In this document: positions 1 through 64,000 of the stretch, piece by piece
How positions within the stretch are numbered: the first letter of the stretch is position 1
How the letters are laid out: each line of letters starts with the position of its first letter
Virus record (IMG/VR): IMGVR_UViG_3300038755_000021
Coordinates: 1-64,000 of that record
From: an uncultured virus (IMG/VR IMGVR_UViG_3300038755_000021)
Lineage: Duplodnaviria; Heunggongvirae; Uroviricota; Caudoviricetes
DNA length: 64,000 bases
Strand: one strand, 5' to 3'
Translations under genes and position numbers: made by a program
The notes under the pieces: generated by a model
The model's database searches: none
Seen by the model: only the letters and a program-made list of their open reading frames with translations
What the model was told of the DNA's origin: nothing

Positions 1-78
1 TAATTCATTACGTAATTTATTATATAATCCATTAGATAATTTATTATCTAATTTATAATATATACTATTTATTTTCAT
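1..78 (-). CDS. Tetrapeptide-repeat micro-ORF (partial, runs off window)
   Basis: Manual translation MKINSIYYKLDNKLSNGLYNKLRNEL...; ATGA overlap with the stop of 75..374. Confidence 0.6.
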   Translation of the reverse strand, partial: MKINSIYYKLDNKLSNGLYNKLRNEL

Positions 79-374
79 TTTAACAATTTTATTATTTTTT
101 TTAATATTGGATCTGTGTATTTTTCATAAAATTTATCATAATCTCCTGAATTACTTTTGATTACAAAAACTATAAAATATGCAAACAGAAATAATATAAT
201 TATCACACAAATAATTAAGGCAAAAGGTAAAAGACTATGAGTGTATGTATCAGTACATGAATAACCACAATTACTATGATTTTTTATCGTGATTATAACC
301 CAATATATACATCTAAGAGAACATATTATAAATATATATTTTACAAGAAATTTTATTAATTTTGATGTTAACAT
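75..374 (-). CDS. Hypothetical membrane protein
   Basis: 99 aa ORF with two hydrophobic segments. Confidence 0.6.
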   Translation of the reverse strand: MLTSKLIKFLVKYIFIICSLRCIYWVIITIKNHSNCGYSCTDTYTHSLLPFALIICVIIILFLFAYFIVFVIKSNSGDYDKFYEKYTDPILKKIIKLLK

Positions 375-536
375 TTTTTAATTTTAAAAAGGTCAGCTGC
401 ACAATAGCTGAATCCTTGGGTTTCCAAACTTTTTAACAAATTTATAATTGCTTGTGTCTATCTACAATAAGTCACTACTTTTAGTGGCTTATTATAAAGG
501 ATTGTGCCCTTTATATCATGTTTTATATTATGATTG

Positions 537-671
537 CTATAATATAATATCAGCTAAGCAAAATCCAGCAGCAAAAGATGAGATCATTGCTGCTCTATAA
601 TTTTCTTTTTTATAATTCAAACATGCGAATAACACATTTAAAATAGTTAAAATTAATAATGTTGTTATCAT
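537..671 (-). CDS. Small membrane protein (44 aa, not in ORF track)
   Basis: Manual translation MITTLLILTILNVLFACLNYKKENYRAAMISSFAAGFCLADIIL; A-rich leader. Confidence 0.6.
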   Translation of the reverse strand: MITTLLILTILNVLFACLNYKKENYRAAMISSFAAGFCLADIIL

Positions 672-688
672 TTTATTTTATTTAAAAA

Positions 689-919
689 TTAAAAAATAGG
701 TACAGACTTAGACGTTTTATTAAATAACTCATTAGATAATTCATTATATAATTGAACATTTAATTCAATCTTTAATTCAATACTTAATTGATCATATAAT
801 TCATTACGTAATTCATTACGTAATTCATTATCTAATTCATTACGTAATTCAATACTTAATTGATCATATAATTCATAATTTAAGTAATTAATTGAATTAA
901 ATATTTTACATATTTTCAT
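689..919 (-). CDS. Tetrapeptide (L-x-N-E) repeat protein
   Basis: ELRNELDNELRNELRNEL; start probably ATG 919 (MKI...), matching the paralogs. Confidence 0.65.
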   Translation of the reverse strand: MKICKIFNSINYLNYELYDQLSIELRNELDNELRNELRNELYDQLSIELKIELNVQLYNELSNELFNKTSKSVPIF

Positions 920-1127
920 TTTCTCTGTTTTCATTTTTTCTAAGTTTAACATCTAATTTATCAAATAAGTCTAAATCAATATCATCATATAATTTATCAC
1001 ATACAATAGATGATAATTTTTTATATAAATCTTTACGTAATTGCTGATTAATAGTATGTAACTCATGATCTAGTTCATCATTTAACAAATTAATTAATTC
1101 AATTATTTTTTTATTATTACTTTTCAT
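906..1127 (-). CDS. Degenerate tetrapeptide-repeat protein
   Basis: Leu every 4 residues (LNDELDHELH, LFDKLDVKL). Confidence 0.6.
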   Translation of the reverse strand: MKSNNKKIIELINLLNDELDHELHTINQQLRKDLYKKLSSIVCDKLYDDIDLDLFDKLDVKLRKNENRENENM

Positions 1128-1357
1128 CTTACTATTTGATTTAATGCAGGATGCAATATATGATTAAGCTTAGGAGATCTTTCTTTTTTATCAATATCAG
1201 AATTCAATAAATTAGATAGCTGTACTCTAAGATCCCAATCTAAACGTACTTTAAGATCATAATTTAACTGAATATCTAACTCACGTAATTCATTTTTTTT
1301 TGAATTATTTCCTATCCTATATAGTTTATTATATACAAATTTATTATCTGCTTTCAT
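1124..1357 (-). CDS. Degenerate tetrapeptide-repeat protein
   Basis: LDIQLNYDLKVRLDWDLRVQL; ATGA overlaps with neighbours. Confidence 0.6.
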   Translation of the reverse strand: MKADNKFVYNKLYRIGNNSKKNELRELDIQLNYDLKVRLDWDLRVQLSNLLNSDIDKKERSPKLNHILHPALNQIVR

Positions 1358-1962
1358 TTTATTTTTGGTCTAAAACTAGTTTTTAAATCAAATCCATGAG
1401 ATTGGATTCTAATATTATTATCTCCAATTGGTACAACTGGTTCTTTTATTTGAGAACTCAAATAATCATTTAATATTATCCAAGTATCTCTTGCTGATAA
1501 AATAGAAGGTATATTAATATCTTTTAATATTGGAAATCTTATTAATTCTGATAATTCTCCCTTATAATCTAGTCTATACATTAATATAGCGCAATTATTT
1601 TCTGAATTCAAAGTTGTATTTAATATTACTTTTGATAATATAAAATCAATAGAGTGTTTAAAATAAGAATATGTATAAATAATATCTTTGGTATTATCAT
1701 ATTTTCTTCCCCATGATTTTAATCCCCATAAACTTATTTTAGATTCATTATGGAATTTTTTCAAACCACTTCCGTAATAAAAGTTATCATCTTTATATAT
1801 ACCTTCTATTCTTTTATTTCCTATACATACTATTATGACTTCACCATCATTTAATGTAAATTTATTACCACCACCTCTTCTATCTAATATTAGTTTTGAA
1901 TCTTCTCCAAATACTCCTATTAAATAATCATAATAATCTTTGTACTTACTTAATATTTTCAT
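1354..1962 (-). CDS. Hypothetical phage protein
   Basis: 202 aa ORF; MKILSKYKDYYDY start and HGFDLKTSFR end look like a recurrent phage family. Confidence 0.8.
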   Translation of the reverse strand: MKILSKYKDYYDYLIGVFGEDSKLILDRRGGGNKFTLNDGEVIIVCIGNKRIEGIYKDDNFYYGSGLKKFHNESKISLWGLKSWGRKYDNTKDIIYTYSYFKHSIDFILSKVILNTTLNSENNCAILMYRLDYKGELSELIRFPILKDINIPSILSARDTWIILNDYLSSQIKEPVVPIGDNNIRIQSHGFDLKTSFRPKIK

Positions 1963-2156
1963 TTGATTATGTAACTTTCTCTAAGATTACTTAATAACAG
2001 TGTATTGGTTTCAAACTTTATTAAATTGTATTTTTTTATTGTTTCATTTATATATTCTTCAAAATTTAATATTGGAATATATAATGATAAAGTCATTGGT
2101 TCCTGGTGTTTATTTATGATTTTACACCACATTAAAATTTTAGTTTCTTTGTTCAT
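1959..2156 (-). CDS. Hypothetical protein
   Basis: Start moved to ATG 2156 because the longer start lies inside a terminator hairpin. Confidence 0.55.
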   Translation of the reverse strand: MNKETKILMWCKIINKHQEPMTLSLYIPILNFEEYINETIKKYNLIKFETNTLLLSNLRESYIIK

Positions 2157-2165
2157 AAATTTCTT

Positions 2166-2201
2166 AAAAAAATACTTAAGCACCCTAAGATGCTTAAGTA
2201 T
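2166..2201 (-). terminator. Intrinsic terminator
   Basis: ATACTTAAGCA / TGCTTAAGTAT stem, then a U-tract on the minus strand. Confidence 0.75.
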
Positions 2202-2209
2202 CTTGTTAG

Positions 2210-2575
2210 TTAATCTTTTACTTTTTCTTTTAATCCTTTTAAAGGATCAAATTTCATTTGAATTCCAAAAAAGTAAAGTCCTTTTGGAATTACACAATGA
2301 TTATGATCTTTTTTTGGTAGAATAACTGCCTTGTTCATTGAAATATTTAAATGTTGTTTCAATGAATGGTTTAGTATAGACTTTGTTTTCACATCTATAA
2401 TAAATCCATTTGCAGTTGCATATTGATCATACTCTCCAAATAATGCATGAAAACTTCCACTACTACTTGATTCAGCAATAAAAGTTTTATTAATTTTTCT
2501 TGCATCATTTGGTAATGCAGAGATTTCAAAAACTTGGACATCCCCTTGGAAGCCAATTTGTTTAATTATTTCCAT
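2210..2575 (-). CDS. Small QGDV-motif protein, typical partner of DUF6745-like genes
   Basis: GFQGDV...AES..SGSFH...DH...IPKGLY...DP pattern; adjacent to 2585..3649. Confidence 0.6.
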   Translation of the reverse strand: MEIIKQIGFQGDVQVFEISALPNDARKINKTFIAESSSSGSFHALFGEYDQYATANGFIIDVKTKSILNHSLKQHLNISMNKAVILPKKDHNHCVIPKGLYFFGIQMKFDPLKGLKEKVKD

Positions 2576-2584
2576 AATCTTTTT

Positions 2585-3649
2585 TTAAGTTGTAAATAAT
2601 TTCCAATTGTACTCCAAAGTTTTTGGAATTCCCTTTGGTCTGTGAAATTTTGCTGCATCTATTACGTTTGTAAAAGAAGGGCAAGAATCAATAAGATATG
2701 TTTGTCCTGTTGATGCACAAGACTCTTCTAACCATGCATATGGCACGTCAGTGTTCCCTTTAGAATCTACTAAAAAGGAATACTTTTCTTTAGTTTTGTA
2801 ATACTTAAGAGTTTCTTCTTTACCATTGTCATGCTTAATTGTTTGCTGATCTATTAAATTAGCATTCAGAAATTTCAGTAACCCTTTATTTCCTTCATTT
2901 TCTTTGATAAGAGTTATGATACCACCTCTTATATCTTCATTTTCTTCATTGTTGAAATCATCAAAAGTAAGAGTTTTACTGAAATATTTATCAAATACCC
3001 ATTCTGGTATTGCTCTACCATTCAGGAAGTGATATTTTTTATCAGGATAGACAATTGCTCCTTCATTGGTTGTACAATGAAGAAAATTATCATTTCTGTT
3101 TATTTTCATTGGCATTCTAAGTACCAGGCACACTTTTTCACAAAAGAATGCTTTTGCAATGTTAGCCTTATTTACTTTTTCATAAAGCCAATCCAATATC
3201 TCTGCTTTTGATGTTTCCAATTTGAATTCATCTTTGATGAATTTATACCACATCAAATATACTCTTGAGTATTCACTAGCTATAAATAGATAATGATACT
3301 GTACTGCTATCATATTAGTAATTGTTGGAGTAGTTACTTTCAATAACTTTTTATTTAATTTAACTCCATTGTTTTTTACATCATATAAATGTTCAATTTT
3401 AGCATCATATGCTGTTGAATTAAATATTTGATTGTAATACTCTTTGTATTGTTCTATTGAATTAGCAATTACAATTACTGGTTTTTTTTCTCCAGCCAGT
3501 TCATATATTTTTTCAATATACTCTACTGTATTTTTCCGTTTCCAAGAAGCATACTCCTTTCCGGAGTATAAATCTTTTATTGCTCTATCTTGATAGATAG
3601 AAATTTTACTTTTAATTTCTTCTGTGAAATCGTTAGTTGTTTTTTTCAT
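2585..3649 (-). CDS. DUF6745-like protein
   Basis: LHC..EGAIVYPD...FLNGRAIPEWV, NEENEDIR and CASTGQTY motifs recognised by eye. Confidence 0.6.
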   Translation of the reverse strand: MKKTTNDFTEEIKSKISIYQDRAIKDLYSGKEYASWKRKNTVEYIEKIYELAGEKKPVIVIANSIEQYKEYYNQIFNSTAYDAKIEHLYDVKNNGVKLNKKLLKVTTPTITNMIAVQYHYLFIASEYSRVYLMWYKFIKDEFKLETSKAEILDWLYEKVNKANIAKAFFCEKVCLVLRMPMKINRNDNFLHCTTNEGAIVYPDKKYHFLNGRAIPEWVFDKYFSKTLTFDDFNNEENEDIRGGIITLIKENEGNKGLLKFLNANLIDQQTIKHDNGKEETLKYYKTKEKYSFLVDSKGNTDVPYAWLEESCASTGQTYLIDSCPSFTNVIDAAKFHRPKGIPKTLEYNWKLFTT

Positions 3650-3657
3650 GTTTAAGG

Positions 3658-3762
3658 TTAATTTAATTTAATATTTAATTTATTTAATTCATTATGTAAT
3701 CCATTATATAATTCATTATATAATTCATTATATAATTTATTATCTATGTTATGTATTTTCAT
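3658..3762 (-). CDS. Tetrapeptide-repeat micro-ORF (34 aa, not in track)
   Basis: MKIHNIDNKLYNELYNELYNGLHNELNKLNIKLN. Confidence 0.6.
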   Translation of the reverse strand: MKIHNIDNKLYNELYNELYNGLHNELNKLNIKLN

Positions 3763-3769
3763 AATTGTT

Positions 3770-3919
3770 TTAAATGAAAATAATTGTTAATAACCATAAT
3801 ATAGTTAAAATCCATGTTGTATATTTTACTAATGAATCATCTTTAAACTCTAAAGATATTATTTCTCTTAAACCAATAATACACAATGGTATTATTACGA
3901 ACAATGTTACATTTATCAT
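3770..3919 (-). CDS. Small two-TM protein, paralog of 6608..6763
   Basis: MINVTLFVIIPLCIIGLREIISLEFKDDSLVKYTTWILTILWLLTIIFI. Confidence 0.7.
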   Translation of the reverse strand: MINVTLFVIIPLCIIGLREIISLEFKDDSLVKYTTWILTILWLLTIIFI

Positions 3920-3941
3920 TTTGTATTTATTTTAAAAGGTT

Positions 3942-3981
3942 AAAAAATAGGTACAGAATTAGACGTTTCCAAATCTGTACC
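3942..3981 (-). terminator. Intrinsic terminator
   Basis: GGTACAGA...TCTGTACC stem with a minus-strand U-tract. Confidence 0.65.
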
Positions 3982-3993
3982 AGGCAAAAGGGT

Positions 3994-4158
3994 TTAATTT
4001 AGTGGTAATATTTTATTATTATTTATCCATTTTCTTAAAAATAGAACACTTTCTAGTGCTCTATCTTTTATTTCAGAAATAGATTTATCAGGATTTACTA
4101 TTAATAAAGCCTGGATATTCTTTTTTAATAATTTTTGTTCTAAAGAGTTTAGTTTCAT
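3994..4158 (-). CDS. Hypothetical 54 aa protein (not in track)
   Basis: MKLNSLEQKLLKKNIQALL...; ATGA overlap with the upstream ORF. Confidence 0.55.
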   Translation of the reverse strand: MKLNSLEQKLLKKNIQALLIVNPDKSISEIKDRALESVLFLRKWINNNKILPLN

Positions 4159-4747
4159 ATGATTAAGATATTATTGACAGTTGATAAACAGTCTATAAAA
4201 TAGACATTATTTTCATACTCAATATCTTCTACACGTGTATGTCCTACAATATGTGTACAGTTATCTATTTTACACTTTTGTAGAGACCTCGGTCTTATCC
4301 ATACTGGACTTTGACTTACATTATCTCCTGATGGATCTATGCCTTCAAAACAAAATGCTGGTTGTTTATATTTAAACATTTCATTTATTTCAAAGACTAG
4401 ATTTTCTAATGGTTGATATGGATCTATATCATAGTTTTTACACCATATTTTTGATACTCCTGCATGAGAACACAGGTAATTATCAAATGTATATGACATT
4501 TTTAATATATCCATATTTTGAAGCAAGAGTTCTCTTATTTGAAATGAATATATTGGTTGATATCCACTATATCTTTCTTGACTAACATAATCTTATCAAA
4601 ATCTCTAGAATATTTACATATGTCTAGAAAGTTTGACATTTGTTGGTCTGCTGATATATCCCGAGAGTCAAAATAATCTCCTATGAATATATCTGGAAGA
4701 AACTGTTTCCATACAGTTCTTCCATGTGTATCACCTATTATTTTCAT
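4155..4747 (-). pseudogene. Calcineurin-like metallophosphoesterase, frameshifted by an internal deletion
   Basis: GDTHG and GDYFD in one frame; YSGYQP, HAG, WIRP and GHT in another; GNH motif missing at the junction near 4580. Confidence 0.75.
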
Positions 4748-4752
4748 ATTAT

Positions 4753-4845
4753 TTAATTTAATTTATCATATAATTTATTATATAATTGAACATCTAATTC
4801 ATTACTTAATTCAATACTTAATTGATTATCTAATTCATTAAATGA
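4753..4845 (-). pseudogene. Headless tetrapeptide-repeat ORF remnant
   Basis: SFNELDNQLSIELSNELDVQLYNKLYDKLN*; no start codon; in frame directly after the stop of 4846..5187. Confidence 0.55.
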
Positions 4846-5187
4846 TTAATTGTTTTTTACAATATTAACTTCAATAAAGCTCCCATTTTTTAATTGGGCT
4901 TTTTCCCAGTTATTAGTTTTATACTTGGCTTTTACACCAAGTTTTCTTAATATATCTTCAGTAATACAGTTACTATAAGTAACTATTTCAGCACCCTCAA
5001 AAGGCTTTTTGCTAAATATAGCTCCCCAACTTATTACACTACCAATATATTTTCTTGTTATTTTACCTCCATTAAGGAAATATTTTAATGATCCTTTATT
5101 AGGTGATAACGTTGGTAACAAGGCTATTCCTGTTAGAGTATGGTGCCCAATAACACCAGATCTCTTAATGTAAATTTTGTGATTCAT
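4846..5187 (-). CDS. Hypothetical protein
   Basis: 113 aa ORF with an A-rich leader. Confidence 0.7.
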   Translation of the reverse strand: MNHKIYIKRSGVIGHHTLTGIALLPTLSPNKGSLKYFLNGGKITRKYIGSVISWGAIFSKKPFEGAEIVTYSNCITEDILRKLGVKAKYKTNNWEKAQLKNGSFIEVNIVKNN

Positions 5188-5269
5188 ATTAAATAATTTA
5201 AATTGTTAAACTTTATAGAGTGTATATTAATGTATAAGATTAATTTCACCTATTTAATAAATTGTAAAT

Positions 5270-5292
5270 TAACACTCCTTATATATAGTATA
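5270..5292 (-). repeat. TAACACTCCTTATATATAGTATA motif (identical copy at 6344-6366; related copies at 6255-6270 and inverted at 5370-5387)
   Basis: Direct sequence identity. Confidence 0.85.
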
Positions 5293-5541
5293 TCATTTTT
5301 AGTAAGCAGTAATCAGATATCTTCAAGTTAACTAATTAACTGTATCCACAAAACCTACTAAAACATTACCTATATAAAGGAGTGTTAATTAACAATCCTA
5401 AATATATGAAAACAAAATAAATGTTCAAAATAACTTTGTTTCTTATTACCAACCCCCTTATTACAATTGTAATATATGTAAAACTGCATAGAGTACAAAG
5501 TGAAAAACTCCCCCTCAGTTTATTTACAGGTAACATTATTA

Positions 5542-5711
5542 CCCTCTGCACTCAGTTTTAATGACAGACTCAATAACTTAGAGTTTCTTGGACTTATTTA
5601 TTTCAAAAAGTATCCTACTGTCTACTTTAGGTGTTATAACCTAATATTACTATGAATTTCTCATAGTTCAATTACAACTGCTCATCCTTGGGAAATGAGA
5701 ATGGTGCATTA
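5542..5711 (-). ncRNA. Twister-ribozyme-like RNA, copy 1, with a large branched P5 insertion
   Basis: UAA-UGCA-CC-AUU-CUCAU-U-UCCC-AA-GG-AUGAG-[stem]-AG-UGCA-GA-GGG. Confidence 0.55.
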
Positions 5712-5738
5712 CTTTAGCTATAGTAATGTTATTTATTT

Positions 5739-5797
5739 AAAAAAATGGTATAGCACTTACCAGCAAATTACTGTTGGTTTTATAGTACTATACCATT
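5739..5797 (-). terminator. Long hairpin / intrinsic terminator
   Basis: AATGGTATAG...CTATACCATT stem with a minus-strand U-tract. Confidence 0.6.
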
Positions 5798-5850
5798 ATA
5801 TTAATGGTCTGAATAACAATAATATATATATATATGTTATTCAGAGATTT

Positions 5851-5906
5851 TCTAAGCAACCGTAACCTACTTAGATTTACTTAACTTGGTGATCACGGCT
5901 ATCACC
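5851..5906 (-). ncRNA. Two hairpins with complementary loops
   Basis: GGUGAU/AUCACC and UCUAAG/CUUAGA stems; loops CCGUG and UACGG can pair. Confidence 0.4.
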
Positions 5907-5980
5907 TAACGCTAGAAGCCTTGAACCTAGGTACCAGGTATGCAAGCTGACTTGTGGCTTACAATTTCTTTTTTTATAAC

Positions 5981-6057
5981 TAAATAACTGTACCAACATG
6001 CATACTCAACCAATATTCCCATGGAATTATTGTATACACATTGATACAGATTATTTA
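5981..6057 (-). ncRNA. Repeated hairpin with CAAUAA...GAG internal motif (other copies 6427-6463, 6470-6538)
   Basis: CUGUAUCA/UGGUACAG stem conserved; inner stems differ in sequence but still pair. Confidence 0.55.
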
Positions 6058-6060
6058 GAT

Positions 6061-6182
6061 TAATTGCAATAGTCTTCTTGAGAGAATAAATAGTAAGTTC
6101 TCACCTTACCTAAATGTCAGGATTAGATATTATCACCTGATTCTGGCTTTCATTTATACCAGCATTTAAACTATTACAATTA
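6061..6182 (-). ncRNA. Multi-stem RNA with a three-way junction and an H-type pseudoknot
   Basis: 13-bp closing stem; UAAAUG/CAUUUA, CUGG/CCAG, UCAGG/CCUGA; GGUAAG/CUUACU crossing GAGAA/UUCUC. Confidence 0.55.
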
Positions 6183-6184
6183 TT

Positions 6185-6255
6185 TCACTCTGCACTCAAT
6201 TGTAATACATGTGGTTACAATTGCTTACCCTTGTGAAGTAAGTTATGGTGCATTA
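6185..6255 (-). ncRNA. Twister-ribozyme-like RNA, copy 2 (compact)
   Basis: UAA-UGCA-CC-AUAA-CUUAC-U-UCAC-AA-GG-GUAAG-CAAUUGUAA..UUACAAUUG-AG-UGCA-GA-GUGA. Confidence 0.6.
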
Positions 6256-6276
6256 CACTCCTTATATATATAATCA

Positions 6277-6316
6277 AAAAAGATCTGGATCAACAATAAA
6301 TGCCAATCCAAACCTT
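6277..6316 (-). terminator. Intrinsic terminator (homologous to 6549-6587)
   Basis: GGUUUGGAUUGGCA...UGUUGAUCCAGAUC-UUUUU. Confidence 0.65.
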
Positions 6317-6548
6317 AACTAATTCATTATCTAACTTATTATGTAACACTCCTTATATATAGTATACATTTATCTTTTATAGACTAAATGTCAGGTTAAA
6401 CCTGACAAAATGACTATAAACAGTAAATCTGCATACTCTATATTAGGCTTTATTGATACAGATACCCAGTAAACTGTACCAATACACACACTCATCTAGA
6501 ATACTCTAGCTTATTGTGCATGTAATGATACAGATTAAATGTAATTAT

Positions 6549-6587
6549 AAAAAAAGTCTGGACCAACAAAGTTGGCTAGCCCAACCT
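6549..6587 (-). terminator. Intrinsic terminator
   Basis: GGUUGGGCUAGC...GUUGGUCCAGACU-UUUUUU. Confidence 0.6.
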
Positions 6588-6607
6588 CATCAATCCAGGC
6601 TTATGTT

Positions 6608-6763
6608 TCAAATATTGTAGGCTACTACTGCTAGTAGCCATATAGCAACCAGAAATCCCATTACCCATTTTATCATGGGTGTTTCTTGGAATTCCAATTT
6701 AACTATCTCTCTTGTGCCAAATAGGCACAAGGGCATGATGAAATATAAAGTAAATGCTATCAT
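6608..6763 (-). CDS. Small two-TM protein, paralog of 3770..3919 (not in track)
   Basis: MIAFTLYFIMPLCLFGTREIVKLEFQETPMIKWVMGFLVAIWLLAVVAYNI. Confidence 0.7.
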   Translation of the reverse strand: MIAFTLYFIMPLCLFGTREIVKLEFQETPMIKWVMGFLVAIWLLAVVAYNI

Positions 6764-6783
6764 TGCTTATTTTTAAAGGTTAG

Positions 6784-6824
6784 AAAAAAGACTTAACACT
6801 ATCAATGACAATAGTGTTAAGTCT
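6784..6824 (-). terminator. Intrinsic terminator
   Basis: Perfect 14-bp stem AGACTTAACACTAT/ATAGTGTTAAGTCT plus U-tract. Confidence 0.8.
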
Positions 6825-6836
6825 GTTAAAAGGGGT

Positions 6837-7019
6837 TTAATCCCCTATGTTTCTTAGCGCAGCCTTTGGGACTGCGATTTCAGCTCCCTCAGTGAGGGTT
6901 TTGAACATTTCTTCTGTGCACTGAGCAAGACGGTTAATTACCCATCCACCCTCGGTGGACTGGAGTGTTAACCAGAACTTGCCGGATTCTGAAACAGATT
7001 TCTTAATTACTTTATACAT
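6837..7019 (-). CDS. Small hypothetical protein, first gene of the leftward block
   Basis: MYKVIKKSVSESGKFWLTLQ...; the track's upstream extension crosses a non-coding-looking repeat. Confidence 0.65.
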   Translation of the reverse strand: MYKVIKKSVSESGKFWLTLQSTEGGWVINRLAQCTEEMFKTLTEGAEIAVPKAALRNIGD

Positions 7020-7085
7020 TTCATTTAGTTTAGAGCACGGGGAGACATTTCCCGTGCCAATGATTAAAGGGGGTGTGGGTGTGCC

Positions 7086-7207
7086 GACTACTAACAAACA
7101 ATAACATTTATCACTTTTATATATATAATAATGGCGGGGGTAATTATAATGACTATTAACAAACAATAACAATTTTGTACTTTGATATATATATAGTAGT
7201 AGGGGGG
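7086..7207. repeat. Imperfect tandem duplication (65-bp spacing) ending in G-runs
   Basis: GACTAyTAACAAACAATAACA...ACTTT.ATATATATA.TA.T...GGGGG at 7086-7140 and 7151-7207. Confidence 0.85.
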
Positions 7208-7713
7208 CTATTTATACCCATTTACACCCCAATCTCTGTATAAACCAACCCAATATAATATAGTTATGGGGTACAGACCCTATATTTATTCCTCTATATC
7301 CACACTTTTAGCTATAGTTTTGCGGATTTATTTTACTATTTTTTCATTAATTACTTGTACACTAGAAACTAATATACTATTTTTACACCAATTATTTCTC
7401 AGCGGAGTTTATACTCCCCAATCCATTACCCCCAGTTTCAAGTTGAAAAACAGAATTTGTAAGGACTTTGATGGATGATGTGATATAATCTTAGTCTCCC
7501 TACCTAATGGTCAGTAAAGGGACATTGAAAACCAGGAATCTAAGTTTTATTTAAAATATGATTTCTAGGTGTTGCTGGGCAACTTAAAACAACTGCTAAG
7601 AGAAGGAACATATAGGAATAAGGACATAAAAAAGTGATGCGCTGAATCTCCAGCGTTAAATTTCTTTTGCCATTTTTTAAGATAACTATTATTTAATCTT
7701 CTAAATATTAGGG

Positions 7714-7914
7714 ATGCGGGGATGCCTTATCTTTTTATTAATGATATTTAGTTGTAACAATGAGGATGTTGAAATAGAGTATTGTGCTAGATGTTACACT
7801 AACATACAATCAGATACTCTATGTGGAACATATAGAGAGGTGAATGATTGGTTCTATGAATATTATCTAAAGAATGTGAAGGGGGAAAGTTGGCAGTGTA
7901 CTTATATTAAGTAG
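7714..7914 (+). CDS. Predicted small lipoprotein
   Basis: MRGCLIFLLMIFS-C-NNED: short signal peptide, lipobox-like Cys, acidic residues after it. Confidence 0.6.
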   Translation: MRGCLIFLLMIFSCNNEDVEIEYCARCYTNIQSDTLCGTYREVNDWFYEYYLKNVKGESWQCTYIK

Positions 7915-8114
7915 TCAATAACTTCCCTGGCAAGGACAATTGAATAAATGTAATTTATTTCCTGATCTGTATTATTTAGATCAAATGTATCCCACCTATT
8001 ATTTTGTAGTAGTTTCTTTACTTGAATAGCTGAATGTATAGTTACATCTTTTGGTAAGCCTTCTAGTATATTCTTACATAAATGAAGTGCTTCTATTTTC
8101 TTAAACTTTTCCAT
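7902..8114 (-). CDS. Hypothetical protein
   Basis: ORF in the minus-strand operon. Confidence 0.6.
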   Translation of the reverse strand: MEKFKKIEALHLCKNILEGLPKDVTIHSAIQVKKLLQNNRWDTFDLNNTDQEINYIYSIVLAREVIDYLI

Positions 8115-8415
8115 ACTTATATCTGTATAACATTAGACTAATCTCTATTAAGATTTGGTCTATTAAATATTGAGCCCAGGAATCTGGTATCAAAGCTTTA
8201 CTATCTTTAATGATATTATAGAGATTGTTGAGATAAGCATTTACCTCAACTTGCTCTATTTCATACTTAATCTTAGGTTTATAATAGTGTACAGAATAAC
8301 ATCTATAGAGGTCCCAGCTTAGTTCCTGGATTCTAATATTCTCTGAACCTGAGAGTCTAAGATTGTTATCAATAGTCATTAATTTCCCAAAAAAAATATC
8401 AATCTTTGACATCAT
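8101..8415 (-). CDS. Hypothetical protein
   Basis: ORF in the minus-strand operon. Confidence 0.6.
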   Translation of the reverse strand: MMSKIDIFFGKLMTIDNNLRLSGSENIRIQELSWDLYRCYSVHYYKPKIKYEIEQVEVNAYLNNLYNIIKDSKALIPDSWAQYLIDQILIEISLMLYRYKYGKV

Positions 8416-8484
8416 CTGCAGTTTGTAGTTTACCTTCTTGCTCTATTTTAGCTCTAAGCATTTGGGTCATTATCTGATTCTGAA

Positions 8485-8823
8485 TCATTTTGTTGAAAGC
8501 TTCTTTAGCCGCAATAATGCTTTTCTTTCTTTTTGCAGCTGCTTCCTTATGTCCTTTTCTATTTTTTGACTTTGGCATAAATTATCTAAATAAGTGTTTA
8601 ATAATAATCCTACTATATATTGATTTTTAAATTTCTGTCTGTAAGAATACATCTTTGACATTGTATAATTCTTTGCAAATACTGATAACTGCTTTTGTAT
8701 TTTTCCTTCAAGAGTAATAGTAATAGAAATGGTTTTAGTTTCTATTCCTGCCTTCATATAACCATCATCAAAAAAGTAATTTGAAAAGTAATATGTACCC
8801 CTATATTTTTCTATATGCATCAC
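8485..8823 (-). CDS. Hypothetical protein
   Basis: ORF overlapping the nuclease stop codon. Confidence 0.6.
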   Translation of the reverse strand: MMHIEKYRGTYYFSNYFFDDGYMKAGIETKTISITITLEGKIQKQLSVFAKNYTMSKMYSYRQKFKNQYIVGLLLNTYLDNLCQSQKIEKDIRKQLQKERKALLRLKKLSTK

Positions 8824-10091
8824 TTTGTTGCTATTGCTTTAATTTCTGATCTTAAATAGTTTAATTTATACATCTGGTTAAAGTGGTGGAAACTTAAGTC
8901 CCTAACTCTAAAGCCAAATTCTTCTAACATCCAGGCATAAAAGCTAATCTGCAGGTTATAGTGTATATAATTACAGTCAGCTAAATGAGATAAAGGTGGT
9001 TTCATCTTCTGATTCTTATAAGCAGATCTCTTAATTTGACGATTTGTATTATGTGTTTTAATATAATTATACCCTGCTAAATAAGTATGATCAGGACTGT
9101 CTACTGCTATACATTTAGTATCTACAGTTGGTACCTTTTCTATTTTAGTAATGAAAACATCTTGCCAACAATTCTTACTTGGATCAAGAAAACCGTTATT
9201 TAAAACTGGACATTTTATTTTTAATGTTGACTTTTCATTATATAATTCTTCAGTAGTCAATACTCTATCTGTAAAGTATAGATTATTGTCTCTAACTTCA
9301 TTATCAGTAATTACCCATTTATGTTCATGATCACAAATAATAGGTTCACCTCTACTAAAGCTTATTTTATAACAAGGATTATTATGTATTTCAGAGATGT
9401 GCTCTACTCTGGTTGGATAACCATTACCATCAAAGACAATGTCCCCGACATTAATATTTCTCATCTGAGCCCAAACAACATTGGGATTATTACTAACTCT
9501 GGTTGCTATTGGAGTATCTAGTGCTAATCCTTTGTAATCGTCAATATCTATATATCTTATATCCCCAATAGTCTCAATAAATACTTTATCTGCTTGTCCT
9601 GCAATGGTATTATCTTCATTCCAGATTAATAGTTCAGGATAAAACCCATCTTTTAAGTCATAAAGATCTTTTAATAGATTAGTCTTATCTCCAGTCTGAA
9701 CTTCTGTTATTTCAAACTTTTTACCATTAAATGGGTTTATCTCAAAACCCTGGTCATAACTCATAGCTTCTCTAGATTCATGGTATAAGTTACCCTTATT
9801 TATACTTTTAAGGTTATTCTCTCCCCAGGAATCTAATATCTTATTTTTTTCTATAAGAAGAAGATTAGGATCTACATGTTGGATAGCATATTGAATAAAA
9901 TCAGGACTATCTATATTCCATCCCTTCTTGAATGTCTTAAAATCAGGAATTAAAATCTCTAAAGCTTTATAAGTACTCCAATGTTCTTGGTTAAACTCAT
10001 TCTTATATTTACTTAATAACTTACTAACTGAGGTATAAACTTTATCCCCAGCTGTATATCTATGATCCTCTTTTGAGAATATTATTTGCAT
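8820..10091 (-). CDS. PD-(D/E)XK nuclease with a mini-intein
   Basis: SVS..L, G...H, PE, IAGQAD, D-Y-K|T and Y.LQ.S.YA motifs. Confidence 0.85.
   Translation of the reverse strand: MQIIFSKEDHRYTAGDKVYTSVSKLLSKYKNEFNQEHWSTYKALEILIPDFKTFKKGWNIDSPDFIQYAIQHVDPNLLLIEKNKILDSWGENNLKSINKGNLYHESREAMSYDQGFEINPFNGKKFEITEVQTGDKTNLLKDLYDLKDGFYPELLIWNEDNTIAGQADKVFIETIGDIRYIDIDDYKGLALDTPIATRVSNNPNVVWAQMRNINVGDIVFDGNGYPTRVEHISEIHNNPCYKISFSRGEPIICDHEHKWVITDNEVRDNNLYFTDRVLTTEELYNEKSTLKIKCPVLNNGFLDPSKNCWQDVFITKIEKVPTVDTKCIAVDSPDHTYLAGYNYIKTHNTNRQIKRSAYKNQKMKPPLSHLADCNYIHYNLQISFYAWMLEEFGFRVRDLSFHHFNQMYKLNYLRSEIKAIATK
9048..9530 (-). mobile_element. Class 3-type mini-intein (161 aa, no endonuclease)
   Basis: Starts GLALDTPI after DYK; has HKW, KCIAV and KTHN|T. 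Confidence 0.85.
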
Positions 10092-10276
10092 AAATGTTCA
10101 TTTATTTTCTTAGCTTCTTCTACAGTAAAGGTTCCATCCAATACCTTCTCTAATAACTTACTTTTTAAGTAGTCATGATTATCATTAAATAATTGCCAGG
10201 AAGGTTCTGTATAAGTGCCAGTTGATGTTAAAACCCCTCCTGTATTTCCTACTGGACCAGTTAGTGACCAATTCAT
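10082..10276 (-). CDS. Small protein with a SHOCT-like C-terminus
   Basis: LLEKVLDGTFTVEEAKKI. Confidence 0.6.
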   Translation of the reverse strand: MNWSLTGPVGNTGGVLTSTGTYTEPSWQLFNDNHDYLKSKLLEKVLDGTFTVEEAKKINEHLCK

Positions 10277-10278
10277 AA

Positions 10279-10584
10279 TTAAGGTGTTTCGTATAATAAT
10301 TTTATAGCCATATCCCTCAGTGTTTGATCTTTAGAATCTGCTAGTTCCTTTAATCTTCTAGATTCTTCTACAGTTATCCTTCCTTCAAGTATTAAGTCTA
10401 ATAAATAAGACTCAGAAAACCACTGACAAGAATCTAACTTATCCCCTATAGGCACACATTGACCATCTACACAATAACATCCATGTGTACAATCTATGGC
10501 TGACATGCAGTTAGTTCCTGAATATACTGCAACTTGTCCAGTAGCTAAACTGGAACATATAGTATTTGTTGACAAATCTTTCAT
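10279..10584 (-). CDS. Small protein: Cys-rich module plus SHOCT-like motif
   Basis: CMSAIDCTHGCYCVDGQCVP; LDLILEGRITVEESRRL. Confidence 0.65.
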   Translation of the reverse strand: MKDLSTNTICSSLATGQVAVYSGTNCMSAIDCTHGCYCVDGQCVPIGDKLDSCQWFSESYLLDLILEGRITVEESRRLKELADSKDQTLRDMAIKLLYETP

Positions 10585-10604
10585 TATCTTCTATAATTTA
10601 TATA

Positions 10605-10636
10605 CAAAGATAAAGTGTAGTATTCTATTATACAAA
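10605..10636 (-). promoter_or_regulatory. Bacteroidota primary-sigma promoter (leftward)
   Basis: TTTG-N20-TATCTTTG on the minus strand. Confidence 0.75.
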
Positions 10637-10646
10637 TAATTATTTA

Positions 10647-10678
10647 TTTGTGAGGTAAAAAACTACGTTGTACATTTG
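10647..10678 (+). promoter_or_regulatory. Bacteroidota primary-sigma promoter (rightward)
   Basis: TTTG-N20-TACATTTG. Confidence 0.75.
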
Positions 10679-10682
10679 TATC

Positions 10683-11042
10683 ATGAAGGAGAAGATAACT
10701 AGCTTTGAATACACTCAGGATAAGTTCTTATATGCTTATCTAGAGTTATTCTCTCTTTTATATATGGATAAAGATAGTCATTTAAAAGATAAGGAAAAGG
10801 AGTTTTTTATTGAAAATGTAAAGCTGAATGCCAAAGGGATACCTCTGATAGGCAAGGGTGCTTCAGCCATCCTAGATGGGGAGTTAAAATTTCATTCCCG
10901 TTCTTATAGGTTTGCTCTAAAGAAAAAAGGCTGGCTAATACAAACCAAAGATGGAATTATACTCCCCCCAGCCTTTGATTTTAAAAATGGTTATCCAAAA
11001 GAATTAATTTTTAAATTTAAATTTAGTGTTAAACAGGATTAA
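10683..11042 (+). CDS. Hypothetical protein, possibly winged-helix
   Basis: ATG 10683 downstream of the promoter; YRFALKKKGWLIQ resembles a wHTH wing. Confidence 0.55.
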   Translation: MKEKITSFEYTQDKFLYAYLELFSLLYMDKDSHLKDKEKEFFIENVKLNAKGIPLIGKGASAILDGELKFHSRSYRFALKKKGWLIQTKDGIILPPAFDFKNGYPKELIFKFKFSVKQD

Positions 11043-11253
11043 TGCAGCAATTGATGACTTCTTTATAGAAAATGGTAGGGAAGCAGAATTTATCATACTT
11101 TCTTCAGGAGCTTATGGAGAGTTTTCTTTTGAGGTTGGTAAATTAGAAGGATTATCAGATGATGACGCATATTTAAATGAAGTCTCTGTTTATAAACTAA
11201 TAACTGTAGCTGTAACGCATAATAGGCAGTTTAATGAGTTTGAAATACGATAA
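11026..11253 (+). CDS. Hypothetical protein
   Basis: Overlapping operon ORF. Confidence 0.6.
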   Translation: MLNRINAAIDDFFIENGREAEFIILSSGAYGEFSFEVGKLEGLSDDDAYLNEVSVYKLITVAVTHNRQFNEFEIR

Positions 11254-11578
11254 GAAATTAACTGAAATTGTTAGCAGGATATCAAATAAAAATTCTCTTA
11301 CAACAAAAGACACAGATGAGATAATCTCCCACTTCTTTAAAGAAATGAGAGAAACAATAAAGAGAACTGATATGCCTGAGATACTGGTTCATAACTTTGG
11401 TAGATTTAAACCTAAAGTATGGAGATTAGAAAAGATTAAAGGGTATTGTATTGAAGGTGGAAATAAAGAGAGAGAAGAACAAATTTCAGCAATTCTTGAA
11501 AGATTAGAAAAAGAAAAACGTACACGTAATGATAGGAATGGATCAACAAATATTAGGAGTACCGAAGAAGAAGAATAA
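11234..11578 (+). CDS. HU/IHF-like DNA-binding protein
   Basis: Helical N-terminus followed by ILVHNFGRFKP (HU-type FGxF motif). Confidence 0.65.
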   Translation: MSLKYDKKLTEIVSRISNKNSLTTKDTDEIISHFFKEMRETIKRTDMPEILVHNFGRFKPKVWRLEKIKGYCIEGGNKEREEQISAILERLEKEKRTRNDRNGSTNIRSTEEEE

Positions 11579-12092
11579 AGGTATGCCTGAGTATATGAAT
11601 TTTAGTCTTGTAGATTATGATCATGCAGAATTAAGTAAAGACTTAAAAGCATGGCTTAAAGATACAAGTTTTATTAAGGATTATGATAAGGTACAGATTA
11701 ATAAAACCAATCATGTTCTAGTTAGATTATACAGGTTTGAGAAAATAAATAACACATTGGTTACACCAATTGTTCAAACAAAGATCTTACCTTATTGTAA
11801 AGTAATAAAGACTTCTGATTCTTCTAATTTAAAAGTTGGTACAATATTATCTTGTCCAGAAACAATAGAAGAAATTGCAACTAATCCAACCTGGTTACAA
11901 TGGAATAAAATCATGACTGATTCTAGACCAATACCAGAAGGATTACCTGAACCTGAAAAAACAACTGGTCTTATACTTGAATGGAGGAAAAATTATCAAT
12001 TTACGTTGGATAAGCTCAATCCAACACTTGATGATAAGTTTACATTTATTCTTCCAGAATCTATGTTTAATGCTGAGTACTTAACCCCGTAA
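11529..12092 (+). CDS. Hypothetical protein, possible divergent GroES-like fold
   Basis: HVLVR...CKVIK...LKVGTIL pattern; weak. Confidence 0.4.
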   Translation: MIGMDQQILGVPKKKNKGMPEYMNFSLVDYDHAELSKDLKAWLKDTSFIKDYDKVQINKTNHVLVRLYRFEKINNTLVTPIVQTKILPYCKVIKTSDSSNLKVGTILSCPETIEEIATNPTWLQWNKIMTDSRPIPEGLPEPEKTTGLILEWRKNYQFTLDKLNPTLDDKFTFILPESMFNAEYLTP

Positions 12093-12106
12093 GGCTTTGG
12101 AAAAGC

Positions 12107-12433
12107 ATGAGAGTAAAAGATTTCTTTTCATTAGAGAGATATAAGAGTGTACTTACCTGGTTACTAAGATGGTGTTTAACTAAATTAGATGGTAAGGAAG
12201 CATTAGAATATGAACAAGTACATATTATAGAGCAGTACATGTTTAGAATAATACAATGCCAACCTTGTGTTGATAAAGGACAATGTATTCATTGTGAATG
12301 TCACATTCCAGAAAAGATGTGGGTAAGACATGATCATTGTTCTATGTCTAGATGGGGAGCATTTATGAGTAAGGAAGATTGGGAATTACATAAGAAAAAA
12401 TATAATATAAAATTTAGAATAGATGGAATTTAA
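12107..12433 (+). CDS. Cys-cluster (putative Zn-binding) protein
   Basis: CQPCVDKGQCIHCEC...CSMSRWG. Confidence 0.65.
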   Translation: MRVKDFFSLERYKSVLTWLLRWCLTKLDGKEALEYEQVHIIEQYMFRIIQCQPCVDKGQCIHCECHIPEKMWVRHDHCSMSRWGAFMSKEDWELHKKKYNIKFRIDGI

Positions 12434-12779
12434 TAATACTAATTGTGATTTAGGTGTTATTACAAAAGGATCAAAACATGAAGTTAAATTTCCTTTTGTA
12501 GGAAGTAAAGATGAGATTGTAAAAGTGCAACCTGCATGTTCTTGTACTGCAGATTGTGTAGTAGAAGATGATTGTGTAGTTGCTGTTTATACAGAGGATA
12601 GTAAATTAGGGGGAAATTATAAAGATCAATATCCTTCTGGATATTATCCTTTTCAGAAAAATATTACTGTATATTTAAAAGATAATGAAGATCTTCAAAT
12701 ACAAACAGCAGCCGGAATAGTTTATAATCCTAATAAGAAATACCAAACTCTAACATTCACAGGTAAAGTACAATTATGA
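12423..12779 (+). CDS. DUF1573-like Ig-fold protein
   Basis: DLG.I..G......F.F, VQPACSCT, K.ITVY and LTFTGKV motifs. Confidence 0.7.
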   Translation: MEFNNTNCDLGVITKGSKHEVKFPFVGSKDEIVKVQPACSCTADCVVEDDCVVAVYTEDSKLGGNYKDQYPSGYYPFQKNITVYLKDNEDLQIQTAAGIVYNPNKKYQTLTFTGKVQL

Positions 12780-12961
12780 ATTTAAAAGAGTATAATAAGA
12801 AAGAGATTGCACATTATGATCTTTCTAAGAATGGTATAACTTGTCCTAAATGTGGAGAAGATCTTTATGATGCAGCAACTTCAGCTATACCAAGATCTTA
12901 TCCTCCATTAATTGAGGTTGCATGTACTGTTTGTGAATTTAAAGGAACAAGAATAGCATGA
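12776..12961 (+). CDS. Zinc-ribbon protein
   Basis: CPKC...CTVC. Confidence 0.7.
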   Translation: MNLKEYNKKEIAHYDLSKNGITCPKCGEDLYDAATSAIPRSYPPLIEVACTVCEFKGTRIA

Positions 12962-13209
12962 AAATAACAGCAGTACCAAAAGAAGAAAAATTTGGAGAAG
13001 GATTTAGTTCATTTGAACTTTCTTTATCTGATTACCCAACTGAGGTACCATGTTGCTGTCATGTTAACAATATAGATCTTATGTATATTGGGAATAAAAA
13101 TTTTAAGATTATTAATATAGGAGAGAATTATAGTGTAAAAACATCTCTTACTAATACTAATTTTAAAAAAGGAGATTTAGTAATTCAGTATAATTGTGGA
13201 TCTAGATGA
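12958..13209 (+). CDS. Hypothetical protein
   Basis: ATGA-coupled ORF. Confidence 0.6.
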   Translation: MKITAVPKEEKFGEGFSSFELSLSDYPTEVPCCCHVNNIDLMYIGNKNFKIINIGENYSVKTSLTNTNFKKGDLVIQYNCGSR

Positions 13210-13457
13210 GGATAACTGTAGAGAAAAGGCCAAGATGTAAATCATGTGATTCAGATGATAATTTAAGATCCAATATACAATATGAATTAGATTTAGATCC
13301 AATCATGGTTGATAACAGAATATGGTTTTGGAGAGGTAATACTGGATATTTTACTGATTTAATTTTTAAAAAAATAGATAATGTATACATTTCAAAAAAT
13401 GCTAGGTATAGGCTTACTGATGTTGATAATCCTAATAACATTATCAACTTGTGGTAA
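13206..13457 (+). CDS. Hypothetical protein
   Basis: ATGA-coupled ORF. Confidence 0.55.
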   Translation: MRITVEKRPRCKSCDSDDNLRSNIQYELDLDPIMVDNRIWFWRGNTGYFTDLIFKKIDNVYISKNARYRLTDVDNPNNIINLW

Positions 13458-13737
13458 AGAAATAGACCCTCCTAGTGAATTACAGGAAGCAGCTTTTTTT
13501 CCACCATGTGATAGGAGAGTTATTTGGGGTGATACATTAAGAGTAGTTAAAAATACTATTTCAACTGGAACTGTGAGAACAGGACCATATAAAGGTAAAC
13601 AATACTGGCAAGCAATGTTGTACTCTGGAAATTATATTGAACCAACTAAGTTTCAAAATACTCCAAGTACACATAGAGTTGTAATAGCAGATACTGCTAA
13701 AATTGAATATACATCATTATTTTTTATATCAAGATGA
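13381..13737 (+). CDS. Predicted lipoprotein
   Basis: Hydrophobic stretch then LST-C-GKEID; start uncertain. Confidence 0.55.
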   Translation: MYTFQKMLGIGLLMLIILITLSTCGKEIDPPSELQEAAFFPPCDRRVIWGDTLRVVKNTISTGTVRTGPYKGKQYWQAMLYSGNYIEPTKFQNTPSTHRVVIADTAKIEYTSLFFISR

Positions 13738-13904
13738 CAAGAACAGAAGCATTGAAATTAGCATTACAATATGCTAATTATATTCCAAAAGATCTTAATA
13801 ACTCTGTCTTTGATTTCGCAGATATGATAGAAGCATATCCAAAAATGACTAATAAAGTTATGACAGGATGGTCAGAAAATAAACAAGAGGAAGAAAAAGT
13901 TTAA
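13734..13904 (+). CDS. Hypothetical 56 aa protein (not in track)
   Basis: MTRTEALKLALQYANY...; fills the gap with an ATGA overlap. Confidence 0.6.
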   Translation: MTRTEALKLALQYANYIPKDLNNSVFDFADMIEAYPKMTNKVMTGWSENKQEEEKV

Positions 13905-13906
13905 AA

Positions 13907-14137
13907 ATGAGTGTTTTAAAATTACCATCAGTGCATCAAATAGGTGCAACTGTAGATGTAGACTTCGGAAATTCAAAATATTTGAAAAGTTGTGAAGTGG
14001 TAGCAGTAAAGTTTACAGATTATGGCAAGATATTATATGATGTAAGAGTGCCTGTTAAATTTGATGATCAATCAACTGTGATTGAAAGCATTGATAGCAT
14101 ATTAGTTACAGCACCTATTGATGAACCTGTTGCTTAG
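13907..14137 (+). CDS. Small beta-barrel (SH3-like) protein
   Basis: IGATVDV...VVAVKF...ILYDV pattern. Confidence 0.5.
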   Translation: MSVLKLPSVHQIGATVDVDFGNSKYLKSCEVVAVKFTDYGKILYDVRVPVKFDDQSTVIESIDSILVTAPIDEPVA

Positions 14138-14149
14138 AAAAATTTTAAA

Positions 14150-14656
14150 ATGGTTATAGGAAATCCTGAACTTAATTTTTTTGATCAGAACCCTGAATTA
14201 AGATATATATCAGAGATTAAAAGAGCTGTAGCAGATTATTCTGATAAAGAAGCTTCAAAAATACTTTGGGCAATATATATGATTGAAGATCCAAATTCTA
14301 AATTATATAGAATACCAAAGGATAAAAGAATAGAGGAAGTTAAAAAGAATTATTATGAAATAGATTTAGATAAATTCAAAGAGCTTAGTAAAGCTTATAG
14401 TGGATTAATATCTATGTCTAAAGAGGAAAGAATGTTTAAAGTTCATGTTGATAAACTAGATGAACTTACTTCTTACTTACAAAATTTAACATTAAGTGCT
14501 CCTGATGAGTTTGAAAAGGCTTTGAAGATCTTAGAAAAACTTCCTAAGATATGGTCTGGTTTTGATACAGTTAAAACTAAACTAATTGAAAGTCATGAAA
14601 AAACAACATTGAGAGCAGGTGCAGTTGAGTCTGCTAGAGAAAAATCTCGTAAATGA
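14150..14656 (+). CDS. Helical phage protein upstream of terminase
   Basis: 168 aa ORF; function not assignable from sequence. Confidence 0.6.
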   Translation: MVIGNPELNFFDQNPELRYISEIKRAVADYSDKEASKILWAIYMIEDPNSKLYRIPKDKRIEEVKKNYYEIDLDKFKELSKAYSGLISMSKEERMFKVHVDKLDELTSYLQNLTLSAPDEFEKALKILEKLPKIWSGFDTVKTKLIESHEKTTLRAGAVESAREKSRK

Positions 14657-14835
14657 TAGAAGTACAACTTTTAAACCTTTTTGTAGGAGAAATTGCCTTT
14701 GGATTAAGGGGAGAGCATATTCAGTTATTGGATGAAGATAATGAAGTTACTGCCAATGCATATCAAATAGTGCTAGGATTAATATTTGTTCAGCTCACAC
14801 TTGTATTAAATGTAAATCCAGTTGATGGAGATTAA
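14653..14835 (+). CDS. Hypothetical protein
   Basis: ATGA-coupled ORF. Confidence 0.55.
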   Translation: MIEVQLLNLFVGEIAFGLRGEHIQLLDEDNEVTANAYQIVLGLIFVQLTLVLNVNPVDGD

Positions 14836-15022
14836 TGATCCAACATATAAAGTAGGACAATTAGTTTGGTTAAACATTCCTGAAGAAGGTTCAAGAGGAT
14901 TGATAATTGATATAGTATATTATCCAGAGATTACTACTTGGAAATATGCTGTAAGATTTCCATCATTAGATGTAGAATGGTTAACAGAATTAGAACTTTC
15001 TAAAAAGAAAAGAATAGTATAA
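14822..15022 (+). CDS. Small SH3-like protein
   Basis: YKVGQLVWL...GLII...YAVRF...W..E.EL. Confidence 0.55.
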   Translation: MMEINDPTYKVGQLVWLNIPEEGSRGLIIDIVYYPEITTWKYAVRFPSLDVEWLTELELSKKKRIV

Positions 15023-18000
15023 AACCTGTAAGGTTATTTCCAGAGCTATATAGCATTTCTGATTTTATAAATAAAGAATATCCAATACTGCATCCAGATA
15101 CTGTTGAGTATGCTGAATATTGGAAACAAGAAGAAATTTTCTGTCTAGAGGGCAAGTGGGGACATGACTATTTAGACAATAAGGGAGGGTGGCGTTTTTG
15201 CCCACCTTCCCTTTACTTTTATGTCAACTACTGCATTATTCTAGATGAAGATGAGAAAGGAAAGAGTATTGATATTATACATCCTTTATTGAGAGATATA
15301 GAATGGATAATAAGTTATGGATATTTAACATGTCAAGGATTTTCAGGATTTGAAAATGATGAGGAATATACATGTAATAGATTAGTTGATAAATTAGAAA
15401 AAGGAATTGAACTTTCTCCAAAAGAACTTATAAATTTAAAATCCTCTGATCATATTTTAAAAAAAGATGGGACATATAAAAAATATATAGAGAGTAGAGA
15501 ATACTTATATAAAACTTTTAGTGAACCTCTTGGTAAACCCATATATGAAAATGATTTAAAAAATCTGTTTATATTAGGATCAAGATCAACGGGGAAAGAT
15601 TTAGAAGAAAATACAATTGTATATACTGAAACAGGAGAATGTAAAATTAAAGATGTTAATATAGGGGATAAAATATACGGTAAAGATGGTAAATTAACAA
15701 ATATTACAAATAAGTTTAATTTTAATGATCAACTTCAATATAAAATTGAATTACAAGATGGTAGAGAAATTGAATGTGGTGGTGGACATTTATGGAATGT
15801 AAGAAGTCCTGGAACTAGTAGTAAATTTAAAACATTAACTACTGAGTTTCTATATAATAATATAAATAAAAGAATACGCACAGATAAGATTAATCATAAA
15901 AATGAATCCTATTGGTTTATACCAAATAATAATCCAATAGAATATGATGAAAAAGAATTACCAATAGATCCATATCTATTAGGATTATGGTTAGGAGATG
16001 GTTCCAAAAATAGAGTTTCTATCACGAGTGCAGATTCTGAAATAGTAAATTATATCTATGAAGTTGCAAAACATTATAATCATAAGGTAACTTTAAATTT
16101 TAATAAATATAAAACGTGCCCAACATATCATATAACAGAAGGACGTGGTAAGCATGATCGAGAACTTGTTAATGAATTTAAAAAGTTAAATTTATTAAAT
16201 AACAAGCACATACCAGATATATATTTAAAATCATCTATAAATCAAAGAATAGAATTACTGAAAGGTTTAATGGATAGTGATGGTAACAGTAACATAGGAA
16301 CTAATAATTGTGAATTTTCAAACTCTAATAAAAGAGTAATTGATGATTTTGAAAAATTAGTTAGAAGTTTAGCTATATCATGTAAGATAAAAAGTAAAAT
16401 TCCTACTTTTAAATATAAAGAAAAATTAAAATATGGAAAAATATCATATAGAGTATATTTAAGACCAGAGTTTTGTCCATTTAAATTACAGAGAAAAGTA
16501 GATTCATATGTTTATGATAGTTCTAAACATAAAACAAAGAATTGTATTGGTATTAAATCTATAACCCCTACTACTATAAAACCATCTGTATGTATATCAG
16601 TAGATAATAAAGACAATTTATTTATAGCAGGGAACTATATTGTTACACATAATAGTTTTATAATTTCTGGTATAATGGCCCATTGTTATAATTTCTATAA
16701 CAAAAAATATTATGATGATAAATATTTAATATCTCCAGCACCTGCAGAGATATTAGTTGGTGCAGCTCAATCAGCAAAGTCAGCTGAATTAGTAAAGAAA
16801 TTTCTAAACATACAAGAATATTTAAAGACCAATCCTGGGTCTTTTGGAAAAGGTAAAGATTTTATTCCAGGTTATTTTTATAATAACTCAATGGGTAAGT
16901 CTTCTCCTAACAACGTTGACTCTCCTTATAGACACGAGTACAAAGTACAAGAGGGTAGGATATGGGTTAATAAAGGTACTGGTACAAAATTATTACATGT
17001 AGCTTATGGTGATAACCCAGAAGCTGCCGTTGGTTATAGACCTAATTTATTAATAATAGAAGAAATCGGATTATGTTCTAATTTATTACAAATACATTCT
17101 TGTTATGGGGAAGATACAAAAATAAGAATGCTTGATACTTCGTTAAAAAATGTTCAAGATATAAAAATAGGGGATAAAATATTAGGACACGATGGTACAG
17201 AAAGAAATGTTAAAAATACATTTTCAGGAATTGACCAACTATATAAAATAAAACAAAGAGGGGGGATTGACTATGTATGTAATAGTTTACATAATGTGAG
17301 ATATTTTCAAAAATGGGGAAAAAATGCAACAATATCTAACGGGGAGCATGTAAAAACAGCAGAAGAAATATACAATTTCTCTAAAACAAGAAAGCGCAAC
17401 ATATATGGATTAAAATCAGGACCTTTGAATTTTTCTAAAAAGAATTTATTGCTTGACCCATATTATTTAGGTTTATACATTGGAGATGGGGTTATTAGAA
17501 GTGGGGGTATTGTAATACAAAATTCTGAAAAGACAAAATTGTTGTCTGAATGGGTAATAAATTATTTTAAATCATTAGATTTGAAAACACATTTAGATTT
17601 ACGTCCAAATTGCCCACTATATAGACCTACAACAGGTAAATTTACCGGAGGATATAATAGAAATTATATAGTTGCAACTTTAAGAAATTATAATATTCTT
17701 AATAAAAAAGAAATACCAACTGATTTCTTAATGTCTACTGAAGAAGATAGGTTGAAATTATTAGCAGGAATAATTGATAGTGATGGAACCTTTTGTAAAA
17801 GACATGGGGGAAGAAATTATGTAATATCTGTTTCTGGAAGAGAACACTTATCAGATCAAATTAGATTTTTAGCACAATCTTTAGGATTTAAAGTTAGTTA
17901 TTGTAAACATTTCTCTGAAGAAAAAAAATACAAAACTAGAGAAATAATAACAATTAGTGGAGATATAGAAAGAATACCTGTATTATTACCTCATAAAAAA

Positions 18001-19428
18001 TGTAATTTTAAAAATTCACATTATTCTACTATAACATGCGGATTAAAAATAGAAAAATTAAATGTTGGTAAATATTATGGTTTTACTTTAGAAGAAGATA
18101 GTAGATTTTTAGGAGAAGATAATACTGTATTGGAAAACTCTAATGAATTAGCACTTATTAGGAGAAATAGAACTGGGATATCAATATATCTAGGAACATC
18201 TGGAGATATGGATAAAATAGTAGAATCTAAAATTTTATTTGAAGATCCAGACTCATATGATTTTTTATCTTATACAGATATTTGGGAACACAGATCTAAA
18301 CCAATAGGATTATTTATTCCAGCTTATTATGCGGATACATCTTTTAAAGATGATAAGGGTAACACAGATTTAGAATTAGCATTTCAACAAGAATTAATAA
18401 ATAGGAAAAAGAAAGAACAAGCTTCTTCTTCAGCAGCTTTAGATGGTTATATGATGTCAAGACCATTGGTTCCTTCAGAAATGTTTTTATCATCTACAGC
18501 TAATCTTTTTCCTTCAGCTAAATTAAGACAAAGAGAAGCTGAAATAGAAACTAGAAATTTATTTGATTTATATGCTTCTATAGGAGATTTAGAATGGGCA
18601 GATACTGAAAAGAAATCTGTTAAGTGGAAAGAAGATTTAACATCTAGTAGAACTCATAGAGTTATACAGACAATGAATCTTGATCAATATAAACATAATA
18701 TTAATGGAGTAATAGTTATATATGAACATCCTCCTGCATTAATTCCTAATCCTACTTATAGAAAATCATTATATAAAGTTGTATATGACCCTGTAAAAGA
18801 TGACAATGGTGGAACATCATTAGCATCTGTAATTGTATACAAAGGTTTATCAGAGAATTGGAATGCTGGTATACAAGATGGCATAGTAGCTGAATATATA
18901 GGAAGATATGATAAAGTAGATGATATGCATGATTTAGTATTAAAGATTGCTCACTACTATAATGCAACAGTTTTAGTTGAAAATAACATTCCTGGATTTA
19001 TAAATTATTGTAAGATAAATGGGTATGTACATAAGTTACAAATATCTCCTTATGAAGCAATATCAAAAGGAATGGTTACATTTTCTAGAAAATATGAGTA
19101 TGGAGTAACAATGTCAAAACAATTAAATACTCATTGTGAGCAATTAATAAGACAATGGTTATTAGAACCTTGGAAAAAAGAAGATGATAAACTTCTTTTA
19201 AATTTAGATAAAATTTATTCTCTAAGGATAATTAGAGAGTTAATAACATATGAAAGAGATAAAAACTTTGACCACGTTTCTTCTCTTAAGCTTTTAGTTT
19301 TATGGTTATCTCAAGAAAGAGATATAACATTTAAAGAAGAAGATATTCAAAATAAACAATATGATGATCTAAATAAGTACTTTAAAAAAGTAATTACCCC
19401 CACACAAAAAAATCCCTGGTTTTTATGA
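15019..19428 (+). CDS. terL: Terminase large subunit with two inteins
   Basis: Walker A GSRSTGK|S, Walker B LLIIEE, coupling motif GTSG, nuclease YDP/ENN/NFD motifs; frame open from 15004, probable ATA start at 15019. Confidence 0.9.
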   Translation: MKPVRLFPELYSISDFINKEYPILHPDTVEYAEYWKQEEIFCLEGKWGHDYLDNKGGWRFCPPSLYFYVNYCIILDEDEKGKSIDIIHPLLRDIEWIISYGYLTCQGFSGFENDEEYTCNRLVDKLEKGIELSPKELINLKSSDHILKKDGTYKKYIESREYLYKTFSEPLGKPIYENDLKNLFILGSRSTGKDLEENTIVYTETGECKIKDVNIGDKIYGKDGKLTNITNKFNFNDQLQYKIELQDGREIECGGGHLWNVRSPGTSSKFKTLTTEFLYNNINKRIRTDKINHKNESYWFIPNNNPIEYDEKELPIDPYLLGLWLGDGSKNRVSITSADSEIVNYIYEVAKHYNHKVTLNFNKYKTCPTYHITEGRGKHDRELVNEFKKLNLLNNKHIPDIYLKSSINQRIELLKGLMDSDGNSNIGTNNCEFSNSNKRVIDDFEKLVRSLAISCKIKSKIPTFKYKEKLKYGKISYRVYLRPEFCPFKLQRKVDSYVYDSSKHKTKNCIGIKSITPTTIKPSVCISVDNKDNLFIAGNYIVTHNSFIISGIMAHCYNFYNKKYYDDKYLISPAPAEILVGAAQSAKSAELVKKFLNIQEYLKTNPGSFGKGKDFIPGYFYNNSMGKSSPNNVDSPYRHEYKVQEGRIWVNKGTGTKLLHVAYGDNPEAAVGYRPNLLIIEEIGLCSNLLQIHSCYGEDTKIRMLDTSLKNVQDIKIGDKILGHDGTERNVKNTFSGIDQLYKIKQRGGIDYVCNSLHNVRYFQKWGKNATISNGEHVKTAEEIYNFSKTRKRNIYGLKSGPLNFSKKNLLLDPYYLGLYIGDGVIRSGGIVIQNSEKTKLLSEWVINYFKSLDLKTHLDLRPNCPLYRPTTGKFTGGYNRNYIVATLRNYNILNKKEIPTDFLMSTEEDRLKLLAGIIDSDGTFCKRHGGRNYVISVSGREHLSDQIRFLAQSLGFKVSYCKHFSEEKKYKTREIITISGDIERIPVLLPHKKCNFKNSHYSTITCGLKIEKLNVGKYYGFTLEEDSRFLGEDNTVLENSNELALIRRNRTGISIYLGTSGDMDKIVESKILFEDPDSYDFLSYTDIWEHRSKPIGLFIPAYYADTSFKDDKGNTDLELAFQQELINRKKKEQASSSAALDGYMMSRPLVPSEMFLSSTANLFPSAKLRQREAEIETRNLFDLYASIGDLEWADTEKKSVKWKEDLTSSRTHRVIQTMNLDQYKHNINGVIVIYEHPPALIPNPTYRKSLYKVVYDPVKDDNGGTSLASVIVYKGLSENWNAGIQDGIVAEYIGRYDKVDDMHDLVLKIAHYYNATVLVENNIPGFINYCKINGYVHKLQISPYEAISKGMVTFSRKYEYGVTMSKQLNTHCEQLIRQWLLEPWKKEDDKLLLNLDKIYSLRIIRELITYERDKNFDHVSSLKLLVLWLSQERDITFKEEDIQNKQYDDLNKYFKKVITPTQKNPWFL
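15598..16653 (+). mobile_element. Class 3-type intein with LAGLIDADG endonuclease, in TerL Walker A (352 aa)
   Basis: Starts DLEENT; has HLW, VCISV and VTHN|S; LGLWLGDG and LKGLMDSDG. Confidence 0.9.
17101..18138 (+). mobile_element. Class 1 intein with LAGLIDADG endonuclease, after TerL Walker B (346 aa)
   Basis: Starts CYGEDT; YYGFTL; ends VLEN|S; LGLYIGDG and LAGIIDSDG. Confidence 0.9.
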
Positions 19429-22010
19429 GAAAGATAGAATCTGATGTTCTCTCAAAGAGAATAAGTTGGAAGCAAAAAAAAGCAAATGACTTTGAATGGG
19501 CTAAACAATGTGTAGACTATGTTGATAGTTTATACTTACCATACAGAGATAGAAATAGATTAAAGAGATTGCAAATGAACTATGACTTATATAATGGTCA
19601 TGGTGAAAAGGCAATGATGGATTATGGTAAATCTGAAAATGAAAGAATATTAGCAGAAGAAGGTATTATGTCTGGATATGAAGGTGTTCAGCATCATCCT
19701 ATTATAGATCAAATTGCAAAGGCTTTAGTTGGAGAACAACAATTGAGACCATTTAATGCAATTGCCTTTGATTCTTCTGGATATACTCTTAATGATAAAA
19801 AGAGAAAGAAACTATCTTTATACCAAGACCATATACAGCAAACAATAGTTGAGCCAATGAAAGCTCAAGTTACGCAACAGTATATGATGGAGATGGGAAT
19901 TAAAGATCCTTATTCACTTAGTCCAGAACAACAACAAGAATTTTCTAAAGAAGTTGATCAAAGAATAAAGTTTTCAACTCCAAAAGAGATTGAAGACTAT
20001 ATGAGGAAGGATTATAAATCTCCTCAGGAAATCCAGGCACAAAAACTTTTAGATTTTCTTTTGGATTATCTAGATTTAAAGTTTACTACAGATGAAGGAT
20101 TTAAGCATGCTGTAATTACTGGAGAAGAGATATATAGAGTTGGTATTAGACACAATATGCCATTTGTGGAATTAGTGGACCCAATGGGATTTTATAATAT
20201 ATCAAGACCTAATTCCTTCTTTATAGAAGATTCTATTGCTGCTAAATATGAACAATATGTTCTATTATCTGATGTTTATAATTGGCACGGGGATGAGATA
20301 GGAACTAAACAATTAATCAAAGATAAACTAGATGCATATGCTTCTGGAGACTTTGGAGAGAAGGTAATTGATGATCAAATATATAGATCACCGTCCAGAC
20401 TTGAAAATATTCCTAACATAATGACTAGAGATGGTCAGGAAGGTTTAAAAAGTTTATTCCAGGAATATTCTGTTTCAAAAAAGGGTGGAGACTTAAGATA
20501 TACTCATGTAACATGGAAGGCTTTAAGAAGATTAAAAAGAATTTGTAGAGTTACAGAAGGTAAGAAAAAACATTTCTGGGTGGATGAATCTTATACCTTC
20601 AATCCTCTAAAAGGAGATGTTTCTCAGAAAGAAGCATGGGTACCAGAAGCTTGGCAGGCTATTAAAATAGATGATGATATATATTTAGATATTGGTCCAG
20701 TTCCATATCAACATAGATCAGTAGATAATCCTTGGGATGTAAAACTTCCATATATTGGAGCTCAATATTCTAAGTTAATGAATAATACTGAGAATGTGGC
20801 ACCAATGGATTTAGCAAAACCTTGGCAATATAAGTTCAACTTACAGATGGCTAAGATACATGAGATGGAAGCTGCAGATATGGGTAAAGTGTTTTTAACT
20901 TCTTTTCATGCTAAACCGAAGGATTGGTCCTGGCAGAAATATATTTTAATGGCTAAGTATGGGAAGATTATACCAGTAGATCTTCAACAGGAAGGTGTTA
21001 CCCCTGCAGATGCCCAAATCTTTAAAGGCATAGATCTTTCCACTGTAAATGATTTAGCTGGAAAACTTCAGTATTTAGAGTTTATAAGAAATCAGATATC
21101 TCTATCTATGTCTTATAATCCATCAAGATTAGGTATGCAGGCTACTTCTGTATCTGTTTCTAATAATCAACAGAATATTGTACAGTCATCATATCAGACT
21201 TATGACATATATAATATGCATAATAAGATTGTTGAAAACTTATTAAACTCATTAATTAATTGTGCAAGAATAGCATTTAAAGAAAATGGACCAATGAGGT
21301 CTTATATATTAGATGATATGTCTATTGCAGAATTAGAGTTAGACTGGGAGATGATTAATAGATTAGATTTAGGAGTAAAGGTGAGAAACTCTTCTCAAGA
21401 CTTTGAGAATATCTTACAAGTTAAACAACAAGCTCAGGCCATGATTCAGAATGGTTTAATATCTTTTCCAGAGCTTATTAGATTACAATGGGCTAAATCT
21501 GGAGCAGATATTATGAATATTGCTGAAAATGCTGAAGAGAGAAATGCTAAGATGAGACAAGAAGCTCAACAAGCTGAACAAGAACAAATGCAACAACAAG
21601 CTCAGATGCAACAACAATTACAGAAGATGCAACAAGACTTTGAGTTGTTAAAGCAAGCAAATGAGTTACAGTCCAGAGAGAAACAATCTCAAATTGAAAG
21701 TACTAGATTTGCTCAACAAGAAGATATTAATAGAAATGAGATAGCAGATAAGATGGAACTTGAACAAATGAGAATTGAGTATGATACTTATAAAATGGAA
21801 AAAGAGCATGAGTTAAAACTCAATGAATTAGATTTAAAGAGAATAGATTTGGAAATTAAGGCTAAAGGTTTAGATGATAAAGTCAAAATTGATCTAGAAA
21901 AGGCTAAAGCTGATAAGGAATTCCAAATGAAAAAACTACAGAAAGAAATGGAAATTAAGGAAAAAGAGCTACAAATTAAGAGAAATCAGAAAACTTCTAA
22001 TAATAAATAG
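19425..22010 (+). CDS. Portal protein
   Basis: Follows TerL; NYDLYNG, HHPII...LVGE; C-terminal Q/E/K coiled coil; crAss-like gene order. Confidence 0.85.
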   Translation: MRKIESDVLSKRISWKQKKANDFEWAKQCVDYVDSLYLPYRDRNRLKRLQMNYDLYNGHGEKAMMDYGKSENERILAEEGIMSGYEGVQHHPIIDQIAKALVGEQQLRPFNAIAFDSSGYTLNDKKRKKLSLYQDHIQQTIVEPMKAQVTQQYMMEMGIKDPYSLSPEQQQEFSKEVDQRIKFSTPKEIEDYMRKDYKSPQEIQAQKLLDFLLDYLDLKFTTDEGFKHAVITGEEIYRVGIRHNMPFVELVDPMGFYNISRPNSFFIEDSIAAKYEQYVLLSDVYNWHGDEIGTKQLIKDKLDAYASGDFGEKVIDDQIYRSPSRLENIPNIMTRDGQEGLKSLFQEYSVSKKGGDLRYTHVTWKALRRLKRICRVTEGKKKHFWVDESYTFNPLKGDVSQKEAWVPEAWQAIKIDDDIYLDIGPVPYQHRSVDNPWDVKLPYIGAQYSKLMNNTENVAPMDLAKPWQYKFNLQMAKIHEMEAADMGKVFLTSFHAKPKDWSWQKYILMAKYGKIIPVDLQQEGVTPADAQIFKGIDLSTVNDLAGKLQYLEFIRNQISLSMSYNPSRLGMQATSVSVSNNQQNIVQSSYQTYDIYNMHNKIVENLLNSLINCARIAFKENGPMRSYILDDMSIAELELDWEMINRLDLGVKVRNSSQDFENILQVKQQAQAMIQNGLISFPELIRLQWAKSGADIMNIAENAEERNAKMRQEAQQAEQEQMQQQAQMQQQLQKMQQDFELLKQANELQSREKQSQIESTRFAQQEDINRNEIADKMELEQMRIEYDTYKMEKEHELKLNELDLKRIDLEIKAKGLDDKVKIDLEKAKADKEFQMKKLQKEMEIKEKELQIKRNQKTSNNK

Positions 22011-22084
22011 CTATAGTTCTGCGATTTTTTTTTCTATTAAAACCATTAATTATTTTTTAGTAAAAATTTATAAACGTATTTTTG
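22008..22084 (+). promoter_or_regulatory. Putative promoter for capsid genes (homologous to 7309-7385)
   Basis: TAGCTATAGTTyTGCG...CATTAATTA...TATTTTTG. Confidence 0.55.
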
Positions 22085-22085
22085 T

Positions 22086-23153
22086 ATGCCAGAAGAAAAG
22101 TTTTATTCAGTTCCTCCTGCGTTTAGTGTAAACTTAGGAGAAATTCAAGAAGATGAGGATACTACCAAAGATGAGATCATTGATGATGAATTAATCAAAG
22201 AAGATACTCCGGTAGTAGAAAATCAAGAAGAAGAAGAAGTTGAGAAAGATGAAGTAGAAGATGATGATCCATATAAAGATTATTCAGAAGCTGCTAGAAT
22301 TGCTCTCCTTGAAATCAAAGAAGGACTCTTTGAACTTGATGAAAAGGCTATTCCAAAAGACTTGGATACCGCTACTTTGCGGAAATTATATAATAAGAAT
22401 TCAGAACTGAGAATTCAAGATGAGATTGACAAACTCTCAGCCACTGCTGGTGAAGCTGAAAAATATGTCAAATTTCTATTAGAAGGTGGTGATCCTCAAG
22501 CTGTGAAAAGTGCAATGCAGTATAAGGATCTTTTAGTATTAAATCCTGATGAGGAAGAAGATCAGAAGATCTTAATTACCCAGGAATATAGACAAAAGGG
22601 ATTGCCAGAAGAAGAAATTGAAGACCTTGTATCTAATATATTAGATAAAGGCAATGGGAGAAAGAGAGCAGAAACTGCTCTAAAATCATTTCAGAAAGCT
22701 GAAAATGATTATTTAGAAAACTACAAAAGAGCTCAACTTGAACAAAAACAATATGAGCAACAACAGTATGATGAATATGTAACTGATGTTAAAAAGATTA
22801 TCTCCAAAGGAGAAATCTCTGGAGTAAAAGTTTCTAAAAAGGATCAGAGAGATTTATATGACATGTTATTCACTCCTACAGAAATAGTATCTGTTAAAGA
22901 TCAATCAGGAAAAGATGTAAAGGTTAGAGCTACTAAGTTTCAAGTTTTACAAAATGAATTGAATTCAAACAGAGAAAAAATCTTAGGTATGGCTTTATGG
23001 ATGTTAAAAGGCTCAAATTTTGACTTTGCTAAAGAAGAAGGTAGAGAAGAAGAGTCTGAGAACTTAATGTCAGTATTAAATAGATCCAAACCTATTAAAA
23101 AAGAAGAACGGAAATCAAATTTTGATAATTTAGTAAATAGCCTAAAACGCTAA
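22086..23153 (+). CDS. Acidic helical protein, putative scaffolding protein
   Basis: Lies between portal and capsid genes; very D/E-rich. Confidence 0.55.
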   Translation: MPEEKFYSVPPAFSVNLGEIQEDEDTTKDEIIDDELIKEDTPVVENQEEEEVEKDEVEDDDPYKDYSEAARIALLEIKEGLFELDEKAIPKDLDTATLRKLYNKNSELRIQDEIDKLSATAGEAEKYVKFLLEGGDPQAVKSAMQYKDLLVLNPDEEEDQKILITQEYRQKGLPEEEIEDLVSNILDKGNGRKRAETALKSFQKAENDYLENYKRAQLEQKQYEQQQYDEYVTDVKKIISKGEISGVKVSKKDQRDLYDMLFTPTEIVSVKDQSGKDVKVRATKFQVLQNELNSNREKILGMALWMLKGSNFDFAKEEGREEESENLMSVLNRSKPIKKEERKSNFDNLVNSLKR

Positions 23154-23163
23154 TTAATTAACT

Positions 23164-24699
23164 ATGAGACCATTAGTTTCACAATTTAAGATTCACGAAG
23201 AATCAACAAAACATTTAAACTGGGCAAATTATGCTTCAGAAAACGTTCTATTAAGAACGCATAATAAAGTCCAACCCTGGACTGATTTAACAGAACCTGT
23301 TCTGCGTTATCTTGCAGAAAGTTCACCTTCCTTAGTTGAGAAAAGAACTCCACTTCAAGACTGGTTACAAGGAAATGGACGTGTCAGAATGATTGATACA
23401 GATGAATTTAAATGGAGATTAAAGGGTACAGGGGAGATTAAAGCTCAAGCCCTTGAAAACTTAATGCCTGGAGTTGCTACTCCTGGTATTCAAACTACAG
23501 AATTTCCTATTAAACTTAATACAGATTGGTTTGTAGAAGGTGATAGGTTAGCTCCAGATATTCGTAAAGATGTTCAAGTTGTTATAAAAGGTTTACCTGT
23601 ATCTGATGGTACTGGTTATATATATAATGTACAACTTGTAGATAAAGATAAAACATCTTATTTCCCACCAGACCTTTTGGAACCTAGAATTAACTGGATT
23701 AAATTAGATGCTGTATATGGTGAAGCATCATCTGGATATGGTTCTACTCAGTTTTATGGTGGATCATGGATTGAATTCATGGCTTCAATTACTGACTATG
23801 GTAAAACTGTAGAAGTAACTAATAAAGCACATGAGTTAAATCTTAAAATGACTTTCTGTGATGATAAGGGTAAAGAAATTAAAGATTATCCTTCTCAGAT
23901 CATCTCTTATATTGAAGCAGAATTCTTAGCACAAGCTAAGTGGGAAAAGGAACTTGGATTGTTCTATGGAAGATCTGCTGGTAAAAATATTATAGATCCA
24001 ACTTCAGGTAAACACCGTAGAGTTGGTCCTGGATTGATGGAGTTCTTACAAGATGGAAATATTATACCTTATCCAATGAATGGAGGTTCTATTTCTATGT
24101 TTGTTGAATATCTTCAATCAGTATGGTTTGATAGAGTTTCCCCAGGTGATAGACAAATTGTTGTTTACACTGGTCAAGGTGGACTTACTCTTTGGAATAA
24201 ATGGGTAAGAGAAGAATTCTCTGAATCTGCAATTGTTCCAAAATATGAAGATTTTGTAGGTAAAGGTGCATCTCATGGTGCTAATTCTGGACCTTCATTA
24301 TCAATGAAAAATCCATATTTCAATGATTATCAAATATTTCCTTGGGGTAATATTAGAGTTGAGCACTGGCCTATTTTGGATTCTACTTACTTAAATGGTG
24401 GAGTATTACATCCAGAAACAGGTTTACCAGTATCTTCTTATGATTTTATCATATTAGATTATGGTATGGGATCAGGAGATGGTGCAAACATTGAATTAAT
24501 AAAACGTAAAAATCACGAAGTATTTACTTACATCTGTGGTACTTGGTCACCTGCTGGTCCAATTAATGGAAGAACAGGAATGTCAGGTTTCACTGCAACT
24601 CACCCTGCAAGATCTTATAACCTATATCATACTGATAGTTATGGTTTGAGGATTAAGGATGTTAGTCTTACTTGTATATTCTCGATGAATATTGTTTAA
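23164..24699 (+). CDS. Major capsid protein
   Basis: 511 aa; canonical position; GPGLME and VYTGQGG motifs seen in crAss-like MCPs. Confidence 0.85.
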   Translation: MRPLVSQFKIHEESTKHLNWANYASENVLLRTHNKVQPWTDLTEPVLRYLAESSPSLVEKRTPLQDWLQGNGRVRMIDTDEFKWRLKGTGEIKAQALENLMPGVATPGIQTTEFPIKLNTDWFVEGDRLAPDIRKDVQVVIKGLPVSDGTGYIYNVQLVDKDKTSYFPPDLLEPRINWIKLDAVYGEASSGYGSTQFYGGSWIEFMASITDYGKTVEVTNKAHELNLKMTFCDDKGKEIKDYPSQIISYIEAEFLAQAKWEKELGLFYGRSAGKNIIDPTSGKHRRVGPGLMEFLQDGNIIPYPMNGGSISMFVEYLQSVWFDRVSPGDRQIVVYTGQGGLTLWNKWVREEFSESAIVPKYEDFVGKGASHGANSGPSLSMKNPYFNDYQIFPWGNIRVEHWPILDSTYLNGGVLHPETGLPVSSYDFIILDYGMGSGDGANIELIKRKNHEVFTYICGTWSPAGPINGRTGMSGFTATHPARSYNLYHTDSYGLRIKDVSLTCIFSMNIV

Positions 24700-24747
24700 T
24701 TTAACTTAAGTCCCCACTTGTATTTAAATTAAAACTAAAATAAATAA

Positions 24748-25728
24748 ATGGGAGAACTTGTTACTATTAAGGCAAAACCAGGAAGTAGAAAATTTGCTTC
24801 AACTGGTTCAATGCAAACAGTGTATACTGAGAATGATAAAGATGGGAATCAAATATCAGAAAAGAAAACTGAATTTATTTCTGAGAGATTCCCTAAGTCT
24901 AAACAAATGTTCAGAGTACCTTGGAGTCATTTAAAACGTAAATGGTTACTAGATGGGTTTCCTGAAAATTGTAATGATTTAAATGACATTGTTGAAAAAT
25001 GCAAATTACAATATGAAAAACCACATAAAAATGCTGGAGACTATATTGTAAAAGCAGATATCTATGATTACAATGATAAATTTTTCAATCATAGGTTATT
25101 TAAGATTACAGCAAGTGAAGGAGAAGTTTTAATTGATAAATCATTTCCTTTACAAGATTTAGTTCTTAGAGGTTTAAAACTCCATCCACTATTTCAAGTT
25201 GCTGGTGAAGATAATCCTTTGATGAATGCTGGATCAAGATATGTTATTGTTGATAGAGCAATAGATGTCAAGATTAAACGTCAAGTTAGAGATAATAAAC
25301 TTAAAGTTATGAAACTTTATGAAAGTCTAACTGGTGAAAAGAAGATTAAGATTGCAATGGCAATGAATTTAATCCCAAATGAAAATGTAGATATTGATGT
25401 TGTAGAAGATGTTTTGTTCAAAGCTTCTGAAGATTTGACAAAACTTCCTGATATAAATATGTCAAGACAAGATTTGTTTATTACATTCTGTGAGTTAAAG
25501 ACTGAAGATTTAAATCTTAAACATAGAATAGCAAAAGCAAAATCTACAGGTGTTCTGAAAAAACAAGCAGATGGTTGGATTTTATTTGGATCTCCAGTGG
25601 GTAAAACTAATGCTCAACTTGAAGATTACCTATCTAATCCAGATAATTCAAAACTATTACTAAGATTAGATGATGTATTAAATGGTAAAAGCAGTAAAAC
25701 TCCAGGAGGAGTACAGGAGACATCTTAA
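24748..25728 (+). CDS. Conserved structural-module protein downstream of MCP
   Basis: Position; C-terminal A...GVL...G..VG......YL.NP.N motif. Confidence 0.6.
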   Translation: MGELVTIKAKPGSRKFASTGSMQTVYTENDKDGNQISEKKTEFISERFPKSKQMFRVPWSHLKRKWLLDGFPENCNDLNDIVEKCKLQYEKPHKNAGDYIVKADIYDYNDKFFNHRLFKITASEGEVLIDKSFPLQDLVLRGLKLHPLFQVAGEDNPLMNAGSRYVIVDRAIDVKIKRQVRDNKLKVMKLYESLTGEKKIKIAMAMNLIPNENVDIDVVEDVLFKASEDLTKLPDINMSRQDLFITFCELKTEDLNLKHRIAKAKSTGVLKKQADGWILFGSPVGKTNAQLEDYLSNPDNSKLLLRLDDVLNGKSSKTPGGVQETS

Positions 25729-26395
25729 TAGAAGAAATTCTTCTTATGCTAAAGCCATATCAATTGTTGATGGAGATGCTTATCTAAATGCTGCAATTGA
25801 TTTAATATATGAGAACTTAGTAATAAAATTTGAAACTACTGATTTAATAAGAAATCATTTAAGAAAACTTCAAGAGTCTGAAACTTTAGAAGTTGAAAAA
25901 ATTGATGAAAATAAATCAAGAGTTGCGTTACCAGAAGAATATTATAAGTTATTAAGAGCTAGAGGTCATGTGTGTAAAGGAACCTGTGAGAAATTCATAG
26001 ACTTACAAATACTACAAACTTCTGATATCAACAAAGCTTTAAAAGATCCTTTTTGGAAACCATCCTTTGAATGGGAAAGACTTTTTGGAAAAGAAATGGG
26101 AGATTATCTTATTCTTTATCACAATTGTGATTTTAATCCAAAAGAATTAGAGATTGAATATTTAAGAAAAATAGAACATATTGCTACACCTTCTTTAACT
26201 CCAAATGGAAGTTATGTAAATTCAGAAGGAGTAATGATTAATAAAGATCAGAATTTTGAAATAGATTCTACTTCTTTATGGTTGAGAGTAGCTAAATTGG
26301 CTGCAGTTATGACTTTAAATGATATGGGAGATATTCAAGAATTTCAATCACAAATGCAAGAGCTTTTAGCTGTTGATAAAATATTTTTAACCTAA
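25682..26395 (+). CDS. Putative tail ring/adaptor protein
   Basis: YLN.A, LPEEY and IEYLRK adaptor-like pattern; position. Confidence 0.55.
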   Translation: MVKAVKLQEEYRRHLNRRNSSYAKAISIVDGDAYLNAAIDLIYENLVIKFETTDLIRNHLRKLQESETLEVEKIDENKSRVALPEEYYKLLRARGHVCKGTCEKFIDLQILQTSDINKALKDPFWKPSFEWERLFGKEMGDYLILYHNCDFNPKELEIEYLRKIEHIATPSLTPNGSYVNSEGVMINKDQNFEIDSTSLWLRVAKLAAVMTLNDMGDIQEFQSQMQELLAVDKIFLT

Positions 26396-26421
26396 GTATT
26401 AATTAATTATAAACTTAAATT

Positions 26422-28068
26422 ATGTCAAGAATTTCTAGAGAAAACATCTTAGCCTCTAGCGGAAATCTACCAGTTTATCCTGCTGGACTACCAGTATTTT
26501 CTACTGATGGATATTCCAATTTGGCACCTGGCCAATTAGCAGTCTGGAATCCAGTGACATTACTTTCTCTTGGTGTAGGTGCAACTCCTGCAACCAATGA
26601 TAGAATTGTAATCTCTGTAGGCGTAGATGAAAAAAATATTAGATCTTGTTTTGGAGATGAGATCTACGGAAATTATATTCAAGCAGTTACATCTGAAGGA
26701 TCACGTTGTGGAGTAACCCCAGTTTGGGATTTACTTTATAATTGTGTTTCATGTAATGATGAATTTACAATTTCTATTACAGTATCTGATGATACTACAC
26801 AAAACACTTATCCATATAACAAACCAGCAACTTATACTTACACAGTAGGTACTGATTGTTGTGCTTGTTCTACTTGTACAAATGGTATTGATTGTCATCA
26901 ATTATCTTGTGCATTGGTTAAGTCAATCAATGAAGAAAGAAGTAATTTCTTAAAAGGTTCTACTTTTTTACCATCACGTAAACGTCAAGAAAGTAAAGGT
27001 TTTACTGCCCATGTATTGTATGGTGGAGCAAATCCTTCAACTGCTTTGAATCCTACAACTAAAGTATTTTGTATTAACCCATTGGCTGATGCTTGTACTG
27101 GAAATTGTATTTCTACAGGTACATTGATTAATCAAATTACCTGGACTGATGCAGTAGCTGGTGCACAAGTTGTACCTTTAACTTTTACTACTAATCCACT
27201 TAATCCTGCAGAAACATTAGTATATCAACTACAATCAGTTGTTAGACAAATCACTACTGCATTAAATGGTAATGGTAGTGCAACTATTACTCATGGTACT
27301 GGATCTTGTTGTCCTTACCGTTTAGAAGTTAATACTTGTTTTAATGATTTTGCAATTACAGGTTTAGTACCTTGTGAAAACTATAATCCTTTTGATCCTG
27401 CAACTAATCCTATTACTTTAGAGCATAACTGTAAAAATTGTGATGTAGCACCAACTGCAACATTCTCTTGTGGTATTAGAATTATAGCAGATGCAATTGA
27501 ATTACCATGTGATAATTGCAGACCAGATTTAAATCCAGTATGGATGAAAAATCGTGAAATTGCAGTATTCCCATCCAAAGGCTTTTCTTGTGGATCTACA
27601 TATGTACGTCAAGTACAACCTTCAATCCTTCCTGAAAATTTAGGTTATGATTGGATTGTAAAAGATTACATGAGTGAAAATGGAGGTAGTGGAAGAGATC
27701 ATGATGCATATGAGCATCGTGGATATGGTGCAGCTGGATATCCTTTAGAAAGAGGAAGAAGTGGTGGAATTGGTAATATCAGATGTTCAGATACTGTCTG
27801 TTCTTATGCTATTGCTCATACATTACCACACACTGATCCTGGAGTAAGAGGGGTACCACATGCAACAAGAGGAACTACTATTGTATTAATTCCTACACAG
27901 GATGCTGTGACTAGGGCAGATTTTGAAGCATTAATTAATGCATACATTACTGCAAATAATCCAATTGTAAAGGCAACTGTTACTTGTGCTTCAGATCAAG
28001 ANNNNNNNNNNCAAGATCAAATTGAAGCCCCAGTACGTTATCCAGATTCTAACGGATACATTCTTTAA
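26422..28068 (+). CDS. Cys-rich structural protein (auxiliary capsid protein-like)
   Basis: Position; beta-rich composition; N-gap near the C-terminus. Confidence 0.55.
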   Translation: MSRISRENILASSGNLPVYPAGLPVFSTDGYSNLAPGQLAVWNPVTLLSLGVGATPATNDRIVISVGVDEKNIRSCFGDEIYGNYIQAVTSEGSRCGVTPVWDLLYNCVSCNDEFTISITVSDDTTQNTYPYNKPATYTYTVGTDCCACSTCTNGIDCHQLSCALVKSINEERSNFLKGSTFLPSRKRQESKGFTAHVLYGGANPSTALNPTTKVFCINPLADACTGNCISTGTLINQITWTDAVAGAQVVPLTFTTNPLNPAETLVYQLQSVVRQITTALNGNGSATITHGTGSCCPYRLEVNTCFNDFAITGLVPCENYNPFDPATNPITLEHNCKNCDVAPTATFSCGIRIIADAIELPCDNCRPDLNPVWMKNREIAVFPSKGFSCGSTYVRQVQPSILPENLGYDWIVKDYMSENGGSGRDHDAYEHRGYGAAGYPLERGRSGGIGNIRCSDTVCSYAIAHTLPHTDPGVRGVPHATRGTTIVLIPTQDAVTRADFEALINAYITANNPIVKATVTCASDQXXXXQDQIEAPVRYPDSNGYIL

Positions 28069-28075
28069 TAAAAAT

Positions 28076-28104
28076 GGGGAGAAGGGGAGGTTCTCCCCTT
28101 TTTT
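28076..28104 (+). terminator. Intrinsic terminator
   Basis: GGGGAGAA/TTCTCCCC stem plus T6. Confidence 0.85.
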
Positions 28105-28122
28105 CTTCTAAATATATAATCA

Positions 28123-28359
28123 ATGAAAGTACATTTTCCAAAAGGATACGCTTACTCTATTGAAAATGGAGAAAGAAAGTCTGTGGATGCCATTGAAGCT
28201 TCTCCTGTAAACTCTTGTTGCAAATTAGATTGTTGCACCAAGGGTTTATATATTGAAGACATTGCTACAGGCACTGTAATGGTTGGTTGGTTTGAAAATG
28301 GTGTCTGGACAACTGGTACAGTTGCTCAATTTGATGCTGCAAGAGCTTTATATGCCTAA
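28123..28359 (+). CDS. Small hypothetical structural protein
   Basis: 78 aa ORF with an A-rich leader. Confidence 0.65.
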   Translation: MKVHFPKGYAYSIENGERKSVDAIEASPVNSCCKLDCCTKGLYIEDIATGTVMVGWFENGVWTTGTVAQFDAARALYA

Positions 28360-28855
28360 GTGTTCTTGTATAAGAAACAACAACTATGATTTTAATCTAA
28401 ATGTTTCCTCTTGTTATTCACTGATATATACAGATTTATCAGAGTGGATGACAGAGGAGCAGTATGTAATACCAGAAAGTTATAATGTTGAAGTAACATC
28501 TCCAGATGGTCAAAAAGCAATATTAACTATCAAACCTGATCAAGCAAATAAAATAAACAGTGAGCATTTATATTCTATTCCGGGTTTGTGTATAACTGAT
28601 GGAGTCTATTGTTTTAAAATAGATAATTGTCAGGATATAATTACAAAATCAAAAGCAATTACCTGCAAATTAGAATGTAGAAAAGACAGTCTTGTAATAA
28701 AAGCTTCTTCGGATGAAGATTGGGAAAATATAAAAGAAATAGAATCACATATTTCTGCAATACATTCTCAAGCAAATATTGGAAATTTTACAGAGGCAAA
28801 CAAAGAATATAAGTTTGCAAAAAAGTTATTAGATAACCTAAATTGTGACTGCTAA
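28352..28855 (+). CDS. Cys-rich structural protein
   Basis: Likely start MPKCSC at 28352; DGVY motif followed by a helical tail. Confidence 0.65.
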   Translation: MPKCSCIRNNNYDFNLNVSSCYSLIYTDLSEWMTEEQYVIPESYNVEVTSPDGQKAILTIKPDQANKINSEHLYSIPGLCITDGVYCFKIDNCQDIITKSKAITCKLECRKDSLVIKASSDEDWENIKEIESHISAIHSQANIGNFTEANKEYKFAKKLLDNLNCDC

Positions 28856-29373
28856 TGCCTTGCTACCAGCAAAATAATCCATGTTCCTGTATATATAGTT
28901 GTACTCCTTGTACAACATGTACCACTTCTACCTGCATGAGACTAGGTAACATTGTAGTAGAAGAATGTAATTCAGTTGGTCCTTGTGGACAAGTTGGAAG
29001 TGTTTCATTTACTTGTTTCCAATACAACTGCACAAATATTCCTACATTTTCAGTATATTCTATATCAGATCCAAGTTTAATTTCAGTAGTATCTATTGAT
29101 GCTGGTGGTTTAGTATTTCAAACATCTAACTCTGCTATTGGTGGAGAAAGAGTTGAAATAGTTTTCCATGCATCTTGTGATGGTTGTACTGGTAAATCAG
29201 ATTATGGTTCTGTTGTAATTTATATTCAAAATATGTGTAAAGGTATAACTTGTCCTGCTGGTCAAGTATGTCAACCTTGTACAGGACTTTGTGCTCCAGG
29301 ATCTTCTGATTTAAATGTTACCAAATCTGCAACATCATATAATTCAAGTGGTGGATTAGTAATCTCTAATTAA
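28855..29373 (+). CDS. Cys-rich Ig-like structural protein
   Basis: TAATG-coupled; Cys clusters at both ends. Confidence 0.7.
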   Translation: MPCYQQNNPCSCIYSCTPCTTCTTSTCMRLGNIVVEECNSVGPCGQVGSVSFTCFQYNCTNIPTFSVYSISDPSLISVVSIDAGGLVFQTSNSAIGGERVEIVFHASCDGCTGKSDYGSVVIYIQNMCKGITCPAGQVCQPCTGLCAPGSSDLNVTKSATSYNSSGGLVISN

Positions 29374-29378
29374 ATAAT

Positions 29379-30260
29379 ATGCCCTCACCAGCTTTCGTAA
29401 CATCAAATGGAAATCAAGTAACCTGGACTATTAAGGTTACTAATCAAGGACCCAATCCTAATAATGGGGTATTTGTGCAGGAGACACTTCCAGCTGGAAT
29501 GTCTTATGTATCTGCAATAGTATCCAAAGGGTCTTATAATTCTGGAACTCAAGTTTGGACAATAGGTAATCTTGCAGTTAATGAAACAGTAACAATGTAT
29601 TTAACTACAGTTGTTACAGATATTAACCTTGCTCCTTTTACAAATACTGCACAAGTATTTGGTTCAACAATTGATCCAGATAATTCAGATAACTTAATTC
29701 AAGAAGTAGTTAATACTACTACTTGTCCTCCTGCAGCAGGTGCTGTAGATGATCCAAATTCCTGTCTTTGTGGGAACATGGCTACAAATGATACTCCTTG
29801 TACACATTGTACAACAGAGTGGATAATTATAGCTGGATCAGAAACTAATGTTGTAATAAATACATATTCTCAACTTACAGGAGAATATTCAGCTTCATTG
29901 ATTGATCCTACTTTAGTTGGATCTTTTCAATATAATATATGGTGTACAAATTGTCCAGGAGGTGGAAACTATCAAGCATCTGGTCCCGCAACTGTAACCA
30001 TTAACCCACTCTTTACTACTTTTCCTACTAATCAGTTAGTAAAAGAGGATTTCTTAAATTTAATAGTAGGAAACACTTCTGTTAATCTTTCAGCCATCCC
30101 TATTCCAGGTACTCAGGTATTTGTTTATAGAAATGGTCTAGAACTTCCACAAATTGAATGGATAATTGCTGGTTCTTTAATCACATTTGTTACTCCATTT
30201 TCAACTACAGTGGGAGGTTTAGGACTAGAAGGTGTAACAGCTCATTATTGGATACCATAA
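29379..30260 (+). CDS. DUF11-domain fibre/decoration protein
   Basis: VTWTIKVTNQGP, V.ETLPAGM.YVS, WTIGNL, NTAQV and DP..SDN motifs. Confidence 0.8.
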   Translation: MPSPAFVTSNGNQVTWTIKVTNQGPNPNNGVFVQETLPAGMSYVSAIVSKGSYNSGTQVWTIGNLAVNETVTMYLTTVVTDINLAPFTNTAQVFGSTIDPDNSDNLIQEVVNTTTCPPAAGAVDDPNSCLCGNMATNDTPCTHCTTEWIIIAGSETNVVINTYSQLTGEYSASLIDPTLVGSFQYNIWCTNCPGGGNYQASGPATVTINPLFTTFPTNQLVKEDFLNLIVGNTSVNLSAIPIPGTQVFVYRNGLELPQIEWIIAGSLITFVTPFSTTVGGLGLEGVTAHYWIP

Positions 30261-30273
30261 AAAACCCATATAA

Positions 30274-32640
30274 ATGCCACGTATAAACATTTCACAACAG
30301 ACAGCACTCTCATTAATTCCAGGTTCAATTGTAATAACAGATGCCTTAAATAGGCAACGTTATCTTGGTCCAGGTGCAAATGGTGATCTTTTAACAGTTG
30401 TTGCTGGTTCTCCAGCTTGGACAACTGTTCCTAGTTCCTTCACTGTAGCAGGTGATGCAGGAACTAACCCATCAATTTTAATTGGTACTGATACTCTCTC
30501 TATTTTGGGAGGTTTAGGTATTGATACTCTTGGAAACTCTGGTGCAGATACTATTACAGTATCTTTAAATGCAGTATTAGATGATTTATCTAATGTCGTT
30601 GCTCCAGCTCCAACAGTTGGTCAAAATTTACAATTTGATGGTACTAACTGGATAAACGCAGATCCATTACAGTTTGGTGAATATCAAACAACTTTTGATG
30701 CTTCATTAGGTGTATTCCCAGGCGGTGGTGGTATTGTAGCTGCTGACTGGTTTAATACAACTACTGCCGGTGTTGTAGATGGGCAGTCTTTTTCTATTGG
30801 TGATCTTTTGATTGCTATAGTTAACTCTCCATCAAATGGTACTTATGCTGCAAACTGGATTAGAGTATCCCCAATAGGATCCTTTTCTCAATTTACAGTT
30901 TCTGCAGATGGTGGTCCAGCACAAACAATTTTAAACTTAGATACTCTCAATATTGCAGGTGGTACTAATATTACTACCACAATGTCTGCTTCTGATATTG
31001 TAACAATTGATTGGACAGGTGCTATTTCTGATTTATCAGATGTAGATACAGCTGGTGCAGCAAATGGTGCAATGTTATATTTTGATGGTACCAACTGGGT
31101 AGATTTTGCAATTGGAGCAGCTAATCAAATATTAACTGTTTCAGGAGGTATTCCTACTTGGCAAAATGCAGCTGCAACTTCTTTTACTGTAGCAGCTTCT
31201 GCAGGTACAAATCCATCTATTCTTATAGGTACAGATACTCTTTCTATATTAGCTGGTGTAGGTATAACAACTACAGGCAATGCTGGTGCAGATAGTGTAA
31301 CTGTTGCTTTAAATGCAGCAATAAATGATTTAACAGATGTAGTTATTACAGCTGCAGCTGCTAATGAAATCTTAGTATATAATGGTGCAAACTGGGTTGA
31401 TACCAATGGTTGTACATGGTTAGGAAATTTTAGTGTAGATTGTTTATCTGATGTTGACACTACTGGTGTTGGTGTTGGAGATTATTTAGCTTGGGATGGT
31501 ACTAACTTTGTTCCTACAACTCCTGGAGGTGGATTTACTTCTTGGACTTTAGCAGGAGATGCTGGTGCAAACCAAACTATTGGTGATGGTAACATTGTTA
31601 CTTTTATTGGTGGTAATGGTATTGCAACTGTAACATCTGCAACTGATAATTTAACTATCAATTATGATGGTTCATTAAATAATAACTCTGATGTAAATAT
31701 TACAGCAGCTGCTTTAAATGAAATCCTAGTATTTGATGGCACAGATTGGGTAGACACAAATGGTTGTACCTGGCTTGGAAACTTCTCTATTGATTGTCTT
31801 GGAGATGTTAACACAGCAGGTTCTGCACTTGGTTCTATGCTTTATTTTAGTGGTGGATCATGGATCAACTTAGGAATTGGTACTGCAGGTCAAGTATTGA
31901 CAGTAGCTGGAGGTATTCCAACTTGGTCAACTACTGCTGTTTCAGCATTTACTGTTGCAGGTAATGCTGGTACAAATCCAAACGTAGTAATTGGTACTGA
32001 TACTTTAAATATTGTTGGTACTGGAAATATTACTACTACTGGTACTTTAGTAACTGATACTATTACAATTGCATGGTCAGCTGTATTAAATGATCTTACT
32101 GATGTTGATACAACTGGTGTTGCAAATACAAATATATTACAATTTAATGCAGGTAACTGGGAAGATGTTTCTGGTTGTACTTGGTTAGGTAATTTTTCAA
32201 TTGATTGTTTGTCTGATGTAGTTTTAACTGCACCAGCTGCTGGTCAAGCTTTAACCTACAATGGTACAAACTGGGTAAATACTACTCCTTTTATTACTGC
32301 AGTTTCAGATACAGATACAGTTGATTTAACAATTACAGGAAGTACTCTTTCTGCAGATGTTGAATTCTCAGCAACAGCTGGAAACGTTGCTCATAATGAT
32401 ACTGGTGTTGCAGTATTACCAGTAACTGAATATTTTACCCCAGGAAATGGTGATACAACTGTTACTTTATCAGGAGTACCTTTAGCTGGAACTCCTGTTC
32501 ATGTTTATATTAATGGAGAAAGAGCACCAATTACAACTGAATGGTCAATTGCAGGAGCAGTTATAACTTTTGTTACTGCTTTTGCACCTTCTCCTGGAGC
32601 TCAATACTCTGGTTCAGTAGCTGTTGACTCTTTTAGATAA
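30274..32640 (+). CDS. Tail-fibre-like repeat protein
   Basis: Repeated L.DL.DV...G..L.FDG.NW and FTV.GD.G....I...DTL.I.GG units. Confidence 0.8.
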   Translation: MPRINISQQTALSLIPGSIVITDALNRQRYLGPGANGDLLTVVAGSPAWTTVPSSFTVAGDAGTNPSILIGTDTLSILGGLGIDTLGNSGADTITVSLNAVLDDLSNVVAPAPTVGQNLQFDGTNWINADPLQFGEYQTTFDASLGVFPGGGGIVAADWFNTTTAGVVDGQSFSIGDLLIAIVNSPSNGTYAANWIRVSPIGSFSQFTVSADGGPAQTILNLDTLNIAGGTNITTTMSASDIVTIDWTGAISDLSDVDTAGAANGAMLYFDGTNWVDFAIGAANQILTVSGGIPTWQNAAATSFTVAASAGTNPSILIGTDTLSILAGVGITTTGNAGADSVTVALNAAINDLTDVVITAAAANEILVYNGANWVDTNGCTWLGNFSVDCLSDVDTTGVGVGDYLAWDGTNFVPTTPGGGFTSWTLAGDAGANQTIGDGNIVTFIGGNGIATVTSATDNLTINYDGSLNNNSDVNITAAALNEILVFDGTDWVDTNGCTWLGNFSIDCLGDVNTAGSALGSMLYFSGGSWINLGIGTAGQVLTVAGGIPTWSTTAVSAFTVAGNAGTNPNVVIGTDTLNIVGTGNITTTGTLVTDTITIAWSAVLNDLTDVDTTGVANTNILQFNAGNWEDVSGCTWLGNFSIDCLSDVVLTAPAAGQALTYNGTNWVNTTPFITAVSDTDTVDLTITGSTLSADVEFSATAGNVAHNDTGVAVLPVTEYFTPGNGDTTVTLSGVPLAGTPVHVYINGERAPITTEWSIAGAVITFVTAFAPSPGAQYSGSVAVDSFR

Positions 32641-32675
32641 TCTTATAAGAATTTATTTTCTTATAAAAATTAATT

Positions 32676-33524
32676 ATGCCACGTACACGAATAAGTAAAC
32701 AATTAGAATTATCTACAGCTGATAATAGTGTTATTATAACTGATGTCAGTAATGAAGCAGGTTATAAAGTTTTAAACACAGGTTATTTCAATATTGGAGG
32801 TGATATAAAAGTATATGGAATGAGTTTTGCAGATGTAGTAGCTGGTAATGCTCCAGCTATTACTGCAACTCCTCCAGCTGCTCCAACTGCTAGTGATGAT
32901 GCAACTTTAATTAGATCATATGATGATTTAGTTAGGGTTTGGTATAGAACTGCTGGTACTTGGGCACATGCTTTTGATATCAAAGATGCTCATACAAGAT
33001 TTGTTTCTAACACTGCTGCAATATATTCTTACACATTACCTCCAGTTGCACCATCTTCAGATCCATTTACAGGAACAAAAGCTACTCATTCTGTAATTCA
33101 GGAAGAGTATGCAAATGTATTTGTTTGGTGGAGATTTACTGGATTGACTTGGGTAATTGCTCAAATACATTCAAAAGAAATTGAAGTGCATTTGGGTACA
33201 ATTGGAGCTGAATTTGCGCCTCCAGTTGGTTTTATAGGTAATAGTCCACAAGGAGATTCTTATATAGTCCCAAAGAGTCATAGTGGAAAGTTTATCAGAG
33301 AAGTTAGAATGGATCAGAGAGTTTTCAATGTTCTAGGTACTAATTATTGGCTTTATAAAAATGGTGCAGTTGTTCCAATACTTGTATTAGGTCCAGGTGT
33401 TGCTCCTCTGGTTGCTGTTGGTTTATCAATTCCATTACTAACAGGAGAACAATATTTAGGATTTAGTTTCGATGCTGTGGCTGGTGTAAGTTTTGGAGCT
33501 AGTTGTACGATAACAATTTATTAA
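32676..33524 (+). CDS. Putative fibre-tip/receptor-binding protein
   Basis: N-terminus similar to that of 30274; beta-rich. Confidence 0.55.
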   Translation: MPRTRISKQLELSTADNSVIITDVSNEAGYKVLNTGYFNIGGDIKVYGMSFADVVAGNAPAITATPPAAPTASDDATLIRSYDDLVRVWYRTAGTWAHAFDIKDAHTRFVSNTAAIYSYTLPPVAPSSDPFTGTKATHSVIQEEYANVFVWWRFTGLTWVIAQIHSKEIEVHLGTIGAEFAPPVGFIGNSPQGDSYIVPKSHSGKFIREVRMDQRVFNVLGTNYWLYKNGAVVPILVLGPGVAPLVAVGLSIPLLTGEQYLGFSFDAVAGVSFGASCTITIY

Positions 33525-33531
33525 TGTGCAA

Positions 33532-34452
33532 ATGCAAAAACACAAAAGTTGTTGCAATTTGGGGAATTGTTCTTCTGATAATACTTGCTGTAAAGTCTTT
33601 ACAAATGCTAGTATAGTATCAATAATAAACAATATAGATAAAGAGATTAATTTATATTCTAAAAGTAGAATTGCAAATTTTCTCTATGGATATAAAAGTA
33701 AGGATAACGTAGAAGAATTCATTGTAAGATTAACTTCTTATAAAAAGGTATTAGAATCTTTTAGGATTTCGCTACTCCATGATCAAATACCTTGTTTGTG
33801 TTCTTGTAAAATAGATAAACTAGTTTCTAAGATTTCTAAATTAATAGGTAAGGACTGCTCCACCGAGTGCAGAAAAGATGTTACCGTTGAAGAAAATCTT
33901 GGATGGATTCTCTACAATCCTTATTGTGTAGCAAGAGGAAAATGGGAAAAAGCAGCATATCAAGTTTGTGGAGAGCTACACATGGATGTAGAAATAACAA
34001 GACAAGAAGATATATGTGATATAACTTTTGAGTTAATTTCAAATAACATTTCTTGTAATATAATATCAGCAATTTCCGTTTATGCTAAAGTTTGTGATTT
34101 AACTGCAAACGTAGATATAAAAACAGATAGCTGTAATTTAACTTTTGACTTTCAAAAAACAGAAGAAGTTTGTAAGATTAATTATAAAAAATTAGTAACT
34201 GATACTTCTTGTGATCTTTCTTATAAAAAATATTTATCATTATTAGACTGTAAATTGAACCACTCAATAATTGCAGATGTATATGGAAACAAATTGAGGT
34301 TAGACATCATTGATGATAAACCACATTTAATAACATCACAAAGATCTTATAATCTTTGTGATTTGAAGTTTACAGAAGTCTCATCTAATGCTTGTGAACT
34401 TTTGAATTTTAAACCTGAAGTAAAAGAATATTTAAATTCCTATAACTTATGA
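33532..34452 (+). CDS. Cys-rich hypothetical protein
   Basis: Repeated C[DN][IL] units; start uncertain. Confidence 0.7.
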   Translation: MQKHKSCCNLGNCSSDNTCCKVFTNASIVSIINNIDKEINLYSKSRIANFLYGYKSKDNVEEFIVRLTSYKKVLESFRISLLHDQIPCLCSCKIDKLVSKISKLIGKDCSTECRKDVTVEENLGWILYNPYCVARGKWEKAAYQVCGELHMDVEITRQEDICDITFELISNNISCNIISAISVYAKVCDLTANVDIKTDSCNLTFDFQKTEEVCKINYKKLVTDTSCDLSYKKYLSLLDCKLNHSIIADVYGNKLRLDIIDDKPHLITSQRSYNLCDLKFTEVSSNACELLNFKPEVKEYLNSYNL

Positions 34453-37400
34453 AGCAGTACACCTACTGTATAAAAAATATAAAGAACGGGGATCTTCCTT
34501 GTTCTAATCCAAAAGTAGTTTGGATAACTGGCTCTGGTCAGGCAATTCCTTGTCCAGATAGAGGTACTGGTTGTATAACTATTAAAGTTCCAGATGATAT
34601 TTCAGCTTGTGTAAAAGGTGAAATTATTTGTGAAGATTGTGGATCATGTCCATCAAAACCATTTGAGATATGTCCATGTTCTACTTCACAAGATTGTGAT
34701 TCATGTCAGACTTGTGTAAATGGTATTTGTACAGATTTATGTGATGGTAATTGTATCAATGGTCAATGTATTGACTGTGTAACATCAGATGATTGTGCTG
34801 CAAATAAAATTTGTATTAATGGTAAATGTCAATGTCCTGTTGGTTTACCATATGTAAATAGTCATGGTGATTGTGTAAACTGTTTAACAGATAATAATTG
34901 TTCTGCATGTGAAGTTTGTATTGGAGGTGCTTGTGTACCAAAAGTATGTCCATCAGGAGTATGTGATCCAGTTACAGGATTTTGTGTAGAGTGTCAAGGA
35001 TCAGGTGATTGTTATGGTAGAACAGATGGTAAAAATTGTTGCAATGGTGTAGCTTGTGATTGTTGTCCAGGTTTTAGATGGAATCCACAAATACAAAATT
35101 GTGAACCAGAACCAAAATGCGTAAGAGATACAGATTGTCCAATATGTGAAGTATGTGCTGGTGGAGAATGTCAACCAAGAATTTGTCCAGATGGTTTCAT
35201 CTGTGTAAATGATGATTGTGTTCCTACTTGTGATTGTAATGAACCAACATGTTCAAGATCTGCAGCTTGTATAAGATATAATTCAACAACTTGTATTTGT
35301 CAAGATTGTTCAGGATCATGTGCAGATGATATTCCATGTAAAGATGGTTGTATTTGCGTAAATAATAATTGTGTACCAAATGTTTGTAATGCACCTTGTG
35401 CAACAGGAGCAGATTGTGGACCAGGATGTGGTTGTTTAAATAACCAATGTGTACCATGTGAACATTTATCCTGTTCTGAAAATAATTGCTTTTTAGCAGA
35501 TGGATGTAGATGTTATGGTTCACAATGTAAATCAGATCCTTGTAAAGGTCCATGTGAAAATGGTGCTGATTGTGGTCCTGGTTGTGGTTGCTTAAATGGT
35601 AACTGTGTATCTTGTGATATTCTTACTTGTGATGAATGTCCTGGAGCATTAGGTTGTCTTTGTAATAACAATGTTTGTTTAAAAGATTCTCCATGTTCTG
35701 GAGATTGTGTATCATCATATGACTGTGGTCCAGGATGTACATGTTATAATGGAAAATGTGTAAATTGTTCCAACTTCTCTTGTGAAGATTGTACATTAGA
35801 TGATTGTGAATGTAAATCAGGAACATGTCAGGGAACTGATAAAGAGTGTACTGATATTTTCACATTAACTAAACTTGATGCAGCTTGTGATTTAAAAGCA
35901 ACTCTTATTCAAGATAGATGTTGTACTTGTGAAGAATTAGAATTAAAATTAACTATAGTTGAAAAAACACCAGTAGCAATGACTATTAATGGTGTTTCAG
36001 TAGACGCAAATAGATATAGATATCAGATTAGAATGTTCAGAGATGGTGCTGAACTTGGAAATACTATCATTAATGATTTTTTCCAAGGAGGTTCTATCAG
36101 ATTAAAGAGTGAAGTAGCTTATACTAAAACTAATTCTGATAATACTATTACTCAAGGAACTGATACTCAGTTTGTAGATTACAGTTTTGTAAATCAATCC
36201 TCTAATCTATATAACTATATTAACATTCCTAATATTAAGACTTATCCTAAAATGAAAATTCAAAGTATTAAAATTACTTTGGATCAACTTTCAAACTTAG
36301 GACATAACAATGGTTGTATTTATACACTAGAGGGAGATCCTGCAACTGTAAGAAGTTACACAACTACTCCTTCAGTAAATGATACTAACTCTTTTGTTAT
36401 GGAAACTGGTGGATGTAGAAATCCAGTTTTCAGATGGTATAGAGCTTCTGGTTCCAATTTTGTTGGAGCAGATACTGAATTCAGATATATCTATGCTACT
36501 AAAACAGGAGATAATACCTGGGAAGATACAATTAAAGATTGTTCTGATGGTTTATGTTCAAATAGATGGTATAAGGTAACAACAGATTGTGGTTGTAAAA
36601 CTTCTAGTAATGAAGTTAAAGCTGTATTCTGTCCTGACCCTATGACATTTGAATATCAAGTATTAAATTGTGGTAAGACATTAATTGTTACTAACATTTT
36701 TGATCCTTGTGATATCAATAGTCTTTTAACTTGTACTGATCCTGGAATTAAATGTTTTGGTAATTTAGGTTCTTATCAAGTTGAATTTAAACTTACTGTA
36801 TATGATGATTTAGGAAATACTGTTGTAGATAATTTAATCTTCTCAGCTCCTGGAGAAATCATTGGTAGATCTTATACTACTACTGGTGCAATTACAAGAG
36901 TAACTCTTGAACATAACCATGATGCAGTTTGTAAAATTGATGAAGAAGTCACTTCAAGTGCACTTAATCCATCTATTACTCATAGTTGTACTACTAATTT
37001 GTTAACAGTAAATACTGGAATTCCTGGCTGTAATGTTACATTAAATAACTCAGCACATATTCCAATATTAGTTTCTGTAACAGATTTAACTGGAGTTGCA
37101 ACATTTACAGGAGTAATCACTGGAACATATATTATTGATACTAATTGTGCAGGATGTACTGCATCTAAAACTGTAACTTATAATTGTTGTAATGGAGCAG
37201 AAGGCACTATGACAGTAACATATACACCAGGAACATTGTCAATGCAAGTTAACAATGCAGTAACTGGGCAACAATATGATTATGTATTAACAAAACCAGA
37301 TGCTACTACTCAGATATTATCAATGAATCAAAGTGCTAACTATAATTATGCTATCACTTTAACAAATGGTAATTACTCTGTAACTGCAACAGATAACAAT

Positions 37401-39002
37401 GGTTGTAAATCAGTTGGAACATTTACTGTTAACAATTGCTCTACTACTGCTATTAATGCTGTAATTAATTATACTTATGTACCTGGACCTCCAGTAGTAG
37501 AAACTTTATCTATAACTGGAATTAGTGGATCTGTATCACCATATACTGTTACATTAAAACAAGGTATGACTGTAATAGCTACTAACAGTAATGTTACAAC
37601 TAATACATCATTCAATGCTGCTTCTTTGATATCTGGAACAACATACACTATAGATATTACAGATTCTCAGAATCCAGCCTGTACAAAATCAATCTCTTAT
37701 TTATTAAATAAACAAGCACAATGTAGCCCAGCTGTGGATTTAACAATTACTACTTCTGGAAACTGTGCTCCTATACAATATAATTTCTGGGTAAACAATG
37801 CTGTTGCTCCTTATACAATTTATATTAAATCTGGAGGCGGTATTATAGTAAATGGACAAACAGGAGAATTCCTTGCTGCAGGTCCAACTGCTTCACCCTA
37901 TATTGTTTCTTTAGGACAAGATCCGCAATTTAGAGATCTTTATTACTTCCAAGGTTTACCAGATGGTCCTTATACCATTGAAGTTGTAGACTCTAGAGGA
38001 TGTAAAGATACTGAGATAGTAAATATTAATTGTATTTGTTCTAATCCAATTATTACAGATATTGAAGGTATTATATGTGATGATCCTGGTGCAGGAACTG
38101 GACATTTAATTAAGTTCAACTCTATTAATGGAGGGGAAGGTGCTTCACCATCATTAGATGGTTATATATATAAAGGAAGTTTTGCTGGTGGAAACACTTG
38201 TCAATCAACTGCCTTAATTGATTCCTTCTCAGCTTTGAAAGGTATTCCATTTTCTAGATTTATTGCTTCTGGAGATACAGAACCAGTTGGTGGAAACTAT
38301 TATGTAAAAATTACTGATGGTGGATTATGTATGTCTACTTGTATAGCAGTTGCTGTTCCTGATTGTTCAACTCCAGGTGGAGGTGGAGGTTCTGGTTCAC
38401 CAGATTGTCCTCTTACTGCAGCTGACTTTAACATAGTTGGAGATTGTAACTTAAACATTACTAATAACTCTTTAATCAATGTTCAAGCAAGAGTTGTAGC
38501 AATAGATGATTCAGATTGTCAAACAGGAAATGTAATTGGAACTTCAAATCAGGTGGCATTAGGTGCAGGTGCAACATTACCATTTGTTTGTCAGTATCCT
38601 GGCTTACAACATAGATTAGAAATTACTTATCCAAAACAAGTAACCATTGGTGATCCAGTACCATGTACACTTTACATTTGTGCTCCATGTTCTACTGCTC
38701 CAACATGTACTTTAACAACACAACCAGATGTTTGTAAAACAAGAATAGTATCTGGTGCATGTGCAGGTGGTTATATTTACAAACTTAATGTAACAAATAC
38801 CGGTAATACAAATTCAGTAAAAGCAGAAGCTGTAATTGATGGTGGTTCAACTATTAATTTAGGTGTTCTTGCTCCTGGAGGATTTACAGTATTCAATGTT
38901 GGATGTAATGATTTCTCCAACGTTTATGTTAAGTTTACTTGTATGAATGATTTAACTGAAACAATAGACATTACTATTAATAACATACCATTAGGCTGTT
39001 AA
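34449..39002 (+). CDS. Giant Cys-rich repeat plus Ig/SprB-like domain protein
   Basis: N-terminal third made of C...DC..GC.C....C repeats; later G.Y.V..TD..GC repeats. Confidence 0.8.
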   Translation: MKQYTYCIKNIKNGDLPCSNPKVVWITGSGQAIPCPDRGTGCITIKVPDDISACVKGEIICEDCGSCPSKPFEICPCSTSQDCDSCQTCVNGICTDLCDGNCINGQCIDCVTSDDCAANKICINGKCQCPVGLPYVNSHGDCVNCLTDNNCSACEVCIGGACVPKVCPSGVCDPVTGFCVECQGSGDCYGRTDGKNCCNGVACDCCPGFRWNPQIQNCEPEPKCVRDTDCPICEVCAGGECQPRICPDGFICVNDDCVPTCDCNEPTCSRSAACIRYNSTTCICQDCSGSCADDIPCKDGCICVNNNCVPNVCNAPCATGADCGPGCGCLNNQCVPCEHLSCSENNCFLADGCRCYGSQCKSDPCKGPCENGADCGPGCGCLNGNCVSCDILTCDECPGALGCLCNNNVCLKDSPCSGDCVSSYDCGPGCTCYNGKCVNCSNFSCEDCTLDDCECKSGTCQGTDKECTDIFTLTKLDAACDLKATLIQDRCCTCEELELKLTIVEKTPVAMTINGVSVDANRYRYQIRMFRDGAELGNTIINDFFQGGSIRLKSEVAYTKTNSDNTITQGTDTQFVDYSFVNQSSNLYNYINIPNIKTYPKMKIQSIKITLDQLSNLGHNNGCIYTLEGDPATVRSYTTTPSVNDTNSFVMETGGCRNPVFRWYRASGSNFVGADTEFRYIYATKTGDNTWEDTIKDCSDGLCSNRWYKVTTDCGCKTSSNEVKAVFCPDPMTFEYQVLNCGKTLIVTNIFDPCDINSLLTCTDPGIKCFGNLGSYQVEFKLTVYDDLGNTVVDNLIFSAPGEIIGRSYTTTGAITRVTLEHNHDAVCKIDEEVTSSALNPSITHSCTTNLLTVNTGIPGCNVTLNNSAHIPILVSVTDLTGVATFTGVITGTYIIDTNCAGCTASKTVTYNCCNGAEGTMTVTYTPGTLSMQVNNAVTGQQYDYVLTKPDATTQILSMNQSANYNYAITLTNGNYSVTATDNNGCKSVGTFTVNNCSTTAINAVINYTYVPGPPVVETLSITGISGSVSPYTVTLKQGMTVIATNSNVTTNTSFNAASLISGTTYTIDITDSQNPACTKSISYLLNKQAQCSPAVDLTITTSGNCAPIQYNFWVNNAVAPYTIYIKSGGGIIVNGQTGEFLAAGPTASPYIVSLGQDPQFRDLYYFQGLPDGPYTIEVVDSRGCKDTEIVNINCICSNPIITDIEGIICDDPGAGTGHLIKFNSINGGEGASPSLDGYIYKGSFAGGNTCQSTALIDSFSALKGIPFSRFIASGDTEPVGGNYYVKITDGGLCMSTCIAVAVPDCSTPGGGGGSGSPDCPLTAADFNIVGDCNLNITNNSLINVQARVVAIDDSDCQTGNVIGTSNQVALGAGATLPFVCQYPGLQHRLEITYPKQVTIGDPVPCTLYICAPCSTAPTCTLTTQPDVCKTRIVSGACAGGYIYKLNVTNTGNTNSVKAEAVIDGGSTINLGVLAPGGFTVFNVGCNDFSNVYVKFTCMNDLTETIDITINNIPLGC

Positions 39003-39754
39003 TGAAAGGTTGTAGTCCAAAATGTTTTGAAATAATCTCAGATCAGTGTGTTTCATATACTGGTAGTTCTTATCCTGAAATAGGTGTAGAACAAGGTGAC
39101 TCCATAAGCCAAACTTTAGATAAACTTGCATCTGCCTTAGTATCTCTGAAATCTAAGGTAGATGCATGTTCATATTGTAATGGGGAAGTAACTGTACCAA
39201 GAACAACTAATGATATATTATCTTCTGATAATCTTACTCATTCTTCTGTAACAGAAACCCCTTCATCTGCAAGAATCTCTGTATCAACAAACCCTACAGC
39301 AACTGCTGTACCATTTACATATTCCATATCTTCTTTACCATCTGGAACAGTTATTGATTCCAAGATTACTGTTGAAGGTATGAAAAATTCTTATCCATCT
39401 CAATTAATTTCTACTACTGGTTTATCTGGTGGTTTAGAATTAAAACCTGATAATTTTCCAGCAACATTAAATGCTGAAGTTAGAGTAATGACTGCTGATG
39501 GTGAGAAGAAAGTTACATCTAAAATTCCCCTTGATCCTTCTGGACAAAATTTAGATTTAAATATGTATTCTAAAAATGTTGGTACACCTGATCTAAACAC
39601 ACAATCCCAAATTAACACTTTCTTTGATAAAGAGTTATCTACTTTAAGAACTTCTATTAATGCGTTAACAAATGTTAACATTAATGGTAATTCAATGTCT
39701 GTAACAGAACATTTAGTAGATTTAGATTCAAAAGTGAAAAATTTATCTACTTAA
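39002..39754 (+). CDS. Structural protein with coiled-coil segments
   Basis: TAATG-coupled; CVSYTG motif then heptads. Confidence 0.65.
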   Translation: MKGCSPKCFEIISDQCVSYTGSSYPEIGVEQGDSISQTLDKLASALVSLKSKVDACSYCNGEVTVPRTTNDILSSDNLTHSSVTETPSSARISVSTNPTATAVPFTYSISSLPSGTVIDSKITVEGMKNSYPSQLISTTGLSGGLELKPDNFPATLNAEVRVMTADGEKKVTSKIPLDPSGQNLDLNMYSKNVGTPDLNTQSQINTFFDKELSTLRTSINALTNVNINGNSMSVTEHLVDLDSKVKNLST

Positions 39755-39755
39755 A

Positions 39756-39787
39756 TTTGCTATTGTCAGAAATATGTTGTAACTTTG
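39756..39787 (+). promoter_or_regulatory. Bacteroidota primary-sigma promoter
   Basis: TTTG-N20-TAACTTTG. Confidence 0.75.
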
Positions 39788-39803
39788 TTGTAAATTTATT
39801 ACC

Positions 39804-40901
39804 ATGACAAATAGAAGTTTATTAGTTAAAGACATTTTTGAAAATGGAAAACAAGGCACCTGGGAAGATTATGCTATTAAGTATGATATAAGAGATGCCA
39901 AAACTGCCAATGATTATTATCGTTGGTTTATTAAAAATGGTTCATTAGAGGGTGAATGGGAACCTGGTGTTATTCCAATAGAAGAACCTTGTAATAATGA
40001 AATAGATTTACCAGAAGGGGCTAGAATAACTAGAGCTTGGGGAAAACCTGGGAATCTTAATTATTCTATTGAATATGCTAAGAAAGAAGTTGATATCAGA
40101 TCTGAATTAATAAAAGAATTTAGTATGTATTCTCCTAAAAATACACCATCTATTTCTTATATTAAAGAAGAAGAATCAATTACTTATTTAATATCCTTAG
40201 CAGATATGCATTTTGGGAAAACACATATTGACAAAACTGTTGATGATTTTAAAAATGCAATAAAAGAATTAATATCAAGAGTAGGTGTAACAAGAATTGA
40301 AAAAATAATATTACCAATAGGTAATGATTTATTTCACACTGAAGGTTCTACACAAGCTACAACTAAGGGTACAAAAATGTTTGATTACTCTTATTGGAAA
40401 GATACTTTCTCAATAGTTTGGAAATTATTAATAGAAGAAATTAATAAATTAGAGTTAATTGCTCCAGTAGATATTCCTATAATATTAGGGAATCATTCAG
40501 AAGCCACTGAGTATTATTTAGGATGCTTACTTGAAGCATATTATATGAATAATCCAAATGTTAATGTTATGAATGATAATTTTCCAAGAAAATATTTACA
40601 TTTTGGAAAAGTATTATTAGGATTTGATCATGGAGAATTAAAACCAGCTCAGTATCCATTATTAATGGCAACAGAAAGACCAGTTGAATTTTCTAAATCT
40701 TCTACTAGGATAATGTTAACTGGACACTTACATAGTCAACAGAGTTATGAAATAAATTCTGTACAAATTAAATTTTTACCAAGTTTATGCCCATCTGATA
40801 ATTGGCATGATAAAATGGGATATAGTTCTAAAAAAGCTGCGCAAGGATATAAATTTAACAATGAAGGTCTATTAGGATATGAAGAATTTAGAATTGAATA
40901 A
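39804..40901 (+). CDS. Calcineurin-like metallophosphoesterase/nuclease
   Basis: DMHFG, GND, GNH, HG and GHLH motifs. Confidence 0.85.
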   Translation: MTNRSLLVKDIFENGKQGTWEDYAIKYDIRDAKTANDYYRWFIKNGSLEGEWEPGVIPIEEPCNNEIDLPEGARITRAWGKPGNLNYSIEYAKKEVDIRSELIKEFSMYSPKNTPSISYIKEEESITYLISLADMHFGKTHIDKTVDDFKNAIKELISRVGVTRIEKIILPIGNDLFHTEGSTQATTKGTKMFDYSYWKDTFSIVWKLLIEEINKLELIAPVDIPIILGNHSEATEYYLGCLLEAYYMNNPNVNVMNDNFPRKYLHFGKVLLGFDHGELKPAQYPLLMATERPVEFSKSSTRIMLTGHLHSQQSYEINSVQIKFLPSLCPSDNWHDKMGYSSKKAAQGYKFNNEGLLGYEEFRIE

Positions 40902-41603
40902 ATGGTAACATTAAGACAATGTGTTCAAACTTTAATACATTTACTTTCAGAAAAAGGGCCTTTAGCACAAGAGAACACTTGGAGTGAAGAACATTTATAT
41001 AGAATATTATTAAGATTTAGAGCAAGAATACTTTCTGAAAAATTAAGAGCAAGAGGGTATTCTTTATCACAATATAATTATCAAACAATACCTTGTGTAA
41101 GAATTGATAATTTGGATTCTGCTGAAGAGAGTTCATTACCGTATTCTGGATGTATTGTTCAGAAAACGTTATATCCAATACCTACTCCCATATTAATAAA
41201 ATCTATAACTTCTGTTGCGGGTAATATTTCTTATGATTTTATTGAATGGGAGAGGTTAGAGGATATTAAAAATTCAAGATTTAAAGCTGAAAAGAAAAGA
41301 GCTTATTACAGTATTAAGAATACTGGAGAAGGATCTCATATATATCTGTATAATGATGAACATAAAGAAGTCATATCTATTACAGCTATATTTGAAGATC
41401 CTTTATTAATTTATAATTTTCCCAACTGTGAAGGGGAAACTAATCCTTGTTTTGCCCCATTGGATACTGAGTTTATTCTTGATCCAGACCTCTTACCACT
41501 TGTATATGAGTTAGCAATAAAATCTTTAAGTCAACCAAGAGCTACTGATATTCTAGACAACAAAATAGATGATATCACTACAACTCAAGTACCACTTAAA
41601 TGA
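40902..41603 (+). CDS. Putative tail ring protein
   Basis: Position before IHF-like, tubular and stabilisation genes; AIFEDP motif. Confidence 0.55.
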   Translation: MVTLRQCVQTLIHLLSEKGPLAQENTWSEEHLYRILLRFRARILSEKLRARGYSLSQYNYQTIPCVRIDNLDSAEESSLPYSGCIVQKTLYPIPTPILIKSITSVAGNISYDFIEWERLEDIKNSRFKAEKKRAYYSIKNTGEGSHIYLYNDEHKEVISITAIFEDPLLIYNFPNCEGETNPCFAPLDTEFILDPDLLPLVYELAIKSLSQPRATDILDNKIDDITTTQVPLK

Positions 41604-42055
41604 AAGAAAAGTTATTATGGACAATGGTAGATTCCTATGAAACTTATACTGGGAGAATAGAAAAGAAAAAGTATATTAAAGTTTTAAAGGATTTTTTTTG
41701 GGAAGTATCTTTTGCTATAATAAGAGATAAATATACTTTCATCATGCCAAGATTAGGTATGATACAAATAAGAAGAAGGAAGGTTAATTCTGAAACCACT
41801 AATCTTAGAATAGATTATAAGCACTACAATGCAACAGGAGAAAAAAGATTACTTATTAACACTCATTCAGATGGTTATTATTTCAAATTTAAATGGAAAA
41901 AACCTTCTGGTAGGACAAACCTATTTAAAAATGGTAGTATATATGTTTTTGAACCAATAAGGGGAGAAGATAAAATGATAGGTAAAAGAGGTTTATCAAA
42001 TTGGATAAAAAGATGTTCTGAAGATCCAACACTAAAAGATTATACAACAGCATGA
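41600..42055 (+). CDS. IHF/HU-like protein
   Basis: MPRLGMIQIRR, N.HSDGYYFKFKW; conserved crAss-like position. Confidence 0.65.
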   Translation: MKEKLLWTMVDSYETYTGRIEKKKYIKVLKDFFWEVSFAIIRDKYTFIMPRLGMIQIRRRKVNSETTNLRIDYKHYNATGEKRLLINTHSDGYYFKFKWKKPSGRTNLFKNGSIYVFEPIRGEDKMIGKRGLSNWIKRCSEDPTLKDYTTA

Positions 42056-43023
42056 ATTTTGTATCTGCAAAAACTGGAGTTAGAGAATATCTCAGGTTAT
42101 CTGGACATAAAGGAGAACTTAATAAATCAGACATCTTGGCTTGGACCAATGATGCAGTAAGTAGAATAATAACAGATGAACAATTAATTCATAAAATTAA
42201 AGTTTTTGAAGTAATAGATTATAAAACAGAGTTACCAGATGACTTTGTAAATGTAATACAAGCAGCTTATCTTATTACAGAAGATTGTGTAGAAGATTTA
42301 GCATATGAAGTTTCTAAATTTACAGATAGACAATTAGGATGTCAAGTTGATATATCTTTGAAATGCCCTAAATGTCATAAAGTAAAGTGTGCTTGTAATA
42401 CTGCTGAGATATATGTAGACGTAGATAGATTATGGAGATCTGCACATCCTGAACATGTTGCTGCATATATGCAACACTTCTATAATTATGGTGGTACAAA
42501 TAAGAAATCATTTTATAGTGATAGGTTTCAATTAATGAGACCAGCTACATCATCATTTTTTCATATTAAAAATTGTGTTAATATAGATTTTGATTCTGAA
42601 ATACAATATACAATACAACCACCAAATCTATTAACTAATTTTAAAGAAGGTAAAGTTTTACTTTCATATTTTGCTAGAAGGACAGATGAAGATGGATATC
42701 TTCTTGTTCCAGATGAACCAGTAGTTTTTGAAGCTATTTCTTGGTATATCCAAGAAAAAATGTTATATAGAAAATACATGGAAGATTTTTCTATGGGAAC
42801 ATATAGAGCTTGGCAAGATGCTTTTCAATTAAGAGAGAAGTTTGTAGCAAGAGCTAGAGGGCAAATACAAATTCCTTCTCCAGATGTTTGGAAAACTTTT
42901 ATAAAGAGGTTCATCCACAGAACGCATCCTAATTGGGGACATGAAGAAGACATGTATAGGACACCTTCAGAAACATTTACATATCCTGATCAAACATATA
43001 ATATAAAACCTTATACCAAATAA
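42052..43023 (+). CDS. Tail tubular protein-like
   Basis: LPDDF, TNFKEGKV.LSY, DEDGY..VPD and EAI.WYI motifs; position. Confidence 0.7.
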   Translation: MNFVSAKTGVREYLRLSGHKGELNKSDILAWTNDAVSRIITDEQLIHKIKVFEVIDYKTELPDDFVNVIQAAYLITEDCVEDLAYEVSKFTDRQLGCQVDISLKCPKCHKVKCACNTAEIYVDVDRLWRSAHPEHVAAYMQHFYNYGGTNKKSFYSDRFQLMRPATSSFFHIKNCVNIDFDSEIQYTIQPPNLLTNFKEGKVLLSYFARRTDEDGYLLVPDEPVVFEAISWYIQEKMLYRKYMEDFSMGTYRAWQDAFQLREKFVARARGQIQIPSPDVWKTFIKRFIHRTHPNWGHEEDMYRTPSETFTYPDQTYNIKPYTK

Positions 43024-46000
43024 TTACATTGTAAATTCATTTGAAGGAGGATTAAATCCAGAAGTTCACCCAGATGGTGGCAATAATAAAACATATTCTC
43101 ATGCTCTTAACATAGTATCTAAAGACTATGAATATAAATCCTATATCTCTAATGAACATTCAACAGAAGAAGTATTAGATTTAGGATCAACAATAGTAGG
43201 GGCTTCATTTATAGATGATAGAAATTCAACACTCTTCTTTTTAGAAAATGGAGAGTTATGGTTATTTGACCATAATAAAAAAGATAAAACTTTTGTTGCA
43301 TCTGATACAGAGTTTGGATGTGATTGGGGTTTTAAATCTTGTGAATGGGTATATGGTGAATTTAAAACAATACAACCATGTTCAGAATTACATGTGTATT
43401 GGAGCTCAGGTTGTATTTATTATACAATAAATATTGATTTAATGTTGGATCCAGTTAGGAAGGCAGCATTAAAAGAAGAGATAAAACAAGAAAGAAGACA
43501 GTGTTCTGATAAGACCTGTGATTATTTTAGAATATTTAAGTGTTCTACAATTCCAAAAGTAACTCCTATACCACATGAAGATGGTGGTGAGTTAGCTGGA
43601 GGGGCTTATCAATTTGTAGTAAGATTAAAAGATAGAGATGGTAATACCACTAATTGGTTTAACATTAGTGATCCTGTTTATATACCTACTGAACATAATC
43701 AAAGTGGTGAGCGGGGAACTGGATTAATAGAATTAACAGTAAGTTGTTTAGATTGTAAATATGACAAATTAGAATTAGCAGTAATTAAAACTATTTCAGG
43801 AGTAATTACAGCTGATTTATTAACAGAAGGATCTTATAATTCAAGAAATTTTTCATATACTTATTATGGTAATGAAAAAAATCCAATTGATATAAGTGAA
43901 ATTATAGTAAAAAGAAATACATATATACAAGGTAGAGATCTAATCCAAAAAGATGGAAGATTATATCTTTACTCAATTAAGCAATTAAAAAACTTAGATT
44001 ATCAACGTAGAGCAAACCAAGTAACCGCAACTGTTGTAGAGTATGAGTACTCTTATGAAGAAGTAGTTAAGTTTAACCTTAAATCATTTATGAGAGGTGA
44101 GACTTATGCTTTTGGTATAGTTTGGAACTATTGTGATGGTACTCATACTCCTGTTTTTCATATACCTTCTTCTACTGGAGGAGGTGGCGGAAATGCTGAA
44201 TCTGCTACATCTAATAACACATCATCATCTACCGGAAATGCAGATGCAGCTAGTTCTTCTCCTTATCATAGAACAAGAACTCCAAAAAAGGATACAGTTT
44301 CTGATCCACAACATGATGAGTATGATGATATATTAGAACAAGATTTAGCATCCTGGGAAACTAAAGTTGATGATATATGTGTTGGTTTAGCTGATTGTGA
44401 AGAGTGTCCAAAAGGAGAACAACAATGTAATGCTGATAAACAAGAATTAGATGATATTGCTAATTCTTTTGAAGATATAGTATCTTCTTATACTAATGAA
44501 TTAGATGGAGGTTTAACAATTGATTTCTCTTCAGCTTCAACTATAAAAGATTCTGCTAGAAAAATTATAGAAGCAGTAAAGAAAAGAGAAAGAATTGAGA
44601 AAAATAAAAGAGAAAATAAATTAGATAAAGGAGATTCTCCTCAGTATGAGGATGGAGCAGATTCTGAATATGATTTTTCAGAAGGTGAAAATGCAGTTGG
44701 ATCAACATTCTATGATTGTTGTGGTACAGATTTATCTGGAACAAATCCTAAAATAAATTACTTAGGTAGAACTCTTGTTGATACAGAGCAAGATATTTAT
44801 TATCCAGATATGACAAATTGTTTAGGTGAAAAAATATATGGAGTATTAGCTGGACAAAATGTTAGACATCATAAATTTCCAGACAGTTCTAAGATTCCAC
44901 ATTATGTTTCTAAATCAGTAGGTGTACCTTCTATATTTACACCAGATGCTGATGAATACAAAGATGGATATTGTAAATTATTAGGAATTAGATTTGCTAA
45001 TATACAGAAACCAACTGATGAAGAATTAGCTAAACCTTTGAGTGCAAATAATCCATATACTATTGTATATGTAAAGAGAACAGAATCTAATAAAAAAGTA
45101 AAAGCAAAAGGTTTAGCAACTAAAACTTTTATTGCATCTAATGGCGGTAAAGAATATGTTTATCCTAGGCATGCAGTTAACTCATGGGAAACTGTAGATA
45201 GGAATATAGATGTTGATGGATCCAGAATGGTACAAAATCCTGCAGATGGAGAATCATTTAATTTTCATTCTCTAGATACAAATGTTAAAAAGTTTGCATT
45301 AAACTTTAATAGGTTTAAACCTGAAATGGAATTACATGGTTCAGGTGCCAGACATGGTTTATATGCTGAAGGTAAAAAACCAGATAATCAGTATTATGGA
45401 ACAAAAATTGATCAAGCTGGAGCAAGGGAAGCAATTAATTTAAATAATTATGTTCTTCTTACAGAGAACTTGGAAACTCCTTTATATAAGATTTATGCTA
45501 GAGCACATAGTGTTACAGCACCCCCAAGAGGTGGAACAAAACCATTAATGAATAGATACAGAGAATCTTCTGTATGGATTGGAGGATTATTACCATCTCT
45601 AACTCAAGGTAAAACTGCAGATAGTGATGATTCTTTTATAGGTGATGTTTGGGACCATACTGTTCCAATAACAAAGGCTGCAGCGCATTATGTTACTTTA
45701 TATAGAGATTTACCAAATCAATATGGAGATTTAACTGGTTTAACATATTCTTTTCTTTTAAATTCTACATGTAATTATTCACCAACAATTGAAGGAATTG
45801 TAGGTGATATTTATATTGGTCCATATTCATTTAGAAGAACTGGATACATCTCAGATAAAGTAGGAGATGAATTTGATATTCCAGGAGGACAAGCATCTTT
45901 GACAGGAACTGTAACTAAAAAAGAAAAAAGATCAATATGTGATCCTCCAGAGGATCCAATACATGCATTAGCTGGTAATTGGTATTGGTCACAATTACCT

Positions 46001-47935
46001 AGAGAACATGATGCAGCAGATGCAAAAAATTATGCTGGTTTACACTCACCTGGAGGTATAGCTAAATCATGGGGGCAAGCATTACCATTAACTGCTCCAG
46101 AAACAGATTACTATTACCCTAGAGTATTAAAAACTTTAATTACATTCTGGGGTGAATTTGAAATCTGTCCTTGGTTAAGAGCTACAGGAGATCCTGAATT
46201 AGGAGAATATTATTATCCTAAATTACATACAAAATTTATAGATTCACATGCTCCAGAGAAACATCCTTGGGAGGAATCTTTTATTAATAGATTTTATCAT
46301 AAAATTGAGCAACCATCAAAGTGGTCAATAACTAAGAAGACTTTGATAAAAACTCTTATTAATCTAGTTCTACCAATGTTAGGAGTAGCAACTATATTTG
46401 ATATAGATTCAGGTACAGATTTTATTGGTAAATTAGTACAGACACCAATGTTAGTAGCAATATGGTACGTATTAGCTCAAGTACTCTTTACTGGTGATTT
46501 CTTAGATAAACTTGTTGGTATAGATGAATGTAAAACTGATTCAGAAGGTGGTCAAGAGGATTCTAATATTGTTAACTTTGAAGATAATTATCATAGATAT
46601 AATTTTGATTATTCTAAAGTAAATGATATATATCCTTTTTATCCAATGCCAGATCCATATAATACATGTGATTGCTCAGATTGTGATTCATTTACAACTA
46701 ATGAAATATATTATTCTAATAAACAGATTATAACATCTTCTGTAGATTCATATAAGAATTTTAACGGAAATAACTATTTAAATATTCCCGCAGATTCAGG
46801 TTTACTTAAAAAGTTATTTATAAGAAATAATGAGTTCTATGCTCACACTACAGATTCTATATGGAAATTACAATATCAAAATGTAGCAATACCATCTAAT
46901 ATTGGAACTCTTATAATGGGTTCAGGAGATATGTTTACAGATCCTCAAAATATGATGTATGGTATTATTGAAGGTTATGGTGGATTACAAGATCCAAACT
47001 CAGCTATATCTACTGCATTTGGTTATTTCTTTGTAGACTATGATGGTAAAAAGATTTATCAGTTTACTGATGGATTACAGGACATAACAATGTCCAATAT
47101 GAATAACTTCTTTAAAGATAATTTAGCATTTTGTTCTACAGATGACTGTAGAGATGAAATGGTCCAGGGAAGTAATTACTTTAATTTTGGTATAGATTAT
47201 AGGTTTAACAGATTACTCTTTACTAAAGCAGAACCAGGATGTGGTGCTTATACATTATCCTATGATTTATTTAGTAAGCAATGGATATCTTTTCACTCAT
47301 ATCAGCCACAGTTTTATCTCTTTGATAGAGAGACTTTATACTCTATCTATGATAATAAGATTCACTCACATACTGCAAAATGTAATTATCAGACATACTA
47401 TGGTAAATACTATCCTTGTGTATTAGAGTTTTCTGCTAGGAAACCTGAGACAGAAATAGCTGCTTTTGAGTATAAGAGTACAATCTTTAACACAGAGGCT
47501 AGGCAATGTCATGAAGGAGATAAAGCTACTTTGTTTAAAAGAGAAGGTTTCTCTAAAGTTTGGATAAGAAATTCTCACCAAACAACTGGTTACTTAGATT
47601 TAAAACCAGTGTTATCTGGAGAGAATATGAGAGATAAACTACAGGAAACTCCTGGGGTATTAGATATGGTATGGGAAGGTAATCAATGGAGAATAAATGA
47701 AGTATATGATTTTACATCAAATTCAGAGTTACCAATAGTTACAAATAACTGTAGTTGTTTATACAACGCTGAACCTACAAACGTTGATTATAATCAAGCA
47801 TTTTCAGTACAGGCGTATAATAATAGACAACTTTTTGATAATTATTTGACATACCGTATAATTTTTGATAAATTTGCAGATTTGAAGTTATATATCAAGT
47901 CTGTATATACATATATACAGAAAGAATCTCAATAA
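43013..47935 (+). CDS. Tail stabilisation (muzzle) protein
   Basis: Frame open from 43007 with NSFEGGLN...Y.HA.N; G.YQF, SFMRGETY.FGIV, VRHHKFP and W.SFHSY.P motifs; probable ATA start at 43013. Confidence 0.8.
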   Translation: MPNNYIVNSFEGGLNPEVHPDGGNNKTYSHALNIVSKDYEYKSYISNEHSTEEVLDLGSTIVGASFIDDRNSTLFFLENGELWLFDHNKKDKTFVASDTEFGCDWGFKSCEWVYGEFKTIQPCSELHVYWSSGCIYYTINIDLMLDPVRKAALKEEIKQERRQCSDKTCDYFRIFKCSTIPKVTPIPHEDGGELAGGAYQFVVRLKDRDGNTTNWFNISDPVYIPTEHNQSGERGTGLIELTVSCLDCKYDKLELAVIKTISGVITADLLTEGSYNSRNFSYTYYGNEKNPIDISEIIVKRNTYIQGRDLIQKDGRLYLYSIKQLKNLDYQRRANQVTATVVEYEYSYEEVVKFNLKSFMRGETYAFGIVWNYCDGTHTPVFHIPSSTGGGGGNAESATSNNTSSSTGNADAASSSPYHRTRTPKKDTVSDPQHDEYDDILEQDLASWETKVDDICVGLADCEECPKGEQQCNADKQELDDIANSFEDIVSSYTNELDGGLTIDFSSASTIKDSARKIIEAVKKRERIEKNKRENKLDKGDSPQYEDGADSEYDFSEGENAVGSTFYDCCGTDLSGTNPKINYLGRTLVDTEQDIYYPDMTNCLGEKIYGVLAGQNVRHHKFPDSSKIPHYVSKSVGVPSIFTPDADEYKDGYCKLLGIRFANIQKPTDEELAKPLSANNPYTIVYVKRTESNKKVKAKGLATKTFIASNGGKEYVYPRHAVNSWETVDRNIDVDGSRMVQNPADGESFNFHSLDTNVKKFALNFNRFKPEMELHGSGARHGLYAEGKKPDNQYYGTKIDQAGAREAINLNNYVLLTENLETPLYKIYARAHSVTAPPRGGTKPLMNRYRESSVWIGGLLPSLTQGKTADSDDSFIGDVWDHTVPITKAAAHYVTLYRDLPNQYGDLTGLTYSFLLNSTCNYSPTIEGIVGDIYIGPYSFRRTGYISDKVGDEFDIPGGQASLTGTVTKKEKRSICDPPEDPIHALAGNWYWSQLPREHDAADAKNYAGLHSPGGIAKSWGQALPLTAPETDYYYPRVLKTLITFWGEFEICPWLRATGDPELGEYYYPKLHTKFIDSHAPEKHPWEESFINRFYHKIEQPSKWSITKKTLIKTLINLVLPMLGVATIFDIDSGTDFIGKLVQTPMLVAIWYVLAQVLFTGDFLDKLVGIDECKTDSEGGQEDSNIVNFEDNYHRYNFDYSKVNDIYPFYPMPDPYNTCDCSDCDSFTTNEIYYSNKQIITSSVDSYKNFNGNNYLNIPADSGLLKKLFIRNNEFYAHTTDSIWKLQYQNVAIPSNIGTLIMGSGDMFTDPQNMMYGIIEGYGGLQDPNSAISTAFGYFFVDYDGKKIYQFTDGLQDITMSNMNNFFKDNLAFCSTDDCRDEMVQGSNYFNFGIDYRFNRLLFTKAEPGCGAYTLSYDLFSKQWISFHSYQPQFYLFDRETLYSIYDNKIHSHTAKCNYQTYYGKYYPCVLEFSARKPETEIAAFEYKSTIFNTEARQCHEGDKATLFKREGFSKVWIRNSHQTTGYLDLKPVLSGENMRDKLQETPGVLDMVWEGNQWRINEVYDFTSNSELPIVTNNCSCLYNAEPTNVDYNQAFSVQAYNNRQLFDNYLTYRIIFDKFADLKLYIKSVYTYIQKESQ
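47845..47876 (+). promoter_or_regulatory. Bacteroidota promoter inside the 3' end of the stabilisation gene
   Basis: TTTG-N20-TAAATTTG, 58 nt upstream of the cargo genes. Confidence 0.55.
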
Positions 47936-49311
47936 TGGCACTAAAAAAATATCAATGGGGAGGTTGGAATAACAACTGGGGGAACACACCTGTGGATCCT
48001 TCAGATCCTTCATATACTTATAATACTCTATTACAGTCTGATGCTCCGTTTACAGATAAGTGGTTAAACACTATGAGAGATTTGGAACTACAATTTCAGG
48101 TCAATGCTCCAGGACAATTTGATGAAGGAAAGTTTAATACAGATTTTACAAACAAATATGGTAATGCGCCAACAGCTACCTCTTATACTCCATCAAATAA
48201 TTACTCAGGTTCTAAACCTGGATCAGTATATACTGGAGGAGGTTACAGTCCATCTTGGGCAAAGCAGACTAATAACAATACTGGTTTTGGATATAATGGA
48301 GTAGGCTCTGGAAATTTAGGACAGATTAATCCTCAGATGTCATATAATAATATGAGGAACACCCAACTAGAAGCAGCTAAAAAGAAATGGGAAGAGGATA
48401 ATAAAAACTATACATCTAATGCTCAAAATGCAATGAAATTCATTGGTCCAATTGGTGCATTAATGATGGGTAATAAAGGGGAAGAAGCTTATAAGAATAA
48501 ATCAAAAGATAATCTAAATCCTGAATTAGGATTCTATGGATTTAATTATCAAGATGGAGGTTATGCTCCACCAGAATCTCAAGGTATTAATTACTTAACA
48601 AAACCTGAATCTGAAAAAGATAGATTAATAAGAGAGAAATTAGAAAGGGTTCAAAGAGCTTCAAATTTTGGTAAGAACCAAATAAAGAAAATAGAACCAT
48701 ATTTAGATGCAGCTAGTGCTATACCTTTTTTAGGAAGGTTTCCTGCAGCTTTATTTGCTGGTATGAATATGGGAGAAGGTAATACTTCAGGTGCAGGATT
48801 GAATTTTTTAACAGCAATTGCTGGTAAAACTCTTGGTCAAGAAACTTCTGCTTTAGCTAAAGTACTAAACAAGGGTGCACATGGTAATCATCTTTATCAT
48901 AAAGCACACTTAGCAGAACAAGCATTATTAGATAGTAATAGAGTTAATACTCCTTATGTAGATACATCTAAAATACAGAGAAGAGATAATACTCTTGTAT
49001 CTAGTTTTCAAAGTGGTGGATTTACGAATTTGACAGGGTATACTCCTGGTTATCAAACATTTAATAATCCATATAACGTAATTCCATCAAATAATATTTC
49101 TCTCCAGAATACACCCTTTGCTTTGATGGGTGTTGCAGATAATGGTCAATCTAAAGTTATGTTACCAGGAAATAGTTATAAATTTCCAGGAGCATCTAAA
49201 GTTTTAGAAATACCTATGAAGAATAAAGGTGGTTATTCAGAAGAAATGGATTTAAGTTTAGAGCAAATAATGGAATTAAGAAAACAAGGTTATAAAGTAG
49301 AAGTACAATGA
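47935..49311 (+). CDS. Putative cargo/ejection protein
   Basis: Low-complexity N/G-rich; several xQxGG motifs. Confidence 0.6.
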   Translation: MALKKYQWGGWNNNWGNTPVDPSDPSYTYNTLLQSDAPFTDKWLNTMRDLELQFQVNAPGQFDEGKFNTDFTNKYGNAPTATSYTPSNNYSGSKPGSVYTGGGYSPSWAKQTNNNTGFGYNGVGSGNLGQINPQMSYNNMRNTQLEAAKKKWEEDNKNYTSNAQNAMKFIGPIGALMMGNKGEEAYKNKSKDNLNPELGFYGFNYQDGGYAPPESQGINYLTKPESEKDRLIREKLERVQRASNFGKNQIKKIEPYLDAASAIPFLGRFPAALFAGMNMGEGNTSGAGLNFLTAIAGKTLGQETSALAKVLNKGAHGNHLYHKAHLAEQALLDSNRVNTPYVDTSKIQRRDNTLVSSFQSGGFTNLTGYTPGYQTFNNPYNVIPSNNISLQNTPFALMGVADNGQSKVMLPGNSYKFPGASKVLEIPMKNKGGYSEEMDLSLEQIMELRKQGYKVEVQ

Positions 49312-51542
49312 AATGTAAAGTAACTAAAATGCAAGAAGGTGGTGAAGAATGGAATCCAATACAAACAGAAGTTGGAGAATACATTGCCCATCTTAATGGA
49401 GATATAACTCCAGTGAAAGCTAAGAAACTCCATAAGAATATGGATGATGATGAAGTTACAGATATACTTCCTCAAGGTGCCTATGTTTTTTCTAGAGATA
49501 AGAAAATGACAATTGATCCTAGAAAGAAATTTAAAGGAATGGATTTAGATTTCACATTAGGATATGGAGAAGCATATTATTCAGAACAAAAACCAAATAC
49601 ATCAGTTCCCAAAGAAGTAAAGTTTACAGACATTATGAATAAGCCATTTACCCCATCTGAGTATGCAAAAGTATTATCTCAGAAATACCCTGTATCAGAT
49701 AGAGAATTTGATGCATTTACAACATTAGCTTCTAATGAAAATAAGGAATCAAGATTACCTTATTTAGAAGTATTAAAATTTATTTCAGAAGAAAAAAAAC
49801 CTAAACCTATACAACAATTTAGATATGGTGGTTATCCTAAATATCAATATGGAGCAGAGATAATGGGTCAGGTAGCAGGAATGTTACCTCTTTCAGAATT
49901 AGTACAACAATTAAATGAAGACCATCTTACTCATAGAAAACAACAATTAAATAAACCTATCTCAGAAAAAGGTGATCCATATGAGTACATGTTACAAGAT
50001 GGTCTATGGAAAACAAGAAAGAGAGGTCAAGGTTCTTGGAAAGATTTAAATCAAGCAGGTATTGTAGAAGTAGAAAAAAGATTATCTTCAGGAAGATATG
50101 ATAATTATAAATATAAATCTTCTCCTGCTACTAAGAGGAAAGTAGAAAACCCTGGTACAACATTACCTACTGCTGATCCAATGGCACAATTTAATGCTTG
50201 GAATAGTTTAGGACAATATAGTCAACCAAATAACTTACAATATAATTCTACAAATCCATCATCCTTAAATTTTCAAGTAACAGATCAAAATATGTCTGGA
50301 AATGGTGATCCTGGACCAATGATGGGAATTGATGTTGGTTTAGCAGGTTTATCAAGTGCCATACCTTATGGTCAGGTGATGAGTAATCTTGCTTTGAAAA
50401 TGGGGCCAAAATTAATGCCAACATATATGCAAGCTATGGCGCAAGGAAATTTACCACTAGCATCTCAAATACTAAATGCTAGTTCTAATGTAGCTCCAAA
50501 AGTTATGCAATCTGCACAAGCTGTTTCTCCAACAAATTATATGCAATTTTTTCAACCAGCAATGCAATCAACATCATATATACCAAGAGGTTTTAGATAT
50601 GGAGGTGAAATTCCTAAATATCAATTAGAAGGTTTAGTTGGTGCAGCTGCAGGAGCATTAGCTGATGTACCATTTAAATTATTTAATGTATTTCAAAGTA
50701 TAGGTGATAGACGTAGAGCAAAGAGAGATTATAAACAAACATTAAAAGAAATAAATGAGTTAAAATCTTATAATACTAATTCTTTAAATAACTCAGCTAA
50801 TATGGGTTATGCATCTACTATGGGTAATTATTTAACTCAAGATCCTTCTTATGATTATTTAAATCTTACAGATCCAATACAAAGAACTAATAGTACATAT
50901 CAAGATGTATTAAATAATATTGATTCTGATAAAGCTAATACTATGAATATGGCAAATCAGAGTACTAATTCTTTTTATAGAAATGCTGGTAATTTAGGTT
51001 TGTCTCCTAACCAGGCTGGGAATTATGCTAGTTCAATGCATGCTAATGCTTTAAATAATGCTTCACAACAATCATTAAGATTAAATGATTCTTATAGAAA
51101 TACATTGTTGGATAGATCAAAAACATTATCTGCTTATGATGAAGCTTTATTAAGAGATCAACAGTATGGTAAAAATTTAGTAAGATTAAATGGAAATAGA
51201 TTAAACTCAGGATTATTTCAAGGAGTAAATCAATCTTATCAGGGAAGAGAACAAGGTTTAAGAGATTTAGAAAATCAAAGTTTAGCAGCAAAGATGGGTG
51301 CTAGAAATCAACAAGCTAATTTCTTAACTAACAATGGTTATATGCAAGCACACATGTTTTCACAATTAGGTGATGCTTTAAAACCATTAGCTAATGCTGC
51401 TTTTAGTAGACAACCTAATACATACTTAGATCCATATGGTATGCGTAGGCAACAACAGATGACTGCTCCAACAATTGATCCATTTATACAAGATGATGGT
51501 GCATCTGGAAATTATTATTATGATTATAGTCAAAATGGATAA
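49308..51542 (+). CDS. Putative cargo/ejection protein
   Basis: E.GE...H...VFS N-terminal domain; xxGG motifs; N/Q-rich helical tail. Confidence 0.6.
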   Translation: MKCKVTKMQEGGEEWNPIQTEVGEYIAHLNGDITPVKAKKLHKNMDDDEVTDILPQGAYVFSRDKKMTIDPRKKFKGMDLDFTLGYGEAYYSEQKPNTSVPKEVKFTDIMNKPFTPSEYAKVLSQKYPVSDREFDAFTTLASNENKESRLPYLEVLKFISEEKKPKPIQQFRYGGYPKYQYGAEIMGQVAGMLPLSELVQQLNEDHLTHRKQQLNKPISEKGDPYEYMLQDGLWKTRKRGQGSWKDLNQAGIVEVEKRLSSGRYDNYKYKSSPATKRKVENPGTTLPTADPMAQFNAWNSLGQYSQPNNLQYNSTNPSSLNFQVTDQNMSGNGDPGPMMGIDVGLAGLSSAIPYGQVMSNLALKMGPKLMPTYMQAMAQGNLPLASQILNASSNVAPKVMQSAQAVSPTNYMQFFQPAMQSTSYIPRGFRYGGEIPKYQLEGLVGAAAGALADVPFKLFNVFQSIGDRRRAKRDYKQTLKEINELKSYNTNSLNNSANMGYASTMGNYLTQDPSYDYLNLTDPIQRTNSTYQDVLNNIDSDKANTMNMANQSTNSFYRNAGNLGLSPNQAGNYASSMHANALNNASQQSLRLNDSYRNTLLDRSKTLSAYDEALLRDQQYGKNLVRLNGNRLNSGLFQGVNQSYQGREQGLRDLENQSLAAKMGARNQQANFLTNNGYMQAHMFSQLGDALKPLANAAFSRQPNTYLDPYGMRRQQQMTAPTIDPFIQDDGASGNYYYDYSQNG

Positions 51543-53287
51543 TGATAAAGAAATTTCAATTAGGAGGGGGTGTTCCTCAAGTATTTAATATAGAAATTCC
51601 ACAACAACCAAGAGTTGATTTAGGATCTGTTATACAAACTGCATCAATGCCAATTGACGCAGGAGTGCAAACATATTCCCAATTGAAAAATGTTGAATTT
51701 AATAATGAAAGAATAAAGATTGAAAAAGATAGAGAAGAAAGATTAAAAGCTCAAGAAAAAATAAACAATTTAAAAATTATATCTGAGTTTGCAGATAAAT
51801 CTTCTCAATGGGGAGTATTACCTGGTGATCAAGCAGAAATGGAATCTATATTAGGAGAATTAAATGATCCTGCTTTAATGGCTAGAGCTATGAAAGATCC
51901 TAATGCAACAGCAGAATATATAAGTAATTACGTAATAGCATCTGGAAAAATGAATCCGGCATTGAGAAGGAGAAAAATTTATGATGAAGCTGTTAAACAA
52001 CATACTGATGTATATGAAAAATATTTAGATTTAATTCCAAATGCAGCAGATGTATTAGATACAGAATTTGGACAGAAAATGGAAGAATGGAGTAATAGAT
52101 TAGGAAGATTTGCAAATGGTGATCCTACTGTTTCACAGACATCAATAACTCCTGCAGGTATGGGTATTGAAAAAATGATATCTCCAGAAGGTTTGAAAGA
52201 ACATGTTGAAAAGAAAAAACAAATAGATCAATCAAAACTTGACTATGAAAAAGTAAAAATGAATGAGTTAAGTGAAGAAATAAAAACTAAAGAGCAATTA
52301 AGAGAAGGTTTATATAATGCAGCCAAAGAGAGATTAAAAATACAAATTCCAAATGATCAATTAACTCCTAAACAAGATCAAGATATTAGAGCAGAAATTG
52401 TAAGGCAAGATGTAGAATTAAAAATTGCTAAAACTAATAACGAAATAGAAAGTGCTAAATTAGATGCCGCAAAAACTGCACAACTAAGTTTTGAGAATGT
52501 TGGTTTAAAACTTAAAAATATTAGTCAGTGGTCAACTGCTGCTTCAGCAATTAATATGGCATTACCAGCAGGTATAAAAGTATTAGAACAAGATCTTAGT
52601 GATTTAGATGCAGTAATAAAATCTTTAAAGCCAGAGCAACTAGAAGATTTTTTCAGATCTATTAAAAATAATAAAGAGTTTAATAATTTATTCTCTACTT
52701 CTAAAGATGAGTTTACTGCAGATTATAGAAGTTACTTAGATTATGTTAAGAAACCAGGTAATGAAAATATTACTTATCCAGAGTTTAAAAGTACTAATAG
52801 TTCTGTAACTAATTATGGTTATAGAAATGTTAATGGAGGTACTAATAATGTTGCAACAACAAAAGATGGTACTGAAGTAAATGCTGCTAGAATTGGTGGT
52901 ACATGGGTACAAAATGATTCTGAATTTAAAAAGAAATATAAAGACTCAGCTAGTTTTGTTGTAACACAAAACCCAGCAACAGGTATAGATACTCCTTATA
53001 TGATGTTTTCTCATACTGATAGTGAGGATAGTAAGAAGTTATTACATGATATGACTAATTGGGCTTATGTAGATGAAGGTCTACTTTGGCTTGATTTAGA
53101 TGTATCTGATTTTGATACTACAAAAGTTCCAGGTTCTTTCCATAAAGATGGTATATTATATGTACCAATTCCAGATACTCAAGGTGGAGTATCAACAAAC
53201 AAAACAAACAACAAAGCAAGTTCAAAATCTGGAGCTCCAAATGTTGTTCCCAAACAAAGAAATTATGTTCCAGACTATGTAAAATAG
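51542..53287 (+). CDS. Putative cargo/ejection protein
   Basis: Starts KKFQLGG; coiled coil. Confidence 0.6.
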   Translation: MIKKFQLGGGVPQVFNIEIPQQPRVDLGSVIQTASMPIDAGVQTYSQLKNVEFNNERIKIEKDREERLKAQEKINNLKIISEFADKSSQWGVLPGDQAEMESILGELNDPALMARAMKDPNATAEYISNYVIASGKMNPALRRRKIYDEAVKQHTDVYEKYLDLIPNAADVLDTEFGQKMEEWSNRLGRFANGDPTVSQTSITPAGMGIEKMISPEGLKEHVEKKKQIDQSKLDYEKVKMNELSEEIKTKEQLREGLYNAAKERLKIQIPNDQLTPKQDQDIRAEIVRQDVELKIAKTNNEIESAKLDAAKTAQLSFENVGLKLKNISQWSTAASAINMALPAGIKVLEQDLSDLDAVIKSLKPEQLEDFFRSIKNNKEFNNLFSTSKDEFTADYRSYLDYVKKPGNENITYPEFKSTNSSVTNYGYRNVNGGTNNVATTKDGTEVNAARIGGTWVQNDSEFKKKYKDSASFVVTQNPATGIDTPYMMFSHTDSEDSKKLLHDMTNWAYVDEGLLWLDLDVSDFDTTKVPGSFHKDGILYVPIPDTQGGVSTNKTNNKASSKSGAPNVVPKQRNYVPDYVK

Positions 53288-53293
53288 AATTTA

Positions 53294-56200
53294 ATGAATG
53301 AAGAAATGGTAAAAGCCTTGTATGAAAAACTTGGCTTAAATGGAACTGTAGATTATGATAAATTTAGAACTGACATAGAGGGTAACCCAGCTATGCAAAA
53401 AGCTGTTTATGATAAATTAGGGTTACAAAATAAAAATGTTGATTATTCACAATTTGAAAAAGATTTAGGTGCCAATATTAGAACACCTTTACATGACTAT
53501 GTTGCTGCATTAGAAAGTGATAATAATTATCAAGCATATAATCCAGATGGAGGAGGACAAGGTGCAGTAGGTGCTTATCAAGTAAGATATCAGAGTCATA
53601 ACAAAAATGGTGATGTATCTAGAATAACTGGTACAAAAAATAGAGATGAATTTTATTCTGATTCTTATGCTCAGGATAAATATATGTCTCATTTAATTGA
53701 TCAATATCAACAACATCTTCCAGAACTTCAAAAGATAAATGAAGAAAGAGGATTAGGATTAAGTGATTGGGAATTGATGTATACAGAACATCATGAAGGT
53801 TATGATGGTGCTAAAAAATATCTATTAACTGGTACTTCAAAATTTGGTTCTGAAGAGACTTTAGATACAATGTATCAGAAAGGTAGGAAATATTTAGAAT
53901 CAGGTGGACAAACATTAGCAACAAATAAAGGAAATGCATCTGCTCCAGTATCATCTTTAATATCCTTTGATACAGATGTAGATCAATCAAAATTTACAGA
54001 TGAATTAGTTAAAAACCTTTATAAACAAAATGGGGGTAAAGGAGAAGTTGCACAAGCTGGTATACAAAAATATAATGGACTTTTTGGTAAATATGACAAT
54101 ACTTATGCAATATCTGTAAGAGATACTTTAGGTGAAGATCATTTAATTAAATATGAAGATGTAGATTCTAGTTCTGATTTAGAAGGTGCGCAGAATAATT
54201 TAATAGAATTAGGTGGGGCCTTTGCAAATGGAATAGCTAAAGCAGGATTTCGTACTGTTGGATTATTAAAAGATCTTCAGGAATTAATTACTTCTGGAGA
54301 TACTAGTTTAGATAAAGTATTTGATTATCAAGATAATCCTTTAACTAAAAAATTAACAGAAGCCTATAATACTAATATTGATCCCAGTCAATATTCTGAT
54401 CAATATAAAAAATTATTAGAAGATCAGAAAATAGCAGAAGAAGGTGGGGATAGCCTTAATGCATTAGGTAAATCTTTATCAAAAGTTTTTCATTCTGAAT
54501 TCTGGAAAGACAATGGTTTAGAAACTGTTGGTAATTCATTATCCTTTTTTGTTCCAGGTGTTGTTGCAGGTAAAGCTGCTGGTGCTGCTGTAAAAGGAGC
54601 TAAGGCATTAGGTTTAGGAGAAAAGGGTACTAAAGTGTTAGCTCAACTTGGAGTTGGTGCAACTTTAAATGGAGCATTAGAAGCAGGTGCAGAAGGTGCT
54701 GAAACATTTAAAGCAGCATATGAGCACGGTATAAAAAAGGGTATGACAGAAGAAGAAGCTAGAGTAATGGCTTCTGATTATGCTGCAGAGGTTGCCGCTA
54801 CTAATATGCCAATATTAATGGCATCCAATGCTTTAGAGTTATTAGGAATTGGTGGAAAACTATTATCTGCTACGGGTTTAAAAAGATTTATTTACAATGC
54901 AGCAGCGACTGCTGTACCAGAAGGTCTTCAAGAAGGATTACAATTTGGTATTCAAGATAATGCTAAAAGATATGAAACTGAAAAATATGATCCAAATAAA
55001 GTTGGTCTTATAGATAACTTTTCTGGAGCAATGGGTGGAGCATTAAACTCTGCTTATAAAGGTTTAGTAAATGCTAGTTCAGAATTCTATGATAGCGTAG
55101 TAATGGGTGGATTAATGGGAGGAGCATTTGGAGCTCCTGGTGCTGCTAAATCTACATATGATTATTATAAAGTTGAAAAACCTTTAGCTAAAGAAGTAAA
55201 CTCTGTACTAGCTAATAGTTTTTCAGACATATATGAGAGAGATGCTGATGGTAATTTCATAGATGATAATGGAAAGATAAAAATAAATGGTTCTAAATTA
55301 CAGTCACATCTTAATGGTTTACAAAATGAAAGATATTTAGCTGAGTTAGAATATCTTGCTGCTAAACAAGATAATGGTGAGGCAGTAAAGATGATACAAG
55401 GAAGTAAGATATCTAAAATTATACATGATTCTCTTGCATCTGGAAAAGATATAGACAATATTAAAAATGCAATAGATCAAGCATTTACTAAAGATGCTTA
55501 TAAAGATAATAAACTAAAAGAACATTATTCTTTTGAAGAATATAAAGATTTTAGAAGCAATGCTGTAAAATTTTCAGAAGATGCATATAATGAAACATAC
55601 TTTAATCCTCTATTAGCAAAACAAAGTGCAGGGTTTAAAGAAAATGTTTATTANNNNNNNNNNAATCTCTCTCAACAAAAAATGATTAATAATGAATTAT
55701 CTAAATATAATTCTAAATTAGAGAGTCTTCCTGAAAAATTATCTCCACTTCAAAAATTAGAAAAAGAAGATCTTACAACAAAGATTGAAGCAGTAACTAA
55801 ATTCAAAGAGAATTTAGAAAGTGCTTATATTGATATTTTCAAAGGTGCTAAAAAAGATAAAAAAACTTCTCAAAAAGAAACTAAAGCTGAAGAGCAAAAA
55901 ATAGAAGTTAATCAAGGTTTACAAGAAGGTAAATCTCCAGAAGAAATTATCATAGATTCTGATAATCCAGAAGGAGCAGTAGATATATTACAAGAAGAAG
56001 CTAAAAAGAATACTTTAAATTCTCTTGATACTCTTAATTCTAAAAAAGAATATCAAGAAAAAGTTAGAACCCATCCTCATTTGAGTAAAGAAATATCTGA
56101 TCATTATAATTCTAGAATAGAAAAACAAAAATCAAATCAAAAAGAGATTAAGTCTGCTCAAGATTTAGTTGGAAGATATGGAGAAGAAAATAGTCTATTA

Positions 56201-57583
56201 AAGGAACATGAAACAGATAATCTATTTTCTAATTTTAAAACTAGATTAGAAAATGAAGAAGGATTACAAGAAGAGATTAAGAATTATGAAACATTAAGAG
56301 ATAATCCTAATCATACTTTTAAACCAAATCCTAAGTTTAAATTCTTAGGTCAACATATATTAGCTGGTGGAAATCTAGATTCATATAGCTCTCTTTCAGC
56401 ATTAGAACATAATATTGCTGATCCATTACTACAAGATAGTATTGATAACAAACCTATAAGTAAGACAAAAGAGGATAAGAGAAAGAATGCTAAAATATTA
56501 AAAGATAAACTAGTATCCTTACATAAAGAAGGTAAAGTCACCAAAGAAGAAGCTATTGGTTATATAGAAGAAGCTTTTGTTAATAATAAGATTACTAAAG
56601 CATCTAAAAATAAATTAATAGAAGATGTAAATACTCTTTTTGTTAAGAAGGATCCTAGAATACAACAGTTAATAGATTTAGGTTATTCAGAAGATCAAGC
56701 ATTATTAGCTATTGAAAACGGTATTGCAGATGAAATAATATTAAAGAAGGGAAAATCTGATGTTTTATTTGAAGAAGGTCCTCCTATCATAACTCCTCTA
56801 TTTATAGACACAGCTGTAGGTGCACAGGCTAGTAATCAAAATTTAGTACAAGTTGAATCTGTAACTCCAGATGGTAAGAAATCTTTACATACCATAAGTA
56901 AAACCATATTATTTGGTTCTAATGATATAGATGGTATGTGGTCTTCTTCTAAACAAGATATACTTTGTGATCATTTTAAAGTTCCTTTTGGATCTACTTT
57001 TAGAATAGTATCACAACCTTCTGCTTTCTATGAAAGTAATTTAGTTGAAACTAATAAAATTTTATCTACAGCAAAACCTGGAGATCAATTTTATTATGAA
57101 ACAGATTATACTATATATAAAGATAAAAGTGATTTTGAAATCAATATAATATTTTATTCTAAAGATGGTAAAATAGTTACAAAAGAAACTGAAGGATCTA
57201 AGAAACACACTGCTGGAGTTGTTAGAGCAAATAGTAATCCTGCATTAAATATTGATGAAGCAACAGAAATATCTAAACTAAGAGATAAACTTTTTACTGG
57301 AATTTCTACTACAATTCCTATAAAATTAAAATCAGTAATAAGAAAAGCTTCTTTGAATATAGGAAATTTAAGAGGGTTAACTAAAGAAGAATCTAATAAT
57401 GAGTTTGATGTTGTAATAGCAGAGTGGGAAGGTACAGTACCTAGATTTTCATCTAACCAGAGTGTTGGAGATACATATAGTCCAGCTGGAAAAGGAAGTA
57501 TAAAAAGTTTTGTTCCAAGAATGATGGGTAAAGTATTCATGTTCCTAAAGTCTTGGGATAAGTCTGGTAATGAAAAAAATATA
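53294..57583 (+). CDS. Giant virion protein, segment 1: lysozyme/SLT-like domain, G/A-rich hydrophobic helices, coiled coils
   Basis: LES.NNY.A.N......AVGAYQ; no stop before the N-gap at 57584. Confidence 0.7.
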
Positions 57584-57594
57584 NNNNNNNNNNA

Positions 57595-59780
57595 GAATTA
57601 GAAACTAAAAAAGTTTCCGAAGTTCCTAGATTTAGACAGAATATATTAAATATATTAAAAAATGTAGAAGCTCAAAAAGATGAAAAATCTGCTAAAGAAA
57701 CATCTAAAGAGGCTTGGAAAGATGTTACAAAGATTGTAAGACTTAGAACACCAGATTCTAAATTTGATTCTGTAAATGTTAGTAAAGGTATAAAGGCTGG
57801 TATGACTAATCCAAGAAAAGGTGTTGGTCCAGTATTTACATATTTCTTTGAATCATCTCCGGGTAAACCAAAAGGTTTTCTTACTAAAAAAGATGGTAAA
57901 ACATATAAAGGATTAAGTGCAGAAGAATTAGTTGAGTTGATAGAAGATCATAGAATTAATGTGCCACATGATAATGCTAAAGATTTCATAAACGATAACC
58001 CAGATGTATTATTAACAGATCTTGATGTAAATTCAACACAGGATAATCAGTTAGTATTTGATAATGATATAGAAAGTTTATCAAATACACAAATAGATTC
58101 TGGTACCAGAGTTAATTCTAGAGCGAAACCTGTTAAGTTCAAAGTAACAGAGAGTTCTGAAAAAGAACAAAAAACTAAAGACTTATCTTATATTAAAGAT
58201 AGATTTGCTAATCTTGGTATTGTAGTTTCAAATAAAGAATTAAATAAGTTAGCTGAAATATTTGGAGCTAATACTGGTACAGTATGGGGAGCATTTCATG
58301 ATGCAGTATTATTTTTAAATGAAAATGCTGGAATTAAGTTTCAGAAACATGAAGCGTTTCACGTTTTGTTTAATGTTTATCTAACTCCTGAACAACAAAA
58401 AGTAGTATTAACAGAAGCTTATGATAAATTTGGAAAAGAATTAGGTATTAATAAAGAGGAATTTGAACAATGGTTAAATAAACCTACAACTAACACTGCT
58501 AAATTTAAACAAGGAAATTTAAATGAAGTTGATTATATATTAAAAGCTGTAGATATTTTACAATCAGATAATGCTAAACAAATATTTGAAAAAGGTAAAA
58601 AGAATAATTGGACTTTAGATAAAATATTAACAGAACTTAAAATACCTAAAGAACAAAAAGAATTATTATTAAATTTAAATATTACAGATAGAGAACAGTT
58701 AGCTTTAGAATTAGCTAGTAATTATAGTTATACTGTTGAGATTAATACTGCAACAAAAAAGAAGTCTTCTCAAACTTTTGGTAAACCATATCAATTATTG
58801 GATAGTGAATTTCCTAATACTTGGCGTGTAGATACTGGTACATGGGCTATTGATTTTACAACAGAGGAGGAGGCATTAAATTATATTGCTAGAAATAATA
58901 AGCAAGAAAATACTCAATATTATTCTAATATAACAGTTAATGAAGATTTTTATAAAAATAATCCTGATTGGGAATATAAAGAACAAAGAATAACTACACC
59001 ATTAATTAAACCTTCTATTAAAGGTCATGCTCAATTTGCACAAGATAATGATATAGGTTGGTTTAGAGCTTGGTATAATAAAAAAACAGGAGAGGTACAT
59101 GTACTAGAAGTACAATCTGATTTATTTCAGAAAGGTAGAGATAAAGAATTTTTAGTAGATAATTATAAACATACTCCAGGAGATAGAAATTTTAATGTTA
59201 CTTATGAAGGCAAGGAATATAAAGTTGGAACTATGGGGGGTATGCAAAGAGTTGTTATTTATAAAACTCTTGAAGGACAAGTGCATTATGAAAATCCAAA
59301 ACAAGATTGGCTAACACAAGAAGAAATACCACAAGGACTAAAAGATATTGTATCTAATAAATTTAATAGTTTAAAACAGGAAGTATTAACTCAAAATAAA
59401 TCTAATAAGGAGAATCAATTCCTACAACTTCTAAACAAAGACTCTAATTGGGTTACATTCTTTGTTAAATCTATTATACAAGATAGTGCTAAGAAAGGTT
59501 ATGAGAAAGTATTATTTCCTACTGGTAATACTGCAAGTAAAGTAGAAGGTCATACTACTTTAGAAGAGTTTAAGAAGCAAAAAGAAGATAGGATTAAGGA
59601 GCTTGAAGGTAAATTAGATACTTTAAATACATTAAAACCTAATGAAGATTTATCACCTATTACTTTTAAGCTAGGTAGTAGTAATGAAACTTTTTATTAT
59701 AAAAATAAAGGATTTGAACAAGCTTTAAAAACTTATAAAGAACCATTTGAAAAAGAAATAAAACAACTTAAAGAGGAACT
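57595..59780 (+). CDS. Giant virion protein, segment 2: zincin-like HEAFH plus EVQSD domain
   Basis: Frame open from gap to gap; WGAF...HEAFH at 58348-58362. Confidence 0.7.
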
Positions 59781-59792
59781 NNNNNNNNNNAA

Positions 59793-62700
59793 AGAGTAGA
59801 AACAGAAGGATTTGGTGCTTTAAAACCTATTTATAATTTCTATGAAAATACTGTAACAAACATTCTTAATAAAACATATGGTAAAGATAATGTAAAACTT
59901 ATTACTGATGAATATGGTAATACTTGGAATGAAATAACAATCAATGAAAAATCTTTAGATACAATACGATTATCAACAAAACAAAACAGTTTCTATCAAA
60001 AACAAAATCCACTAGTAAGATTAGAAGAAAAACTAGCAGAAATGTTTGAAGACTTTTCTGTTGAAAATGTTGGTATTGTATCTTCTGAATTTAAAAAAGC
60101 ATACCCAGAGATATCTAAATTCTTTGATGAAATCTATAAATTTATATATGATGTATACAGAAGATTAAAACCTTATTTCACAGATAAACTATCAATACAA
60201 GATATATTTTATCAACTAGAAAAGAATACATTTAATAAGAAGATATTTAATGAAAGATTAACTTCTTATCAAAAATTATCTCAATATACTCCTAAATTTA
60301 AAATAGATACATTAAACCCAATAGAGGTTAAAAGATATTCCAGGTTTATTGCTACAGATACTCTAGAACAAGCTTTATGGAAATATGAAGCTACTAATGT
60401 AAATGGAGAGATTAAATCTAAATATGGCTTCTTAAATGATTTAACAAAGGTTAAAAGAAATGAATTCTTACAAGATTTTATTGATAAACTTGATACATTA
60501 GTTGCTAATCATTTTAAAGAATTAGGTAATCCTGAAGTTGGTGCAAAGATCAGTGAAACATTAAAGTCTAATAAAGTAGAATTTTTAAAGTATATCTTAC
60601 AAGATATAAATACTCTATATGATACTCATTATTATATGGAGGAAACAGAAGAAGATGGGGAAAAGATTAATCTAATTAGAGAGACAAATGTAAATCCAAC
60701 GCAAAACATAAAGGGTAAACTAAAGGAGTATTTACATAGAATTCCTATCAGAACAAAAGTTAATGGACAATACCAAGAGGTTATAGATGAAGATTTTGGT
60801 ATTGAGAAAAGACATGACTTTGAACAAGTATATAATAGATTATTACAGGGATTATCTGATAATCCTACTCCAGAAATGTTCTGGGAGAAACTTCAAGATT
60901 TAGCTACTAAATTTGATTGGGCTGATCATGTAAATGAACATATTAAAGCTACATTTATAGATAGCCCAATAGAGTCTGAGTTGTTTAGAGTCTTATATGC
61001 TAAGACTGGGGGTATGAGAAATATTAACTTTATTTCTGAAACAAGAAAGAAAGGTAGCTCTAAATTTTTTGAAGCAGGTAAAAGAAATGTTGCTAATGAA
61101 TTAATAGGACTATTATCTGAGAAATTTGATAATGGAGAAGCAGATGTAGCAGAGTTAAAAAAGCTAAAAGATACAGTAAAAGATGGTAAACTTTCTGAAA
61201 AAGATATATATCCATTATTAACTAATTTTGGATTTGATATAACTGAAGATGAAGCTAGTTATCTATTTTCAGAGGATAAACATAATATACAAACATTCTT
61301 TAATTTTCTAGTTAAAAATATTGATGATAAAAATTTTCATCCTTTTAGATCAAGAGACAATGAGTTAAATAAGATATCAAGAAAGATGGCAAATTTAGTT
61401 GCTAAATTACCTTCTAAACATACAATGACAGTATTAACTGTTAAAAATGAAAATGAATATATACATCAAGCAAATAACTTTGTTTCTAAATTCTTTGCTA
61501 AACTAAAAGTTAATTCTCAAGAGTTATATAATAGAGCACAAGGTTCTTTAATTCATGAAGGTATTTCACTTTATAATAGTCTTACTGGACAACAGTTTAG
61601 AGATAAGTTTAATATTCAATATGATTTAGGGTTTAAAGAAGCTGGAAGAGGTGATGGAGTAGAATATAAAGAGTATTTATTTTCAGATTTATTAACACAC
61701 GATTTTAATGCATATCTTACTCAGGTAGCAGAAGATAAAAGGATTAGAGTACCATTGCCTACATTTTCTGATGCAACAAGTAGAGCTTATTTAGTTGCTC
61801 CTTCAAAATCAGATGTAGAAAGATTAACTGTTCCATTAGTTAAAGCAGAAATGGAAAGGATTAAATATTGTAGAAAAAATAAAACTGGTTATAGAAACTT
61901 TGATATTAATGGTACACACTTTGTTATATTTCCTTTTTTAGAGAAATATAGTAAAACATTATTTAATACTAATCCTGATTTATTAGATGATTACATTGAA
62001 GGTTTATTAAAAGATCATATATCAGATAGAATAAAATTATATACTGATACTTTAGTAAAAGAAGGAGTATTAGAATATGTAGAAGATAAAGATAAACATT
62101 TAGTATTAACTCCAACTGATAATGTTGCTAAGAACCTTATTAGTGGAAAGAGTTTAAAACTTGTTATTGAGAAGTATTACAAAAATCGTTGGTTTTATAA
62201 TAATCAATTAATACCTATGTTAGCAGGTGATCCTGCATTTTATGGTAATTATAAATCATCTAAAAGTAAATATGATTATAAGAAAATATCAGATTCATTA
62301 TTAAAGAGGATGAAGGAATTACACTCTCCTAAAGAGGATGCAATCATTGTTGATGATAATAATAATCCTAAAACTATAAGACAATTAGTAATTGCTGATA
62401 TATTTAAAGACTCCTCAGAAGAAGAGATAGCTGAATTTAAACAGATATTTCCAGGTTTAAAATGGGAAGGACATAACTTAACAGATGGTCAAGGTATTAC
62501 TACTTTAGATTTTAATAGACAAGTAAGAAGTGCTTATGGTGAATTAAATAAAGAAGACTTAGCAGAATATGAAAAGATAAAAGCTGGTAAGCATGGAAAA
62601 ACAACTCCTGGATTTACAAAACCTTATTATTATAATCTAGAAACTAGAGATAATCTTTTATATCCTTTACAAGAAAAAAGCTCTGAATTTCCTTTAATTC

Positions 62701-64000
62701 CTGCTGAAGCATTCCTTACTAAGAATGGTAAAGTTGAATTCCCAGGAAGTCCAACTGACTTTAATAAATATGCTAGACCAATATTAGCTAAAATGTTATG
62801 GTTAATGAATGGTGCAGGTGATCCAAATAGAGCATTTGATAAAATAGTATTTGAATCTGTTATTAAAACAGATATCAATGAGAAAAAGTTATTATCTATA
62901 GATGATATTAATAATTTAGATTTTAAGAAAGTATATTCTTCAATAGAAGAACACTCAGCCGCAGATTATGGTAGACAACAAGTTGTACCAACTGATAAAC
63001 ATTATAATAATAAACAGAAATATGGTTCTCAAGCTAGGGTTTCTATAACAGCAGATTTAAATGAAGATGTTGTAGTTAATGGTAAAAGTTATACTCCAGC
63101 AGAAATTAGAGAGTTACATGACTCTATTTTAGTTGCAAATATTGAAGATTCAAAAGATAAACTTAAAACTAAATTTGCAAATTTAGATTCTTTTATTAAA
63201 GTATTACGTGAAGGAGCTGTAAACAGAAATAAGTCTGTTGATCAGTTAATGGCTTATGAAATACAAGAAGATGGTTATCCTGCAGTACCAATTGATTATC
63301 CTTTGACATCAGTAGAAAATCAAAAATTAGCAAATGCTGAAACAAAGAAAGCTATTATTACACCTGTTCCTGGTGGAACATTTGTAAATAGATCTTCTAT
63401 AGGTTATGCAGACGATTTAGAAGTAAAAAGAGTTTATAAAAATGGTGTTGCAGTAGCTATTGAATATGTAGAAGTAGCAATCCCTGCACATAATAGTGCC
63501 TTATTACTATTAGCAGATAAAAATGGTGTAATTGATTTTAAAAAACTAAAAGAAGAATATCCTAATTTTGACAAACTATTAGAAGGATTTGGATATAGAA
63601 TTCCTACAGAGGATAAATATTCAATGTATCCTATAAGAATTAAATATCTTCTTCCTCAAAATACAGATGCTACAATTGTTCTTCCAAAAGAAGCTCCTAC
63701 CATTACTGGTTTAGACTTTGACGTAGATAAGATGTTTGTAATGTTTAGAGCCTTTAAAATTAAGAAAGGTAATTTCTCAATGTTTACAAAGTCTATTAAT
63801 GATTATGCTATACAACATAATCTATTAAAAGAAAATGGAGAACCAGTTATATATTCTGAAGAGGAAGCAAGGGATCTTTTTAATAAAATGTTAATAAATG
63901 AACAGTCTAAAACTGAGACTGAAAGGATCTTGATAGATTATATGAAACAAGATTTTAATGAATTAAAAAATCTTATTAAGATTGAGGAATTAGGATATAT
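59793..64000 (+). CDS. Giant virion protein, segment 3: crAss-type two-barrel virion RNA polymerase (partial, not in track)
   Basis: In-frame TDGQG (62481), GYRIPTED (63591) and catalytic loop DFDVD (63714-63728); runs off the window. Confidence 0.9.

Follow-up and report, generated by a model that had tools for sequence, protein, structure and literature searches.

Two elements on the minus strand of the window (the 64,000-nucleotide stretch of uncultured viral DNA analyzed here), at 6255->6185 and 5711->5541, are copies of an uncatalogued RNA family that we named the Unit. The Unit is widespread in uncultured viral contigs. Both copies lie within positions 5190-6607, a chain of separately folding small RNAs on the minus strand (the island) in the early region of the uncultured crAss-like phage from which the window derives. 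Another member of the chain, module G, represents a second uncatalogued RNA family. The Unit is positionally equivalent to the hatchet ribozyme in related phage loci, and it may be a new self-cleaving class. To our knowledge, the classes of small self-cleaving ribozymes described so far number only about a dozen, and several of them were discovered through searches in the neighborhood of established ones.

A gene-free stretch tiled with structured RNAs

The original prediction described about 1.5 kb poor in open reading frames (ORFs). From 5190 to 6607, only short overlapping ORFs occur (at most 61 aa, table 11), none is credible under three genetic codes, and a recoded gene was rejected, as reading TAG as Q or TGA as W opened no frame. 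The adjoining 51-aa ORF at 6608..6763(-), which shares 43% identity with ORF 3770..3919(-) (E 4e-15), is a real gene; thus, the gene-free part is reduced to ~1.4 kb. ARAGORN found 0 tRNA or tmRNA genes in the window. The features of the region are listed below in transcript order, with z-scores obtained by comparing the minus-strand fold of each element with those of 200 shuffles.

6789..6824, minus strand: intrinsic terminator after gene 6837..7172 (16-pair stem, then TTTTTCT)
6608..6763, minus strand: small gene of membrane type, real, outside the RNA island (43% identical to ORF 3770..3919(-))
6550..6598, minus strand: terminator T1, homologous to T2 (18-pair stem and U-run; z -5.0)
6540->6468, minus strand: long hairpin H, copy A (H-A), paralogue of H-B (z -5.1)
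6430->6370, minus strand: hairpin, inverted repeat I1 (z -3.9)
6346..6361, minus strand: motif M copy 1, exact repeat, reading TATATATAAGGAGTGT on the minus strand
6274..6316, minus strand: terminator T2 (16-pair stem and U-run; z -5.7)
6255..6270, minus strand: motif M copy 2, overlapping Unit 1 by one base (last of the motif, first conserved one of the Unit)
6255->6185, minus strand: Unit 1, RNA with a junction and a pseudoknot, P2 apex minimal at 9 nt (model R1, 80.4 bits)
6061..6182, minus strand: domain D, multi-hairpin RNA of the cargo type with a P2-like closing stem (likeness to the L094 cargo)
6056->5982, minus strand: long hairpin H, copy B (H-B; z -6.0)
5850->5803, minus strand: AT-rich palindromic hairpin, inverted repeat I3 (z -5.6)
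5745..5797, minus strand: terminator T3 (14-pair stem, then UUUUUUU; z -5.2)
5711->5541, minus strand: Unit 2, with a 114-nt cargo in P2 (model R1, 87.8 bits)
5534->5432, minus strand: module G, conserved RNA with a pseudoknot (homologues at 15 viral loci)
5400->5262, minus strand: inverted motif M pair (M3, 5272-5287; M4, 5371-5385; MFE -42 kcal/mol; z -5.9)

The predicted tiling of the minus strand by structured elements was borne out, with z-scores from -3.9 to -6.0 for eight elements. Kissing hairpins proposed near 5906 were not recovered, as the fold of 5962->5856 is no stronger than those of its shuffles (z -1.2). Terminator-like sites numbered 11 in 4800-7400 versus 1.1 +/- 1.1 in shuffles, and the long ones with U-runs (6824-6789, 6598-6558, and 6316-6280) are all on the minus strand. 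These three sites and 5797-5745 each have the stem and U-run of an intrinsic terminator on that strand; the terminators predicted at 6587, 6316, and 5797 reappear here as T1, T2, and T3. Compensating changes between copies, also anticipated by the original prediction, distinguish H-A from H-B, T1 from T2, and the two Units from each other. Taken together, these results support the proposal of a minus-strand small-RNA locus of the phage with separately folding elements, some of which are conserved in many phages. The roles suggested for its transcripts in the original prediction (protein sponges, anti-defence RNAs, or antitoxin mimics) are conjectural.

Other elements have a narrower distribution. 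Hairpin H is known only from the window's own phage lineage, and a pattern scan outside that lineage gave only 6 chance matches, all in unrelated sequence. Substitutions in H-B of one relative (X5) are part compensating and part disruptive. Domain D shares 80% identity over 127 nt with the P2 cargo of a Unit in another locus (L094). The arms of the inverted repeat formed by M3 and M4 (I6) are 95% complementary, and the pair could be a 139-nt RNA hairpin or back-to-back promoters. No similar DNA was found in GenBank phages for the island region or for two Units, and a search with the flanking proteins retrieved no close relatives among viral contigs.

The Unit is a conserved junction with a pseudoknot

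The Unit is a three-way junction plus a pseudoknot, with one stem open for unrelated cargo. In P0, UGCAC pairs with GUGCA; P1 is a hairpin whose stem covaries freely and whose loop is UUCCCAAGG; in P2, CAGUUGUAAU pairs with AUUACAACUG, and the apex is open to any cargo; the pseudoknot joins the loop UCCC to the 3′ tail GGGR. Membership in the family was defined by covariation support for each of P0, P1, P2, and the loop-tail pseudoknot, together with a match to model R1. Both window copies have all of these features, with R1 matches of 80.4 bits (E 1.2e-19) for Unit 1 and 87.8 bits (E 1.1e-21) for Unit 2. The loop UUCACAAGG and the tail GAGUG of Unit 1 constitute a compensated variant of the pseudoknot.

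At least 120 uncultured viral contigs match the pattern of the Unit 5′ half, compared with 0/50,697 GenBank phages and 1/185,579 species genomes. Among the matches listed, the 3′ half, which was not part of the scan, followed within 260 nt in 109, and 97 distinct Units were present, including the window's two copies. From 96 distinct Units, we aligned 63, comprising those with inserts of at most 78 nt plus window Unit 2. In this alignment, 99.3% of paired cells are complementary, versus 30-52% when the partners are slid.

All four helices covary, and covariation among homologues was a check that the original prediction had suggested. Covariation was found in all 5 pairs of P1, and 0/500 shuffles reached the covariation score. 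In P0, divergent Units carry UGCGU/ACGCA, UGUGU/ACACA, CCACA/UGUGG, and UGUAC/GUACA. For the pseudoknot, among the matches listed, CCC in the loop occurs with GGG in the tail in 93/93 Units (one tail being AAGGG), and CAC occurs with GUG in 4/4; L064 is a fifth case of the CAC/GUG pairing. The G-U and U-G pairs of the Unit would be A-C mismatches on the opposite strand, which supports the strand assignment, and the genes flanking Units lie on the same strand as the Unit.

The 5′ edge of the Unit is sharp, with U(-3) in 101/107, A(-2) in 103/107, and A(-1) in 103/107 of the matches listed, and the sequence upstream of it is variable. In 68/107 of the matches listed, the Unit is immediately preceded by the end of a hairpin, compared with 21% of shuffles, and a conserved hairpin module (E) has a Unit directly behind it in 12/32 loci. 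The P2 stem tolerates 9-185 nt of unrelated sequence, and a T-loop-like motif was seen in 3/97 cargos among the matches listed.

Comparison with known RNA families

A search of Rfam 15, which the original prediction had suggested as a check, returned 0/4227 families at the gathering threshold across the 64 kb. At E<=10 with permissive filters, 4800-7300 gave only unrelated sub-threshold matches and no ribozyme, the best being a miRNA model on H-B (31 bits versus a threshold of 75). The elements at 6255 and 5711 had been labeled twister-like, and a compact pseudoknotted fold within an RNA island would suit such a ribozyme. Twister of the Rfam type (P1, P3, and P5) was absent at gathering score from the 64 kb and at E<=10 from 4800-7300, as was any other ribozyme model at E<=10 in this 2.5-kb search with permissive filters. 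A twister model comprises conserved core nucleotides plus two pseudoknots; in the Unit, only one pseudoknot is supported, and the conserved nucleotides are peculiar to it. We therefore regard membership in the twister family as refuted and give the twister-type assignment almost no credence. An identity as pistol or as an HDV-like ribozyme was rejected, as hand threading gave a misfit of strand order and no model matched. A literature search found no description of the Unit, and its sequence words occurred in no relevant paper.

The closest comparison is with hatchet. According to PMC6154101, hatchet is known solely from metagenomic sequence; there and in the abstract of PMC6561176, its cleavage site is placed at the 5′ end of its motif. 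Hatchet and the Unit are found in the same islands of phage RNAs, where they share a strand and a position directly behind module G; both have a conserved core and one open variable hairpin followed by GUGCAGA, and both have a CCC/GGG pairing to the 3′ end. The two differ in topology, as P2 and P3 of hatchet are nested, whereas P0 and the pseudoknot of the Unit cross. The hatchet model (RF02678; P1-P4, UGGGG and AGACGUUAAAAU strands) does not match the Unit; it scores 78-83 bits in related loci and gives no match in the window or in the whole 72-kb record. We also considered the Unit as a rearranged (non-circularly permuted) hatchet, an idea prompted by PMC10085705. Because the Unit lacks both hatchet's P1 and its 12-nt AGACGUUAAAAU strand, this reading is not supported.

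Module G and the hatchet slot

We defined module G by three features that persist among phages, namely a closing helix, nested helices, and a loop-tail pseudoknot. Across 11 sequences, pairing holds in 96.5% of cells, and both sides are changed in 10 pairs; in the window, one pseudoknot pair is changed from C-G to U-A. Homologues of G occur at 15 other viral loci. In 15/15 of these, hatchet or a Unit comes after the G tail GCAAAGUU, although the 15 loci hold only 10 distinct G sequences, and the slot argument thus rests on few independent events. Hatchet stands immediately behind G in 8/15 loci (79.8-82.7 bits), a Unit stands at a distance of 2 nt in 5/15 (one of them, L138, atypical), and a Unit follows after a spacer of ~150 nt in 2/15. 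Conversely, hatchet was found in 5/25 Unit loci scanned. Related phages thus have islands of like make-up that hold a proven self-cleaving ribozyme, which supports the original prediction to that extent. The window itself is arranged otherwise: G has neither a Unit nor hatchet behind it, Unit 2 is in front of G, and Unit 1 is directly behind motif M.

Proposed role of the island and the Unit

As described in 10.1101/2020.03.07.982082, the crAss-like phage phi14:2 has two long early intergenic regions with high, lasting transcription of unexplained function, and its early transcripts have no common upstream motif. The phi14:2 record has a 1.7-kb gene-free gap at the early noncoding region. Phage phi14:2 resembles the window in having a long gene-free early stretch in the sense of the early genes. 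It differs in lacking the Unit (best R1 score of 13.9 bits, on a palindrome), and its gap instead gives a near-threshold tmRNA match. The island also resembles the ribozyme, tRNA, and small-RNA islands of other phages, which are chains of separately folding RNAs that relatives gain, lose, and reorder. Related phage islands hold tRNAs (often Arg-TCT) and a ribozyme, whereas the window's island has no tRNA and no catalogued ribozyme, and its conserved Unit and G are uncatalogued.

Our preferred reading, in which we place as much belief as doubt, is that the island produces stable small RNAs like the early RNAs of phi14:2 and that the Unit sets RNA ends in cis. Transcription from the minus strand would take in the island along with the flanking early genes, and T1, T2, T3, and motif M would divide the island into short units. 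The Unit would separate an upstream structured RNA or gene from downstream sequence. It would either cleave itself, at its 5′ edge or close to it (the UAA|UGCACC region), or offer a host RNase a fixed handle, and module G would be among the RNAs released by the Unit. Self-cleavage in the window is inferred and not supported by the searches, as no ribozyme family matches and the 72-kb record contains no hatchet. Several observations count against end setting in cis: no known ribozyme model matches the Unit, G in the window is followed by neither a Unit nor hatchet, and the near-invariant sequence of P0 and P2 could equally mean recognition by a protein. A more specific version, which we regard as possible but doubtful, is that the Unit replaces hatchet in 3′ trimming of a knotted RNA, with the open P2 accepting any RNA, even a tRNA-like body.

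RNase P-dependent formation of 3′ ends behind a protective structure is known for MALAT1, in which a triple helix is followed by the tRNA-like mascRNA; the P1 c4 and P4 CI RNAs are further cases of RNase P-dependent 3′ ends. As in MALAT1, an RNA ending in a putative protective knot (G) has a putative processing element directly behind it. In a single phage, L090, P2 together with its cargo matches the Rfam tRNA model (47.4 bits) with P2 as the acceptor stem, which argues against self-cutting and points to RNase P or a scaffold instead. Unlike the MALAT1 type, the Unit core has no cloverleaf, and ARAGORN finds nothing in it.

The same tRNA-like cargo would also suit a stable trans-acting RNA, in which the core is a protein handle, P2 cargo is the working part (a decoy, tRNA mimic, or sponge), and no processing occurs. 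The cargos are indeed very diverse (84 clusters among the 97 in the matches listed), some recur with stems kept and loops changed, and the Unit 1 cargo differs among collinear relatives, with an apex of 72 or 238 nt. P0 and P2 are near-invariant even though the capsid proteins of carrier phages share only 21-34% identity with the window's, and each of 5 near-complete genomes (CheckV, 96-100%) has a single sense-strand Unit match. Nevertheless, no protein gene is a regular companion of the Unit: the most frequent neighbor cluster was found at 14/80 loci, and 24 neighbor-cluster representatives gave no informative Pfam match. Minimal Units free of cargo exist (window Unit 1 and L064), cargo and other modules have no antisense target beyond chance in their own 72-kb genome (best, 14 nt), and the slot shared with hatchet is left unexplained. 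We consider a trans-acting role unlikely, though worth serious attention. A cis-acting 5′ leader that protects the 5′ end, enhances translation, or senses a ligand for a downstream gene appears less probable again. Its compact pseudoknotted fold is like that of aptamers, an ATG ORF of at least 40 aa begins 27-55 nt behind the tail in 35/82 Units (mode, 32 nt), a spacing that weighs against end setting as well, and the first ATG behind the tail peaks at +31 to +36 (18/98). The downstream genes, however, are small and unrelated, no conserved candidate for an expression platform follows the tail beyond +1 and +2, and some Units are followed by a tRNA (L069), another Unit, or noncoding RNA (both window copies).

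Conservation could instead act on DNA, as a promoter, an origin, a recombination site, or a hairpin signal recognized by the phage's virion RNA polymerase. The Unit stands between terminator-like hairpins and gene starts, the usual place of a promoter, and its 3′ half comprises TTACAA, 15 nt, and a weak RTAWW box; relatives differ at the P2 apex, and the lack of a common motif upstream of phi14:2 early transcripts (10.1101/2020.03.07.982082) would fit as well. Yet four helices covary, including the pseudoknot and pairings with as much as 185 nt of cargo between their strands, and the G-U pairs form on one strand only. Only weak R/U/A-T preferences occur at +1 to +5 behind the 3′ half, no -10-like box recurs at a constant spacing, and the GC skew reverses near 10-11 kb, away from the island. 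A DNA signal is thus highly improbable.

The Unit is a concrete ribozyme candidate that could be tested at the bench in a day. It ranks among the most strongly conserved sequences across a broad clade of uncultured crAss-like phages, and it offers a first handle on the unexplained abundant early noncoding RNAs of phi14:2. As its core tolerates 9-185 nt or more in one stem, it could be a natural scaffold for RNA expression; if it does stand in for hatchet, it would be a natural processing cassette for RNA cargo.

Motif M and variation among relatives

Motif M (ACACTCCTTATATATA) has three exact occurrences, at 5272, 6255, and 6346, and an inverted near-copy at 5371-5385. A search of the whole 72-kb record that allowed up to 2 mismatches gave no further copy, and the motif was absent from 120 other loci among the matches listed. 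This phage-specific 16-nt motif is probably a promoter or boundary signal.

A 178-nt metatranscriptome contig aligns to 6009-6176, overlapping domain D; it covers no Unit and may be carried-over DNA. Among the assembled contigs of RNA libraries, it is the sole hint of expression, and they showed no cleavage product, RNA end, or strand-specific read, which counts against end setting by the Unit. An apparent skip of 5561-5676 (run X7) is not a strain difference, as its source, a 195-nt contig, is another phage's Unit with only the conserved Unit halves in common. Among the relatives, one has 279 nt inserted 3 nt behind motif M copy 1, and another lacks 6255-6345, which is the stretch between the two direct copies of the motif.

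Structure and gene content of the island

From the start of the gene at 4846..5187 (-) to position 6607, the ORFs in the island are all short (≤61 amino acids) and overlapping. The original prediction had extended the gene-free span to 6830; this holds up to 6607 but not beyond, as a real small gene (6608..6763, -) lies within that span. Reading TAG as Gln or TGA as Trp opened no frame in the island, and no tRNA was found there. Most of the elements proposed originally fold far better than shuffled sequences (z, -3.9 to -6.0 for eight of them), and 11 terminator-like sites were observed versus 1.1 expected, with the long sites that carry U runs on the minus strand. The stretch described as kissing hairpins folds no better than chance (z, -1.2). 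No Rfam family matched the island at gathering score, and at E values of ≤10 only unrelated eukaryotic microRNA and snoRNA models were retrieved. Together, the ORF, Rfam, gene, folding, and terminator checks confirm an ORF-poor, structured stretch; the label "twister-like" given to two of its elements is not borne out.

The island is real. Most of it consists of hairpins specific to this lineage, and in addition it contains an uncatalogued, widespread RNA in two copies (a three-way junction with a loop-tail pseudoknot; hereafter, the Unit) and another RNA of this kind, G, in one copy. Features of the region are as follows:

6255 to 6185, minus strand: Unit 1
5711 to 5541, minus strand: Unit 2
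5534 to 5432, minus strand: pseudoknot RNA G, directly behind Unit 2 and homologous to sequences in other loci
6608 to 6763, minus strand: real small gene, paralogue of 3770 to 3919 (minus strand)

The two paralogous genes encode proteins of ∼50 amino acids that are hydrophobic at both ends, and they flank the RNA island on either side within the early region. No counterparts were found elsewhere for the long hairpins H-A (6540 to 6468) and H-B (6056 to 5982), the terminators T1 (6550..6598) and T2 (6274..6316), or an AT-rich hairpin (5850 to 5803). A 16-nt motif, M (TATATATAAGGAGTGT in the RNA sense), is likewise specific to this phage. It occurs before a 70-nt stretch ending at T2 (copy M1), abutting Unit 1, and 85 nt before the gene at 4846..5187 (-). 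One relative does not have the segment between two M copies, and another carries a 279-nt insertion just behind M1. We lean towards M being a promoter or boundary signal. A fourth, inverted copy (5371 to 5385) creates a potential 139-nt hairpin (z, -5.9); the inverted pair might represent either this hairpin or back-to-back promoters. A 178-nt metatranscriptome contig matches 6009 to 6176, covering part of H-B and the adjoining domain D, and it matches no other part of the 1.8 kb compared; as a strandless contig that could be DNA, it gives a weak hint of island expression.

Distribution and fold of the Unit

A model of the Unit (R1) retrieved exactly two copies in the window (87.8 and 80.4 bits) and one sense-strand match in each of five near-complete genomes. 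When viral contigs were scanned with the 5′ half of the Unit only, at least 120 stretches matched. Among the matches listed, 109 had the unscanned 3′ half in the next 260 nt, and 97 distinct Unit sequences were present, including the two from the window. At 14 of 80 loci, a second or third copy was found in the same orientation no more than 3 kb away. No Unit was detected among 50,697 GenBank phage records, and a search of 185,579 species genomes returned it once, on a 4.6-kb MAG contig. Literature searches by Unit sequence words and by topic found no published description.

Both window copies read, on the minus strand, UAAUGCACCAU; a hairpin with the loop UUC(C/A)CAAGG; CA(G/A)UUGUAA; an insert; UUA(C/A)AA(C/U)UG; and AGUGCAGAG(G/U)G. 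We aligned 63 Units, comprising 61 loci and Unit 1 (inserts of ≤78 nt, drawn from 96 distinct Units) plus Unit 2. Pairing holds in 99.3% of the aligned cells, versus 30 to 52% with slid partners. Homologs of the elements once labeled twister-like do covary, including all five pairs of helix P1 across the 63 Units. The loop of the hairpin base pairs with the 3′ tail as CAC/GUG (4/4) or CCC/GGG (93/93, with one such tail being AAGGG), and locus L064 supplies a fifth CAC/GUG case. Helix P0 is invariant among pattern-selected Units and covaries in divergent neighboring copies found by R1 (UGCGU/ACGCA, UGUGU/ACACA, CCACA/UGUGG, and UGUAC/GUACA).

From sequence comparison, the apex of helix P2 is an open slot. 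Among the matches listed, inserts at this position range from 9 to 185 nt (median, 71), and the 97 inserts fall into 84 unrelated clusters. Unit 1 carries just 9 nt, while two contigs collinear with the window have 72 (X5; 1637 nt, DNA) and 238 (X6; 3341 nt) other letters at exactly this apex. Domain D (6182 to 6061), directly behind Unit 1, is closed by a P2-like stem; it shares 80% identity with the cargo that the L094 Unit carries in P2, the stems being conserved and the loops different. In L090 (333 to 420, +), P2 and its cargo together match the Rfam tRNA model (47.4 bits), with P2 as the acceptor stem and 16 additional nt in the anticodon loop.

Association of G with the hatchet ribozyme and the Unit

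A pattern scan for G retrieved 15 viral loci representing 10 distinct sequences. On 11 sequences, the fold shows a closing helix and three nested ones, as well as a variable hairpin; in addition, the loop (CUUUGC) forms a pseudoknot with the 3′ tail (GCAAAG). Pairing across these sequences is 96.5%, and in 10 pairs both partners have changed. The compensated pseudoknot pair comes from the window sequence. Either the Unit or the hatchet, a self-cleaving ribozyme (Rfam RF02678), comes after the G tail GCAAAGUU at each of the 15 loci. The hatchet lies immediately 3′ of the tail in eight loci (79.8 to 82.7 bits), the Unit begins 2 nt after it in five (L138 being atypical, with an insertion), and in two loci a spacer places the Unit ∼150 nt away.

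Possible roles of the Unit

Our best reading, on which we are evenly divided, is that the Unit sets RNA ends; self-cleavage as the means is a more tentative proposal. The hatchet is described as cutting at the 5′ end of its motif (PMC6561176, PMC6154101), and such a cut in the slot behind G would leave an RNA that terminates with the pseudoknot of G. Our main reason to suppose that the Unit does the hatchet's job is that its sharp 5′ edge occupies the hatchet's place behind G. At this edge, U(-3), A(-2), and A(-1) are each present in 101 to 103 of 107 cases, and a hairpin ends immediately 5′ of the Unit in 68 of 107, versus 21% of shuffles. Island blocks are reshuffled among phages, the hatchet and its downstream RNA occurring with or without G; therefore, the slot argument rests on few independent events. 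An open P2 resembles the variable stems of the hatchet and other small ribozymes. It could equally fit a protein-bound carrier of functional RNAs, a reading that we consider rather doubtful.

That the Unit is a 5′ leader seems unlikely. In keeping with such a role, an ATG-initiated ORF of ≥40 amino acids begins 27 to 55 nt downstream in 35 of 82 cases; for other Units, the next element is a tRNA (L069), another Unit, or more noncoding RNA. Positions +1 and +2 are the only ones with a preference 3′ of the Unit tail. Neighboring genes are small and share the strand of the Unit, but they show no relationship from one locus to another; the commonest cluster occurs at 14 of 80, and Pfam searches with 24 representatives of these clusters gave nothing informative. 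It is very improbable that conservation of the Unit reflects a DNA-level signal; its G-U pairs identify the gene-sense strand as the one that folds.

Other noncoding elements near Units

Many loci have tRNAs, often Arg-TCT, within 3 kb of the Unit, and in 5 of 25 loci scanned, a same-strand hatchet lies 0.9 to 1.5 kb upstream. In three phages (L009, L039, and L074), the ∼60 nt preceding tRNA-Arg(TCT) carry a common conserved motif, GCGUGCACC ... ACCGCA ... AGGUGUAAUA.UCUG, and may be another small RNA or leader. Module E, absent from the window and found on 32 viral contigs (L147 to L178), is a conserved two-hairpin element that reads CCCUAGAAGCGGGG, then a hairpin whose loop of 20 nt is GAUAUAAUGCGAAGUGAAAC. 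A U-rich run usually lies 3′ of it, and the Unit follows directly in 12 of 32 loci. No Rfam match to module E was found in the 20 contigs scanned.

The phage and its relatives

The IMG/VR record is 72 kb, of which the window is the first 64 kb, and its completeness is estimated at 59% (CheckV). The window has a GC content of ∼30%, with genes on the minus strand from 1 to 10.6 kb and on the plus strand beyond. PHROG families matched the large terminase (with an inserted domain), portal, and major head protein. Ten large Unit-bearing contigs span 89 to 124 kb, and in nine the capsid protein is 21 to 34% identical to that of the window; on this basis, we read the window and the Unit-bearing contigs as probably forming a broad clade of crAss-like phages from the environment. 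Near-identical DNA to that of the island region is present in metagenomes of wastewater and activated sludge from several studies.

There is precedent in the cultured crAss-like phage phi14:2, for which one report describes two long early intergenic regions, of unknown function, transcribed above most genes and lasting through infection (10.1101/2020.03.07.982082). The phi14:2 record (NC_021806) has a 1.7-kb gap at the early noncoding region that is gene-free like the island, but no Unit was found in it, and it holds a near-threshold tmRNA match (4031 to 4502, +; full length, 46 bits versus the Rfam threshold of 47; E value, 3.6e-16).

Several other features of the window were observed. In the terminase (15289 to 19428, +; 1379 amino acids), several hundred residues lie between the two halves that match, which looks intein-like, and an early protein (8820 to 10091, -; 423 amino acids) also matches terminase families in this inserted region. 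A NinI-like Ser/Thr phosphatase apparently occupies two adjoining ORFs at 4155 to 4747 (-), of 70 amino acids with GDTHG and 123 amino acids matching PHROG 246; the gene may have been split or interrupted. Finally, two direct repeats ∼65 nt apart at 7086 to 7216 (+; GACTAYTAACAAACAATAACAWTT ... TATATATATA ... G run) adjoin or overlap the start of ORF 6837..7172 (-) and could act as promoters or as a regulatory repeat.

What the first reader, a model, noticed from the sequence alone, without database searches (positions are those of the whole stretch)
5542..5711. Twister-like RNA carrying a ~100-nt branched domain in its P5 arm
Seen: the same core as 6185-6255, but the CAGUUGUAAU/AUUAAAACUG stem encloses sub-hairpins (ACUAUGA/UCAUAGU, UUAGGU/ACCUAA, GACAG/CUGUC, ACUC/GAGU). 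Inference: a ribozyme scaffold displaying a cargo or allosteric domain.
Basis: partly seen in the sequence, partly recalled or inferred. Interest (0 to 1): 0.75.

Follow-up and report, generated by a model that had tools for sequence, protein, structure and literature searches.

The report
Phage twister-type RNA, variable P5 arm
This stretch of an uncultivated crAss-like phage is a real copy of a large, uncatalogued family of RNAs built like the self-cutting twister ribozyme, and its big extra arm is the family's usual, freely exchangeable add-on rather than a special switch.

Summary
On the minus strand, 5711-5542 (copy A) and 6255-6186 (copy B) share a twister-like core, and copy A's P5 stem encloses a 108-nt interior.

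It is not an oddity. The core defines a family of more than 119 viral contigs. On 98 copies, P2, P4, the P5 base and pseudoknot T1 all show compensatory changes: 91.0% of cells pair against 77.9% in shuffles, with 0 of 500 shuffles reaching the covariation score.

Rfam's twister models miss every copy. The family differs from canonical twister in T2 (CC/GG), a 9-nt L4, a variable P4 closing pair and a weak P1.

P5 length runs from 27 to 164 nt. Copy A (128) is ordinary and copy B (27) is the shortest. Interiors are mostly unique but self-folding. They travel with the core as one module. Collinear relatives carry 72 or 238 extra letters at copy B's P5 tip.

Self-cleavage is inferred, not shown. 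Verdict: a new variant of a known kind. The cargo/allosteric reading is only partly supported.

The parts
5542..5711 (-). Copy A of the twister-type RNA, from U-1 (5711) to the last G of T1' (5542); predicted scissile bond between 5711 and 5710
   Evidence: Covariance model R1 gives 75.1 bits, E 6.9e-21. The fold reproduces all helices. The unit is identical but for one base in two metagenome contigs.
5704..5708 (-). Copy A, P2 5' strand UGCAC. The last C (5704) pairs with G5551, or alternatively with L4 G5686 as T2.
   Evidence: P2 is 97.3% paired, with double changes at all 5 pairs.
5547..5551 (-). Copy A, P2 3' strand GUGCA
5681..5699 (-). Copy A, P4 hairpin: CUCAU 5699-5695, loop L4 UUCCCAAGG 5694-5686, AUGAG 5685-5681. 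L4 CCC (5692-5690) forms T1; L4 GG (5687-5686) is the candidate T2 strand.
   Evidence: P4 is 98.9% paired, with 2-5 pair types at each position.
5542..5546 (-). Copy A, 3' strand of L1: G5546 (in the position of twister's catalytic guanine), A5545, and GGG 5544-5542 (T1 partner of L4 CCC)
   Evidence: T1 is 97.7% paired, with compensatory changes at all three pairs. T1 was not part of the model.
5553..5680 (-). Copy A, whole P5 arm (128 nt). The conserved 10-bp base is 5680-5671 with 5562-5553 and has a G5675.A5558 mismatch.
   Evidence: The P5 base is 94.2% paired family-wide. The mismatch is flagged by the model. Relatives L459 and L460 have C at that place.
5563..5670 (-). Copy A, P5 interior (108 nt): four hairpins at 5667-5649, 5644-5627, 5615-5590, and 5584-5568, the last two closed by GACAG/CUGUC (5622-5618 with 5567-5563)
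   Evidence: Folds. z -1.83 against interior-only shuffles. No similar interior among 78 members.
5531..5538 (-). 3' strand of a distal helix that pairs with 5731-5724. It may stand in for the missing adjacent P1 of copy A.
   Evidence: Seen in the minimum-free-energy and centroid folds only. No comparative support.
5724..5731 (-). 5' strand of that distal helix
6186..6255 (-). Copy B, compact. U/A at 6255/6254; P2 6252-6248 with 6195-6191; L4 UUCACAAGG 6237-6229; P5 of only 27 nt; G-A 6190-6189; T1' GUG 6188-6186. No adjacent P1.
   Evidence: R1 gives 73.5 bits, E 2.2e-20. It has the shortest P5 of 80 members. Collinear relatives have 72 or 238 letters in place of its P5 tip.
6255..6268 (-). 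14-nt motif TATATAAGGAGTGT whose last base is U-1 of copy B. Exact copies also lie at 5272-5285 and 6346-6359, minus strand.
   Evidence: Three exact copies, all in this gap. The function is unknown; promoter-like is my inference.
6280..6316 (-). Terminator-like hairpin with a T run, just upstream of the motif and of copy B
   Evidence: 11 terminator-like sites in 4800-7300 against 1.0 expected.

Best explanation
Copy A, and copy B 544 nt upstream on the same RNA strand, are members of a large family of twister-type self-cleaving ribozymes found so far only in uncultivated phage contigs, including crAss-like ones.

How it most likely works:
- As the leftward (minus-strand) transcript is made, P2 and P4 form.
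- Loop L4 reaches back to the 3' strand of the internal loop through the three base pairs of T1, and probably docks its two G's on the CC after P2 (T2).
- This places G5546 and A5710 at the U5711/A5710 bond, which is then cut. The upstream RNA is left with a cyclic phosphate, and the downstream RNA begins with a 5'-OH followed by the whole folded ribozyme.
- P5 leaves the core between P4 and P2 and points away from it. Only its first 10 or so base pairs are constrained, and anything that folds on itself can sit beyond them.

The 108-nt branched interior of copy A is such a passenger. It is inherited with its core as one module and is exchangeable by recombination in the conserved core and P5 base. 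It is not a ligand-sensing switch.

The two cuts would release defined pieces from the 1.4-kb gene-free leader and uncouple the fates of the upstream and downstream messages.

Shown: the family, its helices and T1, the variability and modularity of P5. Inferred: catalysis, the cleavage site, the biological role.
For: Family:
- 84 of the 121 matches in 118 viral contigs to a 16-base 5'-core pattern carry UAA just upstream and GUGCAGAG(G/U)G 25-190 nt downstream. Comparable 16-base patterns give about 100 chance hits in coding DNA.

Structure, on 98 copies (92 distinct rows):
- 91.0% of cells pair, against 77.9% in shuffles and 28-48% when partners are slid.
- The covariation score is 0.374 against 0.146, reached by 0 of 500 shuffles.
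- Per helix: P2 97.3%, P4 98.9%, P5 base 94.2%, T1 97.7%. T1 has double changes at each of its 3 pairs (UCC/GGA, CAC/GUG, CCA/UGG) and was not part of the model.

Twister-like layout, compared with the description in PMC5408937 (passages): U-A-A before P2, G-A before T1', and an L4 of U + 3 T1 bases + A-A + 2 bases.

Context typical of self-cleaving ribozymes (PMC10085705 and PMC6765202, passages):
- 16 of 80 loci hold 2-3 copies, all on one strand.
- 2 of 40 loci hold a Hatchet ribozyme (78-79 bits) on the same strand.
- 13 of 60 loci hold tRNAs, all on the ribozyme's strand.
- A GOLLD RNA ends about 10 nt before the U/A site in L099 and L120.

P5:
- Lengths run from 27 to 164 nt.
- Interiors are mostly unique but fold better than shuffles: mean z -1.55 over 70 members, 6% above 0.
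- Copy A's full-length fold keeps the core.
- Copy A's unit is identical but for one base in L459 and L460, where the upstream flank is unrelated.
- In all 16 pairs of members that share an interior, similarity starts within 9 nt of the ribozyme's start. In 14 of the 16 it ends within 15 nt of its end.
- Two collinear relatives carry 72 and 238 other letters at copy B's P5 tip.
Against: - No Rfam twister model matches either window copy or 18 relatives, even at E up to 10.
- T2 is CC/GG, not the conserved GC/GC. On the 98 copies it shows only one-sided changes (C to U giving U.G), and its first C covaries strictly with the base before P2' (C.G 81, U.A 5), which suits a fifth P2 pair as well.
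- L4 has 9 nt, not 8, and the P4 closing pair is not the invariant G-C.
- P1 is weak: 64.7% paired, and 15 of 80 members have no adjacent pair. Copy A has one G.U pair and copy B none.
- Copy A has a G.A mismatch in the conserved P5 base that its closest relatives lack.
- Thermodynamic z-scores of the window copies are not significant.
- No RNA ends could be examined. The one RNA run is kept as contigs and covers only 6009-6176.
- Some ribozyme-neighbourhood motifs did not cleave when tested by others (PMC6765202).
- The alignment for the nested helices was fitted to the model, which favours them.
Confidence: 0.6

Rival explanations
1. One reading: the ribozyme is a scaffold and the P5 interior is functional cargo. 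It would be a small RNA, decoy, protein-binding or ligand-sensing domain that is displayed, or is released with a defined 5' end by the cut. Different copies would carry different cargoes, which phages swap.
For: - Interiors fold better than chance as a population (mean z -1.55 over 70 members).
- Copy A's interior is among the 4 of 70 with four hairpins.
- The core plus interior is kept at 99% identity in L459 and L460 while the upstream flank is unalignable.
- Seven small groups of members share interiors at 77-93% identity with unrelated flanks.
- The P5 base is more conserved in sequence than pairing alone requires.
Against: - No motif is shared across interiors, and about 60 of 78 are unique.
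- Lengths run from 27 to 164 nt, and the compact copy B lacks an interior altogether.
- There is no complementarity to the rest of the window beyond chance: the longest match is 14 nt, reached or exceeded by 48 of 200 shuffles.
- There is no match in deposited phages.
- Self-folding is what any tolerated insert needs in order not to disturb the core.
- Module-like conservation can also come from recent exchange.
Confidence: 0.15
2. The family is a conserved pseudoknotted RNA that does not cut itself. It could be a protein-binding or transcript-stabilising element that merely resembles twister.
For: - It fails every Rfam twister model.
- It departs from twister's conserved T2 dinucleotides, L4 length and P4 closing pair, and it often lacks P1.
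- Other motifs found beside ribozymes did not cleave in published tests (PMC6765202, passages).
Against: - The unpaired bases that are kept are those that build twister's active site: A after the U, G-A before T1', and A-A in L4.
- P1 is dispensable for twister cleavage in vitro (PMC5408937).
- The tandem same-strand arrays, Hatchet neighbours, and positions right after a GOLLD RNA or right before a tRNA are places where a cut makes sense.
Confidence: 0.2
3. The resemblance and the sub-hairpins are chance features of AT-rich non-coding DNA.
For: Fold z-scores for the window copies alone are weak. AT-rich DNA gives many hairpins, for example the weak miRNA-model hits nearby.
Against: More than 119 contigs carry the core. 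Covariation exceeds all 500 shuffles and all slid controls. The model scores both copies at E about 1e-20.
Confidence: 0.02

Closest known systems
Twister self-cleaving ribozyme, type P1 with optional P5 (Rfam RF03160; class of Roth et al. 2014, known to me through the reviews PMC5408937 and PMC6765202; the original paper is not held)
   Same: The order of elements is the same: P1, U-A-A, P2, L2, P4 with L4, P5, P2', G-A, T1', P1'. There is a three-pair pseudoknot T1 between L4 and the 3' strand of L1. L4 is built as U, three T1 bases, A-A, then two bases. A two-base contact between L4 and the bases after P2 is possible. P5 is a dispensable peripheral arm. It occurs in phage DNA beside other ribozymes.
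   Different: It is not found by the Rfam models. T2 would be CC/GG instead of the conserved GC/GC. L4 has one extra U. The P4 closing pair varies instead of being G-C. P2 appears to have a fifth pair. P1 is weak or absent. The first ten pairs of P5 are strongly conserved in sequence, and the arm beyond them is usually 30-150 nt long. Cleavage is untested.
Twister-sister ribozyme (structure paper PMC5660989, passages)
   Same: Both have a P4 loop with U...A-A and two extruded bases that dock on P2/L1. In twister-sister one extruded G forms a base triple with a G-C pair of P2. Here the second L4 G changes to A only in members where the pair C.G next to P2 has become U.A (2 of the 7 such members seen; no member that keeps C.G has an A there), which a triple would also explain.
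   Different: Twister-sister has no Watson-Crick T1, and it cuts at C-A on the 3' strand of L1. Its conserved L1 bases are absent here. This family has a fully covarying T1 and the U-A-A / G-A loop of twister.
Self-cleaving ribozymes between phage and bacterial genes (hammerhead, type-P5 twister, pistol, hatchet), proposed to process polycistronic RNAs (PMC6765202)
   Same: Same-strand arrays in gene-poor stretches of phage genomes, with other ribozyme classes nearby (Hatchet in L342 and L347).
   Different: In those cases no role for a long, exchangeable arm has been described in what I read. Here the arm and core move together as a module.

Membership tests
Twister ribozyme (Rfam twister-P1 RF03160 / Twister-P5 RF02684) | Match to the curated covariance model at its gathering score | tested here: not met
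   No hit in the window at gathering score. No hit at E up to 10 on 2 kb or on copy B alone. No hit on 18 relatives at E up to 1. No hit with Infernal on the whole 72-kb record at E up to 10.
Twister ribozyme | Essential stems P2 and P4 supported by covariation | tested here: met
   P2 is 97.3% paired and P4 98.9%, with double changes at every pair. Both stems form in copy A's minimum-free-energy fold.
Twister ribozyme | Pseudoknot T1: three Watson-Crick pairs between L4 and the 3' strand of L1 | tested here: met
   97.7% paired, with compensatory changes at all three pairs. T1 is not part of the model, so the count is unbiased. The window has CCC/GGG in copy A and CAC/GUG in copy B.
Twister ribozyme | Pseudoknot T2 formed by the conserved GC of L2 with two bulged L4 bases | tested here: inconclusive
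   The bases are CC and GG, not GC and GC. Pairing is possible in 98.9% of cells, but only one-sided changes occur on the 98 copies. Two members (L173, L211) have UC with GA. The first C also covaries with the base before P2'.
Twister ribozyme | P4 extended by an essentially invariant G-C pair and a U.A pair enclosing four L4 bases (an 8-nt loop) | tested here: not met
   The closing pair is C-G in 65, A-U in 14, U-A in 5, U-G in 2 and G-C in 1. The loop is 9 nt (UUCNCAAGG), with one extra U.
Twister ribozyme | Scissile U-A step with a highly conserved A, and a guanine in the 3' strand of L1 | tested here: met
   The sequence is present in both window copies. U precedes AA in 78 of 80 members. 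The AA and the GAG were required by my pattern, but they are also seen in nearly all model-found rows. One copy, L398, has A for the G. Chemistry was not tested.
Twister ribozyme | Phylogenetically conserved stem P1 next to the cleavage site | tested here: not met
   Family-wide, 64.7% of cells pair and the mean run is 2.46 against 1.22 in controls. Copy A has 1 pair (G.U) and copy B has none. P1 is dispensable for cleavage in vitro (PMC5408937).
Twister ribozyme | Site-specific self-cleavage | not testable with these tools
   Only contigs of one RNA run were available, and they do not cover the sites.
Twister-sister ribozyme | No Watson-Crick T1; C-A cleavage step on the 3' strand of L1; conserved L1 bases; SL4 with a three-base GNRA-like tip | tested here: not met
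   T1 covaries here. The L1 strands are UAA and GA, and L4 differs from the sequence described in PMC5660989. There is no Rfam hit.

The most novel reading that the evidence does not exclude
The unit 'twister-type core plus P5 interior' is a mobile RNA module. Phages exchange whole units, and P5 interiors alone, by recombination in the invariant core and P5 base. Each interior is a distinct passenger RNA that self-cleavage delivers with a fixed 5'-OH end and a built-in structured cap. In parallel, the core itself may be a structural intermediate between twister and twister-sister, combining a Watson-Crick T1 with an L4 purine that reads a P2 pair as a base triple.
Probability: 0.15. Interest if true: 0.8.

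Novelty: new variant of a known kind. Interest (0 to 1): 0.5.

Why it matters
If these RNAs cut themselves, they form a large branch of the twister class that the standard catalogue cannot see. It is present in more than a hundred uncultivated phage contigs and in no deposited phage record, so counts of phage ribozymes are too low.

The family also offers natural experiments on what twister tolerates: a different T2, a longer L4, no P1, and arms from 27 to more than 160 nt.

The module-like inheritance of core plus arm, and its position beside GOLLD RNAs, tRNAs and Hatchet ribozymes, makes the old question of what ribozymes do in phages testable in one system.

For this particular finding the message is sobering. 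The large insert is ordinary for the family, and nothing points to a switch.

Tried and rejected
- Rfam at gathering score and at permissive thresholds found no twister, twister-sister or other ribozyme at the site. The weak miRNA, snoRNA and sRNA hits nearby are AT-rich hairpins far below their cut-offs.
- Thermodynamic significance of the window copies alone was not reached.
- Scans for members with a changed T2 or P2 base returned almost only chance hits in coding DNA. 0 of 17 S4 hits were real, and a handful of S2 hits were real.
- The RNA run X20 gave one 178-nt contig on 6009-6176 only. Contigs break at repeats such as the ribozyme core, so its ends say nothing about cleavage or expression.
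- The X7 joint 5561 to 5676, with 42 other letters, touches only 21 and 36 nt of conserved core, and its flank differs. It may be another family member rather than an allele of copy A, so I do not use it.
- I looked for an antisense or decoy target of the insert within the window and found none beyond chance.
- The insert alone and a canonical member both gave no match in 50,697 deposited phage records. The 1.5-kb gap gave none either.
- Earlier notes of this scan had nothing for this genome or this sequence.
- A small ORF reading (the AUG inside UAAUGCACC, 12-13 codons) was rejected. The peptides differ between the two copies and the positions covary as RNA pairs.
- The alignment used the wrong strand and was redone.
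- The Parabacteroides and Acidobacteriota genome hits to the pattern are not confirmed by the model.
- Literature searches for this subfamily found no description. Roth et al. 2014 and its supplements could not be read, so prior mention there or in unpublished alignments cannot be excluded.

Full report
**What is there**

The window is part of a 72-kb uncultivated phage record. It carries terminase, portal and major head genes. Its head protein is 30% identical to those of Flavobacterium phage FpV4 and other crAss-like phages. Genes at 1-10 kb run leftward.

Between the small ORFs ending at 6608 and starting at 5187 lies a 1.4-kb stretch without ORFs of note. Read on the minus strand, 5711-5542 (copy A) and 6255-6186 (copy B) share this core:
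- U-A-A, then UGCAC.
- C-A-U plus one or two bases.
- A 5-bp hairpin with the loop UUC-N-CAAGG.
- A stem starting CA(G/A)UUGUAA.
- A, then GUGCA, G-A, and G-N'-G.

In copy A the last-named stem (P5) encloses 108 further bases. In copy B it encloses 7.

**Check of the observation**

The unconstrained minimum-free-energy folds of 5530-5735 and of the arm alone recover P2, P4, P5 and the four sub-hairpins.

Stability is not significantly better than shuffled sequence: z -1.39, -1.27, and -0.53 for copy B. So the case rests on comparison.

**A large family**

- 84 of the 121 have UAA directly upstream and GUGCAGAG(G/U)G 25-190 nt downstream.
- The rest, like nearly all hits to three control-like patterns of similar information, lie in coding DNA and are chance.
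- A 19-base pattern again hit the limit of 119.
- A covariance model built from 22 short-armed members scores the window copies at 75.1 and 73.5 bits and finds nothing else credible in the window.
- The model finds 98 copies in 80 wide-flank loci.

**Structure**

On those 98 copies (92 distinct rows):
- 91.0% of cells form standard pairs, against 77.9% in column shuffles and 28-48% when partners are slid.
- The covariation score of 0.374 is reached by 0 of 500 shuffles.

| Helix | Cells paired | Note |
|---|---|---|
| P2 | 97.3% | Double changes |
| P4 | 98.9% | Double changes |
| First ten pairs of P5 | 94.2% | Double changes |
| T1 | 97.7% | Compensatory changes at each of its three pairs |
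| P1 | 64.7% | Weak |

T1 joins L4 to the three bases after G-A. A covariance model cannot encode it, so its count is unbiased. The compensatory variants are UCC/GGA, CAC/GUG and CCA/UGG. The nested helices were fitted to the model, which favours them. An independent regex-based count on 80 unique members gave the same picture.

For P1, the mean contiguous run is 2.46 against 1.22 in mismatched-partner controls, and 15 of 80 members have no adjacent pair. Copy A has a single G.U pair and copy B has none. Copy A's fold offers a distal helix, 5731-5724 with 5538-5531, instead, but nothing comparative supports it.

**Comparison with twister**

By the description in the review PMC5408937 (passages), twister has:
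- P1, P2 and P4.
- Optional P3 and P5.
- T1 of three pairs between L4 and L1.
- T2 between a conserved GC in L2 and two bulged L4 bases.
- An invariant G-C pair and a U.A pair extending P4.
- A U-A scissile step.
- An active-site guanine.

Here the order of elements, T1, the U-A-A and G-A loop strands and the U...A-A frame of L4 agree. The following differ:
- The T2 bases are CC and GG.
- L4 has an extra U.
- The P4 closing pair varies.
- P1 is weak.

The first C after P2 covaries strictly with the base before P2' (C.G 81, U.A 5, U.G 2). So P2 may have five pairs and T2 one, or the base may alternate between partners.

The second L4 G becomes A only in members where that pair is U.A (L173 and L211). 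This is what T2 pairing predicts. It is also what a purine base triple would predict, like the one twister-sister makes with its extruded G (PMC5660989).

Rfam's twister-P1, twister-P5 and twister-sister models find none of the copies. So I do not file it as a member by the catalogue's test. I read it as a variant that works like twister.

**The P5 arm**

- Across 80 unique members P5 is 27-164 nt, with a median near 86. Copy B is the shortest, and copy A at 128 nt lies in the top fifth.
- Beyond the conserved base, about 60 of 78 interiors match no other member, and copy A's matches none.
- As a population the arms fold better than arms with shuffled interiors: mean z -1.55 over 70 members, 30% below -2 and 6% above 0. 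Copy A has z -1.83 and is one of four with four hairpins.
- The insert has no complementarity elsewhere in the window beyond chance and no match in deposited phages.

The arm nevertheless behaves as part of a unit:
- Two metagenome contigs (L459, L460) carry copy A's core plus interior, identical but for one base. They have the canonical C where the window has A5558, which makes the window's G.A mismatch. Their upstream flank is unalignable, and an extra block of roughly 130-150 nt follows the ribozyme before homology resumes.
- In 16 pairwise comparisons of members that share an interior, similarity of 77-93% starts within 9 nt of the ribozyme's first base. In 14 of them it ends within 15 nt of the last base, and the 280-nt flanks are otherwise unrelated.
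- Long contigs from two wastewater or activated-sludge runs are collinear with the window on both sides of copy B. They carry 72 and 238 other letters in place of its 5-9-nt P5 tip.

So P5 is a place where sequence is gained, lost and exchanged while the core stays fixed.

**Context and likely role**

- 16 of 80 loci hold two or three copies, always on one strand.
- 2 of 40 loci hold a bona fide Hatchet ribozyme about 1 kb upstream on the same strand.
- 13 of 60 loci hold tRNAs, all on the ribozyme's strand. Eleven include tRNA-Arg(UCU), and in 12 loci all the tRNAs lie downstream.
- In L379 an Rfam tRNA match abuts the ribozyme's 3' end.
- In L099 and L120 a GOLLD RNA ends about 10 nt before the U/A site.

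Published work used exactly this kind of shared neighbourhood to predict that twister is a ribozyme. It suggests, without proof, that such ribozymes process polycistronic RNAs (PMC6765202 and PMC10085705, passages).

In the window both copies lie in the leader of the leftward genes, among terminator-like hairpins (11 found against 1.0 expected). There are also three exact copies of a 14-nt motif, one of which ends on the U of copy B's U/A step. I infer two things:
- Cutting at 6255/6254 and 5711/5710 releases a 544-nt piece.
- The downstream message is left starting with a 5'-OH and the folded ribozyme.

None of this is shown.

**Novelty**

Five literature searches found no description of this subfamily. 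The original twister paper and its supplements were not available. No deposited phage record holds the family.

Earlier agents of this scan met the same family in other phages and reached similar readings. My counts are independent of theirs.

The finding is therefore a further copy of an uncatalogued variant of a known class.

**Verdict**

The twister-like reading is well supported structurally but untested chemically (confidence 0.6). The cargo/allosteric idea is only partly supported.

Noticed in passing
window 5272-5285, 6255-6268, 6346-6359 (minus strand): An exact 14-nt motif TATATAAGGAGTGT occurs three times, only in this gene-free gap. One copy ends on U-1 of copy B. A relative (run X6) lacks the 91 nt between two of the copies, as if recombined between them. 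It may be a phage promoter or a processing signal.
   Followed up: partly
window 4800-7300, e.g. minus 6824-6789, 6598-6558, 6316-6280: Terminator-like hairpins with T runs are about ten-fold enriched (11 against 1.0 expected), so the leftward leader seems to be cut into several transcription units.
   Followed up: no
L099:1-286 and L120:1-289, next to the ribozymes at 290-423 and 290-469: The 3' two-thirds of a GOLLD RNA (Rfam RF02032, 66-70 bits, cut by the locus end) stops about 10 nt before the U/A site of a family member with the CAC/GUG form of T1. The ribozyme would define the 3' end of the giant RNA.
   Followed up: partly
L342:1903-2035 and L347:1773-1939: Hatchet ribozymes (78-79 bits, above the cut-off of 51) lie about 1 kb upstream of twister-type copies on the same strand.
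   Followed up: no
L121, L152, L185, L203, L215 (model scores 27-40 bits): These relatives keep L4, P5 and the 3' half but have a long stem (UGAUUA.../...UAAUCA, enclosing 40-70 nt) just before L4 and a shared AAGAUGU(G/A)AAAC motif upstream. It may be a P3-bearing or rearranged form. I could not resolve its P2 and P4.
   Followed up: partly
L379:2838-2919 next to the ribozyme at 2918-3035 (minus strand): An Rfam tRNA match (47 bits, missed by ARAGORN) directly abuts the 3' end of a family member, so that copy would be a tRNA leader.
   Followed up: no
L398:2881-3034: This otherwise good copy (75 bits) has A in place of the G that corresponds to twister's active-site guanine. It may be an inactive copy or a natural test of that base.
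   Followed up: no
window 5961-6153: The spacer between the two ribozymes is much more variable among collinear relatives (27 substitutions and 14 gaps in run X5) than the ribozyme cores. It holds long AT-rich hairpins that weakly hit a miRNA model (5974-6060; also 6353-6443 and 6460-6546). The only RNA-run contig lies here, at 6009-6176.
   Followed up: no
window 15289-19428 (+): A 1379-aa ORF matches large-terminase families at residues 84-470 and again at 960-1364, leaving about 500 residues between them without a terminase match. This could be an inserted domain or an intein.
   Followed up: no
L461 and L462 (genome contigs): Model-confirmed family members (65 and 86 bits) lie on 118-kb and 59-kb contigs binned as Chitinophagaceae and Sediminibacterium. 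This is a weak hint at Chitinophagales hosts, or phage contigs binned with them.
   Followed up: partly

Follow-up and report, generated by a model that had tools for sequence, protein, structure and literature searches.

Among the described self-cleaving RNAs, the closest to the elements considered here is the type-P1 version of the twister ribozyme, represented in Rfam by the consensus ccuuUAAcgCcGCC[P3]cCGGUCCCAAGCCCGggUAAAgGcgGAGGGaagg (RF03160), the full consensus line of which reads ccuu UAA cgCc GC C[P3] cCG G UCCCAAGC C CGg UAAA gGcg GA GGG aagg; this line, together with reviews, supplied the canonical twister consensus to which we compare. Twister-P1 (RF03160; PMC5408937, PMC6154101) is characterized by UAA at the cut site, four Watson–Crick P2 pairs flanked by an A and by the G of a GA dinucleotide, a P4 loop of the form U-CCC-AA-G, and a GGG strand after the GA that forms a covarying 3-bp pseudoknot, T1, with this loop. 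P1 is optional in this type, being described as dispensable in known twisters (PMC5408937), and, like the family presented below, the type occurs in phage-related DNA close to other copies. Passages of PMC8501958 report that P1-relaxed twister variants cleave both in vitro and in vivo; the T-variants of Schistosoma mansoni described there resemble the family presented below in their weak or absent P1 and in heading a functional unit on its 5′ side, and they are active, but as far as those passages go they keep the canonical core, departing from it only in P1 and in the number of A residues at the cut site, and they are eukaryotic and retrotransposon-linked. Twister-sister (RF02681), by its description in PMC5408937, shows a vague likeness in P4-loop letters and helix layout, but has its cut on the other strand of the internal loop and has no Watson–Crick pseudoknot; in our family, in contrast, T1 covaries as a Watson–Crick pseudoknot and the UAA lies on the 5′ strand, and no Rfam match to RF02681 was found at the site.

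We identified two copies of a twister-type element on the minus strand of the window, by which we mean the whole 64-kb stretch of DNA analysed here, the first part of an IMG/VR virus record that is linear, 72 kb long and, by CheckV, 59% complete (GC content of the window ~30%). Both copies lie within a gene-poor stretch of ~1.4 kb, roughly 5190–6600, amid an array of small minus-strand ORFs, and they share a common plan of UAA, P2, P4 with the loop UUCNCAAGG, P5, P2′, GA and T1′. Their parts, and a hairpin upstream of each, are as follows:

6186..6255, minus strand: copy 1, the whole twister-type element, 70 nt, read directly from the sequence; 76.9 bits, E 2.3e-21 with our covariance model R1.
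6254..6255, minus strand: predicted scissile bond of copy 1, between U6255 and A6254, assigned from its place in the UAA (U6255, A6254, A6253), as in the Rfam twister-P1 consensus.
6249..6252, minus strand: 5′ strand of P2 of copy 1, UGCA, which pairs with 6191–6194.
6247..6248, minus strand: CC of copy 1, candidate 5′ strand of T2, with GG 6229–6230 as would-be partners; AUAA stands between this CC and P4.
6224..6242, minus strand: P4 hairpin of copy 1, CUUAC 6242–6238, loop UUCACAAGG 6237–6229 (divided as UU-CAC-AA-GG), GUAAG 6228–6224.
6233..6235, minus strand: 5′ strand of T1 of copy 1, CAC, with GUG 6186–6188 as partner.
6197..6223, minus strand: P5 hairpin of copy 1, 9 bp with a 9-nt loop (6206–6214), CAAUUGUAA 6223–6215 paired with UUACAAUUG 6205–6197.
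6191..6195, minus strand: P2′ of copy 1, UGCA 6191–6194, with G6195, for which C6248 is a possible partner in a fifth P2 pair; A6196 and G6195 form the joiner before P2′.
6186..6190, minus strand: GA 6190–6189 and T1′ GUG 6188–6186 of copy 1, aligning with the GAGGG of the twister-P1 consensus.
5542..5711, minus strand: copy 2 in full, 170 nt, with the cut predicted between U5711 and A5710; 70.1 bits, E 3.2e-19 with R1.
5681..5708, minus strand: 5′ core of copy 2, P2 UGCA 5708–5705, CC 5704–5703, AUU, then the P4 hairpin, CUCAU 5699–5695 with AUGAG 5685–5681 around the loop UUCCCAAGG 5694–5686 (UU-CCC-AA-GG).
5553..5680, minus strand: P5 of copy 2, 5680–5671 with 5562–5553, one G·A mismatch, around a 108-nt insert (5670–5563); its base is CAGUUGUAAU/AUUAAAACUG.
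5542..5552, minus strand: 3′ core of copy 2, A5552, G5551, P2′ UGCA 5550–5547, GA 5546–5545, T1′ GGG 5544–5542.
6280..6316, minus strand: terminator-like hairpin with a U run; the predicted cut site of copy 1 lies ~25 nt downstream.
5737..5804, minus strand: long hairpin (inverted repeat I15) with a U run after it; the predicted cut site of copy 2 lies ~25 nt downstream.

Direct reading of the minus strand bears out an earlier sequence-only reading of this DNA, according to which both copies follow the twister order with compensatory differences in P4 (CUUAC/GUAAG versus CUCAU/AUGAG), at the base of P5 and in T1 (CAC/GUG versus CCC/GGG), all of which are present; of the span 6185..6255 that it gave, the element stands, but its 3′ end is the last letter of T1′ at 6186 rather than 6185. 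That reading had further pointed to a search with the Rfam twister models, and, as a counter-indication, to a better match with some known non-catalytic motif. The search yielded no twister match at the site, twister-P1 included, and no family of Rfam 15, catalytic or otherwise, reached its gathering threshold anywhere in the window (that of RF03160 being 67.2 bits). Likewise, no twister match was recovered at E ≤ 10 in the 701 nt and 111 nt around the site, nor at E ≤ 5 in the loci of 10 relatives, and RF03160 run alone over five whole records found nothing at the ribozyme sites. Low-scoring Rfam matches near the site (mir-568, trpB, BtsR1 and others) fall on AT-rich hairpins far below the gathering scores and were taken as chance.

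To gather relatives, we scanned viral contigs with a pattern in which the letters of P2 and T2 were fixed, which returned at least 119 loci; among the matches listed, a script kept 34 full instances, including both window copies, wherein P4 is paired at no fewer than four of its five positions and the downstream strand carries UGCAGA and then the perfect complement of the T1 triplet. Four more candidates passed the P4 filter without a 3′ half: two run into contig ends, one is chance-like and one has the GA changed to AA. The covariance model R1, built from 24 of the 34 full instances, ranks the two copies first in the 64-kb window, with the third-ranked match at 11.1 bits, and between 4800 and 7400, with filters off, it detected no further copy and nothing else above 9 bits; given that their scores lie so far above the next match, the two copies are more than a chance resemblance. 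R1 also matches 33 of 33 other viral records, 11 of which have two matches 200–1100 nt apart. A second scan, from which again only the matches listed were used, fixed the loop as UU..AAGG together with the P5 base and left P2, T1 and the 5′ part free. For the final alignment (A4), R1 was run over 67 loci picked by a regular expression from all retrieved sequence, giving 78 matches at E ≤ 1e-5 from uncultured phage contigs and the window's own record; four degenerate or incomplete rows were left in the counts.

In GTDB, sampled at one genome per species, 41 loci match the pattern and 10 of these pass the model with 11 matches, all on MAG contigs and none in an isolate genome, and blastn of a typical member against 50,697 GenBank phage records (INPHARED) gave no match. 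Full-text literature searches, judged from their listings, turned up no published description of the variant.

The alignment extends the covariation first seen between two copies to 78 instances, in which P2, P4, T1 and P5 all covary. Two-sided changes are observed at 4/4 pairs of P2, 5/5 of P4, 3/3 of T1 and 8/9 of P5. Pairing is found in 100% of the cells of P2, 99.7% of those of P4 and 99.6% of those of T1, and in 91.7% overall versus 30.7–42.3% when the partners are slid by 1–3 columns, percentages that are partly by construction, since the first filter demanded P4 and T1 pairing and the alignment was fitted to the nested helices of the model (T1 lies outside it), whereas the variety of pair types is not. 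This variety comprises UGCA/UGCA, UGUA/UACA (7 rows) and UGCG/CGCA (2 rows) in P2, and changes in T1 from CG to AU in 9 and 6 rows and to UA in one; none of 500 shuffles equalled the observed values. The unpaired core letters are nearly invariant, though their conservation too is partly by construction, with some core letters fixed by the gathering patterns and the model: both A of the UAA (A14 and A15) are present in 78/78 rows, G271 and A272 of the GA each in 75 of 76, A41 and A42 of the loop in 78/78, and U36 and U37 of the loop in 77/77. Single-sequence folding of the two copies gave no signal (z −0.53 and −1.52), which is expected because the RNA is pseudoknotted and AT-rich.

The family shares with twister-P1 its element order, with UAA at the predicted cut site, the four Watson–Crick P2 pairs and their flanking letters, the run of letters in the P4 loop and the GA with its T1 strand in the same places, the covarying T1 and an optional P1. 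At least four consecutive P1 pairs can form at the junction in 31 of 77 rows and at most one in 32 of 77; with shuffled partners, the number of rows with four or more averages 5.7 and reaches a maximum of 13 in 2000 shuffles. In the two window copies there are 0 and 1 such junction pairs. Taken together, we have here a large phage-borne RNA family with the twister fold and the twister active-site letters, which is strongly supported; the earlier suggestion of a variant twister missed by existing models is upheld by the covariation of the 78 instances, by their nearly invariant active-site letters and by the lack of a match to any Rfam family.

Certain outliers deserve mention in their own right. 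Changes at the presumed catalytic GA are seen in L144 (to AA) and L272 (to GC), and the 5′ part is degenerate in L139:1235-1378 and L148:2215-2421; these four look like decayed copies. Beside true copies, two weak model matches, L148:2018-2121 (E 0.57) and L139:1032-1181 (E 0.66), share a different 5′ part consisting of UAA, a 4-nt stem and CCAUUCUCACGUGGA, and may belong to another, related class of motif within these arrays.

Most members lie between genes, and the ORFs beside them share their strand. By a mechanical ORF call, 24 of 25 loci have a downstream ORF; the nearest one is co-oriented in 23 of these, and in 8 loci it begins 21–73 nt past the ribozyme; the nearest ORFs of 28 loci share no flanking gene family. 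Together with the presence of G·U pairs (for example, the first P1 pair is U·G in 23 rows), the co-oriented downstream ORFs indicate an RNA on the strand of the element. In several relatives, a GC-rich hairpin and a U run stand directly 5′ of the predicted cut site, the U run being the 5′ strand of P1. Several or tandem copies per record are typical of processing elements. One locus (L089:289-643) has two members head to tail, with a single base between the first, whose T1′ triplet is one letter off, and the UAA of the second; were both to cut, this tandem would release a unit-length RNA.

Based on the above, we consider it probable that both copies are self-cleaving twister variants that cut intergenic phage transcripts. 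The minus-strand RNA would fold into P2, P4 and P5, and the P4 loop (UUCNCAAGG) would reach back to the GA-NNN strand to form T1 and with it the twister active site, built around the UAA. Self-cutting would then take place between U and A, at 6255/6254 in copy 1 and 5711/5710 in copy 2, leaving a 2′,3′-cyclic phosphate on the upstream RNA and a 5′-OH on the downstream RNA, which would start with the folded ribozyme. Such a cut is predicted to split read-through or polycistronic transcripts at the intergenic borders between modules, a short way past the terminator-like hairpins. Whereas the helices, T1, the conserved core letters, the spread of the family and its co-oriented placement between genes are shown directly, we infer catalysis, the cut site and this biological role.

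Beyond these likenesses, four positions that are almost invariant in canonical twister differ in the family. Strand order is that of type P1, but P3, found in 78% of annotated twisters (PMC6154101), is absent, whereas P5, found in 1% of them (PMC6154101), is always present, with a base conserved in sequence and inserts of 3–177 nt. The pair closing P4, an essentially invariant G–C in twister (PMC5408937), is a C–G here and is variable (CG 59, AU 10, UA 5, UG 2, GC 1); the P4 loop has one U more than in twister-P1, and the joiner before P2′ is AG rather than UAAA. At T2, the family has CC/GG in place of the GC/GC of twister-P1. The sequence-only reading had named as deviations this CC/GG, the extra loop U and the want of a P1, and all three are present in the window copies; what does not hold up as well is CC/GG as a T2 helix, which lacks two-sided changes. 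Although pairing is possible in 99.4% of its cells, the changes are one-sided only (24:44, CG 67 and UG 9; 25:43, CG 77 and UG 1), and the sequences are, as such, compatible with T2.

The outer C of this candidate T2 instead covaries with the base just 5′ of P2′ (columns 24:265): in the 76 rows with letters at both, there are 67 C–G and 9 U–A combinations and none unpaired, with the C replaced by U in exactly those 9 rows that have G changed to A just 5′ of P2′. The U–A rows include three P2 sequences and three T1 triplets, and stand for few independent events. This covariation suggests that P2 probably has five pairs in the family, in contrast to the exactly four of twister (PMC5408937). A five-pair P2 matters because equivalent changes inactivate the Osa-1-4 twister: the A40C variant, in which P2 is longer by one pair, has a relative activity of 0.09 (PMC5113685), flipping the T2 pair (G13C+C31G) leaves ~0.06, and flipping the closing pair (G23C+C32G) ~0.08, the last two values being taken from the PDF-parsed supplementary matrix of PMC5113685 by our own column count. 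A rearranged and co-adapted core can be envisaged, in which P2 would have five pairs instead of four and T2 would be down to one C–G pair, C6247–G6230, with the extra loop U perhaps pairing with the displaced G; the P2 and T2 stack would then stay at six layers, as in twister.

Against self-cleavage count the want of a match to the Rfam twister models, the changes at near-invariant positions, the loss of activity that such changes cause in Osa-1-4, a T2 without covariation and the missing P1 of both window copies. The main rival to self-cleavage is that these are non-catalytic RNAs of the twister fold, which have lost cleavage or never had it, and which serve as structured intergenic elements, for example, as platforms for protein binding, as stable 5′ or 3′ structures or as scaffolds that carry the variable P5 domains. 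We hold this to be possible but rather unlikely. It would sit well with a T2 that shows no covariation and has to compete with a fifth P2 pair, with the inactivation of the Osa-1-4 twister by like changes (PMC5113685), with a P5 base whose conservation in sequence hints at a sequence-specific partner, and with the structured and diverse nature of the P5 inserts. Yet the nearly invariant unpaired letters are the very ones that are catalytic in twister, namely the A past the cut, the GA and the AA of the loop, for which a mere scaffold has no evident use, and the tandem and paired copies fit processing.

The base of P5 is kept in sequence in addition to pairing, with C–G in 77 of 77 rows and A–U in 76 of 77, and the 77 inserts that it carries fall into 69 similarity clusters. 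In two of eight similar insert pairs compared by eye, the inserts are separated by compensatory changes. Among near-identical strains, contigs of two other DNA runs have 72 or 238 different letters where copy 1 has its 9-nt P5 loop, a contig from another run has 42 different letters in place of 114 of the copy 2 insert, and one contig is without 6255–6345, a segment between two copies of a repeated motif. Such swaps of the P5 interior between near-identical strains place the ribozyme halves at the borders of exchangeable modules. A tentative extension, which we deem rather unlikely in this full form, is that the family is a distinct twister subclass in which the fifth P2 pair has replaced a T2 pair, while the displaced G is held by the additional U of the loop, with the sequence-conserved P5 stem docking hypervariable, structured inserts that gate or tune cleavage in a modular or allosteric fashion, and the conserved halves acting as linkers for the exchange of non-coding modules.

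The same swaps could be seen as the mark of a DNA-level element, the halves and the palindromic P5 base of which would be recombination or insertion sites that shuffle phage modules, with the RNA fold being incidental: near-identical strains differ exactly within P5, by the 72-, 238- and 42-letter replacements, the 6255–6345 segment is missing from one contig, and the inserts are split over so many clusters. We regard this as improbable; the G·U pairs, and compensation in both P4 and the long-range T1, are the mark of a selected RNA, the conserved UAA and GA are left unexplained, and conserved ribozyme halves can bring about module exchange as a side effect. A short leader ORF, the 12-codon frame opened in copy 1 by the AUG (6253–6251) of UA-AUG-CAC with AAGGAG 4 nt upstream, is very improbable and was rejected, since a Shine–Dalgarno sequence is absent before copy 2 and most relatives, and since the differences compensate one another within RNA helices and would cause non-conservative replacements in the peptide.

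If the RNAs of this family do cleave, twister would tolerate, in a naturally co-adapted form, changes at positions that are nearly invariant elsewhere and that are individually lethal in Osa-1-4, and the known twister sequence space would widen. It would also mean that the standard catalogues miss a phage-borne branch of twister and that a new model would be required wherever ribozymes are sought by homology. Being abundant in uncultured phages and endowed with very diverse P5 domains, the family offers a natural experiment in the grafting of peripheral domains onto a small ribozyme, and it provides a handle on the open question of the role of self-cleaving ribozymes in phage transcripts.

With regard to the setting of the two copies, long and near-identical pieces of 5300–6700 are present in contigs of wastewater and activated-sludge DNA runs from three studies, which points to an uncultured phage of that type of habitat. 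An apparent joint from 6366 to 5300 in the comparison of contigs is an artefact of a 35-nt repeat (5258–5292 and 6332–6366). Searches of 14 neighbouring ORFs against PHROGs gave weak or generic matches only, such as a terminase-like or DnaC-like P-loop stretch in a 423-aa ORF, and no tRNA or tmRNA was found in the window. Genes are oriented on the minus strand below ~10.6 kb and on the plus strand above it, and the GC skew changes sign near 12 kb; the position at ~10.6 kb is the divergent transcription point of the phage.

Terminator-like hairpins are enriched between 4800 and 7400, with 11 sites versus 1.1 expected from shuffles, which suggests that the region is divided into short transcription modules; minus-strand examples include 6824–6789, 6598–6558 and 6316–6280. 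A scan for sigma-70 promoters in the same interval showed no excess (16 sites versus 15.4 expected). Three long AT-rich hairpins are also present on the minus strand (5974–6060, 6353–6443 and 6460–6546), two of which have a 23-nt block in common (5986–6008 and 6472–6494); their sub-threshold mir-568 matches are weak and were taken as chance.

Just past copy 2, on the minus strand (5366–5537), an AUG 5 nt beyond its GAGGG opens a 56-codon hydrophobic frame, and ribosome binding for it could be a second task of the T1′ strand; the relatives inspected show no comparable frame downstream. One metatranscriptome contig spans the non-coding 6009–6176, just downstream of copy 1 and outside both elements, with 3 differing letters; it may hint at a module abundant as RNA, with DNA carry-over being a further possibility.

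Finally, we noted a motif, TATAAGGAGTGT, contained within the longer TATATATAAGGAGTGTTA, of which there are three exact minus-strand copies (5272–5283, 6255–6266 and 6346–6357), all in the gene-poor stretch, and a variant on the plus strand near 5372–5390. Allowing up to one mismatch, it has 5 matches in the window versus 0.64 expected. One of the copies terminates at the U of the predicted cut site of copy 1, and a related strain is without the segment between two of the copies; the motif may act as a phage promoter or mark the boundary of a module.
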